Source: a virus (Duplodnaviria; Caudoviricetes). Taken from it: a stretch of DNA of 64,000 bases. This document shows positions 1-64,000 of this stretch, piece after piece. The notes under the pieces are model-generated. The model did no database searches and was not told the DNA's origin. It saw only the letters and a program-made list of their open reading frames with translations. Position numbers and translations under genes: made by a program. Positions within the stretch are counted from its first letter, which is position 1. The number at the start of each line of letters is the position of its first letter. The stretch lies in IMG/VR virus record IMGVR_UViG_3300028832_000110, positions 32,001-96,000 of that record, one strand, 5' to 3'.

Positions 1-1
1 T

Positions 2-241
2 AGAAAAAATGGATTCATGCTGTCACGTAATCTGAAACGATATGAATACACAGAATACAAAGATGATGGCTGCGACAAATGCACTGTTCATCTTGACCAG
101 AAAGACAATCCGTTCCTAATTCAAGTTGAAAAAGTTACAGAATGGTCAAAGGTAGAAAAAGTCAATATCCGTAGTACATTTGTGCATATCCTTCAGCACT
201 CACTGAAATTGTGTGGAATTCTAAAAAACATAGAATTATGA
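2..241 (+). CDS. hypothetical protein, probably 5'-truncated by the window edge
   Basis: The frame of ORF 17..241 stays open back to position 2; it overlaps the next ATG at 238. Confidence 0.5.
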   Translation, partial: RKNGFMLSRNLKRYEYTEYKDDGCDKCTVHLDQKDNPFLIQVEKVTEWSKVEKVNIRSTFVHILQHSLKLCGILKNIEL

Positions 242-411
242 AGGAAAAAGGAGTGATATTCACATTCCTTGGTGATCGCAAGAATCTGAGAGGAAGATAT
301 AGGAATGGAAGTTGCATTAAAACTCCAAAAGGATATTTCACGTTCCTTTGGGGAGTATGGCATAGACATATCAATACAGAAGATTTAAAATGGGGTGAAA
401 TTAAAAAGTAA
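238..411 (+). CDS. small hypothetical phage protein
   Basis: ATG at 238 overlaps the previous stop (ATGA); part of a tightly packed + strand run. Confidence 0.55.
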   Translation: MKEKGVIFTFLGDRKNLRGRYRNGSCIKTPKGYFTFLWGVWHRHINTEDLKWGEIKK

Positions 412-419
412 AAATTAAG

Positions 420-698
420 ATGCAGAAAGGTGTTATTTATTGGGGTGAATTAAACGAAGACCTCAACGATGTGCTTCCAAAAGTAATTGAGGAAGCGAAT
501 GAAACAAACAAAACTATCTGTTTGCAATGGAATGGCGTAGTTGTAAAGGTTATGCCAAGAACTTCGGTTCAATACTGTCTGAATATGTACGAGGAAGAGC
601 AGAAAAAACAATCCGTTTATTATGACTTCATTCACGGCAAAATTGTTTCCTGCGAGGGTCTGGGTAAGAAAATCGCTAATTTTTTAATGGAATTATGA
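420..698 (+). CDS. hypothetical protein
   Basis: 92-aa ORF with A-rich leader; ATGA overlap with the next gene. Confidence 0.65.
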   Translation: MQKGVIYWGELNEDLNDVLPKVIEEANETNKTICLQWNGVVVKVMPRTSVQYCLNMYEEEQKKQSVYYDFIHGKIVSCEGLGKKIANFLMEL

Positions 699-1198
699 AA
701 AAGGTATATCAGAGAATAGATGACCCAAGACACGGGGATTGCTATAAATGCGTCATCGCAAGCATCCTCGACTTAGACTACGAAGACGTTCCTCATTTCG
801 TGGAAATGGGAGAGGACTGGCTTATTGAAGCTCAGAAATTCTTCCGCGAACACGGCTACGATTATTCTGGAAAGGAATTGTATAATCCAAAAATCGCATT
901 CCTCGAAAATCCGACATGGAATGTCTGGGAAAATGTGTGGCCTGCTGACCATTGTACTTTTAACGCTCTGACACCAGACATGGGAATCAACGGCTTGTTT
1001 ATGGCAGGTGTTTACTCACCGAAATACACCAATCCGAATGAGCATCCCATCGACCACCTTCATAGCGTACTCTGTGACATCAATTTCAATATTGTGTTCG
1101 ATCCACAGCCCGAATATGAGAAAGTGGTGAATTATCCATACTCCAGACTCATAGGCTATAACGGCATTCGCTCGATTGACGTAATCAAAAAACTATAA
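695..1198 (+). CDS. conserved phage protein with a papain/C39-like Cys-His-Asp motif pattern
   Basis: GDCYKCVIASIL..VPHF near the N-terminus and HSVL....IVFDP near the C-terminus; fold assignment is inference. Confidence 0.55.
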   Translation: MKKVYQRIDDPRHGDCYKCVIASILDLDYEDVPHFVEMGEDWLIEAQKFFREHGYDYSGKELYNPKIAFLENPTWNVWENVWPADHCTFNALTPDMGINGLFMAGVYSPKYTNPNEHPIDHLHSVLCDINFNIVFDPQPEYEKVVNYPYSRLIGYNGIRSIDVIKKL

Positions 1199-1202
1199 AA
1201 CG

Positions 1203-1481
1203 ATGAAAAGACGAATTTTAAAATTTCAGATCAAAACCTACGGCGAGACCACGATAGAAGTCAGTGGCATAGGAAAAATCCTTTATGTAGGTGTGCAACG
1301 CGGCAATCCATTTGTATGGGTTGAAGTAAATGAATACATTCTCCAGAAAGAAACCAAGAGAATTCGAGTATTCCATACTGGTGAAGACATTCCAGAGGAA
1401 TTGCATAACAAGACAAAGTACATCGGCACTTTCTTGCTCGATGAAGGTAGTTATGTAGGTCATGCCTACCAAATATTGTAG
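1203..1481 (+). CDS. conserved small phage protein
   Basis: ILKF...KILYVGVQRG.PFVWVEV...RVFHTG...YIGTF pattern, common in phage hypothetical proteins. Confidence 0.65.
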   Translation: MKRRILKFQIKTYGETTIEVSGIGKILYVGVQRGNPFVWVEVNEYILQKETKRIRVFHTGEDIPEELHNKTKYIGTFLLDEGSYVGHAYQIL

Positions 1482-1486
1482 CAGGT

Positions 1487-1720
1487 ATGAAGGTAGAGAA
1501 TTTGGAAACGGCTGAAAGGTTCGCCAAAAAACGCAGAACCTTGTCAGAGGTAGGCAAACTACTGGAATCCCACCCAAGTAGTGCTGAAGTAATTGTGAGG
1601 GTAAATTTCGGTAGCAAAGTCAAAGAGGCATCTATCCAAAACGACACCTTCAATGCCCTCATGTATAAACTGGTTGAGAGTGAGATTGAGAATATTGACC
1701 AATTCGTAAAACAACTATAA
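1487..1720 (+). CDS. hypothetical protein
   Basis: 77-aa ORF in the packed operon. Confidence 0.6.
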   Translation: MKVENLETAERFAKKRRTLSEVGKLLESHPSSAEVIVRVNFGSKVKEASIQNDTFNALMYKLVESEIENIDQFVKQL

Positions 1721-1731
1721 TATAATAAGGT

Positions 1732-2070
1732 ATGACTGATGCAGATTTAAAGAGTGAACTCGAAAGACTGGAAAAAACATACAATTTCGAGTCTCAACAA
1801 CTCAGAGAGAAGTTCAGAAAACAGCAACAAGCCCTTCGTGATAAGTGGGCGAAAGAAAACGCTCGTTTCAAAATCGGCGACATAATCAAAGCCGATGATA
1901 AAATCATTGAGGTGGAAAGAATACGAGGCTGTTTTGAATCGTTCTATAAGAATCCTTACGTTATGTATTTTGGCAAAATTCTTACCAAGGCATTAAAGCC
2001 AAGGAAGGATGAAAGTCGTACATCGACCTATGATGATGGCAGAGAAATAATCAAACTCAAATCAATATAA
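1732..2070 (+). CDS. hypothetical protein (N-terminal coiled coil)
   Basis: 112-aa ORF; shares the leader ATAATAAGGTATG with the next gene. Confidence 0.65.
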   Translation: MTDADLKSELERLEKTYNFESQQLREKFRKQQQALRDKWAKENARFKIGDIIKADDKIIEVERIRGCFESFYKNPYVMYFGKILTKALKPRKDESRTSTYDDGREIIKLKSI

Positions 2071-2076
2071 TAAGGT

Positions 2077-2679
2077 ATGTATATAAGCAATAAAGACGTT
2101 ATCAACGCAGTGGCAGGAGTTATTTATGCCATGCACCCCTACCACAATCCTGAGAATATCGACGATATTATTGAGGCGATTGAAAAAGCATGGAAAGAAC
2201 GTGTTCCAGAAAAAGAGAAGAAAAATACGTTCAAGTTGGTTGATTTCGGAGAATGGGTAGAACTAAAAGCAGTTCTACATGAAATCCTCTGGAATGTAGA
2301 AGCGTTTAAGCAACTGAATATTTCCCGTAAGCTCAAAGACAAAGGCGTAAAGGATGCAGATGACAAACGCAATCAAGGATTCAGAGTTTCGGACAGATAT
2401 TCGGTGGAAACTGAGGACAGTAGATATTCTGACTTCATAGACCTCGACGCTTGCTTGCAGAATATTATTCGCCAGATAAGCGTACTCAAAGAATCCGATG
2501 AAGACTGCTTCCTCTGCAAGTATGCAGAAAGCTATGGCAGCATGAAGCCCGGGGATGAACGTTGTGCCAACTGCCTTTGCAATCCCCAAATAAAATTCCT
2601 CAGAGAGCCGCATCCGATGTCGCTAAAACCTCGAAAAGACTGGACGCAGGAAGAAATAGAGAAATACGATCTACACTAA
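2077..2679 (+). CDS. hypothetical protein with a C-terminal Cys cluster
   Basis: 200-aa ORF; CFLC...CANCLC suggests metal binding. Confidence 0.7.
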   Translation: MYISNKDVINAVAGVIYAMHPYHNPENIDDIIEAIEKAWKERVPEKEKKNTFKLVDFGEWVELKAVLHEILWNVEAFKQLNISRKLKDKGVKDADDKRNQGFRVSDRYSVETEDSRYSDFIDLDACLQNIIRQISVLKESDEDCFLCKYAESYGSMKPGDERCANCLCNPQIKFLREPHPMSLKPRKDWTQEEIEKYDLH

Positions 2680-2684
2680 AAGAA

Positions 2685-2714
2685 AAGGCGGCTGTCCTCG
2701 CGGATGGTCGCCTT
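2685..2714 (+). terminator. hairpin between convergent operons, probable terminator
   Basis: AAGGCGGCTGTCC-TCGC-GGATGGTCGCCTT directly after the stop at 2679. Confidence 0.55.
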
Positions 2715-2805
2715 CATTGACTACAAAAACTAACGTATAAACAAAATTCCATTGAGAAAATGAGAAATTTTCCTTTCTTTTCCACTAATTTCCCTTAAAA
2801 GAAAA

Positions 2806-3357
2806 TCAGAGATTAAATCCAACGCCAAATCCAATACCAGGTTGAACGCCTGCGGGAGTCAGATATAAACCGCCCTGAAAACCAAACGTCCATCGTTTCT
2901 TTTTCGTAATGGTAGTTGTTATGTTGTTGGTTATGATCTTATGACGCACAAATATACTATCCAGATTGGCATGATAACCACTTACATAAGCCACGTAGCA
3001 ACTATCCTCATATCGCTTCTGCGTAATTGGAATTTCATAGGTGGAATCGGTCTCAGTGATTTCGCCGTCATTATTTATATCGGGAATAGAATCGGAATTA
3101 ACCCCATTTTCTGAGATTAATTCCAATTTTGGGCGAGAATGCGGCTTTTTTACGCTGATTTTTTTCACACTATCCTCACTTACTGGCTTCGGAGCAATGA
3201 AACTATCAACCTTATTTTCGGTTTTAGTTTCTGTTGTGGTCTCTACTTTCTCCACTGGCTCAGTTTTGGCATCCCTATACTGCTTGTAATTGAAGAATAG
3301 GGAAATGCCAAGACCAACCACAAGAAAAAGTATCACATAGAATTCTTTCTTTTTCAT
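2806..3357 (-). CDS. lysis-module membrane-anchored protein (spanin-like)
   Basis: N-terminal transmembrane segment and C-terminal GIGFGVGFNL; directly downstream of the endolysin. Confidence 0.55.
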   Translation of the reverse strand: MKKKEFYVILFLVVGLGISLFFNYKQYRDAKTEPVEKVETTTETKTENKVDSFIAPKPVSEDSVKKISVKKPHSRPKLELISENGVNSDSIPDINNDGEITETDSTYEIPITQKRYEDSCYVAYVSGYHANLDSIFVRHKIITNNITTTITKKKRWTFGFQGGLYLTPAGVQPGIGFGVGFNL

Positions 3358-3360
3358 ATC

Positions 3361-3816
3361 CTAAGAGTTTTGAACGTCTGCATACTCCGTAATGGCATTG
3401 AAACACGGGCATTCCTTGATGCGCTCCCAAGGATCGACAATGCCGTTATGGTTTTTGTCGGGAGAAATATCCCGATGACCCATGATTTTGGCATTGGGGT
3501 ATCTTTGGTGCAACTCCATAAGGAGTTTTCTCAGCTCAGCCTTTTGTGCATCGGTACGGTTGTCGATGCCATTGGGGTGCTGCTTGTCAATGCCGCCAAT
3601 CCATGCCACATTGATGGACGTGGAATTATAGCCCTTCACTCCGTTACTAACATAGTCTTCGTGGAGAATCTGCGTTCTCTTGCCGTCTTTGTCAATAAGA
3701 TAGTGATAACCGGGATAATGCCAACCCTTTTTGCGGAATTCCGCAAGAATAGATTGCACGGATGCGTTGATGCTGCTTGCCGTGCAATGTACGAAAATTC
3801 TCTTAATGTCTCTCAT
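3361..3816 (-). CDS. endolysin, N-acetylmuramoyl-L-alanine amidase (T7 lysozyme / Amidase_2 type)
   Basis: IFVHCTA, GYHYLI, GVKGYNSTSINVAWIGG, GHRDIS and KECPCF zinc-amidase motifs. Confidence 0.92.
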   Translation of the reverse strand: MRDIKRIFVHCTASSINASVQSILAEFRKKGWHYPGYHYLIDKDGKRTQILHEDYVSNGVKGYNSTSINVAWIGGIDKQHPNGIDNRTDAQKAELRKLLMELHQRYPNAKIMGHRDISPDKNHNGIVDPWERIKECPCFNAITEYADVQNS

Positions 3817-3869
3817 ATCGCTATTTACTTTTAATTAATTCGACAAAATTTTCTTCCCCACAAATACCT

Positions 3870-4469
3870 TTAGAAATCGTCGTGATCGAGGATGGTGTTA
3901 TTTTCACCAGAATTTCCTCTGTGCCGTCTGTGGTGCGGTTCATCGGATTTTTCTCCGAGGCTTTCTACGGCATCGCCAATCTCAACGCTTTTGATGCGGA
4001 TAATTCGGCCAAGGAACTTGACGAATAATCTCCAACCATCAACCATGCTGATTTCGGCTTCCATTTTAACGTAGGCGATGTGTCCGATAATTGATGCTAT
4101 CTCACACGCACAACCGATACCAAGGCCAAGGGCAGCAGTCCATACATGGCTGCAAATATCCATAGGCTCAGTGATCGCAAGTCCTATCAAAGCACCGACA
4201 ACGAGATAGGTCATGTAGTCTACGAGCTTGTTGGTAGTACGCCTGCCTGCTCTCGACTTATGCCACTTATGTTTTTCCATTCCGGCTTTGTCACCTTTTT
4301 CCTTCGCCTTTTCATATTTCATGCTGCTTTCGGAATATCCCCACCACAAATCAGCGAGGATTAATGCGACGGAACAGAGAATCATATAGCGCAAGTCATA
4401 GACCACGCCCATCAGTTCAGTGCCAATAGCACCCCATACAACGGCTCTGGGGCCAAGATTCGCTTCCAT
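3870..4469 (-). CDS. holin-like membrane protein
   Basis: Several hydrophobic segments, SRAGRRT.NKLVDY and CEIASI motifs; immediately upstream of the amidase. Confidence 0.7.
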   Translation of the reverse strand: MEANLGPRAVVWGAIGTELMGVVYDLRYMILCSVALILADLWWGYSESSMKYEKAKEKGDKAGMEKHKWHKSRAGRRTTNKLVDYMTYLVVGALIGLAITEPMDICSHVWTAALGLGIGCACEIASIIGHIAYVKMEAEISMVDGWRLFVKFLGRIIRIKSVEIGDAVESLGEKSDEPHHRRHRGNSGENNTILDHDDF

Positions 4470-4472
4470 AAC

Positions 4473-4997
4473 TTAAATAATCTTTGAAGAGTGAATAAGA
4501 AGTGAGGTGACAATGGTAATGTAGCAAATAGCCTCTGCAATAAACACACCTTTTCCGTTAATGAACTTGGGTATGATGCAGTTCTTACCAAGTATGCCAA
4601 CACAAACAGCCATCAAGATACCCATCACACCCCATAGTGCCAGGCACCAAGGGCAAATGAGCAAAACGCATAGCTGAGAGAATATTCCTGCCGAGATACC
4701 AAGCACATTGTGGGCTTTGTTGCTCTCGTTTTTTACGAGAGGCATAGCACCGACGAACAATACGCTTGTTGCAAAGGCATGGGCTATCACGCCAAAGTTC
4801 TCTGGAATAATCTCAAAGAGTGCGGGAGTGAGCGTATATGTAGCCGCCCATATCCATACCGTCCATAACCATTTTCCCTGCTTTGGCAGATAATAGACCA
4901 TAGACGATACGCTATCCGGCAACTCCTTATGCGTCCAAATGGCAGCCCCCGTATAGAGGGCTACCAAAAGGATGGATATTAGTAATAGGATAATCAT
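4473..4997 (-). CDS. multi-pass membrane protein
   Basis: 174 aa with about six hydrophobic helices; adjacent to the lysis genes. Confidence 0.75.
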   Translation of the reverse strand: MIILLLISILLVALYTGAAIWTHKELPDSVSSMVYYLPKQGKWLWTVWIWAATYTLTPALFEIIPENFGVIAHAFATSVLFVGAMPLVKNESNKAHNVLGISAGIFSQLCVLLICPWCLALWGVMGILMAVCVGILGKNCIIPKFINGKGVFIAEAICYITIVTSLLIHSSKII

Positions 4998-5027
4998 AAC
5001 TTTCGGTCTTTATCCAACATATTACAA

Positions 5028-5570
5028 TTATTCCTCACCGCCATTAGGGGTCTCGTAAACACTGAAATCAATGTTATCCTTGACCTCCCAACCTTCCTGA
5101 TAGCAGGACTCGATGTAAGCCAGACCGCCGAGATAGAACTGAACCAGTTCCTCGAAAGACTGGAAGACCTCATAGATGGCCTTCTCGTCGCTGTCCTCAG
5201 AAATCTTGTATTTCATCGGGAACTTTACGAGGTTCGGGTACTCCTTGGCCGCATCGTGCTTTGCCTTGAAGTTGTTCTGATTCTCCTTTGAGAGCCAGAC
5301 CTTGACAGTCTTACCCTCATCGTCGCCGTGAAGGATAGTCCACTCATAGCCGTTGAGAATCTTTTCATCAGTGCAGGCATCAATGTCGGCAATGATAGCT
5401 TTCTTGATCTCGCTGAAGCTAAGATGTGAACGCTGCTTTTTGTAGACGTAGACCTCAATCCACTCTGCCATGTCGTTACTAACTTCTTTGTAGTTGTAAC
5501 CGATGATAATGCGGCTTGCATCCTCTTTGAGGTATGCGAAATCCGACTTCAAACCATTTACCTTGTTCAT
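5028..5570 (-). CDS. DUF4376-like tail fibre assembly-associated protein
   Basis: VWLSKENQNNFK...FEELVQFY...YIESCYQEGW..KD.ID pattern, typical of Bacteroidota phage proteins following tail fibre/DGR loci; family name from recall. Confidence 0.6.
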   Translation of the reverse strand: MNKVNGLKSDFAYLKEDASRIIIGYNYKEVSNDMAEWIEVYVYKKQRSHLSFSEIKKAIIADIDACTDEKILNGYEWTILHGDDEGKTVKVWLSKENQNNFKAKHDAAKEYPNLVKFPMKYKISEDSDEKAIYEVFQSFEELVQFYLGGLAYIESCYQEGWEVKDNIDFSVYETPNGGEE

Positions 5571-5583
5571 AATAATTACTATT

Positions 5584-6774
5584 TTAAATTGTTAATAAAA
5601 AGGGTTTATCCATTTTCAATAATCCTCTCTCAAACGGTGCTACCTTCAACATCTTCTCATTCAAGAATAGGCTACACCTTATGTTGTATGAAGAGTAATG
5701 CCCCAATGTGCCGAGGAAGGAATTGATGGAACGGTACGTTGATTCCACGTCATCAAAATCCAGTCTGCTCATGCTGACCTTGGTACGGTATAAGGTGGCA
5801 TTCGATATATAGCTTCTGAATGGCTTGATGAAAGCACCGAGAAATTCAGCACCGATACCAACCTCCCTAATCTGCAACTTTCCCATGTGTAGATTTACTT
5901 CAAGTATTTCGTTTAGGAATTCCCTAATCTTAGGCACACTCTCCAATAGCTTCTTTTTGTCATGGCAGACAATGTACGAGTCATCAACGTATCTGCCGAA
6001 ATGCTTGAACTTCAGCACTCTCTTAACGAATTGGTCATAGACGTTGAGATAGACATTGCTGAACAACTGGCTTGTGAGGTTTCCGATTGGCAAACCACAA
6101 CCCTCATTCGTCCAAAATAGGCTCTTGTTTCTGTCAAGGCCATCCCAATCCTCCTTTTTGCCTACGACACGGCATTTCTTAGTGGGATCAAGCATGATGA
6201 TTTCCTTCGTCAGCCACAATACGAAATCTATATCCAGATATTCGCCCCAAGTCTGCTTGGTATCTACGCATACTCTGTGACTGCGCATTTTCTCGATGGT
6301 TTTTGTGGCAATATCCAGAAGGAATACTCTTTTGATGTGCATGAAATAGCCTCGAACATCAAGGCTCATAACATAGCACTTTCGCTGATAGTTTCGGCTT
6401 TCGCTCAATATATGGTGTCTCAGTCTCTCAATACCATAATGCGTACCGCGTCCGGGGATGCAGGAATAGCTGTCGGCAATAAATGTATGCTCAAAAAGCA
6501 CATGGGTATAGTTGTAGTAAAGGTGATGCACTACTCTGTCACGGAATTGTGCTGCAAAGACCTCTCGCTTCATCGGACGTTCAACGATGAAACAAGAAGA
6601 GGGTTCTGGCTGATACCTACGAGCCAACAAATCGTCTGCAAGGCTTTCGAGATTCTTCATCAGATTTTTCTCAAAGGTCTTGACGTATGGCTTATTGGAC
6701 TTATGCTGCTTTGCACACAAAAACGCTGCGTACAAATCTAACATCAAAGCCTTTTTAGTAAGTACATATTCCAT
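5584..6774 (-). CDS. DGR reverse transcriptase
   Basis: KREVFAAQFRDRVVHH, SYSCIPGRGTH, LDVRGYF, GLPIGNLTSQLFSNVYL (DGR-type SQ motif) and YVDD; adjacent to the TR. Confidence 0.95.
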   Translation of the reverse strand: MEYVLTKKALMLDLYAAFLCAKQHKSNKPYVKTFEKNLMKNLESLADDLLARRYQPEPSSCFIVERPMKREVFAAQFRDRVVHHLYYNYTHVLFEHTFIADSYSCIPGRGTHYGIERLRHHILSESRNYQRKCYVMSLDVRGYFMHIKRVFLLDIATKTIEKMRSHRVCVDTKQTWGEYLDIDFVLWLTKEIIMLDPTKKCRVVGKKEDWDGLDRNKSLFWTNEGCGLPIGNLTSQLFSNVYLNVYDQFVKRVLKFKHFGRYVDDSYIVCHDKKKLLESVPKIREFLNEILEVNLHMGKLQIREVGIGAEFLGAFIKPFRSYISNATLYRTKVSMSRLDFDDVESTYRSINSFLGTLGHYSSYNIRCSLFLNEKMLKVAPFERGLLKMDKPFLLTI

Positions 6775-6813
6775 ACTATCCTCTATTTAGTTGTTTTCTT
6801 CCCTGCTGTTGGC

Positions 6814-7010
6814 AATAATTGCTGAACCGGGCGCACAGAAAAACCGTTGAACCGATTGTTGTTGTTCTGCGGATTGACATCAGACGCATTGAAGTTCAAG
6901 TTGCGACCATTCGTTGAGGAATTCAACGTAGATGCCCAATAGTTGCCGTTCGACCCACGATTGTTCAACGTCGTACCATTGTAGTTGCCGGACGCGGGGA
7001 AGAAAACAAC
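6814..7010 (-). repeat. DGR template repeat (TR)
   Basis: AAC-rich (17 Asn codons in the VR reading frame); aligns without gaps to 7887-8083 (-) and 59846-60039 (+), with mismatches almost all at TR adenines. Confidence 0.95.
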
Positions 7011-7195
7011 TAAAAACTCCACAAATACGGTTACTACCTAACACGAATGCAGAAAAGAATCGTCAGACACGAAGCCAATCTGCTTCTTTCATTTTTCCCG
7101 CGAGACAGAAGCCTCGTAGGACGAGTAACCTATGTAATTATTCTGAACAGCACCAAATCAAAGAACGCCTTTTCGACTTGCGAAAGGTCTGTATT

Positions 7196-7774
7196 TTATA
7201 GTAAGGCAGCAGCCTGCGCTTTCATCTTGCTAATAAACTCCTTGTCTTGAATCGGAGTCGTAGCTTCAGCAGGATATGAGATTATCTGCGACACTATTGA
7301 GAATAGTCCGCTGCGACCCAAAGCCTGCGCCTGCTGCTGTTGCTCGTCTTTCTTTTTCTTGTCTTTGCCCTCCTTTTCAGGACAACTTGCTTTCCATGTC
7401 TGGAACATCAAATCAAGGGTCTCGAAATCAGAGCCGAGGCTACTGGCATCGACATCAACGTAGAAATTCTCAGATTCAGAGCCTTCGTTGCCGAGTACGT
7501 CATAGTCGGGAATATATTTGCTCAGACTTTCTACTGGAAATCCTATCATAACATATTCGCCATCCTTCATCTTGTATCGGTTTGCGGAAAGCATCTTCTG
7601 ATCTCCACGCTGTTTCTGGAATTCCTCAGTGCAGACAATTTGCTTGATTAACCAAGCACTCCATTCGTAGGCGTGAATGAATTTACCTTCTTTGTGAAGG
7701 AAAACCCTACCCCATTTTTCGGAGTCTTGTCTGTCAGCCTCAATGGGCATTATTTCTGTTAGTTTCATATCCAA
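7196..7774 (-). CDS. DGR accessory protein, MutS domain I-like (MSL type) rather than Avd
   Basis: Sits between VR1 and TR; VFLHKEGKFIHAYEWSAWL and IGFP resemble the MutS_I mismatch-binding fold. Confidence 0.6.
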   Translation of the reverse strand: MDMKLTEIMPIEADRQDSEKWGRVFLHKEGKFIHAYEWSAWLIKQIVCTEEFQKQRGDQKMLSANRYKMKDGEYVMIGFPVESLSKYIPDYDVLGNEGSESENFYVDVDASSLGSDFETLDLMFQTWKASCPEKEGKDKKKKDEQQQQAQALGRSGLFSIVSQIISYPAEATTPIQDKEFISKMKAQAAALL

Positions 7775-7809
7775 TTTTTTTGAGAATTAAATTATTGATT
7801 TTATTATAT

Positions 7810-7874
7810 CCAACCACCCCTCTCCGTTTCGCGTAGCCGCTTGTGGGCGGCTGCTTCACTTCGTGGGTGGTTGG
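7810..7874 (-). promoter_or_regulatory. DGR target-recognition hairpin downstream of VR1
   Basis: On the minus strand, AGCCGC-CCACAA-GCGGCTAC lies inside an outer stem CCAACCACCC/GGGTGGTTGG; the same core follows VR2. Confidence 0.75.
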
Positions 7875-7886
7875 GTTGAGAGGGTA

Positions 7887-8083
7887 AATAATTACTGAAC
7901 CGGGCGCACAGAAAAACCGAGGAACCGATTGTGATTGTACTGCGGATAGACATCAGACGCATTGAAGCACAAGTAGCGACCATTCGTAGAGGAACTCAAC
8001 GTAGACGCCCAATAGCTGCCGTACGACCCACGATCGTACAACGTCGAACCATAGTAGCCGCCGGACGCGGGGAAGAAAACAAC
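7887..8083 (-). repeat. DGR variable repeat VR1
   Basis: About 19 substitutions at TR adenines, one internal C>T and a C>T that creates the stop codon; lies at the 3' end of 7892..8923. Confidence 0.95.
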
Positions 8084-8923
8084 CTTACCATTGATCTTTG
8101 ACGTGAATACGCGACCTGCAACACCAGAGCCTTGATAATCCGAAACCCATTCGCAGTTACAGTTATCATACAGCTCTTGGAACTCAGCAGAAGTAGGCAT
8201 ACGCCAAGGCGCTTTACAATTAGCACGGGCGGCATCCTGCGAGGGAGCGATATTGCCGTTAAGGGCGGCTCCTGGGGTGGAGGCATAGGGACCGTCGTTT
8301 GAAGAGCCGAAGTCGTAACCTGAACCCTCTGGATGGCCTTCGGTATTTCCCCAAGAGAAATACGAACCCCAACCCGTAGGCGAATCGGCGAAGCCGTTGG
8401 CCTTGGTGACATCAATGTTACGAGTAGCCCACTTCAAGCCAGAGGGCAGTCCGAGGTCTACCCAAAGTGCATCGGGTGAGTCGCTTTCCTCCAATCCCGA
8501 CATATTGACCACGTTGAAACGTGTGCCGTCGTACTGGAGCATAACGGTTGTGCGAGGGCGTATAACGCCGGGCTGCAAGGCAGCACCATTGACGTAAATA
8601 TCCTTTGCACCAGTGTTATTTACGTTCAGAGTAGCATTCACTACGTTTACGGCATTGTTGAAGAATACGGTTACGAGTCCATTCTTCAAGAGAATGAAGT
8701 CCGTAATAGCAACAACCTTTGCCGCTGTTGTAGCAGCCGTTGAGCAAGTGCCGTAGCCGACACCTGCCTTTGCCATGTCCTGCATAAGTTGCTGTGCAGG
8801 CCACTGTCCTGCGGGTGTGCCGTCATTGTCGAAGAGCATGACCTTCTGCGTTGCGCTTGGGGCTGCTGATGGCAATGAGGCTAATACCGCTTTCAGAGTT
8901 ACCAGAATATCTTCCGAAGTCAT
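7892..8923 (-). CDS. DGR target 1: tail-associated receptor-binding protein with a C-terminal CLec-like (DUF1566/Fib_succ_major-like) domain
   Basis: Tail-fibre-like N-terminus (GYGTCSTAATTAAK, TLNVNNTGAKDI); VDLGLPSGLKWATRN, WRMPT..EF.EL and GFSVRPVQ; contains VR1. Confidence 0.85.
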   Translation of the reverse strand: MTSEDILVTLKAVLASLPSAAPSATQKVMLFDNDGTPAGQWPAQQLMQDMAKAGVGYGTCSTAATTAAKVVAITDFILLKNGLVTVFFNNAVNVVNATLNVNNTGAKDIYVNGAALQPGVIRPRTTVMLQYDGTRFNVVNMSGLEESDSPDALWVDLGLPSGLKWATRNIDVTKANGFADSPTGWGSYFSWGNTEGHPEGSGYDFGSSNDGPYASTPGAALNGNIAPSQDAARANCKAPWRMPTSAEFQELYDNCNCEWVSDYQGSGVAGRVFTSKINGKVVFFPASGGYYGSTLYDRGSYGSYWASTLSSSTNGRYLCFNASDVYPQYNHNRFLGFSVRPVQ

Positions 8924-8959
8924 AATTACAATATTTTAAGTTGTTAATTGAATTGTATC

Positions 8960-9493
8960 TTATCCGCGAACGACCACCGTCTTATTCATCAGATTTGCAA
9001 CGGCTTGCAAGAGGTCTGTAACCGAATAGGCGACATTCCCAACCATGTACTGATCTGATTTCTTTACGGCATCGGACGCATTTGAGCGGATTGTCGAGAG
9101 GTCTGCAATAGTGTCCTGCTTGTTACCGAGAGAGGCATTAATCTGTGCTACCCAATATTCTATTGAGGCATCTGTGAACACCTCCCAATCGGAGTTGAGC
9201 GTAGAATCTGAAACAACAAAGGCAATCTTGCCGTTTATCGTATGCACGACGAAAGCACCATTATTCGTTGTCAGCGTTACGGGGAAATTGCTCGTAGCCT
9301 TCTTTGAACGATACAGCACACCGTTAATGCCAATGACAGCATTCTTGACAAACGTACTCGACGGTGTAAGCGAGTTGACATTTACAGGGTGCAGAAATTC
9401 CATCGAAAGTTCAGTCGAAAAACTCTCCTTGAACTCAAGAAGTTCCTGCGCTCTGATGATTCTCTCTGGGTTTGTAAGTTGTATCTCTGCCAT
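8960..9493 (-). CDS. tail fibre-associated protein
   Basis: Tail module; N-terminus LTNPERIIRA.ELLEFK is shared with 9590..10381; contains a KQDTI.DL.TIR motif. Confidence 0.7.
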   Translation of the reverse strand: MAEIQLTNPERIIRAQELLEFKESFSTELSMEFLHPVNVNSLTPSSTFVKNAVIGINGVLYRSKKATSNFPVTLTTNNGAFVVHTINGKIAFVVSDSTLNSDWEVFTDASIEYWVAQINASLGNKQDTIADLSTIRSNASDAVKKSDQYMVGNVAYSVTDLLQAVANLMNKTVVVRG

Positions 9494-9589
9494 AATCTCT
9501 TATCTTCTTTTAAGTTGTTTTTTCTAATCAGTTTCTTTGGTAAAGGCATGAGGGCTTTTTTACTTGCCCTCACGCCTTGTAGAAAGCGA

Positions 9590-10381
9590 TTACTCAGAAG
9601 GGAACATTTCTGCAATGTCCTCAGAGGTGGCATAGGCAACACCGTCCAGCTTCTCTTTGTCAGCAGCAGAAAGCAGACCTGCCTGACCGCCAACGCCAGA
9701 TGTAGAAGGAGTCGCGCTTTGCACGGTCTTCTTGTGCGGAGTGATGACACCCTGCGCGTTCTGGGTGATGCTGTCGATGAAGGTCAGACCGCTACCGTCG
9801 GCTGTTGGGTCTTGAACGGCACTCTGAACGGTCTTGTAACCACTCAGATCAATCTTCACCGAGTAGGCGTTGAACTTATAGGCAACGGTCTTCTCGTAGT
9901 AGCCTGCGCTGCTGATGTCAGCACCTGCCTCCGGCTGATTGTCGAGAGCAGTACCGTTGGCATCGGCATAGTAGGTCTTACCCTCCACAGCCGTTTCGTC
10001 CACTGTTGCAACGTAAACGTCAATAGCGACAACACCAACGTCAGTTCCGGCCTTAACCGTCTCACCTGCGCCCTCAACCCAATCGCTTGTGGTTGTGGCA
10101 TCGGAGGTAAGGTTGTAGACCTTGCCGAGATTACCTTCAACGAGCAGTGCCGATGTCAGCTCATTAGCGGCTTTGTTGCCACCGGGCTTGTAAACGGCAG
10201 AGATTTCGCTACTGATCTTGGTCAGCAGCTCAGCGAGAGCATCTTCTACGGTAGAAGCGTTCAGACCTTGGATAGCCTCAATGGCCTTGCTCTGGAGAAT
10301 AGCCTCCAAATAGCCTTTGAACTCCAGAAGTTCGGCAGCGCGAATAATGCGCTCTGGATTTGTCAGATTAATGTTTGCCAT
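9590..10381 (-). CDS. tail fibre-associated protein
   Basis: GKVYN, IDLSGY and GLLSAADKEKLDG fibre motifs. Confidence 0.75.
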   Translation of the reverse strand: MANINLTNPERIIRAAELLEFKGYLEAILQSKAIEAIQGLNASTVEDALAELLTKISSEISAVYKPGGNKAANELTSALLVEGNLGKVYNLTSDATTTSDWVEGAGETVKAGTDVGVVAIDVYVATVDETAVEGKTYYADANGTALDNQPEAGADISSAGYYEKTVAYKFNAYSVKIDLSGYKTVQSAVQDPTADGSGLTFIDSITQNAQGVITPHKKTVQSATPSTSGVGGQAGLLSAADKEKLDGVAYATSEDIAEMFPSE

Positions 10382-10449
10382 AATCTACTAAAATTTTAAG
10401 TTGTTAATAAAAAAGTGAAATATTGGTTGTGGATTTCTCCACGTCCATT

Positions 10450-10701
10450 TTAGGGTTGTTGATCCGGGAACATTTCAGCGATGTCGGACTGCGATGCAAA
10501 TGAATCGGGATTTATGTCCTCGATTTCGATGCTTCCGTCTTTGATTGCGTCGGAGTCGATGCTGTCATGCTCTGGGATTCCACCATTCGGGAAGACAAAG
10601 AGCTTATCCCAAATTTCAAGGCTCAGAAGATGGAGTTTTCCATCCCTTTCCTCAAAGTGGTATTTTACGCCACCGTTGATGTAGATTTTTTCTTTAGCCA
10701 T
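10450..10701 (-). CDS. small tail-associated protein
   Basis: 83 aa; SIDSDAIKDGSI motif; C-terminal DIAEMFP shared with 9590..10381. Confidence 0.65.
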   Translation of the reverse strand: MAKEKIYINGGVKYHFEERDGKLHLLSLEIWDKLFVFPNGGIPEHDSIDSDAIKDGSIEIEDINPDSFASQSDIAEMFPDQQP

Positions 10702-10722
10702 AATTCTTATTTTTTTATTGTT

Positions 10723-13700
10723 CTACAATGATTTTCCTGCGGCTTGAAGAATCGCACTGAGTTTCTTTCTGTTGATATACAATGTCTTAAATCCTTTATT
10801 AGTTCCATTTGAATCAATACATTGCAGATTGAAGTAGTAAATTGGATCAATCAACGTATCATCGTCAGCAGGATTCGTGCATAGGTTCAGATACCAAACA
10901 TTGCCATAGCCATTTTCATAGCCAATACCACCGACACTTGTTGAAGGATAAGATGAATCCCAATAGAACGCACGTACAGGATTGTATGCGTTTTTTGTGT
11001 AGTAACTATAAGTAGTTCCATCTTTCGACCTATTGAAATCACTATCCTGCATTACATTATATCCGCGATAGTCAAGTTCATCTACCGTTTCGCCATTAAG
11101 CATATTTGATAGCTTAGTAATAATACCAGATGTAGTACGACCAGTTGTTACAACAATACCGCCACCAGAATACACATCAGAATCTCTAAGTTTTGTACTT
11201 GCACTATAACCTGTCTTGATAATCTTTTCATTATACTTTTGAGCATCAGCTATACTTGCGCAATAACTACCCTCAAAATATGCTCCTGCAACAATTTTTG
11301 CCAAGTATTTATAAAGACTACCATTAACAAGGTCATTTGTAAGCTGATTCTTAAACATATAGAGATACAGCATTACAATTTCAGAATCAGTTAGTGATGT
11401 GCAATCCTCAGAACCAGCATCTACGTTATAGAACTTCAACGTCATTGATTCTGCCTGAGATTGGGTGTACTTAATTCCCTCCGGGCCAAGGTTATACAAA
11501 AACTTTCCGTCTTTATCGTAATAGTTCAATATTGCTAACCCATCAGAATTTACACCCATAACAATGTTCGGAAAACTAAATGCACCATAGAAGCTAATAA
11601 TTCCATTATCAATAATAATTTTAGAATTTGAACCAAGGCTCATAATAGCCCCTCTGATATGTGCGTCACTCTGATATGTCTGACCTGTACGAAGGTCAAC
11701 TGCATAATTAGGAATGAATCGGGCATCGGCAGGTTCTATTTCTACTGAAACTATGTGACCTTCCTCTCCATCTTCATTTGTTGCAGCACGTAAGTTCCAA
11801 TTATTGCTTGTACTACCAAGAGTTATAGTTTTGGTAAGTACAACGGCTTCCTCACTCGTTGTTCCTGCAATATAGTATTCATCCTGCGTATTATCTCCAT
11901 TGAATAGACGGACGTGTACCGTATCACTGGCATTTACATAGGCAGTAATCTTAAATGTATAAGTTCCTGCTGTCAGACGGAAATTGTCTGTTATCTTAGT
12001 CCATGCTGTTGTGTAAGCCTTATCAACATCAGGCGCAATAACGGTAAGGTTGAATGGGTCATAGCCCCAAGGATATGCAGGATCGAAGTATGTATATGCA
12101 GCACGTCCATCATATTCGTCAGGACTTTCCACCGTACCACCATAGTAAGTACCATCAATATAACCATGAACTGACAACAACCAGTCGCCCGAAATGATAG
12201 CAGAACCGAAACGTGCAAAGTTCTTTACAAAGATAGCCTCAGTGAGAACCATTCCGAAGTTTTCTATCTTTCTCCACTTAGAAGATGTGCTATCAGAAGG
12301 AATATCACTACTTGTTGCAGAATCGGCATTGAGATACCACCATTCAGTACCATAATAGACAACAGGACATAATGTAGTAGTGCGACTATAAGGTGCTTTT
12401 GCGGGGAACTCTCCTGCGATATAATACATACGCCCCGGATCACCCTTGATACTCGAACCATTCTTTCCATTGGTAGTAATCTGTATGCTTTCACTGGCAA
12501 CGACTTTGCCACCAATAGTAAGATTCACGACAAAGGCTGATTCATCTGAGAAACCAGTACCATTGTAGTACTTGGTGGCAAACGTGTTACCACTAACAAT
12601 AAATCCTTCGCTAATACTATTAACATCTGGTACATTGTCTTGACTCTCAATTCCAGAACTATTTATATCAAGGAAGTACATCGAAAGTTCACTGCGACTT
12701 AATTCAGTGTAAGCACTTGTTGTACTGCCAAAAGTCTTTGTAACCTTACCCTTTATATTTACATAGATTGTATCTGTATTGGGGTCTCGATAGAAAGTGC
12801 TTCCTGCAAGTGAAATCTGATAAGTAATGGCAACTTCACCATCCTTTACACTTAATGCTCCGTTGGCAACGTAGACTCCAAGTTCAACTGGAACGGCTGG
12901 CTCTGCCATATTATTCATTCTGGTAATGCCATTGCCCTTACCGAGATTCTTATATCCGATGAAGAGGAATGGATAACGATTTGAACCAGTATAAGGGATT
13001 TCTCCCATTCCGAAGGTTTGTAGCTTATATATGAGTGAGTTGTTCCAACCAATAGCATCATAAGAAACAAGGCAGACAAAAACATTATCACCAAGACTAT
13101 TAAGTTTGGTTATTAAGTTGCTAATACCAGTACTTCCATCATACGTGTCATACACAACAGCACTATCTACAACCGCAAGAGTTTGGCGGTTAAGCGTTAC
13201 AAGGCATAATCCTCTGCTCTGAGTTGCAAGGTTGTTGCCCCCATTAACTCTTATCTCGCTATTGACAACATTAGTACCCGCACTATCTTTGTTAAAAGCA
13301 GAGCCTTTTAGATAGATGTATTGTGCATCGTCGCCTTTATCACCATTCTCTACGAGTTTGGTTGCCGAACTCCATTCAGACGCATTGATGGTGTCGGTGT
13401 TGGTATTGCTAACGGCAGTTGCATGGCGAACCCAACACGGCTTACCATTACTATTAGGAATCTGTGTACTCCAACCATTCAAAGTGCCACTAAGCGCACC
13501 AGTAGAGAATGTATATGTGCAACCATTTGAGGGTTTGTCGTTGCTACCAATACCATCATCCCTCTTATAGATGACAACTGGAGCACTATTCATACCATCG
13601 GCAACGTACTCCACTGGAGTTGACCACTCGTTAGCAGAGATTTCGTCGGTATCGGTGGTACTCCTTGCAGTAGCCATTATCACATACAACTTAGTTCCTG

Positions 13701-14460
13701 CTTCTGCTGCGGGTATCGTCTGACTCCAACTATTGAATCCAGAACCACTAAGCGCACCAGTAGAGAATGTGTAGGTAAGTTTGTCAGTAGGACGGTCTGA
13801 GTCTGTAAGGGCTGTGGCAGAACGTCTATAAAGAGGTACAACGGCAGAGTTGACACCATCCTCAATCATCTTAACGGCATTGCCGCTACTATCTCCACTC
13901 CACTCAGAACTATTAATAGTATCGGTGGTTGTGTTACTAACAGCGGTAGCTTGACGTACCCAAAGCGGATTGCCGTCGGTTGCAGGGATCGTCTTTGACC
14001 ATCCGTTAAGCGTACCAGAAAGTGAGCCGTCGGCAAATGTATAGACAACGCCATTAGCGGGTCTGTCACTATTATTCGGCTGTGTGGCACTACGCTTATA
14101 GATAAGTACGGTAGCACTATTCATACCATCGGCAACGTACTCCACTGGAGTTGACCACTCGTTAGCAGAGATTTCGTCGTATAAGTCCTTACTACGTGCC
14201 GTGGCCATAGTGACATATAGTTTCGTTCCAGAAGAAACGGCAGGCATGGTCTGGCTCCATTCATTGAAGCCAGTGCCAGTGAGATTATTCGTTGCAAATG
14301 AATAAGTCAACGTTCCATTCGGACGGTCACTATTCGTCAACGGCGTAGCAGAACGGCGATAAAGGGGAACTACGCAAGTGTTGTAGCCGTCAACCCCATT
14401 GTTGCCGTCCTCTCCGTCATTGACGGTGGTCATGCTTATCGGTGCGCAAATGATACCCAT
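10723..14460 (-). CDS. large tail fibre protein with four N-terminal repeats of about 90 aa and an ILEI/GG-like domain
   Basis: Repeats of Y(K/R)RSAT...RP...TY(S/T)F..G.L.G...WS.T(I/M)P; RGLCLVTL...YDTY...VSYDA...FIG resembles the GG/ILEI domain; Ser/Thr/Gly-rich. Confidence 0.75.
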   Translation of the reverse strand: MGIICAPISMTTVNDGEDGNNGVDGYNTCVVPLYRRSATPLTNSDRPNGTLTYSFATNNLTGTGFNEWSQTMPAVSSGTKLYVTMATARSKDLYDEISANEWSTPVEYVADGMNSATVLIYKRSATQPNNSDRPANGVVYTFADGSLSGTLNGWSKTIPATDGNPLWVRQATAVSNTTTDTINSSEWSGDSSGNAVKMIEDGVNSAVVPLYRRSATALTDSDRPTDKLTYTFSTGALSGSGFNSWSQTIPAAEAGTKLYVIMATARSTTDTDEISANEWSTPVEYVADGMNSAPVVIYKRDDGIGSNDKPSNGCTYTFSTGALSGTLNGWSTQIPNSNGKPCWVRHATAVSNTNTDTINASEWSSATKLVENGDKGDDAQYIYLKGSAFNKDSAGTNVVNSEIRVNGGNNLATQSRGLCLVTLNRQTLAVVDSAVVYDTYDGSTGISNLITKLNSLGDNVFVCLVSYDAIGWNNSLIYKLQTFGMGEIPYTGSNRYPFLFIGYKNLGKGNGITRMNNMAEPAVPVELGVYVANGALSVKDGEVAITYQISLAGSTFYRDPNTDTIYVNIKGKVTKTFGSTTSAYTELSRSELSMYFLDINSSGIESQDNVPDVNSISEGFIVSGNTFATKYYNGTGFSDESAFVVNLTIGGKVVASESIQITTNGKNGSSIKGDPGRMYYIAGEFPAKAPYSRTTTLCPVVYYGTEWWYLNADSATSSDIPSDSTSSKWRKIENFGMVLTEAIFVKNFARFGSAIISGDWLLSVHGYIDGTYYGGTVESPDEYDGRAAYTYFDPAYPWGYDPFNLTVIAPDVDKAYTTAWTKITDNFRLTAGTYTFKITAYVNASDTVHVRLFNGDNTQDEYYIAGTTSEEAVVLTKTITLGSTSNNWNLRAATNEDGEEGHIVSVEIEPADARFIPNYAVDLRTGQTYQSDAHIRGAIMSLGSNSKIIIDNGIISFYGAFSFPNIVMGVNSDGLAILNYYDKDGKFLYNLGPEGIKYTQSQAESMTLKFYNVDAGSEDCTSLTDSEIVMLYLYMFKNQLTNDLVNGSLYKYLAKIVAGAYFEGSYCASIADAQKYNEKIIKTGYSASTKLRDSDVYSGGGIVVTTGRTTSGIITKLSNMLNGETVDELDYRGYNVMQDSDFNRSKDGTTYSYYTKNAYNPVRAFYWDSSYPSTSVGGIGYENGYGNVWYLNLCTNPADDDTLIDPIYYFNLQCIDSNGTNKGFKTLYINRKKLSAILQAAGKSL
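13582..14179. repeat. 67-bp perfect direct repeat (13582-13648 and 14113-14179) inside the tail fibre gene
   Basis: AGCACTATTCATACCATCGG...GAGATTTCGTCG is identical in both copies; a second 26-bp repeat lies at 13487-13512 and 13745-13770. Confidence 0.85.
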
Positions 14461-14469
14461 ATATTCTCT

Positions 14470-15693
14470 TTAAATAGTTGCTCTTACGATACCACTGATA
14501 TTCTTTCCTGCATTGTGAATGTCGGCAAAGCAGCAGGTAAAACCGCCTCGCGTCCATGCCTGACCGCTACCAGTCTTGCTAATGTCACACCATCCATCAC
14601 TCCACTTTCCCGCTACGTTCAAAGGCGAACCAGACTCAGAAGTGAAGTCGCTTGATGTCATAGCCGAACCGTTGGCTTTCTTTGGCATGAACTCAAATTT
14701 CTTGACAGTCTTGATGTCTTCGGCATCGGTGTTGGTGGCAATGAATATATCCCACGTCACCTTCTGACCTTTGTGAAGCGAGACTGGAGCACCATTGATT
14801 TTTGCCGATGTGCCTCCGAGCGTGTAGTAGACATACATTACCTGCTCGTCGCCTTGGTCATCAATAGTCTCAGTAATCGTCAACACGTCATTCCACTGCG
14901 TCGCATCGTTTTCATCCTTGACTTGGAAGGTACAGGTAACGGTGGCAATATCCAACACACCGCTTTCGTCGTCGCCGCTGACATGGAGAATGTCGTTGGT
15001 CTTACCAGTGCCAGACGATGACATATAGATTGGGTCATTGGGATTGGTGGAGGTAACGGTAGTGCCGTTGAACTTCCACACGCACTTGTATTCGCTGACT
15101 CCGACACCTGCTGAATATAGGTTGGCAACACAACGTATGCTTTGGTCATCGGAAAGGATGACACTGCCATCTGGGAAGTCAATGCCTCCGAAATATCCAT
15201 TGCTCGAAACCTCGCCCAACTGAACGGTAACACCTGCTGAGAAAGGAATAGGATCGCCAGACATTTCGACATTTCCATCAATGCGGATAACGTCATTGTT
15301 CAATGCACCTGCCAAAGCCAGGTTATACACTATCTTCAATGCAGGCATCGAAATTCCATTCCATGTCGCCGTTGTGCGTTGGAACAATGAGTGTGTTCCA
15401 GATTTGGCATTGGTGGAATAACCTTCGCTGTCAAATGTAATTTCCGTATTATTCCAGTACCATTTGACGGCATTTTGTGTCTCAGCACTCCATCCAGTAG
15501 GTGCAATAGGAGTTGCACCATCAAGAAGGGTAAGGTAGATAGTTGGGCCTGCGCCTGCTGACCAATCTGGAGAAAAAGTTCCATTCTCCTTGTTGTAGCC
15601 TTGCGATAAAGACTTATTGGCTACCAGTGAGCCGTGAATAGTCGTACCATCGTCGATAGACGACATGAATATTTGATTACTTACATATCCCAT
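14470..15693 (-). CDS. minor tail structural protein (Ig-like beta domains)
   Basis: 407 aa, beta-rich; FSPDWS, KWYWN and CVWKFNG; tail module position. Confidence 0.65.
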   Translation of the reverse strand: MGYVSNQIFMSSIDDGTTIHGSLVANKSLSQGYNKENGTFSPDWSAGAGPTIYLTLLDGATPIAPTGWSAETQNAVKWYWNNTEITFDSEGYSTNAKSGTHSLFQRTTATWNGISMPALKIVYNLALAGALNNDVIRIDGNVEMSGDPIPFSAGVTVQLGEVSSNGYFGGIDFPDGSVILSDDQSIRCVANLYSAGVGVSEYKCVWKFNGTTVTSTNPNDPIYMSSSGTGKTNDILHVSGDDESGVLDIATVTCTFQVKDENDATQWNDVLTITETIDDQGDEQVMYVYYTLGGTSAKINGAPVSLHKGQKVTWDIFIATNTDAEDIKTVKKFEFMPKKANGSAMTSSDFTSESGSPLNVAGKWSDGWCDISKTGSGQAWTRGGFTCCFADIHNAGKNISGIVRATI

Positions 15694-15696
15694 AGC

Positions 15697-15993
15697 TTAT
15701 TCCTCCGTATTATTTTCTGTTACACTTTCGGGGTTATTTTCTTTCTTGATACCGCCACTACCGCCAATCTCATGTCCGTTTCTGGCAATAAGTTCTTTGG
15801 CTGTGGCAGCAGCGATTTCTACAACATCTGGCTCACGCACGTCAATTTGTTTGAGCTGACCGCTATTGATAGCACTTCTGATGTCGGACTCAGACAACAC
15901 GTATCTTTCGCCCTCGATTTTATAGCGGCATTGTGTGAGGCTGCATTTGCCTGCGATTTCCGCACTGACTGAATAGTGTTTATTCGTTCTCAT
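15697..15993 (-). CDS. hypothetical tail-module protein
   Basis: 98-aa ORF packed between tail genes. Confidence 0.65.
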   Translation of the reverse strand: MRTNKHYSVSAEIAGKCSLTQCRYKIEGERYVLSESDIRSAINSGQLKQIDVREPDVVEIAAATAKELIARNGHEIGGSGGIKKENNPESVTENNTEE

Positions 15994-16003
15994 ATCTCAC
16001 CAA

Positions 16004-17191
16004 TTAGAATTTACGTCCAGTTACGATTTTACCGCTATGCGTCACAACCTTACCGCCATGAGTTACGGCAACCATAGCACCGAGAATCTTTCCCTCTGGC
16101 ACAACGTTTACTGGATATTGGTTGCCTATAACCTCGCTTTCTGGAATTGTGATAGAAGCACCAGTGCCAAGGTATCGGCTAATTTTTACTCCAGTATCTG
16201 GATTGATTTTCTCCAGAGTCCATTCCGTGACAATTCTCTCGTTGGCAATTTCTTCTGGAATGTCAAAGCCGTTTTGACGATAAAGAACTTTATAAGTGTG
16301 ACTCACCATGTCTGCGCGGGCTGTGTCGCCATTAATGCTATAAGCGCGTCCGCGAAGTCGGCGCGTATCCCAAGAAACGTTTGCCCTTGCCTTTACGAAT
16401 GGAACATTGGGTGCTGTGGCAGTAGTAGAGTCTGCCATCTTAACATATAGTTCAATGCCATCCGATTCATAGTCGGCATTGAGCGTGATGGTACTACCGT
16501 TGCTGCTAAGACTCACCAAAGCCAAAAGCGGGTTGTTACTGTCATCAACGGCAACGAGACTGCCATTATAGAGATAGTACCAGAAGAATTTGCAGGTACT
16601 TGATACATCGTCACCGCCTTGCATGGCTTTTGCCGTAAACGACACAATAGGCGATATGTTGGAAAGTGGTCGCCAGTAAATGCGATCACCAGTTGCATTG
16701 CCGTTATACAAGCCGCTTATCTTGATTGAGTATGCGGATTCTGCCACGTCATCGGTTGTGACGGTCACTGATTCTTCTATGGTTTCGGGTGATCCTTTGC
16801 GGCTGTCTATGTAAGTCACTGAGCAACGAAGGGTAAGACCATTGCCATAGGGAACGTTCTTACGCATTATCAATGAGCCGTCTGCACCAACAGAGAAATC
16901 GGCAGAGGTATCGTCGGCAGTATAAGCCGTAGTAGTGCCGTTCTTATCCGTGACATACCAAGTCACTGAGGAATAGGTGGGCTTATACGTCTGCTTGCTG
17001 TCTGGGTCGTAAACAGATACGTCAGGACGTAAGATAAGGGGAGTAATCTCGTGATCGGGTTCATAGGCTTGCTCCGTTCTGTAATAGAATTGGCGCAAAC
17101 CGATATTTCCTACGTCAACGAGACTAATCGTCGCGTTTAACGGCGTGAAGAGGGTGCTTACCCCAAGTCCTTGTGATTTTACTTTCTTCAT
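16004..17191 (-). CDS. minor tail structural protein
   Basis: 395 aa, beta-rich; QFY...YEPD....PLILRP motif seen in Bacteroidota phage tail proteins. Confidence 0.65.
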   Translation of the reverse strand: MKKVKSQGLGVSTLFTPLNATISLVDVGNIGLRQFYYRTEQAYEPDHEITPLILRPDVSVYDPDSKQTYKPTYSSVTWYVTDKNGTTTAYTADDTSADFSVGADGSLIMRKNVPYGNGLTLRCSVTYIDSRKGSPETIEESVTVTTDDVAESAYSIKISGLYNGNATGDRIYWRPLSNISPIVSFTAKAMQGGDDVSSTCKFFWYYLYNGSLVAVDDSNNPLLALVSLSSNGSTITLNADYESDGIELYVKMADSTTATAPNVPFVKARANVSWDTRRLRGRAYSINGDTARADMVSHTYKVLYRQNGFDIPEEIANERIVTEWTLEKINPDTGVKISRYLGTGASITIPESEVIGNQYPVNVVPEGKILGAMVAVTHGGKVVTHSGKIVTGRKF

Positions 17192-17197
17192 ATCTCG

Positions 17198-20100
17198 TTA
17201 AAATGTTATTTCTGCACTTATTTCCGTATCTATGTTGGCAGCATAAGCCAAACATTCAAATTTAGCAGGATTTTGAGCACTCCAACCAGTAGGCATATCA
17301 GCAGCCGTAATGGTGATATTGCGTTGCTTATGCGTCTGACCCCATGCCTTGTCTTCAGTACCGTCAGCAAGGTATCGCTTCCACTGCCATGAAGTCACTT
17401 TGCTCGAAATGTCTTCCATGCCCCAAATAACCTTTGGAACAATGGGGATATTGATATTTGTCTTTCGGGTAGTGATGTATTCACCGTATGGCGTTCCATC
17501 TGGGCGATAGAATTTCAGACTGAATGTAGTGTTTCCACTTATGATTTGCCAGTCCGTACAACCGAATGTCGGCTCCTGGGTTGTTCCGTCAACAAGACAT
17601 TCCCATAAAATGCCATAGTTCCAGACACGGCTAATCTCCAAATCCACCTTAAACTCCAACATCATCTTCTTATGCAAATCCGCGTCAGACAAAGAAGAAT
17701 ATGCGGGATCGTCACGATATTGCCTCCACGTAGCTTTCGTGTAGGTTTTGAAGTGATATGGGTCAAAGATTTGCTGACCATTGTAATCAGTAGTTGGCTG
17801 TGGAACGGTACTATCAGGAGCAACCCACTGACCTCTATCCTCTTTGACAACCTTCGCAGGATAATTTGCATTGTGCTGATGGTCGTAGAATACGGTGTTG
17901 ACGTACAGCGACGGCATATTGACATTCCAAATCGGTTTACCTTGCGCATCGTGTGGAAGGTTGGCTAAGTCTGGCAATATACCAAGACAAAGAGCATAGT
18001 TGTTATCGTCGATAATGGGCTTGTCTACGTTCCAGAAGAAACTCAGTCTCTTATCGGTTGTAGATAATACCCATGACTGCTGCCTACCCAACTGGCTCTG
18101 CTTAACGGAATCGCTATAAGAAGTCGGATCATCGCCATTCTCCAAACCATCGGCGACATTGCCGTGCCTTGTCAGAGTGACAATTTTCTCATAGCCATCT
18201 GGGAATAGTTCATAGTCTTCAAGCAATGCAGCCGTGTAATCCTCGTCAATCTCAGTACCGAGGAATGTGAAGTTTTTGGCTCCTGGCACTATTGGGTCGC
18301 CATTCAGCTTAACACCATTATAAGGAGCAACCTTTATAGTGTTGTTTTCAAGGTCTACGCTTATGACTTTCACATAGCAAGTAAAGTATGTGCCATGATC
18401 AAGTAAGTCGTTTATCTTTGCATAGAGAATATCACCGGGATAGAAAGGCGTATGGTCGTTATCATGCTCTTTGTGCATTGTCAAAACCAAACGCTGACCT
18501 CCATCTGAGAAATCAACGCGCTCTGTGGTGTCACCCTCAGTAAAGGAATAATCACTTTCCATCAACTGCAAGCGGTTGATGATAAGTTCCATGACGCGAA
18601 GGAATCCACGAACATTCATGCCATCGGCCTCAATGAGTCCTTCTTTGGCATTCATGTAGATACCAGTTCCGTCCAAGAAACCAGAACGCGCACCTTCACT
18701 CTTCAGCTCATTGGAGAAAATCAGATTCTTTACTTTCAGCAAGTCCTCTACATTCAGAGTACCCTTTACCAATCCTCTAACAATGAGATCAATGAAGTCC
18801 GCTGTACCGTCTGGGGCAACAGAAGCTCCTTTGTCTTTATCGCTTCCTTCCAATGGGTGCTCACGGTAGAATTCACCAAACCATGCTGCATACAAAGACT
18901 TCAATCCCTTTTCAAAAGTGATACGTCCTGCTGCAATATCGTCTGTTAGTCTCGAAATAAAGTATTCAGAGCCATATTGTCTGATGAACCCCTTTATTTG
19001 TGCTACGCTATATCCACCACCTCCACCAAACACATAGGAAGAAAGACTATTCACCTGCTGCTGAACACGCTGCAACATACCCACCTGCTTGTCATTCCTC
19101 AGAACGATTTCATAGGTCGGTATGCCCTTATTGCCATTCTCCTTAATAGTAATATTATCAATGAATACGCTACCGTCAACATTCAAGTCCTCGTCATTGA
19201 AGAGCATGAGCATACCAGCTTTCAACGTGTCATGCAGACTGATAACCGTTGCAGGTGAATTCATCGCTCTCTCATGCTGACGCGCCATAAATATTTCATC
19301 TATCTTTGGCAGATAGGTGAAGCGGGTGTAGTTATTATTCAATAGCCAGTATATTGACTTGCGAAGCATCTTAACGCTTGCAGCCCATATATAGCTGCTG
19401 TCAGAAATGTCAATATCCAGAAGCACAAAATGGTCGCCAGTGCGAATCTGGTATGCTTCATTGGCTCTTGCAGCCTCACCTCTTGCGGCATGGCTTGAAT
19501 ATGGGAACCAGAGGTCAAGGGCTTCATCATGGCAACGGTCAACATTGAGAATCCATCCCGTACCATCTGCCACAACGCTCTTTACATTGAAATTCCTTGC
19601 ACCGCAATAGCCGTCTTTCATTGAGATAGTAAGGCTACCGCTGTTATCAACCGCTGATTCAAGGTCAAAGCCTATGTCTTTGAGTTTGATCTTGAACGGC
19701 TCAATTTCGTCCTCTCCGACAAAAACGCCATTGTCCTGAATGACATCTGCACCGCGAACTTCATCAATACGTTCCTCAGACGATGTGCCATAGACATCGC
19801 CAACGGTCATACCTTCGATGCTTGGGTACACCTCCTGCAAGCCGTTATCGTCGTTTTCCTCATTGAATTGGATATTACCTTCTTTGATGCCTATCAAATC
19901 GGCATTGCCACTGACGATATAGGGTTTGAGGCGTTCATTGGAGAAACGGATAATATGCTCACCCTCTATGCTCATAAAGGCATCACCCCATGCGTCGGAT
20001 GGTGTCTTTCTGATATAGACATAGGTGATACCCTCCGCAATAACGGTCTTACACAACTCAGCTAACGAATACTTTGGAAATCCCGGTAGCATTAGCATAT

Positions 20101-21340
20101 TAACAGCCATGTTATTGGGAACAAACACCGTCGAATAGTCTGTATGATCTACTGGCCACCTCTGGAAACTGATGCCCTCGCTGACAATAACGCTGTTTTT
20201 GCCATTGATGGCATTGAGGAATGCGATGGCTTTGTCACGGTCTGGCTCTTCAAAGTCGCGTGTGCCATACCATACCTGCACCCTATACTCTTTGAGGGTA
20301 GTGGTTTCAAAAAGTTCAAAGAATCCAGTAACGGTTACGCCTCCGCACGTCAACTTCAACACATATCTTGGGTTTTCGTCCGTTCCGGGCGATGACTTCG
20401 AGCGTCGAGTATAATACTCGTAGTCAGTGATGTCGGGGATGAAGTGCATTGAAATAGTCGGCGACACACTTGTTGTAACCGTAATCGTAGAATTCAGTAT
20501 GCAGGTCTTACCAAGTTCTGCATAGTAACGAAGAGGAAGATTCTTGTCAGAACCATAAGCAAACAATTTCGTTACTACTTGTTGGTCGTTTTCTGCCTTG
20601 CGTTCAATGGCATAGAGTCCTTTGTTTTTTCCGTATCTGAAAACGTGGTCAACAGGTATGCCCTCGCCGCCAACGATTAAAGCGCGTCCTTTTGTGATGA
20701 AATTCAGTCCGAAATTATTCTTGATGAATTCAAGGGCTGTGCTTACATTGATTTTGTCAACGGCGATATTGACGTTAAATTTCTCGTTTTCTACGGCAGC
20801 AGTAGGATTGCTATGGTCTGTGCCGAAAATCTGCTCCCACAACGAGCTTGCAGCAGCCTTTTTCGTGGGATTGGTGTTATAACGCTGCAAGGTTCTATTG
20901 TAGTTGGGAGTAACCAACAGCCACTCACCGTTATAGCGGTCAATATTTGCCTGCAACCTATCTACGAGGTCATCAACGGTCTCGCAGTAGAAAGAGAATG
21001 TAGGGAGGTTGGTGTAGTGGATATTGTTGTCATACAACACAACGTCAAGGAATCTGACCTCAGACAATTCGGCTGAACGTGCGGATAACTTGACATTCTC
21101 GTACTTGAATGCCTCACCATAACTACCCTTTCTCGCCTGTTTCAATGCAGAGGGAAGGTTGTATATGCAATAGATTTCGTCGCGGTAGATAAGGAAATCA
21201 CCTATCTCCAGTTCAATGGGATTGGGAGAGGTAATCTTAACCATGACATATTCCTCACCCATCCATATATCGTGATACTCCAGATCACTGGCGATATACT
21301 TCTCAACGCCTGACTTGTCAAATATCGTCCACTTTTCCAT
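17198..21340 (-). CDS. tail tip / baseplate hub protein
   Basis: 1380 aa following the distal tail gene; FRYGKNKGLY and VVTKLFAYGSDKNLP.RYY motifs typical of siphophage tail-tip proteins. Confidence 0.75.
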   Translation of the reverse strand: MEKWTIFDKSGVEKYIASDLEYHDIWMGEEYVMVKITSPNPIELEIGDFLIYRDEIYCIYNLPSALKQARKGSYGEAFKYENVKLSARSAELSEVRFLDVVLYDNNIHYTNLPTFSFYCETVDDLVDRLQANIDRYNGEWLLVTPNYNRTLQRYNTNPTKKAAASSLWEQIFGTDHSNPTAAVENEKFNVNIAVDKINVSTALEFIKNNFGLNFITKGRALIVGGEGIPVDHVFRYGKNKGLYAIERKAENDQQVVTKLFAYGSDKNLPLRYYAELGKTCILNSTITVTTSVSPTISMHFIPDITDYEYYTRRSKSSPGTDENPRYVLKLTCGGVTVTGFFELFETTTLKEYRVQVWYGTRDFEEPDRDKAIAFLNAINGKNSVIVSEGISFQRWPVDHTDYSTVFVPNNMAVNMLMLPGFPKYSLAELCKTVIAEGITYVYIRKTPSDAWGDAFMSIEGEHIIRFSNERLKPYIVSGNADLIGIKEGNIQFNEENDDNGLQEVYPSIEGMTVGDVYGTSSEERIDEVRGADVIQDNGVFVGEDEIEPFKIKLKDIGFDLESAVDNSGSLTISMKDGYCGARNFNVKSVVADGTGWILNVDRCHDEALDLWFPYSSHAARGEAARANEAYQIRTGDHFVLLDIDISDSSYIWAASVKMLRKSIYWLLNNNYTRFTYLPKIDEIFMARQHERAMNSPATVISLHDTLKAGMLMLFNDEDLNVDGSVFIDNITIKENGNKGIPTYEIVLRNDKQVGMLQRVQQQVNSLSSYVFGGGGGYSVAQIKGFIRQYGSEYFISRLTDDIAAGRITFEKGLKSLYAAWFGEFYREHPLEGSDKDKGASVAPDGTADFIDLIVRGLVKGTLNVEDLLKVKNLIFSNELKSEGARSGFLDGTGIYMNAKEGLIEADGMNVRGFLRVMELIINRLQLMESDYSFTEGDTTERVDFSDGGQRLVLTMHKEHDNDHTPFYPGDILYAKINDLLDHGTYFTCYVKVISVDLENNTIKVAPYNGVKLNGDPIVPGAKNFTFLGTEIDEDYTAALLEDYELFPDGYEKIVTLTRHGNVADGLENGDDPTSYSDSVKQSQLGRQQSWVLSTTDKRLSFFWNVDKPIIDDNNYALCLGILPDLANLPHDAQGKPIWNVNMPSLYVNTVFYDHQHNANYPAKVVKEDRGQWVAPDSTVPQPTTDYNGQQIFDPYHFKTYTKATWRQYRDDPAYSSLSDADLHKKMMLEFKVDLEISRVWNYGILWECLVDGTTQEPTFGCTDWQIISGNTTFSLKFYRPDGTPYGEYITTRKTNINIPIVPKVIWGMEDISSKVTSWQWKRYLADGTEDKAWGQTHKQRNITITAADMPTGWSAQNPAKFECLAYAANIDTEISAEITF

Positions 21341-21352
21341 AGCATCCAGAGT

Positions 21353-21865
21353 TTACGATACAACATTGAAGTCTTCATCAAGACAAGTCACGGGGTCGGT
21401 AACGCGGAAAGTCGAGGAAAAGTCAGCAATGGAATTGGGATTGATGTCATCATAGAAGAAAAGTCCGTCATCAATTTCCTTGACATATAAGCCCCTGCGC
21501 CCGATTTTCGTATATTCGTCGTAAACAGCAAGAAATACACCAGTTTCAGTGCCACGACAATCAGAGATATAGTTGATGAAATTGCGGAGGTCTGAAGACA
21601 TATTCTCTTCAATTCCATCATACAAGAAGGTCACTTTCAGATCGTATGCCTGAAACCTCAATCCATCCTTTGACATGAATACGTCCTCACCGTCTTCGTC
21701 ATGCCAGTCGCGTGATGGCAGTTCTTTTGACTTGGGGAGGTGCTTGAATGGTAGTTCCTGACAAAGAATGTGATAAGTTTCATATACGTCAACAATCTCG
21801 CCTACATTCTCGTAGTCGGTTCCGTCATACGTTTGCTTCTGTATAAGAATCTTCTTTGGTTCCAT
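21353..21865 (-). CDS. distal tail protein-like
   Basis: KELPSRDWHDEDGED and FRVTDP motifs; lies between tape measure and hub. Confidence 0.65.
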   Translation of the reverse strand: MEPKKILIQKQTYDGTDYENVGEIVDVYETYHILCQELPFKHLPKSKELPSRDWHDEDGEDVFMSKDGLRFQAYDLKVTFLYDGIEENMSSDLRNFINYISDCRGTETGVFLAVYDEYTKIGRRGLYVKEIDDGLFFYDDINPNSIADFSSTFRVTDPVTCLDEDFNVVS

Positions 21866-21881
21866 CGCATAAACTTTGCGG

Positions 21882-21993
21882 CAAATTTAGTAAAACATCT
21901 TTACAATTAATAGAGAAAAATCTATATTATAATCAAAAAATATTATTAATATCTATTTTTAATACCAATGTTAAAGATTTTTTCGTAAGTTTG
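21882..21993. promoter_or_regulatory. divergent Bacteroidota-type promoters
   Basis: -7 box TAAATTTG on the minus strand (21882-21889) and TAAGTTTG on the plus strand (21986-21993), flanking an AT-rich spacer. Confidence 0.6.
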
Positions 21994-22011
21994 CAGCAAA
22001 AATAAGAGGGT

Positions 22012-22530
22012 ATGGAAATAGAAAAACTGAATAATGCTTTGCGTAACGACGCGATTTCCTTCGGTCTGTGTCAGCAGTGGCAGGGCGATTGGAAAAACGA
22101 CTGGAATAAAGAGAAAATGGTGGATAAGTTTTTTGAGGGCATGGATTTCTGCCTGAAATACCGCTATCCAACCAACCAATTCATCAAGGATAATTTCGAC
22201 TTGGAATTCAGACGCGAAAGCAACGTCCTCGTCGATGACAAATATTCTCTATTGAATCCTGCCCGGGCTTTGGTCTGTGGAAATTCCACATCTACCATGC
22301 GCTTCAATGCCAGGAACCAAGGCTTGATATATGTGCGTGACAGCTCAGACATAAAAATATTAGCCAGTGGAAACGCCTTTGTTCTGGTTCATGTATTAGA
22401 CGATGCCTGCGTTCGCGTCGAACAGAAGGATAAGGCGAAGGTGGTAATTATCAATCATTCCCAAGACTCAGTAATCATAGCAGATTCTGATGTTAAGGTA
22501 AGGGAAGAATTGGACTGGCTGAAGAAATAA
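22012..22530 (+). CDS. conserved hypothetical protein, inverted relative to the tail operon
   Basis: 172 aa; GLCQQW and GMDFC motifs with a beta-solenoid-like C-terminus; has its own promoter and terminator. Confidence 0.75.
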   Translation: MEIEKLNNALRNDAISFGLCQQWQGDWKNDWNKEKMVDKFFEGMDFCLKYRYPTNQFIKDNFDLEFRRESNVLVDDKYSLLNPARALVCGNSTSTMRFNARNQGLIYVRDSSDIKILASGNAFVLVHVLDDACVRVEQKDKAKVVIINHSQDSVIIADSDVKVREELDWLKK

Positions 22531-22623
22531 GGTTTTTTCATAGTAATAAATAATTGTTTTAGGTTAGTAGTAATATTTATAGTTTTAGGTTTTTTCAGCA
22601 ACATTATAATTTTAATGTTACAG

Positions 22624-22668
22624 AAAAAAAAAGGAAGCGGAAATTCGTGAGAACTACCGCTTCTTTTT
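22624..22668. terminator. bidirectional intrinsic terminator
   Basis: A-run, GAAGCGG...CCGCTTC, T-run, between convergent genes. Confidence 0.65.
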
Positions 22669-22688
22669 TACAATTATTCCAGAACGTG

Positions 22689-25600
22689 TTATTGCACCTT
22701 TATTCCGTCAACACCGTTAGCGAACCTATCAAGTCTGTTGCTGATATTCTCTATCATGCCGTAGATTTTTCCAGTCTCGCTAAACATCACCGCCAAAGCA
22801 GCCACATTCTTATCAATACTGCGCAAGGTTGTATTAACAGAAGTAACCTGCTGCATATACGCTCCCCAATACTCAGACACGAACTGAGTCAGAAGCATTC
22901 TATTAACAGCAACGTCAGCTCTGATGGCATTGATATAGCTTGCCAATAGGTCTGCTGTTTCCTCGGTAATGCTCTTGATAGAGCCACTGAGCGAACTTGT
23001 TTCTTTATTCTTGATGGAAAGTCCGGCTTGATTGACACCCTCTTCAAAGGCTTGGAGGAATTGCTGACCTGCCTTGATAGCCTGCTCACCTTCACCACCC
23101 TTACCAAAGAACTGAGAAATAACATTAGTTACTTGCTTTGCGCTCTTTTCGGGGTTGTCAATGTCGAATATGCCTCCAGTCCATGTGCCATCGGCATTCT
23201 TTACGCCGAATATCTTTGCCTGCAACCTATCCATGATAGGCTCAATTATAGCAAGTTGCATCATCTTACTTGCAAGGCTGCGAAGAATATCCTCAACGGC
23301 ATTCTTATAGGCTTTCGCCATATCCGTACCATTCTCGAAAGCAGTAGCGAGGGCATCGGTAAGCTGTTGCGCCCATCCTTTGAGGTCAATACCCCACAAC
23401 TCGTTTGCAAGGTCTAAGGCGAAGTAATGAATCTGATCGTCTAATTCGGCAATCTTACCTTTGTATTCCTCCAATGCAGAATCCGAACTATCCTTCTTAT
23501 CATATTCGGCATTATACATTTCCATGTACCTCTCTCTCTCGGAACGGAGATTTGCAAGTTGCTGCTTATAGCCAGTACCATCACCATTCTCTTGGTAGTA
23601 GTGATACATGGCTTCCTCGGCAGGGGAATTGAATCCTCTACCATATCTACTGCCCTTCAATATTGCACCCAAAAGACCAGTTTGCTTATTTGCAAAATCT
23701 ACATTTTCTTGATGGTAGTATTGGGAAGAATACGACTGGCGGTTATTACCAGTATCGTAACCAAGGGTTCTTTCTCTTGCTTTGAGGATCAATGCCGTGT
23801 TATTCTCGATTTTCGTAACCTCGGCTTTCAGTTCCTCAATCTTCTCTTGCAGTCCTTTGTCTGGATTAAACAAGTCAGAGAGTCCGAAGTCGAGTCCGAA
23901 GAGTCCACCGATACCGTCAATGGCACTTGCAACAATGTTACCCGCACCCTTCACCACTGAGCCGATGATTTGCGGGATATTGGAGATAACGGCTTCGATG
24001 ACGGAGGCAATCTTGTTAAGAAGTCCGTCGATAAAGCCCACTGGATCATCACCAAGCGTATCTATAATCTGTAATATCGCGCCGACAACGCCTCCGATAC
24101 TCTTTCCTGCCTCACCGAACAGTTGACCGACATTCTTAGCGAGTTCGCCATCACCCTTGATGACTTTTACGATATTGCCGATACCAAGCACAAGCCCTGA
24201 CAAAGAGCCTTGTGTAAATTGACCAAGTGCGGTAGAGAAATTATCCAGACCATCGGCAATATCATCACTCTTCTTTTTGAGATTTTGACCGCTTTGGTTT
24301 ACATTGGACTGATTCTCGCTTACTTCTTTATCAGCCTGCTTTTTCTTCTTAGTGGCTTCCTCCTTACGCTTTTTGGCATCGTCTTTCTCAGCCTTTGTCT
24401 TAGCATTGAGATAATCTTCCTCGGCCTTAGTTTCCTCGGCAGTGGCTTGCTGCAACCGCTTCATGCTATCAACAAGTGCGGCTACGTTCTTTACAAAGAT
24501 TTCCTTGGCCGTCATCACATCACCCCAAGCCCCTACATTAAACGGGCTTGTTGCGGTCTGAGAAGCACCACTAACCTTATTCTGCAAGTCAATATACTGC
24601 TGTTGCTGACTTGGGGTTAGCTTCTTGAAGTCCTCACCATTGATGATAGCGGATAACTGACGGTCAAGTTCCCTTGCCGTGCCTTTGAGCACATTTCCGA
24701 CAATGCCGAAAGCCTGATCAATCTGAGTGCTGTTGACAATAGCTTCCATATTCTCCACTTTCCTCTGGTTCTCAGCCTGAGTCTTGCGGGTGTTATATTC
24801 GGGTTGACCAATCTTACCGATTCTCTTCAACGTATTCAAATGCGTAATGGTAGCCAGATACTCGCTATTGATTTTGGCTATCTTGTCTTTCAATGAGCGA
24901 GAGTCCACAACCATCTTTGCATAGGCAGTGATAGCATCATTCTTTACGGTAATCTGTATCTCACGCCATTTCTCCATAGCGTTGACGATACCCTCTATCT
25001 GCTGCTGATAGCCTTGCAATGCCTTACGATATGAATCCTCGTCGGCAAAGTCTATACGGTTAAGGGTTGGCATAGCAGCCGTAACCATATCCTTTATCTG
25101 CGTATTAGACATGGAGGTGTCGAAGGTTATCTTATCCAGAATATTGGATTGCTTCAGAACGTCCTCTATCTCGCTACGAACGGCATCGGCTTGTGTACGG
25201 AAGACGTGTTCACCGCCAATATCTGCGAGGCTTGCAGCAAGCATCCTATCACCAGTGGTTTCGACAACGGACTTGTATATATCCCAACGCTTTGTCAGAT
25301 CGTCGAGTTGCTTTGCCATCTGCGAAGCCCAACGTTCTGAGGCGCGAGTGAGAGAATCGTAGTTGATGTCGGTAAGGAGGGATTCGGCTTGACGCAAAAC
25401 CCTAAGTGCCTGCTCACCGTTATTGAACTTTTTCTGCCCCCTCTGCTCCTTATAACGTGCAAGGGCATCGCGGCGTATCTGGTCGATGTATTGGGCGTAC
25501 TCGGCAATGTTGTTGACATCAATATCCATTCTCAACTTGATATTGGGGTCTTTGCGCCATTCGTCGAAAATATCACCGTATTTCTCTACGACCTCATTGA

Positions 25601-28600
25601 TAGCGGCTTCGTGACCAACCTTTTTCTCCCACTTATCATACCAGTCGTAGGCTTCTTTGAGGATGCGGATTCTTTCATCCCACCTCTTAGCAAATTCATC
25701 GTGATAGGATTTTGAGCCTCCCTTATTCTTGTTTTTGTCGGAGAGGTCAATACCCTCGGCTTTGGCGTAGGCTTCATAACCTTCCATAGCCACCATATTC
25801 TTATAGTGGCTCCTGGCTTCATCGAAACTGATTCCTGCGCTCTTCTCAAAGCCGGAGAAATCAAAGATGTGGTTGTCTTTGGTTACGTCAACGCCAAACT
25901 TTTCCTTCATATATTTGGCAAAGGACTCGGCACTACCGCCTTGGAAATCTGCCTTTACCTTAATATGCAGGGCATTGGTGGCGATTTCATCCTTCAACTC
26001 CTTATATTTCTTCTTTGACTTGTCAACCCAATCCGTGAAGGTCTCACAACTCTTGATAAGGGAGTTAAAGGTGGTATCACCTAACTTATGCTTGTTTCCT
26101 GCAAGTTCCTGCCACAATTCCTGATACGGACTCTTTGACTTCAAAGCCTCATTGAAAGCAGACTCGAAAATCCTCGGCGTGTCTTTAATGAGGTTTTGCA
26201 GGGCTTGATTCCAGAGCCAGTTCTGTGAAGACAAATCGGAGGTAAGGGCGCGAAGTGCATCCTGCACCTTCTCGTCGGTAAACTGAGAGTTTTCGTCAAC
26301 GACTGCACCAAGGGCTTCTTTGGCTTTTGCGCCCAAGTTCTTTAGGATAAGCTGATTGATGACGGCATCGAACTCGCTGCTCTGACCCAGACTATTCAAC
26401 AATATGCTGTTGATGACTTGGGATTGAGCGGCGGGATCAGTCATTTTCTCCTGCTCAAACAACTTATTCATCCAGTCATTGAGGGCATAGCCGAAGACAT
26501 CTGACTGCATATCCTTCGGCAGTTTCGCAATCTCTTGATTGAACTTGTTTTGCAAGCCCTGAACGATAATCGGAACTTGGTCTTCCATATCCTGCTTTGC
26601 CTCACGAAGTGCTTTCTCTGAGGTGAAAGCAGCCCAAATGGTCTTTGGCAGGGTGTTCTCACCTGCAACTGAGCCATTCTTGAACGTGAGTTTAGGCATA
26701 AAGCTGTTGTCATCGCCTCCAGTATTAGGCAGGCTCTTCAGCCAACGTCTGAATATGGCATCGCGGTCTTTTACGATGTCAAGTCCGTATTTCTCTGCCA
26801 TTTCCTTGAAAATGGCTTCATTCTCTTGGAAGAAATTACGCAGCTCTTCCTTGTTGACATTGGTAAGGGCTGTCATATTCTCACTTAGGGCATCGGCATA
26901 GTCTTTGGCATTAGTGCCGAATTCTTGGCTATGCAATGCTCCAGTCCAGAATCCTTCGCCATGTCTCTCGCCACTGGCATCGGTAAATGCCGTTCCCCAA
27001 CCACCAGTCTTTGCGTTGAGGTCTGCAAGGAAACTCTGGTGACTGCCAACGATATTCTTAGCGGTTTCCATAGCAGCAACCTTCTTTGCTGCTTCTACGG
27101 CTTGATCGGCTTGCTTATCGAATTTCTCTATGTCAAAGAGGTCGCCTTTATACATAGGTGACATATCCTGAATCTTTTCCATAAAGGCATCAAGCACTTG
27201 GTTCACACCGTGAGCCTCAATAGCCGCTTTGTCGATGTCGAAGAGTACACCACCTCTGCTGACACTACCGCCTGCGCTCTGTTTGTAGATGTCTTTATAG
27301 TTGTCGAGGAAATCCGTGAGTGCCGATGCGTCTTGCCTTGCGGCTTCACCAGTGGACGTAGCCAGATCGTCAATCTTCTGCCTTGCCTCCTGCGAATGCG
27401 ATACCAATGCCATGATACCAGTGACGGCGGCAAATATCCACGTCATAGGATTGGTGGCCATGGCAATCATCGTGGCTTTCATTTCTGCTGCAAGCATACG
27501 AAGACTGAGCTGAACACGAAGCATGGTGCGGTTGTAGGCAGACATAGAGTTGATTTCCTTGATAGTGGCGGCATTAACGCCTGCACTTGCAAGAATCTGT
27601 GCTCTCGCGGCCTTGGAGAGATTATTTCTGAGGGCTATCTGCATCTTTTGTGTGGCGGTAAGTTCCTTGCTCGATGCAATTTCCTTAACCTGCGATGCCA
27701 ACAAACCCTTTGCGCCATAGCTGCTGCTACCCAACTCATAGCGGGTCTTGCCGTTGATGGGAGATTGGTATCTCCACATATTATTGACAGCACCGACTTG
27801 GCTTCTCTGGAACGATTCTTTCTGAACCTGCGCCATCAAAGCACCGTATGTTGCCAATGCCTGCTTACCCATAATGCCATTGTATGCGAGCATAGCAACC
27901 TTAGCTGCTCCTAAGCCCCATACGACATCCATTATAATATTATAATAGGTGCGCCAATTCTCGGTAACATCATTTATGACATCTACGCTTGTGGTAAGGA
28001 AACCGTGATTTGCCTTACCCATTTCCGACATCATAATGTTGTAGTTGTTGCGGAGGTTACGCAGTTTACCACCAAGGGTTTCAAACTGGCGTATCTGCAT
28101 ATTGTAGAACTGACCACCTTCCTTATCCAATCCCAATATCACGTTCTGCACGTCCTCAAAAGGAATGTCGCGCTTACGCATACGACCATATAGGCTCTTA
28201 CGTGTGACGCGCTCCATGACCTTACCCTGCTTTGCGGCTTCATCGGCTTGGTTGTTGTAATACTTGACAAGTTCGCCCATGAGGTCGATACCTGCTGTCT
28301 CAAACTGGCGGTTCTGAATACCAGAGAGATAGCCGTAAGCCTTGACGTGACCGAATGCAAGAATAAGGCGTTGAACGTCAACGCTAAGTCCTGCACCAAT
28401 ATCGGTAAGGGCTTTCATGGTGTCGTACAACTGAGGCGTGTCGATGTTGAATGCAGCCAACTGTCTGGTTGACTTGATAAGGTCTTGGAAGGTATAAGGC
28501 GACATCTGCGACAAATCTCTGATCTGTCCGTAGAGCTGTTGGGCTGTGGCTGCACTACCGATGATAACCTCCAACGATTTCTGTTGAAGTTCAAGTTCAC

Positions 28601-30041
28601 CAGTGATGTTAGCCATTTCCTTCACGAATTGCTGTGCGCCATAGACACTGAGGTACTGCATCATCATACCCCTCAGATCACTTAGGACTTGGGATTGGTG
28701 CTGTCCGGCATTGATGCTTTGACGGATGGCTTGTGCCAAACGCTCTTCCTCATTGGAGAGCTGACGTACTGCCGATGCAGTGGAAGAGGCAGTACCCTGC
28801 GTCTTCTGCATTTCAGCGTTCCAACGCTCCTGCTCCTTAATGAGATTGACAAGAATATCCTTCGCAATCTTGAAGTCAGCAGTATTGAGGTAGTCGCTTG
28901 CGCTCATACCCTTAAAACTGCCAGTAGTGGAGATAATATCCAACTCAGCCTTGAACCGCTTCATCAACTCAATCTGCTCACGCAATTTGGTGGTGTCACC
29001 TCCGAATTCGTTGCCGACCTTCATAGCGGCGTTGGCATTGTGGAGAATTTTGTCAAGTTCATAGACGGCATATTTCGCACGTTCTACGCTCTTGATGGTA
29101 TTGGTAAGGGCATTGACACCAGTATCGCCTCCAGTAAGGTTCAACGAGGACATGGTTGCGCGGACATTGCGGATGACCTCGCCTAATCCCGTCATAAAAT
29201 TCCGCATTCCCTCGTCTTGGGAAATTGTGAGGTGGAATTTCTTGAAATTCGCGTCAAGAATTTCCATTGCATCAGCAGCCTTTTTTATTCTCTCAGAAAA
29301 TGCGCTGAAATTATCGTGTTGGATGGCTTTCTTTACGGCGTTGATTTCTGAAACGACATTGCCGATGCTCTCCATGACGATGGATGCAACGGCTCTGACC
29401 TGCTGCTGAAAAATCTTCAATGTCGAACTGTCATTGCCGACATTGTATAATTGGTCAAACATTCGCATGACACGCGAAATCTCCGTCTGAGCCTCTGCGC
29501 TGAAATTCTTCATGCCGCCTTTTTTCTCCATGGCCGACTGGAATTTCAGCATTTCGGCAGTCAGTTCCTTCATATATCCAGTCATGGACTGAATATTTAC
29601 GTTTGGAACTTCGGAGAAAGCAGAGTTGAGCGCGGTGCCCATTTTCTGGATGCGATTAAAGATGTCGGAACTATGCCCCGTTTGCAGAGACAGATTCTCG
29701 TTCTTTAATTTCTCGATGGCCGCAGACAGCTCACGCATCTGCTGTAAAGCCGACTGAAAAGCGGGAATGTCACCTGCGTTCTGTTTCGAGAACAGACTTT
29801 CGGTAACATTTTTCACGCTTTTCACCTGCTCCATAAAAGTGGATAGGTCTGGCAACTTGAACGTGAAGCCGTTATTATCATGCCCTAACCGATTCAAGAG
29901 CTGATTCAGTTCTGGAACACCCTTAACGTCAATCGTCACGGTTTTACCCGACAACTGATTGAGCCTACTAACAATGGAATTTAATTCAGAGTTTTTCGCC
30001 TCCTTAATTCCTATCTCAAAAGCTAATGCGTTTAGTGCCAT
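22689..30041 (-). CDS. tape measure protein
   Basis: 2450 aa, helical/coiled-coil; tape-measure core (SPYTFQDL..STRQLAAF, FETLGGKLRNLRN); follows the tail chaperones. Confidence 0.9.
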   Translation of the reverse strand: MALNALAFEIGIKEAKNSELNSIVSRLNQLSGKTVTIDVKGVPELNQLLNRLGHDNNGFTFKLPDLSTFMEQVKSVKNVTESLFSKQNAGDIPAFQSALQQMRELSAAIEKLKNENLSLQTGHSSDIFNRIQKMGTALNSAFSEVPNVNIQSMTGYMKELTAEMLKFQSAMEKKGGMKNFSAEAQTEISRVMRMFDQLYNVGNDSSTLKIFQQQVRAVASIVMESIGNVVSEINAVKKAIQHDNFSAFSERIKKAADAMEILDANFKKFHLTISQDEGMRNFMTGLGEVIRNVRATMSSLNLTGGDTGVNALTNTIKSVERAKYAVYELDKILHNANAAMKVGNEFGGDTTKLREQIELMKRFKAELDIISTTGSFKGMSASDYLNTADFKIAKDILVNLIKEQERWNAEMQKTQGTASSTASAVRQLSNEEERLAQAIRQSINAGQHQSQVLSDLRGMMMQYLSVYGAQQFVKEMANITGELELQQKSLEVIIGSAATAQQLYGQIRDLSQMSPYTFQDLIKSTRQLAAFNIDTPQLYDTMKALTDIGAGLSVDVQRLILAFGHVKAYGYLSGIQNRQFETAGIDLMGELVKYYNNQADEAAKQGKVMERVTRKSLYGRMRKRDIPFEDVQNVILGLDKEGGQFYNMQIRQFETLGGKLRNLRNNYNIMMSEMGKANHGFLTTSVDVINDVTENWRTYYNIIMDVVWGLGAAKVAMLAYNGIMGKQALATYGALMAQVQKESFQRSQVGAVNNMWRYQSPINGKTRYELGSSSYGAKGLLASQVKEIASSKELTATQKMQIALRNNLSKAARAQILASAGVNAATIKEINSMSAYNRTMLRVQLSLRMLAAEMKATMIAMATNPMTWIFAAVTGIMALVSHSQEARQKIDDLATSTGEAARQDASALTDFLDNYKDIYKQSAGGSVSRGGVLFDIDKAAIEAHGVNQVLDAFMEKIQDMSPMYKGDLFDIEKFDKQADQAVEAAKKVAAMETAKNIVGSHQSFLADLNAKTGGWGTAFTDASGERHGEGFWTGALHSQEFGTNAKDYADALSENMTALTNVNKEELRNFFQENEAIFKEMAEKYGLDIVKDRDAIFRRWLKSLPNTGGDDNSFMPKLTFKNGSVAGENTLPKTIWAAFTSEKALREAKQDMEDQVPIIVQGLQNKFNQEIAKLPKDMQSDVFGYALNDWMNKLFEQEKMTDPAAQSQVINSILLNSLGQSSEFDAVINQLILKNLGAKAKEALGAVVDENSQFTDEKVQDALRALTSDLSSQNWLWNQALQNLIKDTPRIFESAFNEALKSKSPYQELWQELAGNKHKLGDTTFNSLIKSCETFTDWVDKSKKKYKELKDEIATNALHIKVKADFQGGSAESFAKYMKEKFGVDVTKDNHIFDFSGFEKSAGISFDEARSHYKNMVAMEGYEAYAKAEGIDLSDKNKNKGGSKSYHDEFAKRWDERIRILKEAYDWYDKWEKKVGHEAAINEVVEKYGDIFDEWRKDPNIKLRMDIDVNNIAEYAQYIDQIRRDALARYKEQRGQKKFNNGEQALRVLRQAESLLTDINYDSLTRASERWASQMAKQLDDLTKRWDIYKSVVETTGDRMLAASLADIGGEHVFRTQADAVRSEIEDVLKQSNILDKITFDTSMSNTQIKDMVTAAMPTLNRIDFADEDSYRKALQGYQQQIEGIVNAMEKWREIQITVKNDAITAYAKMVVDSRSLKDKIAKINSEYLATITHLNTLKRIGKIGQPEYNTRKTQAENQRKVENMEAIVNSTQIDQAFGIVGNVLKGTARELDRQLSAIINGEDFKKLTPSQQQQYIDLQNKVSGASQTATSPFNVGAWGDVMTAKEIFVKNVAALVDSMKRLQQATAEETKAEEDYLNAKTKAEKDDAKKRKEEATKKKKQADKEVSENQSNVNQSGQNLKKKSDDIADGLDNFSTALGQFTQGSLSGLVLGIGNIVKVIKGDGELAKNVGQLFGEAGKSIGGVVGAILQIIDTLGDDPVGFIDGLLNKIASVIEAVISNIPQIIGSVVKGAGNIVASAIDGIGGLFGLDFGLSDLFNPDKGLQEKIEELKAEVTKIENNTALILKARERTLGYDTGNNRQSYSSQYYHQENVDFANKQTGLLGAILKGSRYGRGFNSPAEEAMYHYYQENGDGTGYKQQLANLRSERERYMEMYNAEYDKKDSSDSALEEYKGKIAELDDQIHYFALDLANELWGIDLKGWAQQLTDALATAFENGTDMAKAYKNAVEDILRSLASKMMQLAIIEPIMDRLQAKIFGVKNADGTWTGGIFDIDNPEKSAKQVTNVISQFFGKGGEGEQAIKAGQQFLQAFEEGVNQAGLSIKNKETSSLSGSIKSITEETADLLASYINAIRADVAVNRMLLTQFVSEYWGAYMQQVTSVNTTLRSIDKNVAALAVMFSETGKIYGMIENISNRLDRFANGVDGIKVQ

Positions 30042-30053
30042 ATCCTTAATTTT

Positions 30054-30347
30054 TTATTCAGTTTCTTCTTGATTCACTGGAATTTTCTCTCCAGTGGCGA
30101 GGAAATGCTTCATGTCGAATTTCCTGCGCTTTTTACGCTCTTTCCACTTCTCTACCGACCTCTTCAGTTTTTCTTCGTCTGGAATGTAGCCGGATTCACC
30201 TGGCTTTTTACCATCATTCTTGTCACGCTTTTTATAGCAGGTAAACGGCGCATCAATTTCTATCAGTTCGATTTGCGCTGCTGTATGACCCCAATAATAT
30301 TCGTACATCTGAACCCTTATCAAACCGAAGAAAAAATAGCGCGGCAT
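30054..30347 (-). CDS. tail assembly chaperone, second ORF (T-like; reachable by -1 frameshift)
   Basis: In the -1 frame relative to 30347..30904 and open from the slippery site through to this ORF. Confidence 0.7.
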   Translation of the reverse strand: MPRYFFFGLIRVQMYEYYWGHTAAQIELIEIDAPFTCYKKRDKNDGKKPGESGYIPDEEKLKRSVEKWKERKKRRKFDMKHFLATGEKIPVNQEETE

Positions 30348-30904
30348 TACGAGCCATTGTCTTTGTTTTCGGTCTGAGAAAGCCGCTCCGTAGCGAGTTC
30401 TTGAAGGGTAGCTTCGGCTTCCTTCGCTGTCATCTGTATCAGCGTACCCTTTGCCCCTATCAGCAATGTGGTACTGTTGAAGAATTGTACCAGCGGAACT
30501 TTTTTTTTACCTGTGGTGAGGATTTCAAGCAACTGCATATTGTCGTATTGTCTGACATAGTAGAACCAACGCCAGAGAAACCAGTATTTGAACTTCAATT
30601 TCCAATACCCGTTCAGCAGGTAAATCGCTGCTGCCTTGCAAGCCAACTTGTTATCATCCAGAATTTCGTCAAGTACGTCACTGCCAGTAGTCTTCGAGTC
30701 TTCGGGCTTGTCAACGTCCTTTTTCCTCAGAAGCAGGCGTGACAGCTTCACCAACTGACCGTTTTTCAGCCAATACATCTTATACTTCTTTTTCGTGCGT
30801 AAAATGCCGACCTCAGTAGGATCGTCGTTTATCATCGACAAATATTCCCGCTGTGCGTCTTCGCTCGGCTGATTCAGTTTAGGCTCTTCATCAATTTTTT
30901 CCAT
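30347..30904 (-). CDS. tail assembly chaperone (G-like)
   Basis: Between tail tube and tape measure; contains GGT AAA AAA AAA G. Confidence 0.75.
   Translation of the reverse strand: MEKIDEEPKLNQPSEDAQREYLSMINDDPTEVGILRTKKKYKMYWLKNGQLVKLSRLLLRKKDVDKPEDSKTTGSDVLDEILDDNKLACKAAAIYLLNGYWKLKFKYWFLWRWFYYVRQYDNMQLLEILTTGKKKVPLVQFFNSTTLLIGAKGTLIQMTAKEAEATLQELATERLSQTENKDNGS
30499..30508 (-). other. programmed -1 ribosomal frameshift site
   Basis: A9-G run containing A_AAA_AAG; the -1 frame has no stop for about 50 codons and joins ATG 30347. Confidence 0.75.
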
Positions 30905-30940
30905 ATTCTACCTTTTGTTTAATTCTCTGTTTTTAATTGG

Positions 30941-30978
30941 AAAAAGGGCGGCAGCGGCATATAACCGTCACCGCCCCT
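30941..30978 (-). terminator. putative terminator/attenuator after the tail tube gene
   Basis: GGGCGG...CCGCCC stem with a U-tail on the minus strand. Confidence 0.5.
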
Positions 30979-31025
30979 CAGAAAGTAGGTATTTTGTGGA
31001 AAAGAAATTTTCTCCAAAAACCAGA

Positions 31026-31610
31026 TTATGCACTCTGCAATTCTACGACTGCCAGAGCATCGACAGCAGCACCCTCTTGGATAGAACCAGTGAGAGTAAC
31101 GCACAGAGGCTTGTTTGAGCCGTCGAATACAACGCTTGCCATGAGCTTTGCCTTCTTTACGAAGAAAGCGTTGGTCTCGGTATCGTCGAGGGCGAAGAGA
31201 CCAAGAATAACGGCCTTGCGGAGTCCGCTGAAGGTCTTACCCTTGAAGGTCTTGCCATTGAATACCGTACCAGAACCAGAAACGGTGAGGTCGGAAGCGG
31301 TGAAGCCACAGTAATCAAGAATGTCGGTGTCGTGGCAGGGGATTTCAATGGTGATCTCGGTATCGCCGGGAGTCATCTTAGAAGTCCAGAACACGCCAAG
31401 ACCGTGAATCTTGAAGCCGTCAGTGGTAGGAGTACCCTCATTGTAGCTGAAGCCAGAGTCCTCAGAACAGGGGAACTCACACATCTTGCTCTCGTCAAGA
31501 GTTGCGGCATAAGCACCTTCACTCTCGGTAGTGGCGAAACCACCTTTCATCGCAAACAGCGAGGAAATACCAGTAAGCACATGGGCTTGAAGTTGACTTT
31601 TCGTTTTCAT
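31026..31610 (-). CDS. major tail (tube) protein
   Basis: 194 aa, beta-rich, in the canonical position upstream of chaperones and tape measure. Confidence 0.7.
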   Translation of the reverse strand: MKTKSQLQAHVLTGISSLFAMKGGFATTESEGAYAATLDESKMCEFPCSEDSGFSYNEGTPTTDGFKIHGLGVFWTSKMTPGDTEITIEIPCHDTDILDYCGFTASDLTVSGSGTVFNGKTFKGKTFSGLRKAVILGLFALDDTETNAFFVKKAKLMASVVFDGSNKPLCVTLTGSIQEGAAVDALAVVELQSA

Positions 31611-31623
31611 ATCGCTAAACTTT

Positions 31624-32058
31624 TTAAGAATTTATAAATGCGTTTGCTTTAGTTTTAAGAACAAACGTGATAGATGTGACGTGGAATCCGTTTTTGTCAT
31701 AACCCCCATGCAGAATAGAGGGCTTCGTGGCACTGATATGCTCTGCGTTATACGGAAATCCCTTCTTTACAGAATAGGCGAGACCAGTCTGAGCCTGCAA
31801 GTTGAGCGTGGTGTTGCTCTTAGCCTTGCAATAGACGTAGAGAATGCCGCGAGTATGCAATGCAAAATCCATGTTTCCCGCTGCGTAGTCTTTGACCTCG
31901 GCAGGCAGCTCGATGGTAATGAATCGCTTCATCGTATCGGCGGTCTTGTCTGGACGGTTGCCTAAGAAAATCTCGGTCTTGCGGTCAACATAGTTAGCCG
32001 CGAAGTCTATCAATTCATCATAGATAATCTCCAGTGGGTTTCTCTCTTGATCTGCCAT
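31624..32058 (-). CDS. tail completion/terminator-like protein
   Basis: Size and position directly upstream of the tail tube gene. Confidence 0.55.
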   Translation of the reverse strand: MADQERNPLEIIYDELIDFAANYVDRKTEIFLGNRPDKTADTMKRFITIELPAEVKDYAAGNMDFALHTRGILYVYCKAKSNTTLNLQAQTGLAYSVKKGFPYNAEHISATKPSILHGGYDKNGFHVTSITFVLKTKANAFINS

Positions 32059-32603
32059 TATGCTGCAATTTTAAGGAAGTTGATACCAACATTCTCCGCA
32101 TATTGATAGGTTTGAACGATACCAGTGCTTGCTCTATGGTCTTCGATCCATTGTGCATATTCTACGGGATAGGCAACTACTATGTCGAATAGGTTATTGC
32201 CGTTGGGCTTGTGCTCGTAGAAATATTCTCTGGCATCATCTACACCCCATCCACCATTAGTTTGAATCGTAGGCAAATACGCTGAGTTTTCTCCGTCGTA
32301 ATCGGGATTGAAGAAATAACGTCTGCGCTTGCGCTGCTTCATCTTCATCTGAATGGCTTCAGCCGCATACTGAGCTGCGTAATAGGCTATGACGGGTTCA
32401 CCCTTGCGATAGAGGCAAACGACTATTGAGTTGAGCAAATTACCCGTAAAGTTGTGGGCTTTGGGGTTGGTTTGTCTCGCCTTAACAGCCTCAGTGCAGA
32501 GTTTCATGCAATAGGTCTTACATTGACCCTCAACCTCGTTGAGAATGTCATTCCAGTAATTATCTACTGCATTCTTGACCTTGCTTCTGTTAATTGCGTC
32601 CAT
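32058..32603 (-). CDS. neck/tail component (HK97 gp10-like)
   Basis: NFTGNLLNSI and YAQWIE motifs; start placed at MDAINRSK (32603). Confidence 0.6.
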   Translation of the reverse strand: MDAINRSKVKNAVDNYWNDILNEVEGQCKTYCMKLCTEAVKARQTNPKAHNFTGNLLNSIVVCLYRKGEPVIAYYAAQYAAEAIQMKMKQRKRRRYFFNPDYDGENSAYLPTIQTNGGWGVDDAREYFYEHKPNGNNLFDIVVAYPVEYAQWIEDHRASTGIVQTYQYAENVGINFLKIAA

Positions 32604-32925
32604 ACTTCCACAATATATGTGTGCCAAGGTTTCCGGGCATACGGTCAATCACTATTCCCTCTTCCTTGAATCCAAACTTATCGACAACTACTTCATCCCC
32701 TTCCTGCGGGATAGTCTCTTCAGTCCATTCGTCCTGTTTTTGAGGCAAAGCGAGCTTGCGGTTCGATACGACCACATCACCTTTGTCCGACGTTGTTTGA
32801 ACATCATAACTACGGCAAATCCCATCATATATCACGATGCTCTCACCTTCGTCCTTTGACGGATCAGAGGCTCCTGGGCGCGTTATCGTGCAGTGATGCG
32901 GGAATCTGGGATTGCTTACAGCCAT
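32590..32925 (-). CDS. head closure / head-tail joining protein
   Basis: NPRFPHHCTITR motif; position after the connector gene. Confidence 0.55.
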   Translation of the reverse strand: MAVSNPRFPHHCTITRPGASDPSKDEGESIVIYDGICRSYDVQTTSDKGDVVVSNRKLALPQKQDEWTEETIPQEGDEVVVDKFGFKEEGIVIDRMPGNLGTHILWKYGRN

Positions 32926-32930
32926 AGCAG

Positions 32931-33353
32931 TTATCGGGTTTTACGACCTCCAGAATAGCGGATATTATGAAAACCATTGCCAATCATATCCCAAGAATTA
33001 CTCCCTACCTTCGGCAGTTCATACTTCTCGAATATCTCATTGGCCATACGCAGAAAACGGTTCAACACGTTTGCCGACATCTGCTCACCACCCTCAGAGT
33101 GTGACCAGTCACCATCTTTATCACTCACTTTCTCAGACATCGTGGGTGATCCCGCAATCCAGACATAGAGATAGGCAGTCGCTAAGTCAAGCTGCTTCTC
33201 ACTGAGGGTTTCGACATCGGCTCCTGCCTCAATCTTAGCCCCCGCTTTCTTGCCTGCATCTACGAGGATGGTAGGTAAGGCATCGTCCGTAACTTTTACA
33301 TTACGGACTTTGCCTTTTAGGTATTGCTCGATTGTGAAAGTTTCCATCGGCAT
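32931..33353 (-). CDS. head-tail connector/adaptor protein
   Basis: Directly downstream of the capsid gene; DLATAYLY and DGDWSHSEGG motifs. Confidence 0.6.
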   Translation of the reverse strand: MPMETFTIEQYLKGKVRNVKVTDDALPTILVDAGKKAGAKIEAGADVETLSEKQLDLATAYLYVWIAGSPTMSEKVSDKDGDWSHSEGGEQMSANVLNRFLRMANEIFEKYELPKVGSNSWDMIGNGFHNIRYSGGRKTR

Positions 33354-33364
33354 ATCACATCAGT

Positions 33365-34510
33365 TTATGATTCCTTCCATACGGTGAAGAAACCAATCTC
33401 ACGAATGTTGTTGAACACGGGAGCGGCGTACAACTCGCAGTCTACAACGTTCTTGAACGGACGCTCTTCCGTAGAACTCAGAACCATGATACGGTCTTCC
33501 ACAAGGTGATACTTGTGGTTTGCACCGATCTGAGAGGTGAATTGCTGACGGTCGATGTAGATGGAGTTGGTACACTTCATTTCAAACGGCACGATACCAG
33601 AGTTGCAAGCAACAAGGTTGTGCTCGTCGAAAGCAGGAGCATCGGGGATTGCCAGACCATCCTCTTCGTGACGGCTCTTGAAGTCAATCACGTCGAACAT
33701 CCACACACCCATGTCGTGCATATACGACAGAATCTCACTGGGCTTCAGCTTCACATCACTGGGATTGAAGTAGTTGGCGCGGGCGAGACAAGCGTGAATC
33801 ACGGCGGGGTGCTTCAGCAGGCGGTCAAACAATTCCTTAGCCATCTTCCAGTGGTCAACGGCGAGGAAGAGGTCACGGGTGAGGTACTGCTGTGCGTCAA
33901 GCATATCCTGAATAGGATCAGCATTCTCGTTGGCGACAATCTTGCCACCCACAACAGTCCACCACTCCTTACCGGCCTCGGTCTTGATGAAGTGGTTGTC
34001 AGCAATCGGGAACTTGAAGTCGTACTTCGTACCGTCAATGCTGAACTCCTTAATCTCACCAGTGGAGAGAGCCTGCAAGGTCACGTAGTTCAACTCGGCA
34101 TGAACACCGCCAATCATGGCGTTGCTGCGAGTCTCTACTTTCTCGGTCATGAGGATGGGGAACGGTACCTGGGTCTTGTCACGCTCGTCGCGCATCTTGA
34201 AGAGGTCGTCTTCATCAATGCTGAAGCCGTGACCCATCTTCAAGATAGAACCACCGTAGTATTTCCAACCCTCTCCGTTACGCTGTGGCTTCTGCGAGTG
34301 AGTGCCAAGCAGCGAAGCACGAACGAGGATGGGAACTTCCTTCTGACCCTGAATCCACTCCTTAGAGTTGGATGGGCGACCCCAATCCGCATATTTGCGC
34401 CAGATTGCAGTATTGTACTTCTCGTTGGTACGGTCAAGGATCATACCGAAATTCTGCGCACTGACATAGCGGCGCAGGTCATTAATGTTATATTGACTAA
34501 CGTCTCTCAT
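33365..34510 (-). CDS. major capsid protein
   Basis: 381 aa with lambda-E-like features (QALSTG, ADPIQDM); highly biased codons; after scaffold and decoration genes. Confidence 0.8.
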   Translation of the reverse strand: MRDVSQYNINDLRRYVSAQNFGMILDRTNEKYNTAIWRKYADWGRPSNSKEWIQGQKEVPILVRASLLGTHSQKPQRNGEGWKYYGGSILKMGHGFSIDEDDLFKMRDERDKTQVPFPILMTEKVETRSNAMIGGVHAELNYVTLQALSTGEIKEFSIDGTKYDFKFPIADNHFIKTEAGKEWWTVVGGKIVANENADPIQDMLDAQQYLTRDLFLAVDHWKMAKELFDRLLKHPAVIHACLARANYFNPSDVKLKPSEILSYMHDMGVWMFDVIDFKSRHEEDGLAIPDAPAFDEHNLVACNSGIVPFEMKCTNSIYIDRQQFTSQIGANHKYHLVEDRIMVLSSTEERPFKNVVDCELYAAPVFNNIREIGFFTVWKES

Positions 34511-34531
34511 AATTCAGTTCCTCCTTAACTT

Positions 34532-35176
34532 TTACTTACGGTTAGACCAACGGAAGAAGCAGCCTGCATCAGCCAGAGCCTTCTTGATGGCATCGGTGAT
34601 AGGCGGCATACGACGTTCCAGTACAGGGAAGTCGAGGCAGTTCCAAGCACCATCACCATCGGCGGCAACAGCCTCTTTTGCAAGGCAGGTGTCGTAGGGG
34701 GTAAGGGCATTGGGTACGCACTTGGGCTTCAACTGAGCGTTGGCGATACACAGAATCGAACCCTCAACCATTCCTTCGGGAACAGCGTTCACCGTCAGAA
34801 TGTCGAAGTCTGCATTAGAGTTGTCGATCTCCGTAACCGTTGCAGCAGCGGCGGCAGCAGTAGTAAGGTTGTTGGGGATGACAATCAGAGAGTCACCTAC
34901 CTTTGCGCGGGTGCCCTCGTTGAACTTCTCAACGCGAATCTCACCTTCGGCAACTGCCTTGACGCGGAAAGTGATAAGAGGCACGATGGTACGAGCCTGC
35001 TCGTCACAATACACGGGAGTGCCTGCCGGGAGTACGTTGCCAGCGGCGGGAAGGTCTTTGATGTCGTAGTTGAAACCACCGACAAGCAGTTTCACCTCAC
35101 CCTCAAACACCTTGCGGAATCCACCAATCTTTCCAGAGAACTGGACTTGCTGATTGAAAGTACCTTGAATTGGCAT
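34532..35176 (-). CDS. head decoration / minor capsid protein
   Basis: VLPAGTPV and ERRMPPI motifs; between scaffold and capsid. Confidence 0.65.
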   Translation of the reverse strand: MPIQGTFNQQVQFSGKIGGFRKVFEGEVKLLVGGFNYDIKDLPAAGNVLPAGTPVYCDEQARTIVPLITFRVKAVAEGEIRVEKFNEGTRAKVGDSLIVIPNNLTTAAAAAATVTEIDNSNADFDILTVNAVPEGMVEGSILCIANAQLKPKCVPNALTPYDTCLAKEAVAADGDGAWNCLDFPVLERRMPPITDAIKKALADAGCFFRWSNRK

Positions 35177-35211
35177 AATAAAACGAGTTTGTTGTTAAAC
35201 ATTAGAATCTG

Positions 35212-36072
35212 CTAAACCAGACCCTCCTTGATAGTCTTCTGTCTCTCAGCGTTGGCTTGGTCTTTCTTGAACTTGTCTTCGAGGTATTTCTTAACCTCTT
35301 CGTCAACTCCATCACCATCCTCACCACCTGCTGAGACACCGCCAAAGGGCTTTCCACCGTCACCATAGGCTTCCTTATAGACAGACTCGTACTCCTTTTT
35401 GACAGAGAGTTTGAGCTTGTCAACGTCTGCCTCCGCAACCTTCTCAATGCCACCGACAATATTCTTGACGGCGAGATTGATGGCGAAATCCTTGTTGGCT
35501 TTCTCACCTTTGAGGAAATCCTTCAGCTCCTGCCCGATTTTGGCGAGTTGGGCTTGCTCTTGGTTGTGGTTCTGGGTCTTGATGAATTCTGCGGTCTGGT
35601 TGAGCTGACCACCAATCAAGCCACTCTTTCCGTCTTCACCGAAAAGTTTCTTGTTGTAGTCTGCGAGTGCCTTTTCAACAGCCTTTGCAACATCAGTGTT
35701 TTCTCCACCCTTGTTGCCATTACCATCGCCGTTTCCATCACCATCACCTTCGCCTTTACCACCTTTGCCGTTGGTTTTCTCCCATTCGACTTTGGCCGCT
35801 GCGACGGCATCATCAATGGCTTTCTGTACCTTGGTTTTGTTCTGAGCCTCATAGTCCTGCGCAAACTTCATGCGTGAAGCCTTTGCCTGACCTGCGAAAT
35901 TCTTTAACGCAGTGATTGGCTCATTCCACGTATCATCGTTGATCTTGTCATCCTCGGCAAAACGTGGCAGATACACCTCGGCCATAGACTCAAATGTCTG
36001 GTCGCTAATGAACTCGTGATTGTCTTCTCCAACACGGGTTTTGAACTCTTGAACTAAGTTTGTCTTCTCCAT
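35212..36072 (-). CDS. capsid scaffolding protein
   Basis: Charged helical protein with a Gly/Asp linker; first gene of the head operon. Confidence 0.65.
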   Translation of the reverse strand: MEKTNLVQEFKTRVGEDNHEFISDQTFESMAEVYLPRFAEDDKINDDTWNEPITALKNFAGQAKASRMKFAQDYEAQNKTKVQKAIDDAVAAAKVEWEKTNGKGGKGEGDGDGNGDGNGNKGGENTDVAKAVEKALADYNKKLFGEDGKSGLIGGQLNQTAEFIKTQNHNQEQAQLAKIGQELKDFLKGEKANKDFAINLAVKNIVGGIEKVAEADVDKLKLSVKKEYESVYKEAYGDGGKPFGGVSAGGEDGDGVDEEVKKYLEDKFKKDQANAERQKTIKEGLV

Positions 36073-36104
36073 ACTTAATTTTTTAATTGGGTAAAAATTC
36101 GTGA

Positions 36105-36204
36105 CAAATTTAGATTTTATTTCACGTAAATAGATATAAATATTCTGAAATCTTTACATTTTTGATGATAAATATCTATTTTGATAGAGAAATTTCTAAA
36201 TTTG
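36105..36204. promoter_or_regulatory. divergent promoters for the head/tail operon (-) and terminase operon (+)
   Basis: TAAATTTG on minus (36105-36112) and on plus (36197-36204). Confidence 0.65.
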
Positions 36205-36224
36205 CGCATGAATTTCAAAGATAT

Positions 36225-38885
36225 ATGCAGATGAATAATTTTACGGGTTTTTTGACAAAAGATGGAAAACCAGTGCTGACGAATGAATTCATAAACGAAT
36301 TGCGGGAGCGAGAAAAAGACAAAATCCAGTCGAATAATTTCATCGCTCAACTCGGCCCACAGGAAGACGATTTACACGCAAGCGTTGACATTCTCATTAC
36401 TGGAGGAAATCGTGGCGGCGGCAAAGCCAACCCATACGACACGCCCATAATTACGCCCGACGGCACAAAGTTAATGGGCGATCTGAAAATCGGCGACAGA
36501 ATTTGTACGCCATACGAGGGTGTTCAGAGAGTGACGAATATTTTCGAGAAAGGAATGAACACCATCTACACCTTCCATTTCGATGACGGTACGACGTTGC
36601 AGTGTATGGATGAACACCGATTCTGGGCGAAGAAAGTATGTTCCGGCGATTTTAAGGAATATACGGCGCGGGAGTTGATGGATAACTATAAAATCGACGC
36701 GAAATTTCCGATGTCACTGCGTCGCGGAAAAGAACTCGTAGAAATCCCGATTTGCGGAGAGGTGGATATTAACGAGGAAATGACACCGCTTGACCTTCCA
36801 ATTCATCCCTTCATTTTCGGACATATCTGTGGCTCTGGTTCCTGGGATTTCTCAAAGCAGGGCGTTTATCTGAAGAATAGCCCGACGATTGTAAGGGCTG
36901 CTTTCAAGTACGGATATAAGGTCAAGATCATTAACGGCATTTATTATCTGCGTGGAGTAACCGACGATAACCGACGGAAAATTACGTGTTGCCGTAACGA
37001 ACAGCCATCGCGCATTCCAAAAGAATACCTTACCGCCTCCGTTCAGGCGCGTTGGGATTTGCTGCGAGGAATATTCGTTGAAAACGGCAGGTCAAAAAGC
37101 AAGCATCCGTATCTCGCAAATACCAACAAGAAATTCATCGAAGACGTGGCTACGTTAGCAAGGTCTCTGGGAATGTGGGCGAAAGTATCTGAGGTTTTGG
37201 ATGACCCCGAACGCATAGGACAATGGCAGGTTCAGATTATTGCGCCTAATGACAAGGATATTTGGGTAAAAACCACATACAAGGAACGTGCCCACGAAAA
37301 TGCCGCAAAACCCAAAGACCCAAGCAGTCGCGGTTGCCTCACGAAAAAAGTGCTGTACGTCACCAAAAACAAGACGAAGAAAAATTGCAGGTGCATAACC
37401 GTTAGCGGAAACCACCATTTGTACCTCAGTGATGACTTCACGATAAATCACAATACCTTCACCTTGCTCATGGAGCCGATGTACGACATCGACAACCCCC
37501 GCTTCAACGGCATTATATTCCGTAAGGAGAAAGATGACCTCACGAATATCATCCGTGACAGCCGACTCCTATATTCGCCATTCGGACACTTCAATAAGTC
37601 CAAAGACGATTTGACATGGTACTTCGACAGCCAAGCCGAATTGTCTCTGACCTACTACGCCGATGCCTACGATGACTTCAAAGACAGATTCCAAGGCCGA
37701 CAATACAGCTATATCGGCATTGACGAGATTACGCAGATAGAATACGAGAAATTCAAGTATCTCATTACCTGTAACCGTAATGCCGCCAACATCAAAAACC
37801 GTATCATCGGCACTTGCAACCCCGATCCCTTGTCATGGGTTAGAAAGTTCATTGACTGGTGGATTGGAGAGGATGGTTTCGCCATTCCAGAGCGCAATGG
37901 CGTGATACGCTACTGCTATATGAAGGGCGATAGCGTAGATACCATTGTTTGGGGTGACACTCCCGAAGAGGTCTATGAGCAATGCAAAGACGAGATTGAT
38001 AAGCTGTGGCAACCCGAATACGGTGAAATGGGCTTTAGGAAAGAGACCATGTTCACCAAATCCGTTACCTTCATCCGTGCTGAACTGAAATATAACAAGA
38101 AACTGCTTCAGACCGACCCCAACTATGTAGGTGGTCTGGCACAGCAGGGAGAGGAACAGCAAGCCCGTGACCTTCAAGGCAACTGGAACTTCATGTCGAT
38201 GGGCGATGACCTTATCAAAATGGTGCATTTGCAGCGTTGCTTCCAGAATCCTCAGATGCGAGGCGACGGCGTACACAGAGCAACTTGCGACGTGGCGTTT
38301 ACTGGAGGTGACAACTGCGTGTTGTGGCATTGGATTGGTTGGCACGTCGAAGATGTGTTTGTATGTAAGTTGGATAGCGTAGATACTTGCCGTGCTATAA
38401 AAGCCAAACTGGAGGAATGGGGTGTGTTGGAAAAGAACTTCACCTACGACCTCAACGGCCTTGGTCAAACATTCAAAGGATTTTTCAAGGAAGCCCGCCC
38501 ATTCAACAACGTGGAGGCAGTGGCGCAAAGATTCAAGAATATTTACGACAACAAGAAATCTCAGTGTATGTATCTCTTCGCAAAGAAAATCATTGCCGGA
38601 GAGATCAGTTTCAACGAAGACATTCTCAGACGGAAGTTTGAGGTGGGAAAGAAAAATGGTAGAAAAGGGCAGGTGATGTACCTCGCCGACATTCTGCAAC
38701 TGGAGCGCAAATGCGTGAGGCAGGATGAAAGCAAAGCCGATAAGGGTTGGTGTATCATAAAGAAAGAGCAGATGAAACAGTTGGTTGGGTGGTCGCCCGA
38801 CTTCTGGGAGTCGCTGATGATGCGGCAGGACTTTGAGGTTAGCCAAAGGACAATAGCCATCCCTTCATGGATTCGTAATTTCTAA
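36225..38885 (+). CDS. terL: terminase large subunit containing an intein
   Basis: Walker A GGNRGGGK|T interrupted by the intein, Walker B IGIDE, GTCNP coupling motif, nuclease DVAFTGGD and SPD; start placed at the ATG after the -7 box (ORF track starts at 36162). Confidence 0.92.
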   Translation: MQMNNFTGFLTKDGKPVLTNEFINELREREKDKIQSNNFIAQLGPQEDDLHASVDILITGGNRGGGKANPYDTPIITPDGTKLMGDLKIGDRICTPYEGVQRVTNIFEKGMNTIYTFHFDDGTTLQCMDEHRFWAKKVCSGDFKEYTARELMDNYKIDAKFPMSLRRGKELVEIPICGEVDINEEMTPLDLPIHPFIFGHICGSGSWDFSKQGVYLKNSPTIVRAAFKYGYKVKIINGIYYLRGVTDDNRRKITCCRNEQPSRIPKEYLTASVQARWDLLRGIFVENGRSKSKHPYLANTNKKFIEDVATLARSLGMWAKVSEVLDDPERIGQWQVQIIAPNDKDIWVKTTYKERAHENAAKPKDPSSRGCLTKKVLYVTKNKTKKNCRCITVSGNHHLYLSDDFTINHNTFTLLMEPMYDIDNPRFNGIIFRKEKDDLTNIIRDSRLLYSPFGHFNKSKDDLTWYFDSQAELSLTYYADAYDDFKDRFQGRQYSYIGIDEITQIEYEKFKYLITCNRNAANIKNRIIGTCNPDPLSWVRKFIDWWIGEDGFAIPERNGVIRYCYMKGDSVDTIVWGDTPEEVYEQCKDEIDKLWQPEYGEMGFRKETMFTKSVTFIRAELKYNKKLLQTDPNYVGGLAQQGEEQQARDLQGNWNFMSMGDDLIKMVHLQRCFQNPQMRGDGVHRATCDVAFTGGDNCVLWHWIGWHVEDVFVCKLDSVDTCRAIKAKLEEWGVLEKNFTYDLNGLGQTFKGFFKEARPFNNVEAVAQRFKNIYDNKKSQCMYLFAKKIIAGEISFNEDILRRKFEVGKKNGRKGQVMYLADILQLERKCVRQDESKADKGWCIIKKEQMKQLVGWSPDFWESLMMRQDFEVSQRTIAIPSWIRNF
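36426..37454 (+). mobile_element. intein (343 aa, Ala1, class 3-like) with a degenerate LAGLIDADG domain
   Basis: K|ANPYDTPIITPDG ... CRCITVSGNHHLYLSDDFTINHN|T; removing it restores GGGKT. Confidence 0.88.
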
Positions 38886-38897
38886 AATTGATTTATT

Positions 38898-40655
38898 ATG
38901 GAAGCAAAACAAAAAATCATGCCATTAAGGGAAATCTTGACAAAGAAGCCCTTTACCCGTGTAATGCCAGACGGTCATTACGATCACGGTGAAAGATGGA
39001 ATGAGATTACGGAAGAATCCCCCGTTCAAGACTATCTCCGCAGAAAGATTGTCACGCAGGAGGATTTCGCCCGCGAACTCGACCCATGCGGACACCTTAT
39101 CAACGACAGAGAATACTATCCCGATGTCTGGCGACAGAACACCGTCGATGGACTATGGTATCTGGAGGAAGTGCCTCGATATGCCTTTGCCTTTCAGCAG
39201 GTGATATTGCATAACCAACTCACACACCTCACTGGAAACGACATTCAGTTTGAACTCGCGGATAAGAAGGAGGATGAAAACTCACGCGAAATCTACAACG
39301 CATTCAAATCCGGGTGGGCTGACAAGAATATGGAGGTGGCTTGGTATCAGTTCGCCAAATCCGTTAAGGCTACTGGCGATGCCGCCTTTGTCGGCTATCT
39401 CGACAACGGAGAGTTTGGTTGGAAGGTGTTGTCTTTCCTCAATGGCGATAAGCTCTATCCACACTACGACCTCAAAACTGGAAAGCTCAACGCATTTGCA
39501 CGTACATATAGTAATTATGATGAGAGTGGCAGGACAACAAGGCGTTATGTAGATGTGTGGGATAACACCTACTACTACCGCTTTGCCGCCGAAGGTGATC
39601 CAGAAGGTGTGTTGGAGAAATGGAAAAACGCCATTATGTCATTGTTCAATGTCAATGGCTACCACCTCGACTGCCCGCCAGAAGAGCATGGCTTCGACAC
39701 CATACCCGTTGCCTACCAACGTGACGATAACGGTGCGTGTTGGACGTTCTCGCAGGAAACCATCGACAACTACGAAATGGCATTCAGCAGACTGGCTCAG
39801 AACAACCATGACTTCGGCCTGCCTATCATGTATGTAAAGGGTGAGGGTTCGCAAGAGGTTACTAAGAAGGATATGAGCCATGCCAGTAAGATATTCATTC
39901 TCCCCTCAGACGGAGAGATTGGATTCTTGAACCGTCAGGATGCCTCCAATGCCTATAAGACAGAACTTGACATTTTGGAAAACCAAATCTATTGTCAGAG
40001 TCACGTCGTAAAGACACCAGAGTTGAAGTCCGGCGACCTCCCCGCTGCTGCCATTAAGTTGCTCTATACCCCTGCCTACAACAAGGCCATGAGTGACAGC
40101 AACGAATATGCGGTATCTATCAACCACATCGTCTATATCTTCAAGTTCGGCTATGGCGTGGAGGCAGAACGCCGCCTTGACTTCATGAATACGAAGATCA
40201 GCCACTACATCAAGCCATATATCCACCTCAACGAAACTGAATTGACAACCAATCTGGCTACGCAGGTGCAGAACGGCTTCTTGTCAAAGCAGACGGCATC
40301 GGAGAAATCTCCTTATGCCACACCGCAGGAATGGAACAGAATCTTGCAGGAAAAGAAGCAGGAGCAGGAGCAAGAGCTTCTGATGCAGGAGCAAAAACTG
40401 ATTATCCAGAGCGAGATAGCAGTTGATGAAGCCGAAAAGATGGCAGAGATTGATGCCTCGTACTCTAACGAAACCACAACCACCAACGGCACTACCACCA
40501 CCACTAAGTCAGCCCGCAAGGTAAGAGGACATAAGGGTTCTATTGCCAAAGGTCACGGCAAAACCGCCGACGGCACTTACGAAAAGGCAGGCTATGACCG
40601 TTGGGGCAACAAGGATGGTAAGAACGGTTGGGAAAAATGGAATCGTACTCACTAA
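38898..40655 (+). CDS. portal protein (SPP1 gp6-like)
   Basis: 585 aa directly after terL; SVKATGDA, IDNYE, AAIKLLY and GFLSKQTA motifs. Confidence 0.85.
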   Translation: MEAKQKIMPLREILTKKPFTRVMPDGHYDHGERWNEITEESPVQDYLRRKIVTQEDFARELDPCGHLINDREYYPDVWRQNTVDGLWYLEEVPRYAFAFQQVILHNQLTHLTGNDIQFELADKKEDENSREIYNAFKSGWADKNMEVAWYQFAKSVKATGDAAFVGYLDNGEFGWKVLSFLNGDKLYPHYDLKTGKLNAFARTYSNYDESGRTTRRYVDVWDNTYYYRFAAEGDPEGVLEKWKNAIMSLFNVNGYHLDCPPEEHGFDTIPVAYQRDDNGACWTFSQETIDNYEMAFSRLAQNNHDFGLPIMYVKGEGSQEVTKKDMSHASKIFILPSDGEIGFLNRQDASNAYKTELDILENQIYCQSHVVKTPELKSGDLPAAAIKLLYTPAYNKAMSDSNEYAVSINHIVYIFKFGYGVEAERRLDFMNTKISHYIKPYIHLNETELTTNLATQVQNGFLSKQTASEKSPYATPQEWNRILQEKKQEQEQELLMQEQKLIIQSEIAVDEAEKMAEIDASYSNETTTTNGTTTTTKSARKVRGHKGSIAKGHGKTADGTYEKAGYDRWGNKDGKNGWEKWNRTH

Positions 40656-40666
40656 ACTAATCAGGT

Positions 40667-41536
40667 ATGAGTGGAAAAGCAATAATGAGGCTTGATACCA
40701 GTGTGTATGAAGAGCCTACACAAGAGGATTTCGATGAAGCGAAAGCATTCGTCCGCGAAAGGAACAACTATGCTTCGCTTCTCGAAAGCCTTATCATGGA
40801 AATACTGAGGAATGCCGCAAGGGAGATAACTATCATCTGCTACAAATACAATATCGACCCCGTAGCCTTTACCCTCCAGTCCAACGACTCGATGTATGGC
40901 GAGATAGTGGAGGTTATGGAAAGAGTGGAGGAAGAGATTATGCAACTCATTCAGCAATACTCTGCCATTAACGCAGGTGATGACCGTGACAGCATTATAT
41001 CCTATATCATGTCATTGGGTAGGCAGAACCGCAACCTCACAGATACCCTTGAAGATTATCTATGGCGTTATCTCTACGACCTCGAAGCCCTTATTGCATC
41101 CATGCAAATCGCAGGACATGACGTTGCAACCGCCACCACAAAGATTGTCGGGGCATTGCAGAGCGTATATACTACGCCAGAGGTAAGGTCTGCGATGTCG
41201 GTTCCTGGCATTGCCGCGATGTACCTCAAATCAAAAGGCATCCACTACGACCCCGGTACTCAGCACCCGTCCGTCGGACTCAGCAACAACGGTGCTGTAA
41301 ACGTCACCAACATGGCAAAGATAACGTTGTTGATGGCATGGCGACGTGAAAACCTCATGGCCATGGAAGCAGAGGGTGTTGCCGGATATTATGTGATGCG
41401 CGGGAGCAGCTACGATTGTAAGATGTGTGATAGCAATGTCGGCTTCCATAACATTGACGATAAGGAGCATTTTCCTCCGATCCATCCTCATTGCTGCTGC
41501 ATCGCCGTTCCCATTAACAAAATTATCGAAGAATAA
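40667..41536 (+). CDS. minor head morphogenesis protein (SPP1 gp7 / Mu F-like)
   Basis: C-terminal CKMC...PPIHPHCCC motif; follows the portal gene. Confidence 0.75.
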   Translation: MSGKAIMRLDTSVYEEPTQEDFDEAKAFVRERNNYASLLESLIMEILRNAAREITIICYKYNIDPVAFTLQSNDSMYGEIVEVMERVEEEIMQLIQQYSAINAGDDRDSIISYIMSLGRQNRNLTDTLEDYLWRYLYDLEALIASMQIAGHDVATATTKIVGALQSVYTTPEVRSAMSVPGIAAMYLKSKGIHYDPGTQHPSVGLSNNGAVNVTNMAKITLLMAWRRENLMAMEAEGVAGYYVMRGSSYDCKMCDSNVGFHNIDDKEHFPPIHPHCCCIAVPINKIIEE

Positions 41537-41548
41537 AAACGTAGAATT

Positions 41549-42052
41549 ATGAATTTCTCAGAAAAGATAAAAAAAGAGGCGAAGAAATTTGACGTAACGC
41601 CGGAGCAGCTACTAATGGCTGATTTGATTGCTTTGGGATATTCAAAGCCAGATGCCTATAATATCGCCTATACCGAACGCGAGATTTTTGACATTCAGAA
41701 AAATATGAGCCACCGTGACGGAATTCTTGAAGACAAAAAATTCAAGGTGATGCTTGAAGCCAGAATCCAGCGCGTAAAATCAGGCGTTACAATTCCAGAA
41801 AAACTCTCTGAGATTGAACTTATCTCAAAGGAAGAGGCTTTGAAGGAGGTTTTACGCAGTGCCAGAAAACTGCCGGAGGGAAGTAAGGAACGTGGCGAGG
41901 CTTTTCTTCGCTATAACGAGCAATATGCGAAACTCACGGAACAGGGGCAGAATGGCGACACCATAAATATCTATCTGCCGCTGAAGTGCTGCAACTGCTC
42001 CCTATATCTCGATTATGTGGAAAAGGTAAAGGAGAAATTAAGTGGGGAATAA
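41549..42052 (+). CDS. hypothetical protein, possibly terminase small subunit
   Basis: Helical, HTH-like N-terminus (GYSKPDAYNIAY) and C-terminal CCNC; last gene of the packaging operon. Confidence 0.45.
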   Translation: MNFSEKIKKEAKKFDVTPEQLLMADLIALGYSKPDAYNIAYTEREIFDIQKNMSHRDGILEDKKFKVMLEARIQRVKSGVTIPEKLSEIELISKEEALKEVLRSARKLPEGSKERGEAFLRYNEQYAKLTEQGQNGDTINIYLPLKCCNCSLYLDYVEKVKEKLSGE

Positions 42053-42103
42053 AAAAAAGCGGAGATTCTGCGCATCTTCGTAGCATATATCTTTCAAGTC
42101 GCA

Positions 42104-42145
42104 GATGGAGGTCGCCCGTGGAAGGGGTCAGACCTCCATTTTTTC
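42104..42145 (+). terminator. intrinsic terminator
   Basis: ATGGAGGTC...GACCTCCAT followed by a T-run, between convergent operons. Confidence 0.6.
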
Positions 42146-42165
42146 TGCATAAAAAAAGCCTCCCG

Positions 42166-42780
42166 TTAGGAAGGCTGATTTAATTCTTCTCTCATTTCTC
42201 CCGCCTGAATCAGTTTTTCAAAGGCTTCGTTGTCCTTTTCCATTTGTTCACGGCTAACCTGCTCATAGGTTTCGAGATCATTCAAGACGTTTTTCATCAT
42301 GTCTTTCAACACGCCGTAATACTCAGATTTTTTCTCCTTGGCCGTCTTTGACCTATCCTGCTTCAGCATATAGAGCGTACAGCAGCTCAGTACGAGGTTG
42401 TGGAAAAGTCCGTCTGATACGGTTGAGACATTGGCATAGTTGCAGAAAAGCGTGGAAAGGATTGCTTCGTCTTCGGGCGTTCCGCTTTCATAGAGATTGA
42501 CGATGATATTTGCGATGGCAAAAGTCTCTGGCAATCTTATGCACCAACATTCCTGCGCGTCGGCAATCTTTACAGCACCGATAATTGCGGCTTCCTGCTT
42601 CTGAAGGAATTTCTCGGTCATCTTGGCTCCTGGGAGTAGTTCGCGGGAATGCCCGTTGACATCAACGAGCAATTTCACACGCTTCAACTTGAAGCCTTTG
42701 ATGGCGACATATTCCTCACCCAAGGTTCGTTGTAGCTGCTCCTTTTTTTCAGCAGCGGCAGCATTCTCTTTTTTATCCAT
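42166..42780 (-). CDS. hypothetical protein
   Basis: 204-aa ORF in a packed minus-strand operon. Confidence 0.7.
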   Translation of the reverse strand: MDKKENAAAAEKKEQLQRTLGEEYVAIKGFKLKRVKLLVDVNGHSRELLPGAKMTEKFLQKQEAAIIGAVKIADAQECWCIRLPETFAIANIIVNLYESGTPEDEAILSTLFCNYANVSTVSDGLFHNLVLSCCTLYMLKQDRSKTAKEKKSEYYGVLKDMMKNVLNDLETYEQVSREQMEKDNEAFEKLIQAGEMREELNQPS

Positions 42781-43723
42781 TGAATTTCTTCTTTAGATTT
42801 TCAAGCAATTTTTCGACAGAGGGGAAGATTTCTTCCTCTTTATAGCGGACATCGCCATCTTTGTTGACAACGAGATAGGAGAAACCTCCATCAAACTTGC
42901 CAATCTTTTTCACGATACCAGACTTCACGATATTTCCATTCATGAAGAAAACCTTGTCACCAACACTAAACCCGGGCTTCGGATTATTGAATTGGTAAAT
43001 CTGGTTTGGATTCATTATGATTGGCATGGCGAAAACATCAATGGCATCAAGATGAAGAGGCATTTGTGCCAGATGCTTACGAAGGTTAAATGTGTCAAGA
43101 CGGAAAGCCTTGATTCGGTCTTCAAGTTCCTTCGCAGTTTTCTCGCTTACACCTTTGACAGAATTGTTGGGAATATTTTCCTTTCCAACGTCAAAGGATT
43201 TATCAGCGACAGCCTTTGCCATGGCCTTGGGTACGATTTCAACGAAATCACGCCACAACTTCTGATATGCCTGCTTTGCGGCTTCTGGCATACCATGAAC
43301 TTCCATCGCTGAGAGATCGCCGACTTTTCGCAGGATTTTTGCAACCTCCTTTGTCATTTCAACAAAGCGGTCAACGTCAAACTCCAATTTGAAGCGAATG
43401 CCGCCACAATTATTTTGTAGCTGCTCCAGTTCATCGTGCTTCTTTGCCAAACGCTTCTGCAACTTCTCAACCTTCTTATTCAGTTTGTCGATGGTTTCAA
43501 GGGCATCAGAGAGGTCGCCACCGCCACCGATTCTTTTGCAGGTATAGAACAGTTCCATGTCATCGCTGTCACCAAACGGATCAACGAGTTTGATGGCGGC
43601 TTGGTCGGGAATATCCTCACCATTCAGCAAGTCCAGACATTGCTTGAACATCTTGAAGCAAAGTTTAACCTGCGCCCGAAGTTGTTCGGGCGTCAGGTCT
43701 TCGAGTTTCAGTATCTTCGACAT
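42773..43723 (-). CDS. hypothetical coiled-coil protein
   Basis: 316 aa; C-terminal FSVGDKVFF SH3-like segment. Confidence 0.7.
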   Translation of the reverse strand: MSKILKLEDLTPEQLRAQVKLCFKMFKQCLDLLNGEDIPDQAAIKLVDPFGDSDDMELFYTCKRIGGGGDLSDALETIDKLNKKVEKLQKRLAKKHDELEQLQNNCGGIRFKLEFDVDRFVEMTKEVAKILRKVGDLSAMEVHGMPEAAKQAYQKLWRDFVEIVPKAMAKAVADKSFDVGKENIPNNSVKGVSEKTAKELEDRIKAFRLDTFNLRKHLAQMPLHLDAIDVFAMPIIMNPNQIYQFNNPKPGFSVGDKVFFMNGNIVKSGIVKKIGKFDGGFSYLVVNKDGDVRYKEEEIFPSVEKLLENLKKKFNG

Positions 43724-43729
43724 AACAGA

Positions 43730-44575
43730 TTACTTTTTATTGGTTGAACCTGCGGGGCGACCGGGCTTTCTCTTCTCTTGGGAGTCAGCGTTGTCACCAC
43801 CTTCACCCTCACCTTTACCGTCGGCATCACCAGTGCCAGGAGCCTCAGTTCCTTCACCTTCGCCACCTTCACCGTTGGCAGGGGCTTCGTCTGTGGGGGC
43901 TGACTCACCTGCACCTGCATTCTCAGCAGCGGCCTTAGCCTTTGCATCTTCCTCTGCCTTTGCAGCAGCCTCGGCTTCAGCCTTTGCCTTTTCCTCAAAC
44001 TCATTCTCGATGTCGGCAACGGTGGTTTCACCACTAACGACCTTCTCAAAGAGAGAGGCGAGAGTTTCAATACCGTTCTCACGCACAAAGGCGATGCGGT
44101 CTTCATTCGTGCCTGCGGGATCACTTGCCTTTTCGAGAATGTCATGTGTGTTCTCGTCGGCAATATTGATGACACCGTATTTGTTCAGAACGATAATCAA
44201 GGCACTCCAGTTCTTTGCATCGGCGATTCTCTGGTTCTCAGCAGCAGCCTCTTGGTTGAAGCCTGCGTCAATGAGTGCGCCTACACGCTCTTCCTCCGGC
44301 ATAGCCATGATTTTTTCAAGAAGGGCTTTGCGCTCGGCTTCCTTTGCGGCCTTCTCAGCCTCAATCTCTGCCTTGTGCTCGGCGATAGTACCACCAGTCT
44401 CTTCGGGTTTGTCGAGACGATTCACACTCTGTTTTGAAGCATTCTCAAACAGACGGTCTTCTTCAAGACGGTTCTTTGCGGCTTCAGCGGCATTGTTCAT
44501 ACCCTGACGATATGCGTTGCCGATTTCCTCAGACTTGATAGTCTTGGGGTTGTTGTTTCCTACTACAATTCCCAT
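43730..44575 (-). CDS. acidic Ala/Glu/Gly-rich protein with a C-terminal AT-hook-like motif
   Basis: Low-complexity tail ending KRKPGRPAGSTNKK. Confidence 0.7.
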   Translation of the reverse strand: MGIVVGNNNPKTIKSEEIGNAYRQGMNNAAEAAKNRLEEDRLFENASKQSVNRLDKPEETGGTIAEHKAEIEAEKAAKEAERKALLEKIMAMPEEERVGALIDAGFNQEAAAENQRIADAKNWSALIIVLNKYGVINIADENTHDILEKASDPAGTNEDRIAFVRENGIETLASLFEKVVSGETTVADIENEFEEKAKAEAEAAAKAEEDAKAKAAAENAGAGESAPTDEAPANGEGGEGEGTEAPGTGDADGKGEGEGGDNADSQEKRKPGRPAGSTNKK

Positions 44576-44587
44576 AGCTGTAATTTT

Positions 44588-45070
44588 TTAGTGATTAAAT
44601 TGTGATTTGTCGATAACTAAGTAAATGGTGTCGATGACGTGTCCGGCAGGACTGGCATCAACGGCATTAGGCATATTACGCAGTAAAGGAGTGGCAAATG
44701 CACTATCCAACACCTCCACGTCATTGACGAAATATTGTGAGCGGCCACGATTATGGAACCAATTCCATCCCCTAACGCGATGGTACTTGATCTTGATTTT
44801 CCAACCCTTAACCTGCGCCTCCTTCATCAAGTCAATCAACTGCGACTGGTCATCGCGGTCATTGTCGAAGGAAAAGGTAAAGGGGTCGCCACTCGTATTC
44901 ATGCCAGTCTGCGTGATGTTGAGATTGCCATCCCATGAATCCCAGAGTAGTCCTGACTTCGCAAACTCCGTCAAGACACCAACCTTCTCACCCTCAGAAT
45001 AGTTCTCAGAGCAAGAGCACATGACAATGCTCATTAGAGCAATAGCCAGAAACAAAACGATTTTCTTCAT
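44588..45070 (-). CDS. lipoprotein
   Basis: MKKIVLFLAIALMSIVMCSC signal/lipobox followed by YSEGEKVG..KSG.LW.SWDG.L; start placed at 45070. Confidence 0.75.
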   Translation of the reverse strand: MKKIVLFLAIALMSIVMCSCSENYSEGEKVGVLTEFAKSGLLWDSWDGNLNITQTGMNTSGDPFTFSFDNDRDDQSQLIDLMKEAQVKGWKIKIKYHRVRGWNWFHNRGRSQYFVNDVEVLDSAFATPLLRNMPNAVDASPAGHVIDTIYLVIDKSQFNH

Positions 45071-45133
45071 AACACTTTTATTTATGTGAAACATTCCAGT
45101 TCTTTCCAATTCTTGCAACATTTGAAAGAATTA

Positions 45134-45586
45134 TCAACAATCTTCGAGCTTTCCTTCATAGCAACCAAGACCGTAGTTACGGCGCGAACAATTACTATTA
45201 AGCAGACAACTCGCACACGAACAGAAGGTGTGACCCATGTAATCGTGATAGATATGGCAGTCGGGGAAGTTGCAGAGCATACCATCGACATGGGAGCAAC
45301 CCTTTTTCCTATATACGGGGCATTTGCTGACGGGATCGCTATTGAGCCAACGGTAATAGGCTCTCTTTATCCTTCCAAAAACAGAAATTTTCTGCCCTAA
45401 CCTCGGAATCGGCTTCAACTCTGCTGTCATATAGCCTTGAACCTCGTTTCCTTCAAAGGCAACTTTGACATTGTACTCGTTGTAATCATCAAATCCGACA
45501 ATCTTACCGATGTCGCCGTGATGACTGTTATTGACTAATATCACGACGAGTTGACCAATTTTGAACTTATCCTTTGCTTTTTCCAT
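45134..45586 (-). CDS. Cys-rich hypothetical protein with a KOW/SH3-like N-terminus
   Basis: FKIGQLV..GDIGKIV; many C-terminal Cys/His. Confidence 0.65.
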   Translation of the reverse strand: MEKAKDKFKIGQLVVILVNNSHHGDIGKIVGFDDYNEYNVKVAFEGNEVQGYMTAELKPIPRLGQKISVFGRIKRAYYRWLNSDPVSKCPVYRKKGCSHVDGMLCNFPDCHIYHDYMGHTFCSCASCLLNSNCSRRNYGLGCYEGKLEDC

Positions 45587-45589
45587 GAC

Positions 45590-46132
45590 TTATGCGTTTA
45601 AGAAATCTTCCACGTCCAGATAGTCAATGCCAAAGTTCTCGGCACATTCCTTGTCAGAGTTGGAGAATTGACCCTCCTTGCCACTGGCATCACCAACCAT
45701 AAGCATATTGGCTTTGTTTTTGATGATGGGCGCGGCATAGCATAGCTTCTCGGCATAGAACTTTTCGAGCATACCGGGATTGGGCTTGCGCATGGGGTTG
45801 GTTTTGTCCTCACTCGCACAATAGTAGGAGAATACATCAATGAAAATGTCGTTGGGATTGTCATTGAGATAGTATTCCATGAACGTTCTCACGGCAGCAA
45901 GTTTGGCGTTGAAGTCATGCTCACTGCAATAGCGGGGAATGCCGCCTTGATTGCTGACGATGCAGACCATGTGGAGGTTTGGCATGGAAACCCTCACCTT
46001 GTCAAGAAAATCCTTCTTGATCTGGAAGTCCGTAACGTCTTTGGCAAAGGTCTCGCCGCTAATGGTCTTGATGATGGTGTCATCAAAGTCCAGAAACAGA
46101 ACGGTCTTATCCGATAATTGAAATCCTGTCAT
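45590..46132 (-). CDS. HAD-IIIA hydrolase, polynucleotide 3'-phosphatase-like
   Basis: DFDDT, SNQGG, RKPNPGM and VGDASG...FSNSDKECAEN motifs. Confidence 0.88.
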   Translation of the reverse strand: MTGFQLSDKTVLFLDFDDTIIKTISGETFAKDVTDFQIKKDFLDKVRVSMPNLHMVCIVSNQGGIPRYCSEHDFNAKLAAVRTFMEYYLNDNPNDIFIDVFSYYCASEDKTNPMRKPNPGMLEKFYAEKLCYAAPIIKNKANMLMVGDASGKEGQFSNSDKECAENFGIDYLDVEDFLNA

Positions 46133-46134
46133 AA

Positions 46135-46470
46135 CTACTGCTCATTAATTTGTGACTGGAGCATCTTCTTGTATATCCTCACGCTATAAAGGCGATGCAA
46201 TGTGCGTCCGTGCAACTCCGATACGATGTTGAACTGCTTCGCAATCTTCCGCTTCATAAACCAGAAGCTATTGTAGTACATCTGCATCCAGAACTGGCTT
46301 TCGACACGATGCAGTTGCAGTTCCGTTTCCAGATATTGCTCATGCAAGATGACGAATTCCATTTTGTCAGTACCGTCAACTTCCATTGTCAAGAGTGCCT
46401 GCGACAACTTTTCAAGGGTGTCGTTGAGTTCTCTTCTCGTTTTCAGAAATTCATCGTATTCCATAGACAT
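46135..46470 (-). CDS. hypothetical protein
   Basis: 111-aa helical ORF in the operon. Confidence 0.65.
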   Translation of the reverse strand: MSMEYDEFLKTRRELNDTLEKLSQALLTMEVDGTDKMEFVILHEQYLETELQLHRVESQFWMQMYYNSFWFMKRKIAKQFNIVSELHGRTLHRLYSVRIYKKMLQSQINEQ

Positions 46471-46947
46471 TTATTGTTTATCGGGGTCAAGGGCATGGCT
46501 ATCTACGAAGTCAATGCCATTCTTCTTTAGCTGCTCCAAAGCATCGTGGTATTTCTCGTTGAGAGTGCGCAGGCTCTCCCAAACCTCCGAAATCTGATCG
46601 TTGACCTCACCACTGACATCGGGGAACAAGCCGATGGCAGGAATGACCTTACCCTCACCGAACTTGTCTTTGGCATAGCCGATGGCATTGATGAAGCAGG
46701 TCTTATATGCGTCGAGGTCACGCTGCATCTGAAGCATGGCATCGACTGAAGTGTTATTGCTTGCAGTCATAGCCTGCTTGACAACGGCAACGCTATCATC
46801 ACTGAGGCAGTAGGTCTTGACAACGCCGCCGCAAACTAAGTAAAGCATCTTCTTTTCTTCATTCAGTTCAGACACCATATCCAAATTGATTACTCGCTTT
46901 GGCTTTGCCGAACCAATGATACACTGGATTTCTACAAATCTACTCAT
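46471..46947 (-). CDS. hypothetical protein
   Basis: 158-aa ORF in the operon. Confidence 0.65.
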   Translation of the reverse strand: MSRFVEIQCIIGSAKPKRVINLDMVSELNEEKKMLYLVCGGVVKTYCLSDDSVAVVKQAMTASNNTSVDAMLQMQRDLDAYKTCFINAIGYAKDKFGEGKVIPAIGLFPDVSGEVNDQISEVWESLRTLNEKYHDALEQLKKNGIDFVDSHALDPDKQ

Positions 46948-46959
46948 AGCACAATGGTT

Positions 46960-48405
46960 TTATATTTGATATTCTAAGTCGTGATCACTGAAAATGGAAT
47001 AGACAACGCCAAGGCTAACCCTATGTATCTGGCTCTCACTGAGCGTTCTGTTCATCCACTTATAAAAGGCATTCGCCTCTTCAGCAACATAATCGTTTTC
47101 CCTGCACCACTTCGCATACTCGGCATAGAAGACATTCGCCAACACGCGCTTGGGCTTCTCGTCTAACTGGTTGATGTGGTAGTTTTCCCTCAGACCCTTC
47201 TCATTCATAAAAAGCCTTATGGTCTGACGGTTCTCTACCATATACTTTCGCTTTTCGTCATCGCTCATTTTGGCCTTGGTGAACCTAAAGTCATCCTTCA
47301 CCAACTTCTTATAGCCCTCAATGAGCCAATTCCTAATGCCGGAATACTCATTGCGCAAGTTACTGCCTAACTCCCTATCCATATCCTTCGCCGTGACAGC
47401 AGCCCTAAACGGAATGAATATCAATCGTCTAAGCATAGCCCTATCCATATTGCTATTCGTGGGCTTGTTGTTCATGGAAAAGATTAGAAATGGAATATCG
47501 GCCTTGGTCTCGAACTTGCCTTTGATAGTGCGTGTGGTCTGAGGACTGCCACTGCACAGACTCTTAAAGGCATCCTCGTATCTGGTAATGTCATAAGCCT
47601 GCACCTCGTCGCAGATATTGAATATCTTTCCCACAACCTGCTCACCGATTAACCTGGCTCTGCTATCCATATTGCCACTTACCAAGTCAGCCAATGCGAC
47701 ATTGCATACGTTCCAACCACCAACGACATCGGTAATGACATTGGTAATGGTTGACTTACCGTTGGCTCCAGTACCTACGAGCCACAGACTTTCTTCGACT
47801 CTGTGAGTCATCCTACGCCTATAAACACAAGCCAGACCCATGTACTTCTGCAAAGTCAGAATATGGTCATCGGGCAAAATGCCCTTCAAAAAGGAAATCC
47901 ATTTGGGGCAGGTGGCATTGGGATCATAGTCATAGTCCAACAACCTAATGACTGGCATCTTCTCACCAAAGCCATACTTCACGGGATTATCAATGTCAGA
48001 GAAATCCCAGATACCATTTCTGAAACCGACAATGGAAGGCGATAACTCCAATACACTACTCTTTGCACCATCGCAAAGACTGTTATAGAGCTTCTGAATG
48101 GACTTAACAACGTCATCCTTGTCAACCTTACACGCAACAAGAGCATCACTCAAACTATACTGCATGACGCGAAGCTCAGAGTCAGAGAGACAATTCCATA
48201 TCCTACCATCGAAATGATAGATGTCACCGTTCCAACTGCGCAAACACTGCTTGCCAACCTTGAAAACAATGTTGGAATAGTCTAACAGCCTGTGACCATA
48301 CCTCTGCTGATGATAAGCCTCAGTGAGTTCCTTGCGATCAATACTCGCAACGAAATCCTGCTTCAACTTCTCACGCAAGTCCAATGTATGTAAGGAACCC
48401 TTCAT
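46960..48405 (-). CDS. D5/P4-family primase-associated SF3 helicase
   Basis: GFRNGIWD and YDYDPNATCPKW (D5_N), Walker A GTGANGKST, ICDE, RRLIFIPF. Confidence 0.88.
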   Translation of the reverse strand: MKGSLHTLDLREKLKQDFVASIDRKELTEAYHQQRYGHRLLDYSNIVFKVGKQCLRSWNGDIYHFDGRIWNCLSDSELRVMQYSLSDALVACKVDKDDVVKSIQKLYNSLCDGAKSSVLELSPSIVGFRNGIWDFSDIDNPVKYGFGEKMPVIRLLDYDYDPNATCPKWISFLKGILPDDHILTLQKYMGLACVYRRRMTHRVEESLWLVGTGANGKSTITNVITDVVGGWNVCNVALADLVSGNMDSRARLIGEQVVGKIFNICDEVQAYDITRYEDAFKSLCSGSPQTTRTIKGKFETKADIPFLIFSMNNKPTNSNMDRAMLRRLIFIPFRAAVTAKDMDRELGSNLRNEYSGIRNWLIEGYKKLVKDDFRFTKAKMSDDEKRKYMVENRQTIRLFMNEKGLRENYHINQLDEKPKRVLANVFYAEYAKWCRENDYVAEEANAFYKWMNRTLSESQIHRVSLGVVYSIFSDHDLEYQI

Positions 48406-48456
48406 GCGCGTATTTAACCCTATAATATAAATATTTTATTTCTTAACACTCAAAAA

Positions 48457-49270
48457 TGCCTACATTGCCTACATTTTGCCTACATGATGCAAAGATAAAC
48501 CCTTTATTTAAAAGGGAATGCGATATGTAGGGAAAAATCAAGAAAACAGTAGAAAAATATCTATTTTGCCTACATTATGTAGGGAAAAAACATCGAAAAT
48601 ACATAGTTTTAACAGAAATTAAACACAAAATTTACCCAAAAAATGCCGATTTTTCGATTTTTGTCGATTTTAAGACATTTGCCTACATTATGCCCTATAC
48701 ATCGGACTTCAAGCCACATCGACACCATGCAAAACCAAAGTGTTAAAACTGTGTTAAATCAGAAAAATAATAAAAAATTAAAATAAAAAATTTTTGTGAG
48801 AGGTGAAAACGGCGGTTTATCTGATCTGGAGGGGGGCTTCCCCTGCCTTTTTGTGTCAAAATTAATGATTTAATAATGATACATTATAAATATAATGTAA
48901 CTTTCTCAATTTTAAGATTTTACGATGATTTTTTAACATTTGCCGAAAGTCGCCACTAAAGCCCTATTTATCGTACTTTTCGCAAATTTTTCGTACTTAT
49001 TTTATGTTAATTTCGTACTTTTATTAATACGTTTTAATTGGTTATTTGCAATTATGAAAAAGTTAATTTTAACTTAACTTTTTGTATGTTATTTTTACTT
49101 TTTAAGCTCGTTTTCTTGCTTTGTTCATTGCCTATATTTGCCCCTTTAGCCCCTTATTCTTTGCCCCTTTGCCCTTATTGCCTACATTAAAGACAAGACC
49201 ACAAAAGACCATACAAGACCATATAAAAGCCCCTTATTCGCTCTATACATATTATATATATAATGTAGGC
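48457..49270. repeat. TGCCTACAT / ATGTAGG repeat cluster (iteron- or operator-like)
   Basis: Copies at 48457, 48466, 48477, 48567, 48680 and 49179; inverted copies at 48525, about 48577 and 49263. Confidence 0.7.
48490..48497 (-). promoter_or_regulatory. -7 promoter box for the helicase operon
   Basis: TATCTTTG on the minus strand, about 85 nt upstream of the start at 48405. Confidence 0.55.
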
Positions 49271-49444
49271 TTTGCCGCTTTTGGGCTTTGTCTGGCTTCG
49301 CTTTTGCCCCTTTGCTTATGTTATGATCAATACGCATAACCTACAAAAATACGCTTATATATTGCACGATTTGCCGCTTTTGTGCATACTTTTGTAAAGA
49401 ATTCGGAAAACTTTGCACCTTTTGCAAAAATAATCATATAAATA

Positions 49445-49476
49445 TTTGCATATTTCAAATATTGTTTGTACCTTTG
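49445..49476 (+). promoter_or_regulatory. consensus Bacteroidota primary-sigma promoter
   Basis: TTTG (49445), 20-nt spacer, TACCTTTG (49469-49476), upstream of 49537. Confidence 0.8.
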
Positions 49477-49536
49477 CCACTGAAAAGATATAATATCGGA
49501 CTTGCACGAAGCAAGAAACACTAAACAATTTAAATT

Positions 49537-50175
49537 ATGAACAAAAAGAATTTAGCTACTATCGACACAAGAAAAGACGCAGTAGCAATTATGGAAAAGC
49601 AAAGCGAGAAAAAAGTCGAAAATTCTACGCTTTCAGAAACAGACAAAATTAAAGCGTTTATTTCAGCCGCTGAAAATTCAGACGATTTTAAAGCCGCTAA
49701 AAAGAGCGCAGACGCAGAGCTCAGAAAATTACAAGCTACTTTGTACGCTAAAGTTTACGCCCCTTATTGCGCCAATTATTTGAGCGAATATTTTGCAGAC
49801 GCAGACGCAGACGAAATTAAAGCCGAAATTTCGCAGTTTATTAATGATACTGCAAATTGCACAATTTTAATTGCAAGCGAAAGCCCCGAAAAATTTGGCG
49901 AAAATTCATGCACTACTTTTGCAACTGAAAACCGCAATTTTTATGGCTACGTTTTCAGCCCCGAAAGCGCAGCAAAAGCCGCAAGACTTGTTAATTATTG
50001 GCTTGAGTATCGTCGCAATATCGTTGACTCTTTAGCCGCTAAAGTAGCCGCCAAAAAAGCAACCGCAAGAAAAGCCGCTAAAGCCGAAAAGAGCGCAGTC
50101 GAATTGCTTGCCGAAAAATACGGTGTATCGGTTGAACAACTTAATTCTATACTTGCCGCAAATTTGGCAAAGTAA
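49537..50175 (+). CDS. Ala/Lys-rich hypothetical protein, probable immediate-early gene
   Basis: 212-aa ORF with its own consensus promoter and terminator; atypical word usage. Confidence 0.8.
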   Translation: MNKKNLATIDTRKDAVAIMEKQSEKKVENSTLSETDKIKAFISAAENSDDFKAAKKSADAELRKLQATLYAKVYAPYCANYLSEYFADADADEIKAEISQFINDTANCTILIASESPEKFGENSCTTFATENRNFYGYVFSPESAAKAARLVNYWLEYRRNIVDSLAAKVAAKKATARKAAKAEKSAVELLAEKYGVSVEQLNSILAANLAK

Positions 50176-50196
50176 CAAGACCACACAAGACAAAGG

Positions 50197-50228
50197 AAAA
50201 GGGCTTTTTTAGCCCTTTTTCTTGTTTT
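50197..50228 (+). terminator. intrinsic terminator
   Basis: AAAAGGGCT-TTTTT-AGCCCTTTT followed by a T-rich run. Confidence 0.65.
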
Positions 50229-51148
50229 ATAGGGCTTTTATTCTTTAGCCCTTATATTTTGCCCTTTGTAACTCTAAAAGGTTTTATTTCGGCTTTTGTA
50301 GGGTGCAAATATCGGATATTTCAACGGGCACAAAATTACGCTTTTAATTTGGCTTAATTTAAGCCGCTTTAATAGCTTTTTTATTTCGTACCTTATAAAG
50401 ATACAACAAGACAAAGAAAAGCCCATACAAAGGAAAATAAAAGGGCTTTTTCGGGCTTTTGTGTGTTTCTGGCAAAGGTGCAAATATAAGGGCTTTAATA
50501 TTGCGCTTTTATTTAGGGCAAAGAAAAAGGGCTTAATTTTCGGGGCTTTTGTCTTAATTGATTTTAGCCCTACAAAAAACCGCGTGAATTTTCGCGTAAA
50601 ATTGTGGCGGTTGGTTTCCTGCCTCAACTCCAGCCTGAAAAACTGGAGGGCAAAACGGCAAAAGAAAAAGCCGATCGAATTAGTTTGGCGCAAGCCAGAC
50701 GAATTTCGGGGCAAGTTTTGATGCGCCGTGTGATAGAGCAGAACCGACGAATTTTTTCGTTAGGCTGTGGCAGATCGTTGCGGTTAAGGTTTTGGGGGAG
50801 AAATCCCAGGACCCGAAACGATTGCAAGGAATTTCGTGAAAAATCCTTGTAGAAATCTGAAAAAGTCCATAATTGAATTTTACTCTATTTGGTTTGGGCT
50901 GGCTATGGTGCAGAATATTTTCGTCACTAACTAAGCAAAACATAAGAACGTGAAAGTATAGCATGAAAATATGAGCAATTTTTGATGTAGTTTAGCCTGA
51001 ATAATTTCGGGCGGTGGAAATGAAAGACTTTCCACTGCCTACAAAATTCTGTGGATAATCGGCTTGAAAATAGAGCTGAGAATTGAAAATCGAATTTTCT
51101 CCGCAGAGCAATGGCGATTTTGCCAGAATCAAATTAAAGATAGAAATT

Positions 51149-51259
51149 ATGAAGAATTTAGTTGTTGACAATGCCGTGATTTTTATCGGCACGTTTGAGG
51201 ACTGCAAAATGATTGCAGATGTTTATGACGAGAATCAGATCAATTATGAGATAAAATAA
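51149..51259 (+). CDS. 36-aa small protein (not in ORF track)
   Basis: MKNLVVDNAVIFIGTFEDCK...; AAATTATG leader. Confidence 0.45.
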   Translation: MKNLVVDNAVIFIGTFEDCKMIADVYDENQINYEIK

Positions 51260-51264
51260 ATCGT

Positions 51265-51390
51265 ATGAAAATTGATCTGGCTAAGTATGCCGAGAAAATC
51301 TTCAAGAAATACGGCATGGAAAAAGGCATTAAGATTATTTGTAGTTCTGCTATTGGAAACTATGCAGGAATTTATCCCGAATATTTATGA
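51265..51390 (+). CDS. 41-aa small protein (not in ORF track)
   Basis: MKIDLAKYAEKIFKKYG...; ATGA overlap with 51387. Confidence 0.45.
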   Translation: MKIDLAKYAEKIFKKYGMEKGIKIICSSAIGNYAGIYPEYL

Positions 51391-51668
51391 AGAATCCTTT
51401 TTTGAATTATAGTCCAGAGAAAAGGATAGCGAGAATCGCTGCCTTGGATTTGGAGGAATTTCAGCGCATAATAAGCAAGCGCGGAATGAGTGAGTGGACT
51501 GCCGGGGAAATCATCGCAGGTTTTCAGTATTTAAAACTGAGGATGAAAGAGCTGAATCTTTCCAAGCAGAAACTCATGGAATTGGGCTGTGATTACGAAG
51601 CCTATAAAAATCTCTATTTCTCCGCAGCACCTAAGCGATCTGCGGAGAGCCAAATTAAATTATGGTAA
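51387..51668 (+). CDS. hypothetical protein
   Basis: 93-aa ORF. Confidence 0.6.
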   Translation: MKNPFLNYSPEKRIARIAALDLEEFQRIISKRGMSEWTAGEIIAGFQYLKLRMKELNLSKQKLMELGCDYEAYKNLYFSAAPKRSAESQIKLW

Positions 51669-51678
51669 TTAAAATTCA

Positions 51679-51888
51679 ATGAAAATGAAAGACTTTTTTA
51701 TCTTCCTAATCGGCACTTTGTTTTTGAGTCCGATTGTTGTGTTTGGTTTAAGCGGTAGTTTTTTAGGCTTCGTTATAGCCAGTTTTTGGGTGATTGGAAT
51801 CTACGGCACAACGCAGTGGTTTCCGAGGTTCTGGAAAAAGTGGTGGCGAATTAATATGTATTACGTCAACATTTTAGAGGGCAAATAA
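51679..51888 (+). CDS. small membrane protein
   Basis: Two hydrophobic helices followed by a WKKWWR tail. Confidence 0.65.
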   Translation: MKMKDFFIFLIGTLFLSPIVVFGLSGSFLGFVIASFWVIGIYGTTQWFPRFWKKWWRINMYYVNILEGK

Positions 51889-52104
51889 TTTGGTTTGGAA
51901 TTAAGTACGAAACAAGTACGAAAGAGTACGATACGAAGTACGATGGCTTTCAGTACGATTAATTTCTGCTGAAAGTACGAAAGGTTTTTAGTTATTTGCT
52001 TTAGTTATTTTATCTCCCTAATTTGTTGCATCCGTGAGGACTATTACTTTCCCTTGATTAATTTTTCAACGGAAAGTACGATGTAATTCTAATAGTATTT
52101 AGTT

Positions 52105-52326
52105 ATGGCAAATTCAGAGTTCAAAGCAAGCGGTTATTTATGCCTATCAAATTCTGGAGGAATTGAGGTAGAAATAAATAGCTGTGGTGATGGTGTGCGT
52201 TATCGCTTCACCCACGACCAAAAAGTTTCAAGGTGGCAGGAGGTTAAATATTCGCGCCGAGAATCACGACCTTATTTCGTGTGTCATAAACGCAGGTATT
52301 ATCTGGATCAGTTTATGCGCAGTTGA
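52105..52326 (+). CDS. hypothetical protein
   Basis: 73 aa, hairpin leader; RPYF...RRYYLDQFMR C-terminus. Confidence 0.7.
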   Translation: MANSEFKASGYLCLSNSGGIEVEINSCGDGVRYRFTHDQKVSRWQEVKYSRRESRPYFVCHKRRYYLDQFMRS

Positions 52327-52395
52327 AAGTACGAAGAATTTCCCATGATTTAATTATCGTGGGAAGTACGATGAATTTAATGAAAGGAAAAAGTT

Positions 52396-52539
52396 ATGGA
52401 AAAGTCATTCAAAGAAATTGCGGCTCAGATTGAGCGCATTTACACCCTTTATTATCGTTGGGGTTGTGGTACGAAGAAAATGATCGAGAAATCGGAAAGG
52501 TTTTTCACGTCACGGCAAAGAATTGGCTTGTGCTTCTGA
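52396..52539 (+). CDS. 47-aa small protein (not in ORF track)
   Basis: MEKSFKEIAAQIERIYTLYY...; exactly fills the slot between two hairpins. Confidence 0.6.
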   Translation: MEKSFKEIAAQIERIYTLYYRWGCGTKKMIEKSERFFTSRQRIGLCF

Positions 52540-52603
52540 TTTTCCACCGCTTAATTGTGGTGGAGAGTACGAAATTATTTTCTAACACTAAAATGAGTAA
52601 ATT

Positions 52604-52900
52604 ATGGAAACTATTAAGATTAGCGAAAAGTCCTTGAAGAAATTCAAGGGCATTAGACGAAAGAAAATTCTGAAGGTTTTCCGAAGCTATTGTGACGCAT
52701 ACTTAGAGTATGTGAATAATTGGCTGACTTGGGAGAAATTCGTCGAATTCTTTGAACTTGATGAAAAAGAGTGCGAGAATTTACTGCAAGCCGTGAAGAT
52801 GATGAATGCGCAGGATAATACTGCGTACAATTCTCTGGATTATTTCTACCACAAAGTAGCAAACACGAAATTCAGCGAAAAAAACTCATGCTTTGATTAG
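52604..52900 (+). CDS. hypothetical protein
   Basis: 98 aa, hairpin leader. Confidence 0.65.
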   Translation: METIKISEKSLKKFKGIRRKKILKVFRSYCDAYLEYVNNWLTWEKFVEFFELDEKECENLLQAVKMMNAQDNTAYNSLDYFYHKVANTKFSEKNSCFD

Positions 52901-52903
52901 GCC

Positions 52904-53170
52904 ATGGATAAGTTCGGATTGATACGGATATTTTCTAACGGAGAAAGATTCGTGAAACGTCAGCAGGAACACACGCCAAAAGGAACGATGTTCACATTTG
53001 ACATGAAAAAGTTGGATAGAAAACTGAGGAAGAAATCATTTAGTTTTCTGTGCAGGCGCGGAGTCGATGAAATTCAGTACATAAATTTCTTTGTAGAAGA
53101 CAGCCATGAGAATTATCTGGCTGCAAAGGTTTATAACGAGAAATTTCTTTGGGATTGCATCAACTCCTAA
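52904..53170 (+). CDS. hypothetical protein
   Basis: 88 aa, closely coupled to the upstream gene. Confidence 0.6.
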   Translation: MDKFGLIRIFSNGERFVKRQQEHTPKGTMFTFDMKKLDRKLRKKSFSFLCRRGVDEIQYINFFVEDSHENYLAAKVYNEKFLWDCINS

Positions 53171-53244
53171 AATTCTCTTTGCGGTTCCTGGGATAAAGCT
53201 CAGCAACCGCACAATTTATTTATTCACACTAAAATTTATGGACT

Positions 53245-53910
53245 ATGAAACAAGTTACGATTAGGCTTTACAAGTTCGAGGAATTATCCTCAGAATCTAA
53301 GGCGAAAGTTATTGAGCGTGAGCGTGAACAAATTCAGCAGTGGGGAATCGACGCTTGGGATTCCGAGCATCGTGCCACTCTGGAAAAGTTTGAAGCAATT
53401 TTCGATGTAAACGTCAAGCATTGGGAAGTGAATGATTATTCTCATAATTATCAGTTCACTTTCAACAATGATTTCTACGGCATGGATGCAAGCGAAATCA
53501 CGGGCAAATATTTGCTCCGTTTCCTCAACTCCATTTATTACGATGTACGCAGCGGCAAATATTTCAGTTGCGGTCAGCGTTACGACGAGAACGGCAAATT
53601 TCACTACTCCTGCAAGCATTCAAAAATTCTGTGGGAAGAATTTAATTGCCCTCTCACTGGAGTTTGCTACGACAACGAAATCTTGAAACCGATCTGGGAT
53701 TGGCACAAGAAACCGAATTGGAATTTATCTCTGGAAAATCTGGTAGATGAATGCCTTGAAAGTTTCTTCAATTCGTGGGAGCAGGAAATGCTCTATTGCG
53801 GAAGCGATGAATATTGCATCCAAGAATTGACGGAATCGAGTGCTTACGAAGACACGCTCTATTTTGAGGACGGAACTGAGTTCAAAGGAATCTACGAGGA
53901 TGCAGCCTAA
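53245..53910 (+). CDS. conserved acidic hypothetical protein
   Basis: LYKFEELS.E.KAK.IE, CPLTGVCYD and YFEDG motifs recurrent in phage/plasmid early genes. Confidence 0.75.
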   Translation: MKQVTIRLYKFEELSSESKAKVIEREREQIQQWGIDAWDSEHRATLEKFEAIFDVNVKHWEVNDYSHNYQFTFNNDFYGMDASEITGKYLLRFLNSIYYDVRSGKYFSCGQRYDENGKFHYSCKHSKILWEEFNCPLTGVCYDNEILKPIWDWHKKPNWNLSLENLVDECLESFFNSWEQEMLYCGSDEYCIQELTESSAYEDTLYFEDGTEFKGIYEDAA

Positions 53911-53971
53911 AATTTTGGAGGGCTTAATTGCTCTCCAAAGTACGAATAGTATTAACTAAAATTCAATTAGT

Positions 53972-54637
53972 ATGAGAATCAGGCAAGAAACCATTGATAT
54001 TTTGCAGGCGCAAGGTATCAGCATTCGTTGGTATGGTGAATCCACCTACGAAGAGTTCAAGAAAAATCAGTGGGAAAAGCAGTACAAAAAATGGTTTGAT
54101 TATTCAAAGTCATCGTGCAAGGAACTTAACCCACCGAAAAATGACGGCTCGTATGAGAGTTGGAATTACGACACTCTTGCAGAGTACGAGGAATCTATCA
54201 AGAAATTCTGCGACCAAATTATTGACAGGCATTGCAGCCCCTACGAATACGACACGTTATTTGTCGAGCACGATAATGGTCAGATTTTGGTCAAGAAAGA
54301 AAACGTGAAATCTAAGGAGATTACAGTTGACTATGTTTTGAAGTTGGTTGAGAAAGACAGAAAAACCTACGCTGGAACATACGGAAAATTCGCTATGGAA
54401 ATGCAGCGGATTTGCAAGGAAATGGGATATACCACAAGTTTGACGGTTTATCCCACGACCTACGGCATCGGTGTTTGGTTGTTCTATAATTTCCATGCCG
54501 ACACCCATATAGAAAACGTTACGAAAATCATGCAGCAGAAAGGCATAGAATTCTACAACGAATATTCTGATAAGCGTTGGGTGTATAGATTCAAGGTATC
54601 GAAAAAGCGTGAGAATCTGGAGCGAATTTATTCGTAG
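53972..54637 (+). CDS. hypothetical protein
   Basis: 221 aa, hairpin leader. Confidence 0.75.
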   Translation: MRIRQETIDILQAQGISIRWYGESTYEEFKKNQWEKQYKKWFDYSKSSCKELNPPKNDGSYESWNYDTLAEYEESIKKFCDQIIDRHCSPYEYDTLFVEHDNGQILVKKENVKSKEITVDYVLKLVEKDRKTYAGTYGKFAMEMQRICKEMGYTTSLTVYPTTYGIGVWLFYNFHADTHIENVTKIMQQKGIEFYNEYSDKRWVYRFKVSKKRENLERIYS

Positions 54638-54717
54638 TTTATAAAGTTTTAGTGTTTGGGCGGTGTCGATTAATTTCGGCATCGCTTTCTATTATTCACC
54701 AATTAATTCAATAAATT

Positions 54718-54972
54718 ATGGCTTACTATCAGACGCATATTATGATGCAGGAAGAGGACGGAATTTACCGCCATATTCCTCTCTATTTCGGCACTACGCA
54801 GGACAGAAAAGAGGGCGAGGAACATTTTAACAAGGTTTGCGCCCAAATCTTTGAGTTTGAAAAAGACGTAGAATTTAAGGATCACGATGGGCGCGGAATT
54901 TTCGGCACGATAAAAAGTGCTTGCGGAAACGTCACATCGAGTTTCAACATCAAGGGCAAATATTTGGTGTAG
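54718..54972 (+). CDS. hypothetical protein
   Basis: 84 aa, hairpin leader. Confidence 0.65.
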   Translation: MAYYQTHIMMQEEDGIYRHIPLYFGTTQDRKEGEEHFNKVCAQIFEFEKDVEFKDHDGRGIFGTIKSACGNVTSSFNIKGKYLV

Positions 54973-55086
54973 TTGACGCAATCAATTTTCAAGCCGTCAA
55001 CTGCAAGCATTATTTGACTGGAGAATAATGCAGGAATCACTAATCTGGTTCCTGCTGCCTATTGTTTCACTAAAATTTAATGGACT

Positions 55087-55377
55087 ATGTTAGAGATCGT
55101 AAGAGCAGAGAGAATCGGCTTGGAAGAAACAAAGGATTATTCCAGACCAAACGACACACGATTGATGTGGGGATTTGTTGCCGAAATCAGCGATGGCAGT
55201 TTTTACTACACCTCAGAGGGCGGCACTGACATCTACGGAACTTGGACGGAAATCAAGAGCAGAATCAACATTTCCAACGTCCACGATTTCCAGAGCAAGC
55301 ATTTCAACTTTTTCATCAATGATTTGGAAACCTTCAAACATTGCGTGTTGCAGATGCTAAAGGAATTAGGAGATTAA
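55087..55377 (+). CDS. hypothetical protein
   Basis: 96 aa, hairpin leader. Confidence 0.65.
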   Translation: MLEIVRAERIGLEETKDYSRPNDTRLMWGFVAEISDGSFYYTSEGGTDIYGTWTEIKSRINISNVHDFQSKHFNFFINDLETFKHCVLQMLKELGD

Positions 55378-55422
55378 TTTCTCCGATTCCACAAAATTAT
55401 TAACCCCTAAAAATATTTGATT

Positions 55423-56334
55423 ATGGAAACAAGAAATTATCTAAAGTGGAATCCTTCAAAGTTCTACCGCGAGGGAAAAGACAAGATGAAAATCGTTGTT
55501 CACGTAAGTCTTGACGATGAATGTAAAAACAAGCATTGTGATTTCAGTATCACTTGCAGTATTTATCGGGTGGCAGGAAATGGCCATTTAATTGACGCTG
55601 GCGGTGGTTGCAACCACGAAGAGATTGGAAAACACTTTCCAGAATTGCAGAAGTTTTTTCCTCTTCACATTTGCGCCCACGAAGGAACTCCAATGTACCC
55701 CGAAGCCAACGGCATTTATTTCATAGAGCATGATACCAAAGAGTGCGCTATGAGAAATCTGCGTTGCACTGAGGAAGAGTATGAAACGCTCTCAAAATTC
55801 ACGAAAGAAAAGTTGTATTTCAAGTATCTGCTTTTCGACCTTGGTATTGTTGAGCGTTGGAAAAAGGAAGCAGATGAATTCATTGCTTTCCTTGAAGAGA
55901 AATGCGGATATAAATGGGTAAATCCCTACACTCCAGAGCAAGAGCGTTTCCGCTTGGTTTTAACGGACGAAGAAAGGGCTACGATTGAAAAGCAGCTCAG
56001 CGAGGGCGGTTTTACTCCCGAATCTCTGGCAGAACGTCGCCAGAAAGAATTTGAGGCTGAAAAAGCGAAGTATATCGAGGAAATTGAAGCCGAATACAAA
56101 AAGCGGACGGGAAGCGCGGATGCAAAGCGTAAGACTTTGCGCTACATTCTTGACCAAGGAATTTCTCTGAAAAACGTCATCTACTACGACCACAGCAACG
56201 AGGTACACTTTAATTGGAAGTCATACGACGATCTGATTACGCAGGAAGAATTCGTGGATTTCATCAACAATTTGGATTGTTCGATAATTCCAGAGTTTGT
56301 GACGTTCCACATCGACAACGTAAAGCCAGAGTAA
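55423..56334 (+). CDS. conserved hypothetical phage protein
   Basis: LDDECKN.HCDFSIT, GGCNHEEI..HFPEL and G.PMY..ANG motifs. Confidence 0.75.
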   Translation: METRNYLKWNPSKFYREGKDKMKIVVHVSLDDECKNKHCDFSITCSIYRVAGNGHLIDAGGGCNHEEIGKHFPELQKFFPLHICAHEGTPMYPEANGIYFIEHDTKECAMRNLRCTEEEYETLSKFTKEKLYFKYLLFDLGIVERWKKEADEFIAFLEEKCGYKWVNPYTPEQERFRLVLTDEERATIEKQLSEGGFTPESLAERRQKEFEAEKAKYIEEIEAEYKKRTGSADAKRKTLRYILDQGISLKNVIYYDHSNEVHFNWKSYDDLITQEEFVDFINNLDCSIIPEFVTFHIDNVKPE

Positions 56335-56399
56335 TCTCTTCAGATTGTGCGGGATTAATTTTCCGCACAGTCGCCATTAACCCCTAAATTAAAGAAATT

Positions 56400-56657
56400 A
56401 TGGCTTATCCAACTACCGCAAGAGTTTCAATGCTTGCAAACAATCAGTTAATCATCAAGGATGGTGAGAAGCAAATCTTCCAGAGTTATTCATCAATTAT
56501 CTGCGTAAAAGACGGAAAAAATATCACCCTTGACGCAGACAAATGGAATTTCTCAGCGACTACGACAAAGTATTTGGGTCGGTTCCTGGGAATGAACAAA
56601 GCCGAGATTATGAAACACATAAAAGACGGCTCTTTCAAGCTCGCAGACCTCAACTAA
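56400..56657 (+). CDS. conserved small phage protein
   Basis: NQ.II, FQSY.S.I and W.FS.TT.KYL..FL motifs. Confidence 0.75.
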   Translation: MAYPTTARVSMLANNQLIIKDGEKQIFQSYSSIICVKDGKNITLDADKWNFSATTTKYLGRFLGMNKAEIMKHIKDGSFKLADLN

Positions 56658-56719
56658 GGTTTTGAGGCATTAATTTGCCTCAGAACCGCCATAGAATTAT
56701 TCACCTAATAGATTTGATT

Positions 56720-56965
56720 ATGACAAAGAAACAAGCGAGACAGAAAACCCGCAGGCTTATCCGTGACGCATCGGATTTAATGCGGAAAAAGTTGGAAAAA
56801 GCTCTGATTTGCGGAGCAATCAACTTTGACAATTATGACGATGATTATGAACTACCGAGAATTATTCTCATGGCACTCTTGAAAGAAGCGACTTTCCAAT
56901 TCAAGCCTATTCGTGATCCGAAAAAGCAGGAGAAAGAAGCAAACAATATTTACGCTATGATTTAA
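56720..56965 (+). CDS. hypothetical protein
   Basis: Start placed at ATG 56720 after the hairpin leader. Confidence 0.65.
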   Translation: MTKKQARQKTRRLIRDASDLMRKKLEKALICGAINFDNYDDDYELPRIILMALLKEATFQFKPIRDPKKQEKEANNIYAMI

Positions 56966-56983
56966 CTCTAATTTTGTGCGACT

Positions 56984-57208
56984 ATGGCATATACGATTAA
57001 AGGCTTGGCAAAAGCCAACGATTGCGAAGAGCAGAACGAATTCGGACTTGCTCAGGTTTGGAACTACTGGCTTTCTTGCAATAGCAATGACCGCCAATGT
57101 GTGAACGATTTCAAGCGGCTCAGAAAGGAGGAAAGAAAGCGGATGCTTGAACACCTGCGAGAATATCCTACCCTGCGTGAGCACATTATTTCTCACCTCT
57201 ACGACTAA
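56984..57208 (+). CDS. hypothetical protein
   Basis: 74 aa. Confidence 0.6.
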   Translation: MAYTIKGLAKANDCEEQNEFGLAQVWNYWLSCNSNDRQCVNDFKRLRKEERKRMLEHLREYPTLREHIISHLYD

Positions 57209-57264
57209 GTTAGATGGGCGATTAATTTCGCCTACCTAACCCAACCAATAAATTCTATTCAATT

Positions 57265-57603
57265 ATGCCGTACAAATCAGAGAAAATTAAGATTGCCGGA
57301 ACTAAGCATGACCGCAGGCGCAAACTCACTGAAGACCAAAAACAATATATCCGATGGCTTCGTGAGGAAGAGAAAATCAGCTACCAGAAACTTGCAGATA
57401 TGTTCGATGTTTCTAAGAGGCTGATTATTTTCATCTGCAAGCCAGAAATTCAGCAAAAGGCGCGTGAACGATTCAAGAAATACAAAGCAGAGGGTCGTTA
57501 CAAGCCAACGAAAGAGGAATGGGCTGAGACGATGAAAGAGCATCGCCATTACAAGCAGAAACTATTCTGCGACGGCAAAATCAAGGAATCTGCTGACGAA
57601 TAA
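57265..57603 (+). CDS. helix-turn-helix DNA-binding protein
   Basis: KLTEDQKQYIR...ISYQKLADMFDVSKRLI HTH pattern; very basic. Confidence 0.75.
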   Translation: MPYKSEKIKIAGTKHDRRRKLTEDQKQYIRWLREEEKISYQKLADMFDVSKRLIIFICKPEIQQKARERFKKYKAEGRYKPTKEEWAETMKEHRHYKQKLFCDGKIKESADE

Positions 57604-57639
57604 TCACGGATTCCACTATTCACTTAAAATTTGGAAATT

Positions 57640-57855
57640 ATGACTATCGGTTACTTCTACAAAGAGTATGAGATAAATGGTACATTGTATTATATATCTC
57701 AGTATGCAGACAAACCGCATTTCGTAAAACTTTGGGAATACGGCTACGTCTATTTCAACTATCGTATCGGGCAGCAGGTTTACCCCAAAATGTGCGTATC
57801 AATTAGCAGGGGATTGCGATCACGTCCAAATCTCAAAAGGCTATTCGGTAGTTAA
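57640..57855 (+). CDS. hypothetical protein
   Basis: Start placed at ATG 57640. Confidence 0.55.
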   Translation: MTIGYFYKEYEINGTLYYISQYADKPHFVKLWEYGYVYFNYRIGQQVYPKMCVSISRGLRSRPNLKRLFGS

Positions 57856-57900
57856 TTCTACCAATAGCCACAAAAATTATTCACCTAAAAAGATTGAGTT

Positions 57901-58326
57901 ATGGAAAAGAGAAATTTTATCCCTGCACCCATCGACAACAAGAATTTGGTCGAGGATGCCTTTGAGGATGCCAATGAAATATTCGGCAACTTCTACGAGG
58001 GCAAAGGACATCGTGAGAAAGGGCTAAGACATTTGGTTGGCTTTGTTCGGGTATTCGACAAAGAATATCCGCAGTGCGTAAATGCAGAGGGTTACGTCAG
58101 GGCGAAATGGAGTTTTGGCGACAACAAGGTAGAAATCGAAATCCTTGCCAACAATCCCTTCATGGAAGACTATGAAGATACGAAGAAAGACATCTGCGAC
58201 TACTACAAAAAGCAGTTCAAGTCATGGGAAAACGAGCAGAATTTGGGCTTGCGCGTTGAATTCATTGATTATGAAAGCGGAATGTACGTGAGTTTCTTCT
58301 ACGACATGGATGATCCAAATCTATGA
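57901..58326 (+). CDS. hypothetical protein
   Basis: 141 aa, hairpin leader. Confidence 0.7.
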   Translation: MEKRNFIPAPIDNKNLVEDAFEDANEIFGNFYEGKGHREKGLRHLVGFVRVFDKEYPQCVNAEGYVRAKWSFGDNKVEIEILANNPFMEDYEDTKKDICDYYKKQFKSWENEQNLGLRVEFIDYESGMYVSFFYDMDDPNL

Positions 58327-58389
58327 CAATGCCTGCGCCCTCTTAACTGAGGGCATGGGCGCAAATTATTCACCAATAAAATTCAAATT

Positions 58390-58905
58390 ATGAAATTAGC
58401 ATTTTACAAAGTTGACAACTCGCTTGAATATGGTCGCCATGAATTTGACACCATATCTGACAAGCCCGAAGAAATCCTTGAAAAGTTGAGGAAATTGCCA
58501 GATGAAGAATGGCATCTATACGACATCAGCTCTGACAGTTTCAAATCCAGAACCCTCAATCTCTGCGAATTCGTTGAAGACTACAACGATGAAGAATTAG
58601 ATGGTGGTTGGTGGTGCGTTATGATTCCAGAAAAGCGGATGGTTTATGCCGTTTTCGTTGACTATGGAACAATGAGGGAATTGAAACGTGTGTATTCCAC
58701 TGAGGAAAAGGCAAAGGCATACATTGACAAGAAATGCCAGGAGCCAGACAAGCTATTTGAATCCACCATTGCTACGAACTGGAAATACAAGTATCTCTAC
58801 GAGGTCAGAAACAAGCGCACGAATTTGGTGCATTCCTACATCGGATATGCAGAGATAGAACTTGACTGCGAAGAGGATTTCATGGAAAAGCTACGCAACT
58901 TCTGA
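58390..58905 (+). CDS. hypothetical protein
   Basis: 171 aa; VYSTEEKAKAY motif. Confidence 0.7.
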   Translation: MKLAFYKVDNSLEYGRHEFDTISDKPEEILEKLRKLPDEEWHLYDISSDSFKSRTLNLCEFVEDYNDEELDGGWWCVMIPEKRMVYAVFVDYGTMRELKRVYSTEEKAKAYIDKKCQEPDKLFESTIATNWKYKYLYEVRNKRTNLVHSYIGYAEIELDCEEDFMEKLRNF

Positions 58906-58973
58906 TTGGTTATGGTGAGCGAAATATCTCACCATGGCCGCTAAATTTATTCATTCACCTAATATTTTCAGTT

Positions 58974-59150
58974 ATGACCTACGCACAAAGAAAAGAATCT
59001 GCACGTCAAGAAGCTATTGATTGGCAGTTAGAAGCAAGTGAGCAGAATCTATCCTATGGCGAACTTGCTGAAGCAGGCGACCACTTCTACAAAATCGGAA
59101 AACGATTCGGTCTTATCCGCGAATTTCGTGAGAACGGAATCCCATGTTAA
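58974..59150 (+). CDS. 58-aa conserved small protein (not in ORF track)
   Basis: MTYAQRKESARQEAIDWQ...SYGELA...GKRFGLIREFRENGIPC; fills the slot between two hairpins. Confidence 0.75.
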   Translation: MTYAQRKESARQEAIDWQLEASEQNLSYGELAEAGDHFYKIGKRFGLIREFRENGIPC

Positions 59151-59239
59151 ATCTACTCCAGAGAGTACGATTAACTTCGTATTCTCTGCCTATTTCGAGA
59201 GTTTTTTAACCCTATTTATTAATTTAAAAACATTCAATT

Positions 59240-60034
59240 ATGACAGAGAGACAAAATTTTCTCCTTGAACTCTACCGAGAATTCGGTGACAAGGCGCAGA
59301 ACGCATTGGATTTCGTTATCGCTAACGATGGCGGCTCAATCCTCAGACCACAAGCAAATGCACAAGCAAATGCTAATGCAGGAACTATCGAGGTCTATGA
59401 CTTCAAGAATCCAGAAGTTATGCTGAAGGAATTCTATGAAATCAAAGCCAGATTCTTAGTCATCAACAACCACCTCATTAAAAAAGACGTGGAAGATGAA
59501 CTCCTTGACACGCAGGCTGACGGCCTCTACACCTATCTCCGAAACCTCCGCAAGAGAATCGGCGACATCAACTCCGTAAAACTTCAAGACCAACCATTCG
59601 AGGTTGTTGACTTGGGATTGCCCTCTGGCAGAAAATGGGCGAATATGAACCTTGGTGCTACCAAGCCCAACGAAACAGGTTTATACCTCACCCACGAAGA
59701 TGCCTGCAACTTCAAGTTTGAAGACGGATGGAAAATGCCGACTGACGATGACTTCGTAGAACTCTGCGACAACTGCGAACACGAATGGAAGGAAATTGAT
59801 GGTGTCTATGGTCAGATGTTTACATCTAAGATTAATGGCAATTCAGTTTTCTTCCCCGCGTCCGGCTTCTACAATGGTACGACGTTGTACTATCGTGGGT
59901 CGTACGGCCTCTATTGGGCCGCTACGTTGTATTCCTCTTCGAGTGGTCGCCTCTTGTACTTCCTTGCGTCTGATGTCAATCCGCAGAGCAGCTACGATCG
60001 GTTCTACGGTTTTTCTGTGCGCCCGGTTCAGTAA
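59240..60034 (+). CDS. DGR target 2 (remote): unknown N-terminus plus CLec-like (DUF1566/Fib_succ_major-like) domain
   Basis: VDLGLPSGRKWANMN, WKMPT..DF.EL and GFSVRPVQ; the 3' end is VR2. Confidence 0.9.
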   Translation: MTERQNFLLELYREFGDKAQNALDFVIANDGGSILRPQANAQANANAGTIEVYDFKNPEVMLKEFYEIKARFLVINNHLIKKDVEDELLDTQADGLYTYLRNLRKRIGDINSVKLQDQPFEVVDLGLPSGRKWANMNLGATKPNETGLYLTHEDACNFKFEDGWKMPTDDDFVELCDNCEHEWKEIDGVYGQMFTSKINGNSVFFPASGFYNGTTLYYRGSYGLYWAATLYSSSSGRLLYFLASDVNPQSSYDRFYGFSVRPVQ

Positions 60035-60039
60035 TTATT
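59846..60039 (+). repeat. DGR variable repeat VR2
   Basis: 194-bp ungapped match to the TR; about 22 substitutions at TR adenines, one T>G and the stop-creating C>T. Confidence 0.95.
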
Positions 60040-60051
60040 CAACCGCGAAAC

Positions 60052-60098
60052 CCGTCTGCCGACAAAGCCGCCACCAAGCGGCTACAAAAGGCAGACGG
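60052..60098 (+). promoter_or_regulatory. DGR target-recognition hairpin downstream of VR2
   Basis: AGCCGC-CACCAA-GCGGCTAC inside an outer stem CCGTCTGCC/GGCAGACGG. Confidence 0.75.
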
Positions 60099-60163
60099 AA
60101 AATTAGGAGGAAGCGGATCAATTTCTGCTTTCTCTTCCATTGTCTAACCAAAAAAGAAAAATT

Positions 60164-60700
60164 ATGGAACTGAAAATTGAAACCAAGCAGGAATTGAAGT
60201 ATGTGATGGATTTCTACAACATTCCTTTCGTGCCAATACATGACGGCAAAAAGGATATGGGAAAAATCACGCGAGAAATGAAGTACGAACCCGGGCATTG
60301 GAGATACAATTCGGGCTTCGAGTATCTTGGCTTTGAACTTGCTTATGAGCAAATCAAAGACGTTATCGCTCTCAAAGAGAACGTGAGAAAACCATTCAAA
60401 GCCATTCTGGTATATAGAGTGGAAGAGCAGACTTGGAATTATCCAGACGTTGAAGGTGGTATTCCCTGCCATCACGTCTATCCCAAGACAGTTGTACGCG
60501 AGACCGAGAACGAAATTGAGGGAACAATGGACGAAGTTTTTGTCACTTGCTTCAAGTCAAACAATACCATGCGCTATTGCAACGGACATCGTTATCATTT
60601 CAAAGACGATAAGGTTAGTGATATGTATTATCTCTGGCTGAAACTTATGCCCGATGCACGGCATTTCGACCTCTACTACGGCAACGGCATTGTTGACTAA
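60164..60700 (+). CDS. hypothetical protein
   Basis: Start placed at ATG 60164; LYYGNGIVD C-terminus. Confidence 0.7.
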   Translation: MELKIETKQELKYVMDFYNIPFVPIHDGKKDMGKITREMKYEPGHWRYNSGFEYLGFELAYEQIKDVIALKENVRKPFKAILVYRVEEQTWNYPDVEGGIPCHHVYPKTVVRETENEIEGTMDEVFVTCFKSNNTMRYCNGHRYHFKDDKVSDMYYLWLKLMPDARHFDLYYGNGIVD

Positions 60701-60761
60701 GGGAAATGCGGATCAATTTCCGCACTCCCACATTAATGTTTCACTCTAAATTCAAAAAGTT

Positions 60762-61298
60762 ATGGAAAAAATTATGTTATTGGATGCCAATGTTGGCGAC
60801 GTTCTTTATGTAAGAATGAACAAAACTGTCATTGCAGTTAAAATCGTGAAGTTTATTTGCGGTAGCATCGGTGCCTCTTCAAGTGATTCATCCTATGTCT
60901 GGCTGCTTATTGCAGGGCAGGGTGACAATCCTCAGCAGAAGTACATCGGAAAACACAATACCGAGAAATATTATCGTACCATTGAAGACTGCATCAACGA
61001 CAAACCCATTGAGAAGTATGTCGTGGATGCAAAAGAGTTGGCAGAAAAATGCGGCATGGAATTGACGCATGAGTACAGCTCTATCGGATATGGCTACGAT
61101 GGTGTATGGAAATTCGAGTGGGATGGATTCATGCCTAAGAGGGTTCACGTTGCATTGAGTGAATTCCACCTCGTAAACGATGCCGACGGATGGCACTACG
61201 AGGTTTACAAGAAATCCTACGAGCGTGAGCCGAGGAAATTCTACGACACCTATGAAGAATGTATCGCCGACAACCAAGTAAAAGTGGTTGCTTTCTGA
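60762..61298 (+). CDS. hypothetical protein
   Basis: 178 aa with the repeated motif Y.T.E(D/E)CI.D. Confidence 0.7.
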   Translation: MEKIMLLDANVGDVLYVRMNKTVIAVKIVKFICGSIGASSSDSSYVWLLIAGQGDNPQQKYIGKHNTEKYYRTIEDCINDKPIEKYVVDAKELAEKCGMELTHEYSSIGYGYDGVWKFEWDGFMPKRVHVALSEFHLVNDADGWHYEVYKKSYEREPRKFYDTYEECIADNQVKVVAF

Positions 61299-61365
61299 TT
61301 CCTCCAGACCATTTCGCGCTAATCCTCGAAATGGTCACGATTTATTCACCAAAATTCAGAAGATT

Positions 61366-61620
61366 ATGAAGACAAAGTATGAAAACGGAATCCTCTCCTT
61401 TACTGAGGATTCAGATGATGAAAAGATTTTCAGTGTCATCGGCACGAAGTATGGCGATGGTGACAGATTCGTTCGCCTTATGACCGAGAAAGAAGTTAAG
61501 GAAGAAATTCCAGATGAAAAGGAGTGGAGTATGCCCATCGACGAAATGGAGGTTGGCGACACCTCAACCTATGGCTATTGGCACTACGACAAAGCGAATA
61601 TCATTGTCCGCGTTGCCTGA
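61366..61620 (+). CDS. acidic hypothetical protein
   Basis: Start placed at ATG 61366. Confidence 0.65.
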   Translation: MKTKYENGILSFTEDSDDEKIFSVIGTKYGDGDRFVRLMTEKEVKEEIPDEKEWSMPIDEMEVGDTSTYGYWHYDKANIIVRVA

Positions 61621-61680
61621 CTATGTGCGGAATAATATCCGCATATAGCCCTATTATTTATTCACCAAAATTCATTTATT

Positions 61681-62346
61681 ATGGCAAAGAAAAATATAAA
61701 GCACACCGATTTCGGGTTGTGGGAAAGCCCAGAGAAATGTTTAGGGCATTCTACCCTCATTTACGGCAACAAACAAGAATTGTTGGGATTGGCGAGAGGT
61801 ATTCAGTTTATGCTTGAAAGAAAATACGCAAGACCTCACGTTGAATTTAACGATGAAGAGAACAACTATTCTATGAGTAGTAGTAAAACCTACTCGCTCA
61901 AACACTGCATCGTAGAAGAGATTCCAGAGCGTAAAGTTGAAGAGTATAACGAATGGATAAAATATACTGGCTTCAAGATTACGCTTACCGAGAATGACAA
62001 CGATGATGATGGTTACGACATCGGCATTGACAACGGCTGCTATGTTGAGGATTTCAGAGAATTCAGCATTGAACCATGCAAAGACATATCCCAAGCCGCA
62101 CACGAATGCCGAATACGTTATGTAATAATGGACGAAAACAAATACCTGAATCCGACATACATCAGAGAACGTCTTTCCTCTCTTGGTTATGACGGAGAAA
62201 AGGTTAAGGAAGAAACGATCACTCATATCCGAATGATAATGTCAAAGGGTGCATACGAATGCCCTCAGTCAATAGGAATTGGCTTTGACATTGCGCTCAA
62301 AAAGAATGCGGAGTGGTTTCTTAAATCAAACAACCTCTATCAGTAA
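61681..62346 (+). CDS. hypothetical protein
   Basis: 221 aa, hairpin leader. Confidence 0.7.
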   Translation: MAKKNIKHTDFGLWESPEKCLGHSTLIYGNKQELLGLARGIQFMLERKYARPHVEFNDEENNYSMSSSKTYSLKHCIVEEIPERKVEEYNEWIKYTGFKITLTENDNDDDGYDIGIDNGCYVEDFREFSIEPCKDISQAAHECRIRYVIMDENKYLNPTYIRERLSSLGYDGEKVKEETITHIRMIMSKGAYECPQSIGIGFDIALKKNAEWFLKSNNLYQ

Positions 62347-62403
62347 GCCATTGAGCCGATTAACTTCGGCTCCTGGCACTATTAACCCTAAAATTCAAGA
62401 ATT

Positions 62404-63183
62404 ATGAGAGTAAAAATTAAATTCGACCCAGACGGCGAGTATGGTTATCCCAAAAACATAATCATCAGCGCACAACAGTTGGTAAGGGATTACATCGACC
62501 ACTTAAATGAAGTCGAAGATGCAGACACCATTTCTTTCCTCAGAAAGACAGAAATAGGAAAGGCAGTTGACTTCGTGGCAGAAATGTGGGAACTTGACTA
62601 CGACGTGGTTTCTACCAGAAACATTCGCAGATGCAGCGTTTGTGGCAAACTCATTTCCTCTGGCTATCTCTTTGACGGAACAGATGCGTTCTGCGACAAA
62701 GATTGTGCAACACGATTCTTTGACAATGATGAAGGATGCGTGGATATTCTTATTGACGAAGGTGAGAGATTAGTCTGGCATGATGAATTCCCACTACGCG
62801 ACCACTACCGCGTAAACATTGGACACTTTGCCACCGAATGCTTCCACCATTTCGACAACGAAGACAGAATGTTCCAATGGATTTCTGAAATGATTGGTCA
62901 GAAAGTCAGTTCGTTTGAAGATTGTGAGGAATGGACGCGCAAGCAGGATGATGAAAAAGGCAGATACATCGAGATTCTTTGCATCGACAATATTCCAGAG
63001 TTTTACAAGCATCGCAGGGAGTACGTTCAATGCCTGCAAGATTGCGATGACCTTATGACCAAAGCTCAGAGGTTGCCATTAGGTGCAAAACGTGACTACC
63101 TCATTCGCAGGTTTGGCAAACGCTATGAAGATGCGAATTGGTATTGGGATGCCTACCCAGAAATCTGGCAGGGAGAGATTTAA
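62404..63183 (+). CDS. hypothetical protein with a zinc finger
   Basis: RRCSVCGK.ISSGY......FCDKDC. Confidence 0.72.
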   Translation: MRVKIKFDPDGEYGYPKNIIISAQQLVRDYIDHLNEVEDADTISFLRKTEIGKAVDFVAEMWELDYDVVSTRNIRRCSVCGKLISSGYLFDGTDAFCDKDCATRFFDNDEGCVDILIDEGERLVWHDEFPLRDHYRVNIGHFATECFHHFDNEDRMFQWISEMIGQKVSSFEDCEEWTRKQDDEKGRYIEILCIDNIPEFYKHRREYVQCLQDCDDLMTKAQRLPLGAKRDYLIRRFGKRYEDANWYWDAYPEIWQGEI

Positions 63184-63229
63184 CTATCTCCCCTACCTCT
63201 ATTTTATTCACTTATTAATTCAGTTAATT

Positions 63230-63388
63230 ATGATTCAGGACTTTTCAAAAGTAAATTCCAGACCCGACCACGTTGTATGCAATAAATGTGGGAAGGAAAT
63301 GTACGTTGACTATGACGTAGATGTTTGCCCGTGTTGTGGCGAAGAAGGTTATCTCATGGATATTGAGCAGGAAGTGGAAATCAATTAA
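63230..63388 (+). CDS. 52-aa zinc-ribbon protein
   Basis: CNKCG...CPCCG; start placed at ATG 63230 after the hairpin leader. Confidence 0.7.
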   Translation: MIQDFSKVNSRPDHVVCNKCGKEMYVDYDVDVCPCCGEEGYLMDIEQEVEIN

Positions 63389-63399
63389 AACTTACGGCT

Positions 63400-63636
63400 A
63401 TGTATGTAGTAAAGACCAATATCCCAACTATCAAGGATGAATATCGCAAGCAGAGTTTCAGCAGGAAACGCGATGCCATGCGCACATTCACGAATATGCG
63501 TAGATTCTGCGACAACAACGACTATGCCTACAAATTGTTCATCCGTGACCCCAAAACCCGCAGGAAGCCCATCAGAGGCACGATGCAGGTAGAAATCGGT
63601 GGATTCTTTTTCTATGTTGAACTTTATAGAGAGTAA
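63400..63636 (+). CDS. hypothetical protein
   Basis: 78 aa. Confidence 0.6.
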   Translation: MYVVKTNIPTIKDEYRKQSFSRKRDAMRTFTNMRRFCDNNDYAYKLFIRDPKTRRKPIRGTMQVEIGGFFFYVELYRE

Positions 63637-63641
63637 TTGCT

Positions 63642-63815
63642 ATGGAAGAAAAGAAAGTTTATCTGATTGTTCAAGATGTGCCGTCTTCAACGAAGACTTT
63701 GGCGCGAGTGTTCAGTTCGCCGGAAAAGGCGCAGGAAATTGCCGAAAGCCGCGACGAAAGAACTGGAGAGAAAGTCTACCCCAACAGCCGCGTCGTTGAG
63801 CGCGTTGTGGAGTAA
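63642..63815 (+). CDS. 57-aa small protein (not in ORF track)
   Basis: MEEKKVYLIVQ...RVFSSPEKAQE; motif similar to that in 58390..58905. Confidence 0.6.
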   Translation: MEEKKVYLIVQDVPSSTKTLARVFSSPEKAQEIAESRDERTGEKVYPNSRVVERVVE

Positions 63816-63878
63816 CGCTATGGATGCTCTGGCTTAACTGCCGCTGCATCCGCTATGTCTAACCAAACATTATAAATT

Positions 63879-64000
63879 ATGAACGAAGAAAGAATCGTTG
63901 AGGTTTTCGACCATGCTCAGAACCTACGCAAGAAGTCTGGCAAAAAACAGGCTTTCATTTATCTCGTTGGCTGCTATGCCGCACACACAAAGCCCAACTG
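63879..64000 (+). CDS. hypothetical protein, 3'-truncated by the window edge
   Basis: ATG 45 nt after the loop of the last hairpin; frame open to the end of the window. Confidence 0.55.
   Translation, partial: MNEERIVEVFDHAQNLRKKSGKKQAFIYLVGCYAAHTKPN

Follow-up and report, generated by a model that had tools for sequence, protein, structure and literature searches.

Candidate PeSL-like hairpin linkers between the small accessory genes of a Bacteroidota-type rumen siphophage

Introduction

In one arm of a Bacteroidota-type rumen siphophage, nearly all neighbouring small genes are separated by a linker of about 75 nt, which consists of a hairpin and a conserved start leader. What such an element is, and what it does at gene after gene, is the question raised by this locus. 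The window, i.e. the whole stretch of DNA analysed, comprises 64,000 nucleotides (positions 32,001 to 96,000 of IMG/VR virus record IMGVR_UViG_3300028832_000110), and the array extends beyond it to genome 101.5 kb, equivalent to about 69.5 kb in window numbering. The virus is siphovirus-like, contains a DGR and an integrase, and uses starts that lack a Shine-Dalgarno (SD) sequence. The array genes are small, accessory and mostly ORFan; 18 of the 38 array ORFs have no ortholog in the related phage G001. The other relatives compared were L004, which is 98% identical, and the more distant L185, L186 and L187.

Anatomy of the linker

The linkers of two phages (44 in total) share one order: a stop codon, 2-14 nt, a 12-bp hairpin, an unpaired leader of about 30 nt and the next ORF. 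In six of these 44 linkers the stop codon lies within the hairpin loop instead of upstream, and ribosomes must therefore melt those hairpins. The hairpin folds while the leader remains unpaired (z-scores -3.0 to -5.6). The spacing from hairpin end to ATG is 21-36 nt across linkers, and for this genome 19 of 22 measured linkers have 22-35 nt, which equals the loop-to-ATG distance of 43-53 nt reported in a preliminary description of the window. This phage has about 27 copies of the hairpin, and those in the window are listed below.

51947..51976, + strand: hairpin, loop TTAATT; 3' flank AGTACGA (class 1)
52046..52075, + strand: hairpin with bulges, loop TTAATT; 3' flank AGTACGA
52338..52367, + strand: 12-bp hairpin, loop TTAATT; 3' flank AGTACGA; ortholog at G001 12561
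52539..52568, + strand: 12-bp hairpin, loop TTAATT; 3' flank AGTACGA
53180..53211, + strand: variant two-tier hairpin, loop ATAAAG, then a TATTCACAC..TAAAATT leader; ortholog in G001
53912..53941, + strand: 12-bp hairpin, loop TTAATT; AGTACGA and a TATTAAC.TAAAATTCAA leader; compensatory G-C to C-G change in G001
54658..54687, + strand: 12-bp hairpin including four G.U pairs, loop TTAATT; six stem changes in G001, pairing kept in all
55028..55057, + strand: hairpin, loop CTAATC; loop CCAATC in the G001 ortholog
55362..55391, + strand: hairpin, loop TTAATT; the TAA of the loop is the stop codon of the upstream ORF
56343..56372, + strand: 12-bp hairpin, loop TTAATT
56658..56687, + strand: 12-bp hairpin, loop TTAATT; best model score, 34.2 bits
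57210..57239, + strand: hairpin, loop TTAATT; the same downstream gene is preceded by a different hairpin in G001
57585..57614, + strand: variant hairpin, large loop including AATAAT
57840..57869, + strand: hairpin, loop TTAATT holding a stop codon; replaced in L004 along with the upstream ORF
58331..58360, + strand: hairpin, loop TTAACT
58907..58940, + strand: variant hairpin, 13 bp, 8-nt loop CGAAATAT
59159..59188, + strand: 12-bp hairpin, loop TTAACT; precedes the second DGR target gene
60106..60135, + strand: hairpin, loop TCAATT; in run X4 the gene 53972 leader is attached to its 3' end
60701..60730, + strand: hairpin, loop TCAATT
61307..61336, + strand: hairpin, loop CTAATC; L004 identity restarts 2 nt ahead of its 5' base
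61621..61648, + strand: variant hairpin, AATAAT-type loop; stem identical in G001
62348..62377, + strand: hairpin, loop TTAACT; L004 identity restarts at the stop codon 6 nt upstream
63168..63197, + strand: hairpin, loop TTAACT holding a stop codon
63822..63851, + strand: hairpin, loop TTAACT

The leader carries TATTCACC or TAACC, then TAAAATTCAA, then ATTATG, as in the following example.

54688..54720, + strand: unpaired leader with CTATT, TATTCACC (or TATTAACC/TCTAACC), a TAAAATTCAA-type A/T box and ATTATG; conserved in G001 and L185-L187

All 20 loops placed by the preliminary description hold the hexamer it gave, between complementary arms, and its four variant hairpins also fold. It had described stems of variable sequence and 9-14 bp. 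The variability was borne out, and no sequence conservation was found among stem bases, but the length is 12 bp: in 23 ungapped hairpins, position 12 is paired in 14 cases by Watson-Crick and in two by G.U pairs, while position 13 has only four Watson-Crick pairs. The loop consensus, based on 42 distinct model matches, is T1, T/C2, A3, A4, N5, T6 (U-U/C-A-A-N-U in RNA), with positions 1-4 and 6 invariant or nearly so. A few hairpins have C..C variants (CTAATC).

Selection acts on the structure of the hairpin and leaves the sequence of the stem free, as had been proposed. Between orthologous hairpins of the window and G001 (about 70% identical), 37 changes keep the pair (18 compensatory and 19 wobble-preserving) vs six that disrupt it, and paired cells amount to 91% in 43 distinct hairpins vs 46% when shuffled. 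The claimed preference for G.T on the + strand was likewise recovered (35 G.T vs 12 A.C in the stems), and folding is favoured on the + over the - strand by 4-5 kcal/mol (19 of 23 hairpins, p = 2e-4). This G.T excess and energy asymmetry assign the fold to the coding (+) strand. Since pairing is kept between orthologous hairpins, with many of the changes passing through G.U, it is the sense strand that folds, most simply as RNA.

The hairpins are also specific to the array. A simple hairpin scan found 15 on the + strand at 52-64 kb, compared with two elsewhere in the window on both strands together. A covariance model (R1) was run against 134 kb from this phage and relatives, where its 54 matches (E <= 0.05) all fall on the array strand; 792 kb from unrelated viral contigs yielded one weak match (E 0.11). 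Rfam returned no match at gathering score, and its sole match at E <= 1 was a chance miRNA. The lack of a U-tail noted earlier holds, with only two of about 24 hairpins passing a lax T-run test. As intrinsic (Rho-independent) terminators consist of a GC-rich hairpin with a U-run immediately behind it, this class was rejected.

Exchange of whole ORFs at the linkers

Between related phages, whole ORFs are swapped, deleted or reordered at linkers. The preliminary description had asked whether genes are gained or lost at hairpin boundaries, and genes are indeed gained, lost and replaced at hairpin/leader boundaries. In comparisons with L004 and a goat-gut run, 23 of 27 mosaic junctions (64266 being taken as ATG+2) fall in linkers, which make up 15.5% of the sequence. 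Breakpoints in L004 are found 0-12 nt ahead of the ATG, at the hairpin's 5' base, or past the hairpin but short of TATTCACC. The same comparison includes an ORF swap at 61681-62346 that involves neither flanking hairpin. In run X4, besides replacements, one hairpin end is joined to another leader with 2.9 kb skipped, and a back-joint links the hairpin at 60135 with the leader at 53957. Identity between the window and G001 is 84-86% in linkers and 66-73% in ORFs.

The linker architecture recurs in the more distant L185, L186 and L187, where the stems measure 11-13 bp and the loops differ, and some of these other-loop relatives have a recurring apex of their own. These three phages also share a 221-aa marker protein that belongs to a family of 210 clusters. 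The loop conservation claimed in the preliminary description thus holds within one subclade (window, L004 and G001), to which the TTAATT loop is limited, and fails in these three relatives; the element is therefore not defined by its loop.

Expression signals and RNA evidence

Host-type promoters (TTTG / TAnnTTTG) were found elsewhere in the genome and none in the linkers, sigma-70-like sites in linkers were not above shuffles, and a search for a phage sigma factor or RNA polymerase found none. The linkers do contain a non-canonical conserved box pair with a putative promoter role, and a TAAAAT box occupies positions -13 to -8 relative to the ATG.

Array ORFs are covered by metatranscriptome contigs, which span gene junctions that have no hairpin. 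Among the contigs listed, none bridges two ORFs over a linker and one ends exactly at a hairpin 3' base, a weak hint in favour of the PeSL-like reading described below. These RNA contigs are of low depth and their ends are not transcript ends. Contigs of this kind may stop at strain junctions, or at hairpins that yield little cDNA (PMC7366714).

A probable PeSL-like cassette

In hyperplastic regions, PeSL (promoter-early stem-loop) elements fill the interval from stop to ATG with a stem-loop and a promoter, and crossovers occur in the part that separates the -10 box from the ATG (Arbiol 2010, PMC2839356; Comeau 2014, PMC4122927). The present linker resembles them in several respects. A composite element is repeated in the stop-to-ATG gap between small, ORFan genes of a hyperplastic region, a stable stem-loop is combined with a conserved expression signal, and crossovers between element and ATG delete, insert or replace ORFs, so that junctions of indels and replacements between close relatives fall in the element. 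In both cases the details of the motif are lineage-specific. The earlier view that this is not a described element was thus too strong, as both anatomy and population behaviour match T4-type PeSL (PMC2839356, PMC4122927). We consider it somewhat probable (about 0.55) that hairpin and leader form a PeSL-like intercistronic cassette, the functional counterpart of the T4-type cassettes, and also serve as a recombination linker. There are differences, however. PeSL stems are conserved (GGGG..CCCC), whereas here the stem is free and the loop conserved; PeSL contain a strong host-type early promoter, whereas here none is recognisable, nor is a U-tail; and PeSL occur in T4-type myoviruses, whereas this virus is siphovirus-like, with a DGR, an integrase, SD-less starts and a Bacteroidota-type host.

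In the proposed mechanism, host RNA polymerase would transcribe the array rightward and a hairpin would form in the RNA just behind each stop codon. It may serve as a 3'-end element that insulates each cassette, by attenuation or by blocking 3'-5' decay, and not as a classical U-tailed terminator. The leader would provide a standard SD-less unstructured start site and may also carry a weak non-canonical promoter yielding a very short 5' UTR. Cassette exchange would use the short homologies of the CTAA(A/G) stop context, ACGA/TATTCACC, AAAATTCAA and ATTATG. As the linkers have no U-tract, termination by the hairpins is putative; similarly, the absence of a host-type promoter from the linkers and of a detected phage sigma factor or RNA polymerase makes the promoter half putative. 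A passive barrier leaves the conserved loop and the fixed 12-bp length unexplained, which counts against the PeSL-like reading, as does the melting by ribosomes of the six hairpins with a stop codon in the loop, and the subclade-specific UUAANU loop on this fixed stem suggests a putative additional reader specific to the lineage.

PeSL-like linkers here would carry the principle of regulatory linkers that are also joints in the shuffling of single genes beyond T4-type coliphages, into a large clade of Bacteroidota-type rumen and gut phages whose transcription and translation signals depart from the E. coli model. As a map of cassette boundaries the linkers are ready for use in reading the accessory gene pool, and they may supply insulator and start modules for synthetic Bacteroidota operons. 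Their variable stems and lineage-specific apex constitute a clean natural data set on the reading of hairpins by proteins.

Several other known elements share single features with the linker. The RNase III sites of the T7/T3 early operon (R0.3-R1.3) have about two helical turns, an internal loop and an apical loop that is not conserved; after their processing, the upstream message is stabilised by the 3' hairpin that remains. These too are hairpins that separate the cistrons of a polycistronic early RNA and are under selection at the RNA level; the present hairpin, at which any cleavage is putative, differs in its single 12-bp stem and conserved hexaloop. The T7-type RNase III class was rejected because the stem stops at 12 bp, vs a helix of about 20 bp or two tiers with an internal loop. 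Lambda-type nut boxB, which is paired with boxA and found once or twice in a genome, has a stem of 5 bp below a GNRA-like pentaloop. It is likewise a small RNA hairpin whose loop, rather than stem, could be read by a phage protein; here, however, there are about 27 copies with 12-bp stems and UUAANU loops. In Cluster K mycobacteriophages, the SAS/ESAS elements, for which a role in translation initiation was proposed (Pope 2011, PMC3203893), place a conserved box a short, constant distance ahead of many starts on one strand, often with an inverted repeat further upstream. The ESAS arms are conserved and the spacer variable, the reverse of the pattern here; SAS has a Shine-Dalgarno-like core, and no cassette swapping was reported for SAS/ESAS (PMC3203893).

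Alternative explanations

The hairpin may instead be chiefly the site of one lineage-specific RNA-binding protein, of phage or host, that reads the UUAANU loop on its 12-bp stem. Such a protein could be a loop-ruler endoribonuclease, which would divide the polycistronic early RNA into monocistronic units, or else an antiterminator or a regulator of translation that controls the whole array. Near-invariant loop positions above free stems, a fixed stem length of about one A-form turn and a strand-specific fold are consistent with this proposal, as are the other loops of the relatives, some with a recurring apex, which co-evolution with a reader predicts; the clustering of RNA contig ends near linkers points weakly in the same direction. 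However, the conserved array proteins matched no RNase or RNA-binding family when searched and yielded no candidate, and a Colicin_D match of the 221-aa protein was below cut-off. Moreover, the wider clade keeps the same linker with other loops, so the linker works without UUAANU, and concerted evolution through frequent linker recombination could also make the loops uniform. Overall, this explanation is possible but doubtful. That the hairpin is a docking site for an unannotated phage protein of this lineage, either a loop-measuring endoribonuclease or an anti-attenuation factor switching the whole array on or off, seems rather unlikely. If it were so, relatives with other loop signatures would carry co-evolved readers, and the array would represent a natural, modular, protein-addressable operon architecture in SD-less Bacteroidota.

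A simpler proposal is that ordinary terminators and ordinary promoters make each small gene its own transcription unit, the loop having no further meaning. The hairpin directly follows the stop codon each time, PeSL stem-loops are known to terminate (PMC2839356), four of the eight RNA contigs listed for run X17 begin within 3 nt of an ATG, and TAAAAT resembles a -10 box for leaderless mRNA. Yet the stems lack the T-run of the canonical T-tailed terminator present in the same phage at 50193-50223, the linkers lack the host-type promoter found elsewhere in the genome, contig ends are not equal to transcript ends, and 5' UTRs shorter than 10 nt are rare in Bacteroides, at about 3.7% (PMC7366714). 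We regard this proposal as improbable.

The hairpins could also be integron-like sites that fold in single-stranded DNA, at which a distal tyrosine recombinase moves ORF cassettes site-specifically. In attC sites the bottom strand is the folded and recombined strand. As in attC, structure is conserved and sequence free at the boundaries of co-oriented cassettes, mostly without recognisable promoters, that are gained or lost there, and a tyrosine recombinase adjoins the array end (genome 100550-101494; place kept in G001, 77% aa). This cassette-site proposal of the preliminary description is nevertheless very improbable: the recombinase matches only the generic Phage_integrase (56 bits), with Xer far below threshold and no integron-integrase (IntI-type) model above cut-off, the hairpins have neither R''/L''/L'/R' core boxes nor extrahelical bases, junctions lie on either side of the hairpin as well as beside the ATG and define no single crossover point, the ORFs of 61681-62346 moved without flanking hairpins, and the sense strand is the one that folds.

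The head of the array carries a short repeat of its own.

51903..51985, + strand: six (A)GTACGA copies with 10-15-nt spacing; conserved in G001 and L185-L187

The AGTACGA-type heptamer of this repeat also abuts the 3' arm of the class-1 hairpins.

The phage and its small-gene array

The window comes from a viral contig of 107,405 bp with a completeness rating of 99%. Genes of the window include those for a primase, a large terminase, an SPP1-type portal and a tape-measure protein of 2450 aa, which together indicate a siphovirus-like phage, and public runs containing this phage come from bovine and goat gut and rumen. Its linkers, elements running from the stop codon of one small gene to the ATG of the next, lie in a rightward small-gene array that extends past the window to 101.5 kb of the genome. 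Nearly all genes of the array lack a family assignment, and a megablast search of the array against GenBank phages gave no match. A primase-profile scan of GTDB genomes returned only relatives at no more than 37% identity; the nearest came from Bacteroidales/Alistipes MAGs, which have no hairpin arrays, and no host was identified. Bacteroidota-type TTTG/TAnnTTTG promoters occur at a few places in the phage genome.

Comparisons were made with L004, an IMG/VR relative 97-98% identical within shared blocks, with G001, an IMG/VR relative of about 70% nucleotide identity that is syntenic from primase to recombinase, and with L137, a short third variant. Features of the array and its surroundings are as follows.

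49537-50175, gene for a 212-aa protein; its promoter, at 49445, is the sole complete TTTG-N-TAnnTTTG promoter close to the array
50193-50223, both strands, canonical bidirectional terminator 3' of this gene, with a 13-bp stem and T-runs on both strands
50230-50560, AT-rich interval from terminator to array, with many short repeats of GGGCTTT(T)/TAGCCC type
51903-51985, array head, six copies of the heptamer AGTACGA
53972-54637, + strand, gene for a 221-aa marker protein
57265-57603, + strand, gene for a 112-aa protein
59240-60034, + strand, second DGR target gene
60070-60115, long GC-rich hairpin directly after this target gene and 5' of array hairpin 60106

The repeat interval has an iteron- or operator-like look, and a similar repeat field lies at 9.6-11.2 kb of G001. 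The GC-rich hairpin accounts for the odd 74-nt stop-to-hairpin distance at hairpin 60106 and may be a DGR-associated structure.

Structure of the linkers

All 20 loop coordinates in the preliminary description were correct and its four variant hairpins all fold, while its stem length of 9-14 bp gives way to a fixed 12 bp: among 23 hairpins without gaps, the arms pair from position 1 through 12, and at position 13 pairing drops sharply. The use of G.T pairs on the + strand was likewise borne out, with 35 G.T pairs against 12 A.C mismatches in the stems. Folding energies favour the sense strand over the antisense strand by a mean of 4 kcal/mol (19 of 23 hairpins, p = 2e-4), a bias also seen in G001 and in the more distant relative L185. 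Folded whole, the linkers form one hairpin followed by an unpaired leader (z-scores -3.0 to -5.6), and a simple hairpin scan found such hairpins restricted to the + strand of the array. The first and sixth loop bases match each other: they are T in TTAATT and C in CTAATC, CCAATC and CCAACC (window 55040 and 61319, G001 15790, 22949 and 29386). With few independent cases, such a pattern would be consistent with an isosteric pyrimidine-pyrimidine pair that closes a YAAY tetraloop. Loop-loop or loop-leader kissing was dropped, the complementarity being 4 nt of A/U only.

In most of 44 linkers from the window phage and G001, 2-14 nt separate the upstream stop codon from the stem, and the distance from stem end to the next ATG is 21-36 nt in all but a few. 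In six of the 44, the TAA within the loop serves as the upstream stop, each time at +13 from the first base of the stem (window 55374, 57852 and 63180; G001 12225, 16126 and 24619). The leader has a conserved order of CTATT, TATTCACC (or TATTAACC/TCTAACC), a TAAAATTCAA-type box and ATTATG; in the first linker class, AGTACGA abuts the 3' arm instead. The leader box pair (TTCACC TAAAATTCAATTATGGAC) also occurs in reverse orientation at window 50868-50893 and at genome 96173-96197 (window-equivalent 64173-64197). The only ORF behind the latter copy has two codons (ATG GAC TAA), and the copy thus looks like the relic of an inverted cassette.

Selection on the hairpin

A covariance model (A1/R1) built from 23 hairpin copies gave 54 matches at E <= 0.05 in 134 kb of the phage and its relatives, all on the array strand. 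G001 carries about 24 model matches on the same strand. The control was 792 kb of unrelated viral contigs, taken from a leader-box pattern scan of IMG/VR whose matches were mostly chance, and it gave one weak match. A weak match shared by two related contigs, on the opposite strand outside the array (17.8 bits, E 0.08; L134 3197-3231 and L136 5452-5486, both minus strand), is probably an unrelated conserved hairpin.

The claim that pairing is under selection holds in orthologs: across 13 orthologous hairpin pairs, 18 two-sided and 19 one-sided changes keep a pair (the one-sided mostly G-C/G.U and A-U/G.U) versus six that break one. Across 43 distinct hairpins, 91% of cells pair, compared with 46% when shuffled and 42-51% with the register slid. 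Linkers are also more conserved between the window and G001 (84-86% identity) than are ORFs (66-73%). Together, these results show that the structure is selected in the sense strand. From sequence comparison, RNA is the simplest reading of the folded molecule; sense-strand ssDNA is also compatible.

Gene exchange at the linkers

Genes are gained and lost at hairpin boundaries, a point that the preliminary description proposed to check: against L004, seven segments are replaced or absent. Identity with L004 ends 0-12 nt 5' of an ATG, past the AAAATTCAA box, and restarts at a stop codon or hairpin 5' base (61305, 62342) or between hairpin and TATTCACC (57875). L004 and the goat-gut run X4 both lack the window ORF at about 56719-56983, and the joint lies at the ATG. 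Contigs of X4 carry further replacements (52083>52377 and 54702>55022), a skip in which hairpin 57852 runs at its end into the leader of gene 60762, and a back-joint that fuses hairpin 60118, again at its end, to the leader of gene 53972 and so shows a changed gene order. Overall, linkers cover 15.5% of the region and contain 23 of 27 junction ends (binomial p = 5.5e-14, computed on 22 script-counted junctions; the 23rd, at 64266, was re-read as ATG+2 of a mis-called gene). Some thirteen DNA runs from roughly ten studies, three possible source runs not being counted, contain about half of the words of the array, a share expected of mosaic relatives.

RNA contigs

Metatranscriptome contigs from three runs (X17, X18 and X20) cover array ORFs and leave parts of the array uncovered. 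Hairpin-free gene junctions (52900/52904 and 51387) are bridged. Across linkers, none of the 23 RNA contigs listed connects one ORF to the next, and only one overlaps a hairpin, ending at its 3' base (58362). Four of the eight X17 contigs listed start within 3 nt of an ATG, where contig ends look the same as ends caused by low depth or strain junctions. Inefficient cDNA synthesis across hairpins is an alternative cause (PMC7366714). The pattern hints at RNA that is discontinuous at linkers, and any one of these three causes can yield it.

Nature of the element

The preliminary description did not recognize a described element; the anatomy and behaviour of the linkers nevertheless match the promoter-early stem-loop (PeSL) cassettes of T4-type phages. 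PeSLs carry a stem-loop and an expression signal from stop to ATG in hyperplastic regions, and ORFans are shuffled by crossovers that fall between -10 box and ATG (PMC2839356; PMC4122927). PeSLs are defined by promoter and terminator activities, whereas the window linkers are likened to them by anatomy and junction behaviour; the linkers differ in having a free stem, a conserved loop and a fixed 12-bp length. On the strength of this match, we take the linker to be a PeSL-like element, adapted to a host of Bacteroidota type. The RNA hairpin would close or protect the message of each cassette, the leader would serve as an unstructured, SD-less start site and possibly also as a weak non-canonical promoter, and the conserved linker boxes could give homology for cassette exchange.

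A barrier acting passively leaves the free stem, the conserved loop and the constant length of 12 bp unaccounted for. That a putative lineage-specific protein reads the loop is a less likely but serious rival. An integron-type version of the cassette recombination site raised earlier is contradicted by variable junction positions, by ORFs that move without hairpins and by folding of the sense strand; the recombinase at the distal array end (genome 100550-101494) is a generic Phage_integrase-family protein. A promoter-motif search ruled out a host-type promoter as the identity of the linker, and on inspection no spacing from loop to leader box reproduces the Bacteroidota -33/-7 geometry that a loop acting as promoter hexamer would have. 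Searches of the phage genome for Sigma70_r2 and Sigma70_r4_2 found nothing, and a T7-type RNA polymerase search had no match in the phage genome but none in any control genome either. The hairpins match no known Rfam family, and they are not classical intrinsic terminators, since a lax T-run criterion admits only 2 of about 24, against the textbook terminator at 50193-50223.

Relatives and the wider clade

An exact search of JGI metagenomes with one linker returned two contigs, G001 and a short variant. The 221-aa marker is the best-conserved array protein (87% amino acid identity in G001), and assemblies in ENA, Logan and JGI contain 210 clusters of its relatives, 47-88% identical to it. Further conserved array proteins are encoded at 61366-61620 and 63642-63815. 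It has no family assigned, its sole family signal being a sub-threshold Colicin_D (tRNase) match of 20 bits against a cut-off of 25; a PDB sequence search and an ESM Atlas look-up gave nothing usable. In three more distant relatives (L185, L186 and L187; marker identity 75%, 68% and 61%), linkers consist of a CTAAAC-type stop context, an 11-13-bp hairpin, a TAACC/TCACY box, an A/T box and ATTATG, and the stem base is often ACT...AGT|ACGA. Their loops are unlike those of the window, and a search of them with R1 gave no significant match. The linker architecture thus extends across the clade, and the TTAATT loop is confined to the subclade of the window, L004 and G001.

In an ENA scaffold whose marker is 47% identical (L188), small genes overlap or abut without hairpin linkers, a natural contrast for what linkers add. 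The 112-aa protein is kept in L004 (78%) and G001 (71%); from several sub-threshold helix-turn-helix matches (HTH_11, HTH_7, Sigma70_r4), it is possibly a small regulator encoded within the array.

Follow-up and report, generated by a model that had tools for sequence, protein, structure and literature searches.

A remote second target of a phage DGR: a soluble, probably intracellular protein joining a Sequestin-like helical hairpin to a hypervariable lectin-type domain

The locus and its genomic setting

The open reading frame at positions 59240..60034 of the plus strand encodes an acidic, soluble protein of 264 aa, here called target 2. An N-terminal helix is joined by a linker to a helical hairpin, which is followed by a C-type-lectin-like domain; this domain ends in VR2, a copy of the template repeat (TR) of a DGR that lies on the other strand. 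The window, that is, the whole stretch of DNA analysed, comprises 64,000 bp and corresponds to bases 32001-96000 of the 107,405-bp IMG/VR virus record IMGVR_UViG_3300028832_000110, which was judged to be 99% complete.

A minus-strand block at 2.8-35 kb contains the DGR and encodes a lysis amidase, tail proteins, a tape measure protein of 2450 aa and the major head protein; it is followed by the terminase and portal genes on the plus strand (36-42 kb), by replication genes on the minus strand (42-48 kb) and, from about 49.5 kb to the end of the window, by an array of small plus-strand genes that have no family matches. The target 2 gene belongs to this array of unknown genes, while the tail, head and packaging block lies elsewhere, at 2.8-42 kb. 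The nearest structural or packaging gene is at least 17 kb away, and the immediate neighbours are of accessory type but unannotated. Upstream of the gene, at 59160..59187 (plus strand), a leader hairpin with a TTAACT loop can be read from the sequence; hairpins of this kind stand ahead of the genes in the small-gene array. A promoter and terminator scan around the gene gave background level only.

Elsewhere in the genome, away from target 2, the phage carries a Tad5 homologue (2077-2679, plus strand, 66.6 bits). Tad5 is an anti-Thoeris gene and, since the phage encodes this homologue, type I Thoeris can be regarded as a relevant host defence.

The DGR cassette and its two variable sites

The DGR reverse transcriptase (RT) is a single ORF of 396 aa at 5584..6774 of the minus strand, matching phrog_1423 (E 3e-78) and RVT_1; it contains the motifs IGNLTSQ at residue 230 and YVDD at residue 262, the SQ signature of motif 4 and the YxDD box being of DGR type. 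The TR, with 17 AAC/AAT codons, lies at 6814..7010 on the same strand. The first target, a 343-aa protein (7892..8923, minus strand), is encoded directly downstream of the tail genes and ends in VR1 (7887-8083, minus strand), which differs from the TR at 21 positions, 19 of them TR adenines (hypergeometric P 2e-11).

Between VR1 and the TR, in the position of avd, an acidic accessory ORF of 190 aa (pI 5.1) is found at 7196..7768 of the minus strand, for which profile searches, including Pfam, PHROGs and TIGRFAM-type models, returned neither a family match nor an Avd match. It is not Avd-like, Avd being a small, basic four-helix bundle; Avd is not universal, being present in 74% of DGRs (PMC5758913). 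The leads available for this ORF point to MutS domain I, as MutS_I occurs in 17-31% of the members of neighbouring protein-atlas clusters.

An ungapped scan of both strands of the window with the TR gave only two other matches, VR1 at 7887-8083 (minus strand) and VR2 at 59843-60039 (plus strand), and the whole 107,405-bp record contains the same three repeat copies and no more. For the segment 59846..60039 (plus strand) the original prediction had described a gapless match with about 22 changes at TR adenines and two elsewhere, and exactly these figures were obtained: over 194 aligned bases there are 24 mismatches, 22 of which fall at TR adenines (14 A>T, 4 A>C and 4 A>G), the substituted adenine sites spanning 59867-60004. 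With 48 adenines among the 194 positions, the hypergeometric probability of at least 22 of 24 mismatches falling at A is 1e-13. The two remaining mismatches are a C>T change, common to VR1, that creates the TAA stop codon, and a T>G change adjoining a mutated adenine. VR2 makes up the last 62 codons of the target 2 ORF and is separated from the TR by about 52.8 kb in a genome of 107.4 kb, the two lying on opposite strands.

It had also been predicted that VR2 was mutagenised on its own rather than copied from VR1, and this is borne out by the positions at which both copies depart from the TR. There are 13 such positions and the same base is found at only five of them, about as expected for independent events; VR1 and VR2 were thus written independently, and derivation of VR2 from VR1 is rejected.

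Variation of VR2 among related phages

Several samples contain contigs of 104-120 kb on which a full-length orthologue of target 2, with 91-92% identity, sits in the same gene array. Seventeen distinct sequences at 90% identity or above were compared. The VR has 26 codons in which A occupies the first or second position, and 23 of them are variable, encoding 5.3 residue types on average and at most 10; of the 202 residues outside the VR only 15 are variable, and none of these shows more than two types.

In two relatives (ERZ914838 and ERZ27292082) the DGR and target 2 are present on the same contig, and each VR2 could be compared with its own TR. The VR2 of ERZ914838 differs from its TR at 19 adenines and two other positions. 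The TR of ERZ27292082 carries 17 changes, mostly A>G, which lower its adenines from 45 to 31; its VR2 carries these changes too, with 11 adenine and three other mismatches against its own TR, whereas its VR1 lacks them and shows 13 non-adenine mismatches. As VR2 follows the altered TR and VR1 does not, transfer from TR to VR2 is more recent in this phage than transfer to VR1, which shows that one DGR can write its two targets at unequal rates.

The alternative that VR2 is a decayed copy of VR1 or of the TR, or an assembly artefact, and no longer serves as a DGR target can only be entertained a priori, on the ground that hypervariable sites may be assembled from metagenomes as chimeras. Against it stand the confinement of orthologue variation to A-coded positions, the tracking of the altered TR by VR2 in ERZ27292082, the intact reading frame and the conservation of the hairpin that follows VR2 in cis (see below). 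Furthermore, the same layout is found in independent assemblies: the RT and target 2 are spaced by about 52 and 55 kb on single contigs of two of them, which makes a misjoin unlikely, a third assembly carries the same DGR cassette, and the orthologues keep their position in the small-gene array. This explanation is accordingly given almost no weight, and VR2 is, on comparative sequence evidence, almost certainly an active DGR target. An invariant VR2 and an assembly misjoin had both been named beforehand as findings that would speak against the proposal; VR2 instead varies across populations and the layout recurs. The part of the original prediction in which one TR feeds two independently mutagenised targets is therefore strongly supported, the population data adding that VR2 is active.

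Other searches at the nucleotide level were less informative. An exact 21-mer from the 3' end of the VR had no match in the viral contig collection, megablast of the 56-64 kb region found no match in the phage collection, and tblastn of target 2 against the latter gave one weak match, in an unannotated 4-kb record. The VR2 copies of more distant orthologues, and of the phages encoding the homologues P0009 and P0015, show many non-adenine mismatches against the TR of this window, which presumably reflect the divergence of their own TRs.

Nested hairpins downstream of the variable sites

Just beyond VR2, at 60052..60098 of the plus strand, a nested hairpin is found in which a 9-bp outer stem surrounds a GC inner stem of 6 bp (-17.1 kcal/mol, folded as DNA). 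A nested hairpin also follows VR1 (7810..7874, minus strand); the 6-bp GC inner stem is identical at the two sites and encloses a loop of 6 nt, while the sequence of the outer stem differs. DNA folding gave z-scores of -4.65 for the segment beyond VR2 and -3.44 for that beyond VR1, as against +0.45 beyond the TR, where no nested hairpin was revealed.

The architecture is preserved beyond this phage. In distant orthologues with 55-63% identity (L006-L008) it is kept with entirely different outer stems, and two pairs of the inner stem are altered on both sides, that is, in a compensatory manner; it is also kept downstream of homologous genes of unrelated phages (L031 and L035). In BPP-1, the structure of the stem of the target-recognition hairpin or cruciform matters and its sequence does not (PMC3240598). 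By analogy with the BPP-1 model, the nested hairpin is inferred to be a candidate DGR target-recognition hairpin or cruciform.

Architecture of target 2

Target 2 has a pI of 4.8, and its highest 19-residue Kyte-Doolittle mean is only 0.62, which indicates that neither a signal-peptide core nor a membrane segment is present, in agreement with the earlier remark that no signal peptide was evident. For the same reason, if the exclusion factor suggested earlier is taken to be one that the infected cell makes and displays on its surface, it appears unlikely, since such a factor would be expected to carry an export signal. In BLASTP against target 1 only residues 104-264 align, with 43% identity; the unaligned N-terminal portion of about 105 residues (roughly 115 aa in the original prediction) is unrelated.

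With an alignment of 92 sequences AF2 gave a model with a pLDDT of 74 (57 with 11 sequences) that is usable except in the VR. It places helices at residues 3-29, 58-79 and 87-107, with a low-confidence linker, and a core at 120-207 with block-mean pLDDT values of 84-97, the VR part being poor. In Foldseek searches no entry of the PDB or of BFVD matched with an E value of 0.001 or lower. The lectin domain matched the DGR variable protein TaqVP weakly (Z 3.4 over 106 residues, the VR model being of low confidence), and a wide fold search with VIA-align otherwise yielded only generic helical hairpins, with Z values of at most 3.9; helical hairpins are common folds.

The N-terminal helix (residues 1-29; 59240..59326, plus strand) is conserved and appears to be a portable module that is also present on other small lectin-type proteins. 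By alignment, a motif of about 27 residues recurs on P0019, P0050, P0271-P0273 and P0275; no paralogue of the module was found in the phage's own genome, and the first 120 residues of target 2 as a whole have only seven relatives among 1.84 billion representatives. The helical hairpin that follows the linker occupies residues ~58-112 (59411..59575, plus strand). The C-type-lectin-like domain (59597..60031, plus strand) appears to be of the FISUMP/Lcl_C/DUF8237 type: its profile matches, all below cut-off, are to Fib_succ_major (E 5e-4), TIGR02145 (E 0.006) and Lcl_C (E 0.1), and orthologues of target 2 carry a precomputed PF26707 (DUF8237) assignment.

This architecture lends itself to a different reading, in which target 2 is an accessory receptor-binding protein of the virion, a side fibre or decoration encoded far from the tail module, with the N-terminal helix as dock and the helical hairpin as coiled-coil stalk. 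The likeness of its lectin domain to that of the tail-module target, both being written from the same TR, speaks in favour of this reading, as do the resemblance of the conserved, portable 27-residue module to a docking adaptor and the fact that published phage DGR targets are mostly tail proteins (PMC8144416), classically receptor-binding ones. On the other side, target 2 had no match in PHROGs and no structural-protein match in PHROGs or Pfam, so that homology to a structural protein, which had been listed among the findings that would count against a non-structural role, did not emerge; moreover, its gene has the leader hairpin of the small-gene array. Taken with the evidence from homologues given below, a virion role is considered unlikely, though it deserves serious weight.

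A soluble, acidic protein without export signal, built on the same lectin scaffold as the adhesin, might also be a lectin released at lysis to coat receptors on neighbouring cells or debris and thereby, for instance, to keep out rival phages or avoid wasteful adsorption. However, the specificities of VR1 and VR2 are not coupled, as the two were mutagenised independently, and the context of the gene offers no pointer to a late or lysis-linked function, the lysis genes adjoining the DGR at a distance of 55 kb from target 2. A released lectin is thus held to be improbable.

A transitive link to the Sequestin family

The Pfam family PF21825 (crAss001_48) corresponds to Sequestin, a family of short helical phage proteins characterised by antiparallel homodimers or tetramers, for which experiments demonstrated sequestration of 3'cADPR and inhibition of type I Thoeris, and in SequestinA/B three residues (E, Q and R) were found to be essential by mutagenesis (bioRxiv 10.1101/2025.07.12.664507). 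Two homologues of target 2, P0015 and P0026, which are 46-47% identical to it over residues ~53-264, have N-termini that match PF21825 with 37.1 and 26.2 bits, above the gathering cut-off of 24.8 bits, and P0009 and P0017 lie just under it with 23.7 bits. Target 2 itself gave no match to the PF21825 HMM at E values up to 10, nor did any protein in the phage's whole genome.

Pairwise and profile comparisons connect target 2 with these intermediates. BLASTP aligns residues 56-120 of target 2 with residues 3-72 of P0015 (E 3e-9), and hhalign joins the target 2 orthologues to the P0015 group with 97% probability (E 8e-11) and the P0015 group to three stand-alone members of the family, from crAss001, the Bacteroides phage BT24 and a Vibrio phage, with 95% probability (E 3e-8); controls with reversed sequences gave nothing. 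When the target 2 group was compared directly with the same three stand-alone members, the result was not significant (E 0.1). The link therefore rests on one intermediate group, and membership of target 2 in PF21825 is not claimed, because the direct HMM and hhalign comparisons fail. Judged by these sequence comparisons, the helical hairpin of target 2 appears to be distantly related to Sequestin through intermediates that pass the Pfam threshold.

The essential Sequestin residues map by alignment to E64, Q92 and R106 of target 2 and are invariant in 18 close orthologues. In the more distant orthologues P0004, P0006, P0008 and P0014 the Q and R positions are replaced, which makes conservation of a signal pocket across the family doubtful. 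A search for short stand-alone relatives of the P0015 N-terminus provided no candidate, and an ESM Atlas search with residues 52-120 gave no usable match. As regards the virion reading, the failure of direct Sequestin membership favours it, whereas the presence in the intermediates of a genuine PF21825 domain, as is typically found in small cytosolic sponges, argues against it. A counter-defence role involving the Sequestin-like domain is plausible, at somewhat less than even odds.

Genomic settings of homologues and the role of target 2

The loci read for homologues of target 2 fall into four kinds of setting. P0009 opens an early operon next to an integrase gene and is followed by SMC-like, RecT and nuclease genes; P0015 lies among PcfK, PcfJ and AntA genes; P0019 is located in the same kind of small-gene array as target 2; and P0275 adjoins an exonuclease gene. 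In at least two other phage backgrounds, homologues are situated among early or small accessory genes. No tail genes were encountered beside them in the loci read, which speaks against an accessory receptor-binding protein, and no TR was present near P0009, P0015, P0019 or P0275 within the fetched loci. P0009 and P0017 differ from each other at VR-type positions.

Considered together, the gene context here and in unrelated phages, the lack of an export signal and the transitive Sequestin link make a non-structural reading likely, as far as sequence evidence goes, and a non-virion, intracellular location for target 2 is regarded as probable. The original prediction of a non-structural, cytoplasmic or early protein is to this extent supported, in part only. 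The overall explanation preferred here, that one DGR serves two targets and that target 2 is a soluble intracellular protein, probably binding a fast-evolving host component, is assigned a probability of about 0.6.

Proposed mechanism and significance

In the preferred explanation, a single DGR comprising the RT, the TR and a non-Avd accessory gene carries out mutagenic retrohoming into two targets, VR1 at the end of the 343-aa protein by the tail genes and VR2 at the end of the 264-aa protein, which is encoded on the opposite strand at a distance of 52.8 kb. The comparison of relatives shows that retrohoming into VR2 is current, and each target would be marked in cis by its TR-homologous 3' end together with the nested GC hairpin just beyond. 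Target 2 would most likely be soluble and made inside the infected cell rather than forming part of the virion. Its Sequestin-like helical hairpin would probably serve for dimerisation and might still hold a nucleotide-signal pocket, while the hypervariable lectin-type surface would probably bind a fast-evolving component of the host, which is probably a Prevotella, such as a defence protein.

As a tentative generalisation, target 2, P0009, P0015 and similar proteins may constitute intracellular anti-defence proteins in which a dimeric sponge module of Sequestin type is combined with a DGR-diversified lectin surface. If this were true, the phage population would maintain a ready repertoire of binders for host immune proteins or signals that diversify rapidly, and DGR hypermutation would act not only in host recognition but also in the arms race with bacterial immunity inside the cell. 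Remote non-structural targets of phage DGRs have been known since 2021; the present locus and its family provide a concrete functional lead, as the fusion of a Sequestin-like domain to a hypervariable lectin makes a counter-defence function testable.

Comparison with known systems

The DGR of BPP-1 (Mtd/Avd/TR/Brt; Guo et al. 2011, PMC3240598) resembles the present one in the adenine-specific transfer from TR to VR, in the location of the VR at the C-terminus of a lectin-fold protein (here predicted to be lectin-type) and in the GC-rich hairpin just past the VR, whose stem is conserved in structure and not in sequence. It differs in that two targets exist here, one of them remote, and no Avd is present; furthermore, the hairpin described here is nested in a second stem, lies about 34-41 nt from the stop codon and has a YACAA-like loop of 5-6 nt, as opposed to the 4-nt GRNA loop of BPP-1.

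Regarding the distance between the RT and its target, Wu et al. (2018, PMC5758913), whose non-adjacent targets of prophage DGRs are comparable to the present case, describe such targets as common among phage-associated DGRs and place almost all of them at most about 50 kb from the RT. The two-target DGR cassettes of tentaclin phages (Baykov et al. 2023, PMC10743442) likewise involve one TR serving two different lectin-domain proteins; there, however, both targets are located in the cassette and have been interpreted as receptor binders, whereas target 2 lacks Ig-like domains and has a C-terminal VR.

With the Sequestins, target 2 shares a helical hairpin of about 50 residues that is of phage origin and often fused to other modules, the presence, by alignment, of the three residues that are essential in SequestinA/B, and the occurrence of another anti-Thoeris gene, Tad5, in the same phage. 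In contrast, target 2 is below the direct reach of the family HMM, the essential residues are lost in distant orthologues, and the domain lies inside a protein of 264 aa, where it is joined to a lectin domain that the DGR diversifies; fusions to lectins or DGR targets are not mentioned in the Sequestin paper (bioRxiv 10.1101/2025.07.12.664507).

The closest counterpart in layout is the Quimbyvirus DGR (Benler et al. 2021, Microbiome 9:78, PMC8008677), whose second target, distal and encoded on the opposite strand, sits within a defence-related island. In both cases one phage DGR serves two C-type-lectin targets (predicted as such here), one by the tail genes and the other distal and judged to be non-structural, with the second VR away from the structural module, on the opposite strand and in an accessory neighbourhood, and in both the adenine-specific variation was seen by comparing near-identical genomes. 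The phage described here is a different and much larger one (107 kb), in which half a genome separates the target from the DGR; small unannotated genes surround it instead of methyltransferase, nuclease and tRNA ligase genes, the RT is a single ORF, and target 2 possesses a Sequestin-like helical domain. The arrangement itself, a remote, non-structural second target of a phage DGR, has thus already been published by Benler et al. (2021), and it is the apparent Sequestin link of such a target, drawn from sequence comparison, that is the new element.

Template and variable repeats in a related phage

The DGR of the related phage contig ERZ27292082 has its TR at L028:3763-3959 and its VR1 in the same locus (L028:2690-2886), with VR2 in the target-2 locus (L004, near 10340-10540). 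Compared with the TR of the window, that of ERZ27292082 carries 17 substitutions, among which A>G changes predominate, and the number of TR adenines falls from 45 in the window to 31 in the relative. The new TR state is matched by VR2 of the same contig, and the old state is retained by VR1. Judged from these repeats, it is as though a mutagenised copy had overwritten the TR itself.

Modular organisation of target 2

Residues 1 to about 27 of target 2 (window 59240-59326, +) form a portable N-terminal module, which is also found joined to several distinct small lectin-type proteins (P0019, P0050, P0273 and P0275); a paralogue of this module was sought within the phage's own genome and none was found. 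The linker of target 2 (window 59345-59383, +) is of low complexity, being composed of Ala, Asn and Gln, and shows a 4-residue indel polymorphism among orthologues that are otherwise near-identical.

Other genes of the window

Just past the DGR-adjacent lysis genes, a 200-aa ORF (2077-2679, +) matches the type I Thoeris inhibitor Tad5 (Pfam PF25190) with 66.6 bits, the cut-off being 27 bits, and its position is conserved in relatives. The small-gene array contains a pair of adjacent 221-aa ORFs (53245-53910, +, and 53972-54637, +), and for one of them a Colicin_D-like match was obtained that is weak and falls below threshold (E 9e-4). The terminase large-subunit ORF (36162-38885, +) is of unusual length (907 aa) and its terminase matches are split over two separate stretches (residues ~71-321 and ~432-684), thus suggesting an inserted element or an additional domain.

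Comparison with known systems

The accessory ORF in the avd position (window 7196-7768, -) encodes an acidic protein of 190 aa (pI 5.1), for which an Avd match was sought and none was found. In the Atlas clusters neighbouring this protein, MutS_I is present on 17-31% of members. The 190-aa protein is like those of the MSL or CH1 class of accessory genes (Wu et al. 2018, PMC5758913), but is found here without an accompanying avd.

Furthermore, where unrelated phages encode small lectin proteins homologous to target 2, the same nested hairpin lies 3' of the gene (L031:6051-6130, L035:8498-8575 and, at a distant orthologue locus, L006:6813-6870). Its inner stem is GC and carries a loop of 5 nt that is YACAA-like, both being enclosed by a longer outer stem; the hairpin represents a putative form of target site unlike the published GRNA tetraloop (PMC3240598).
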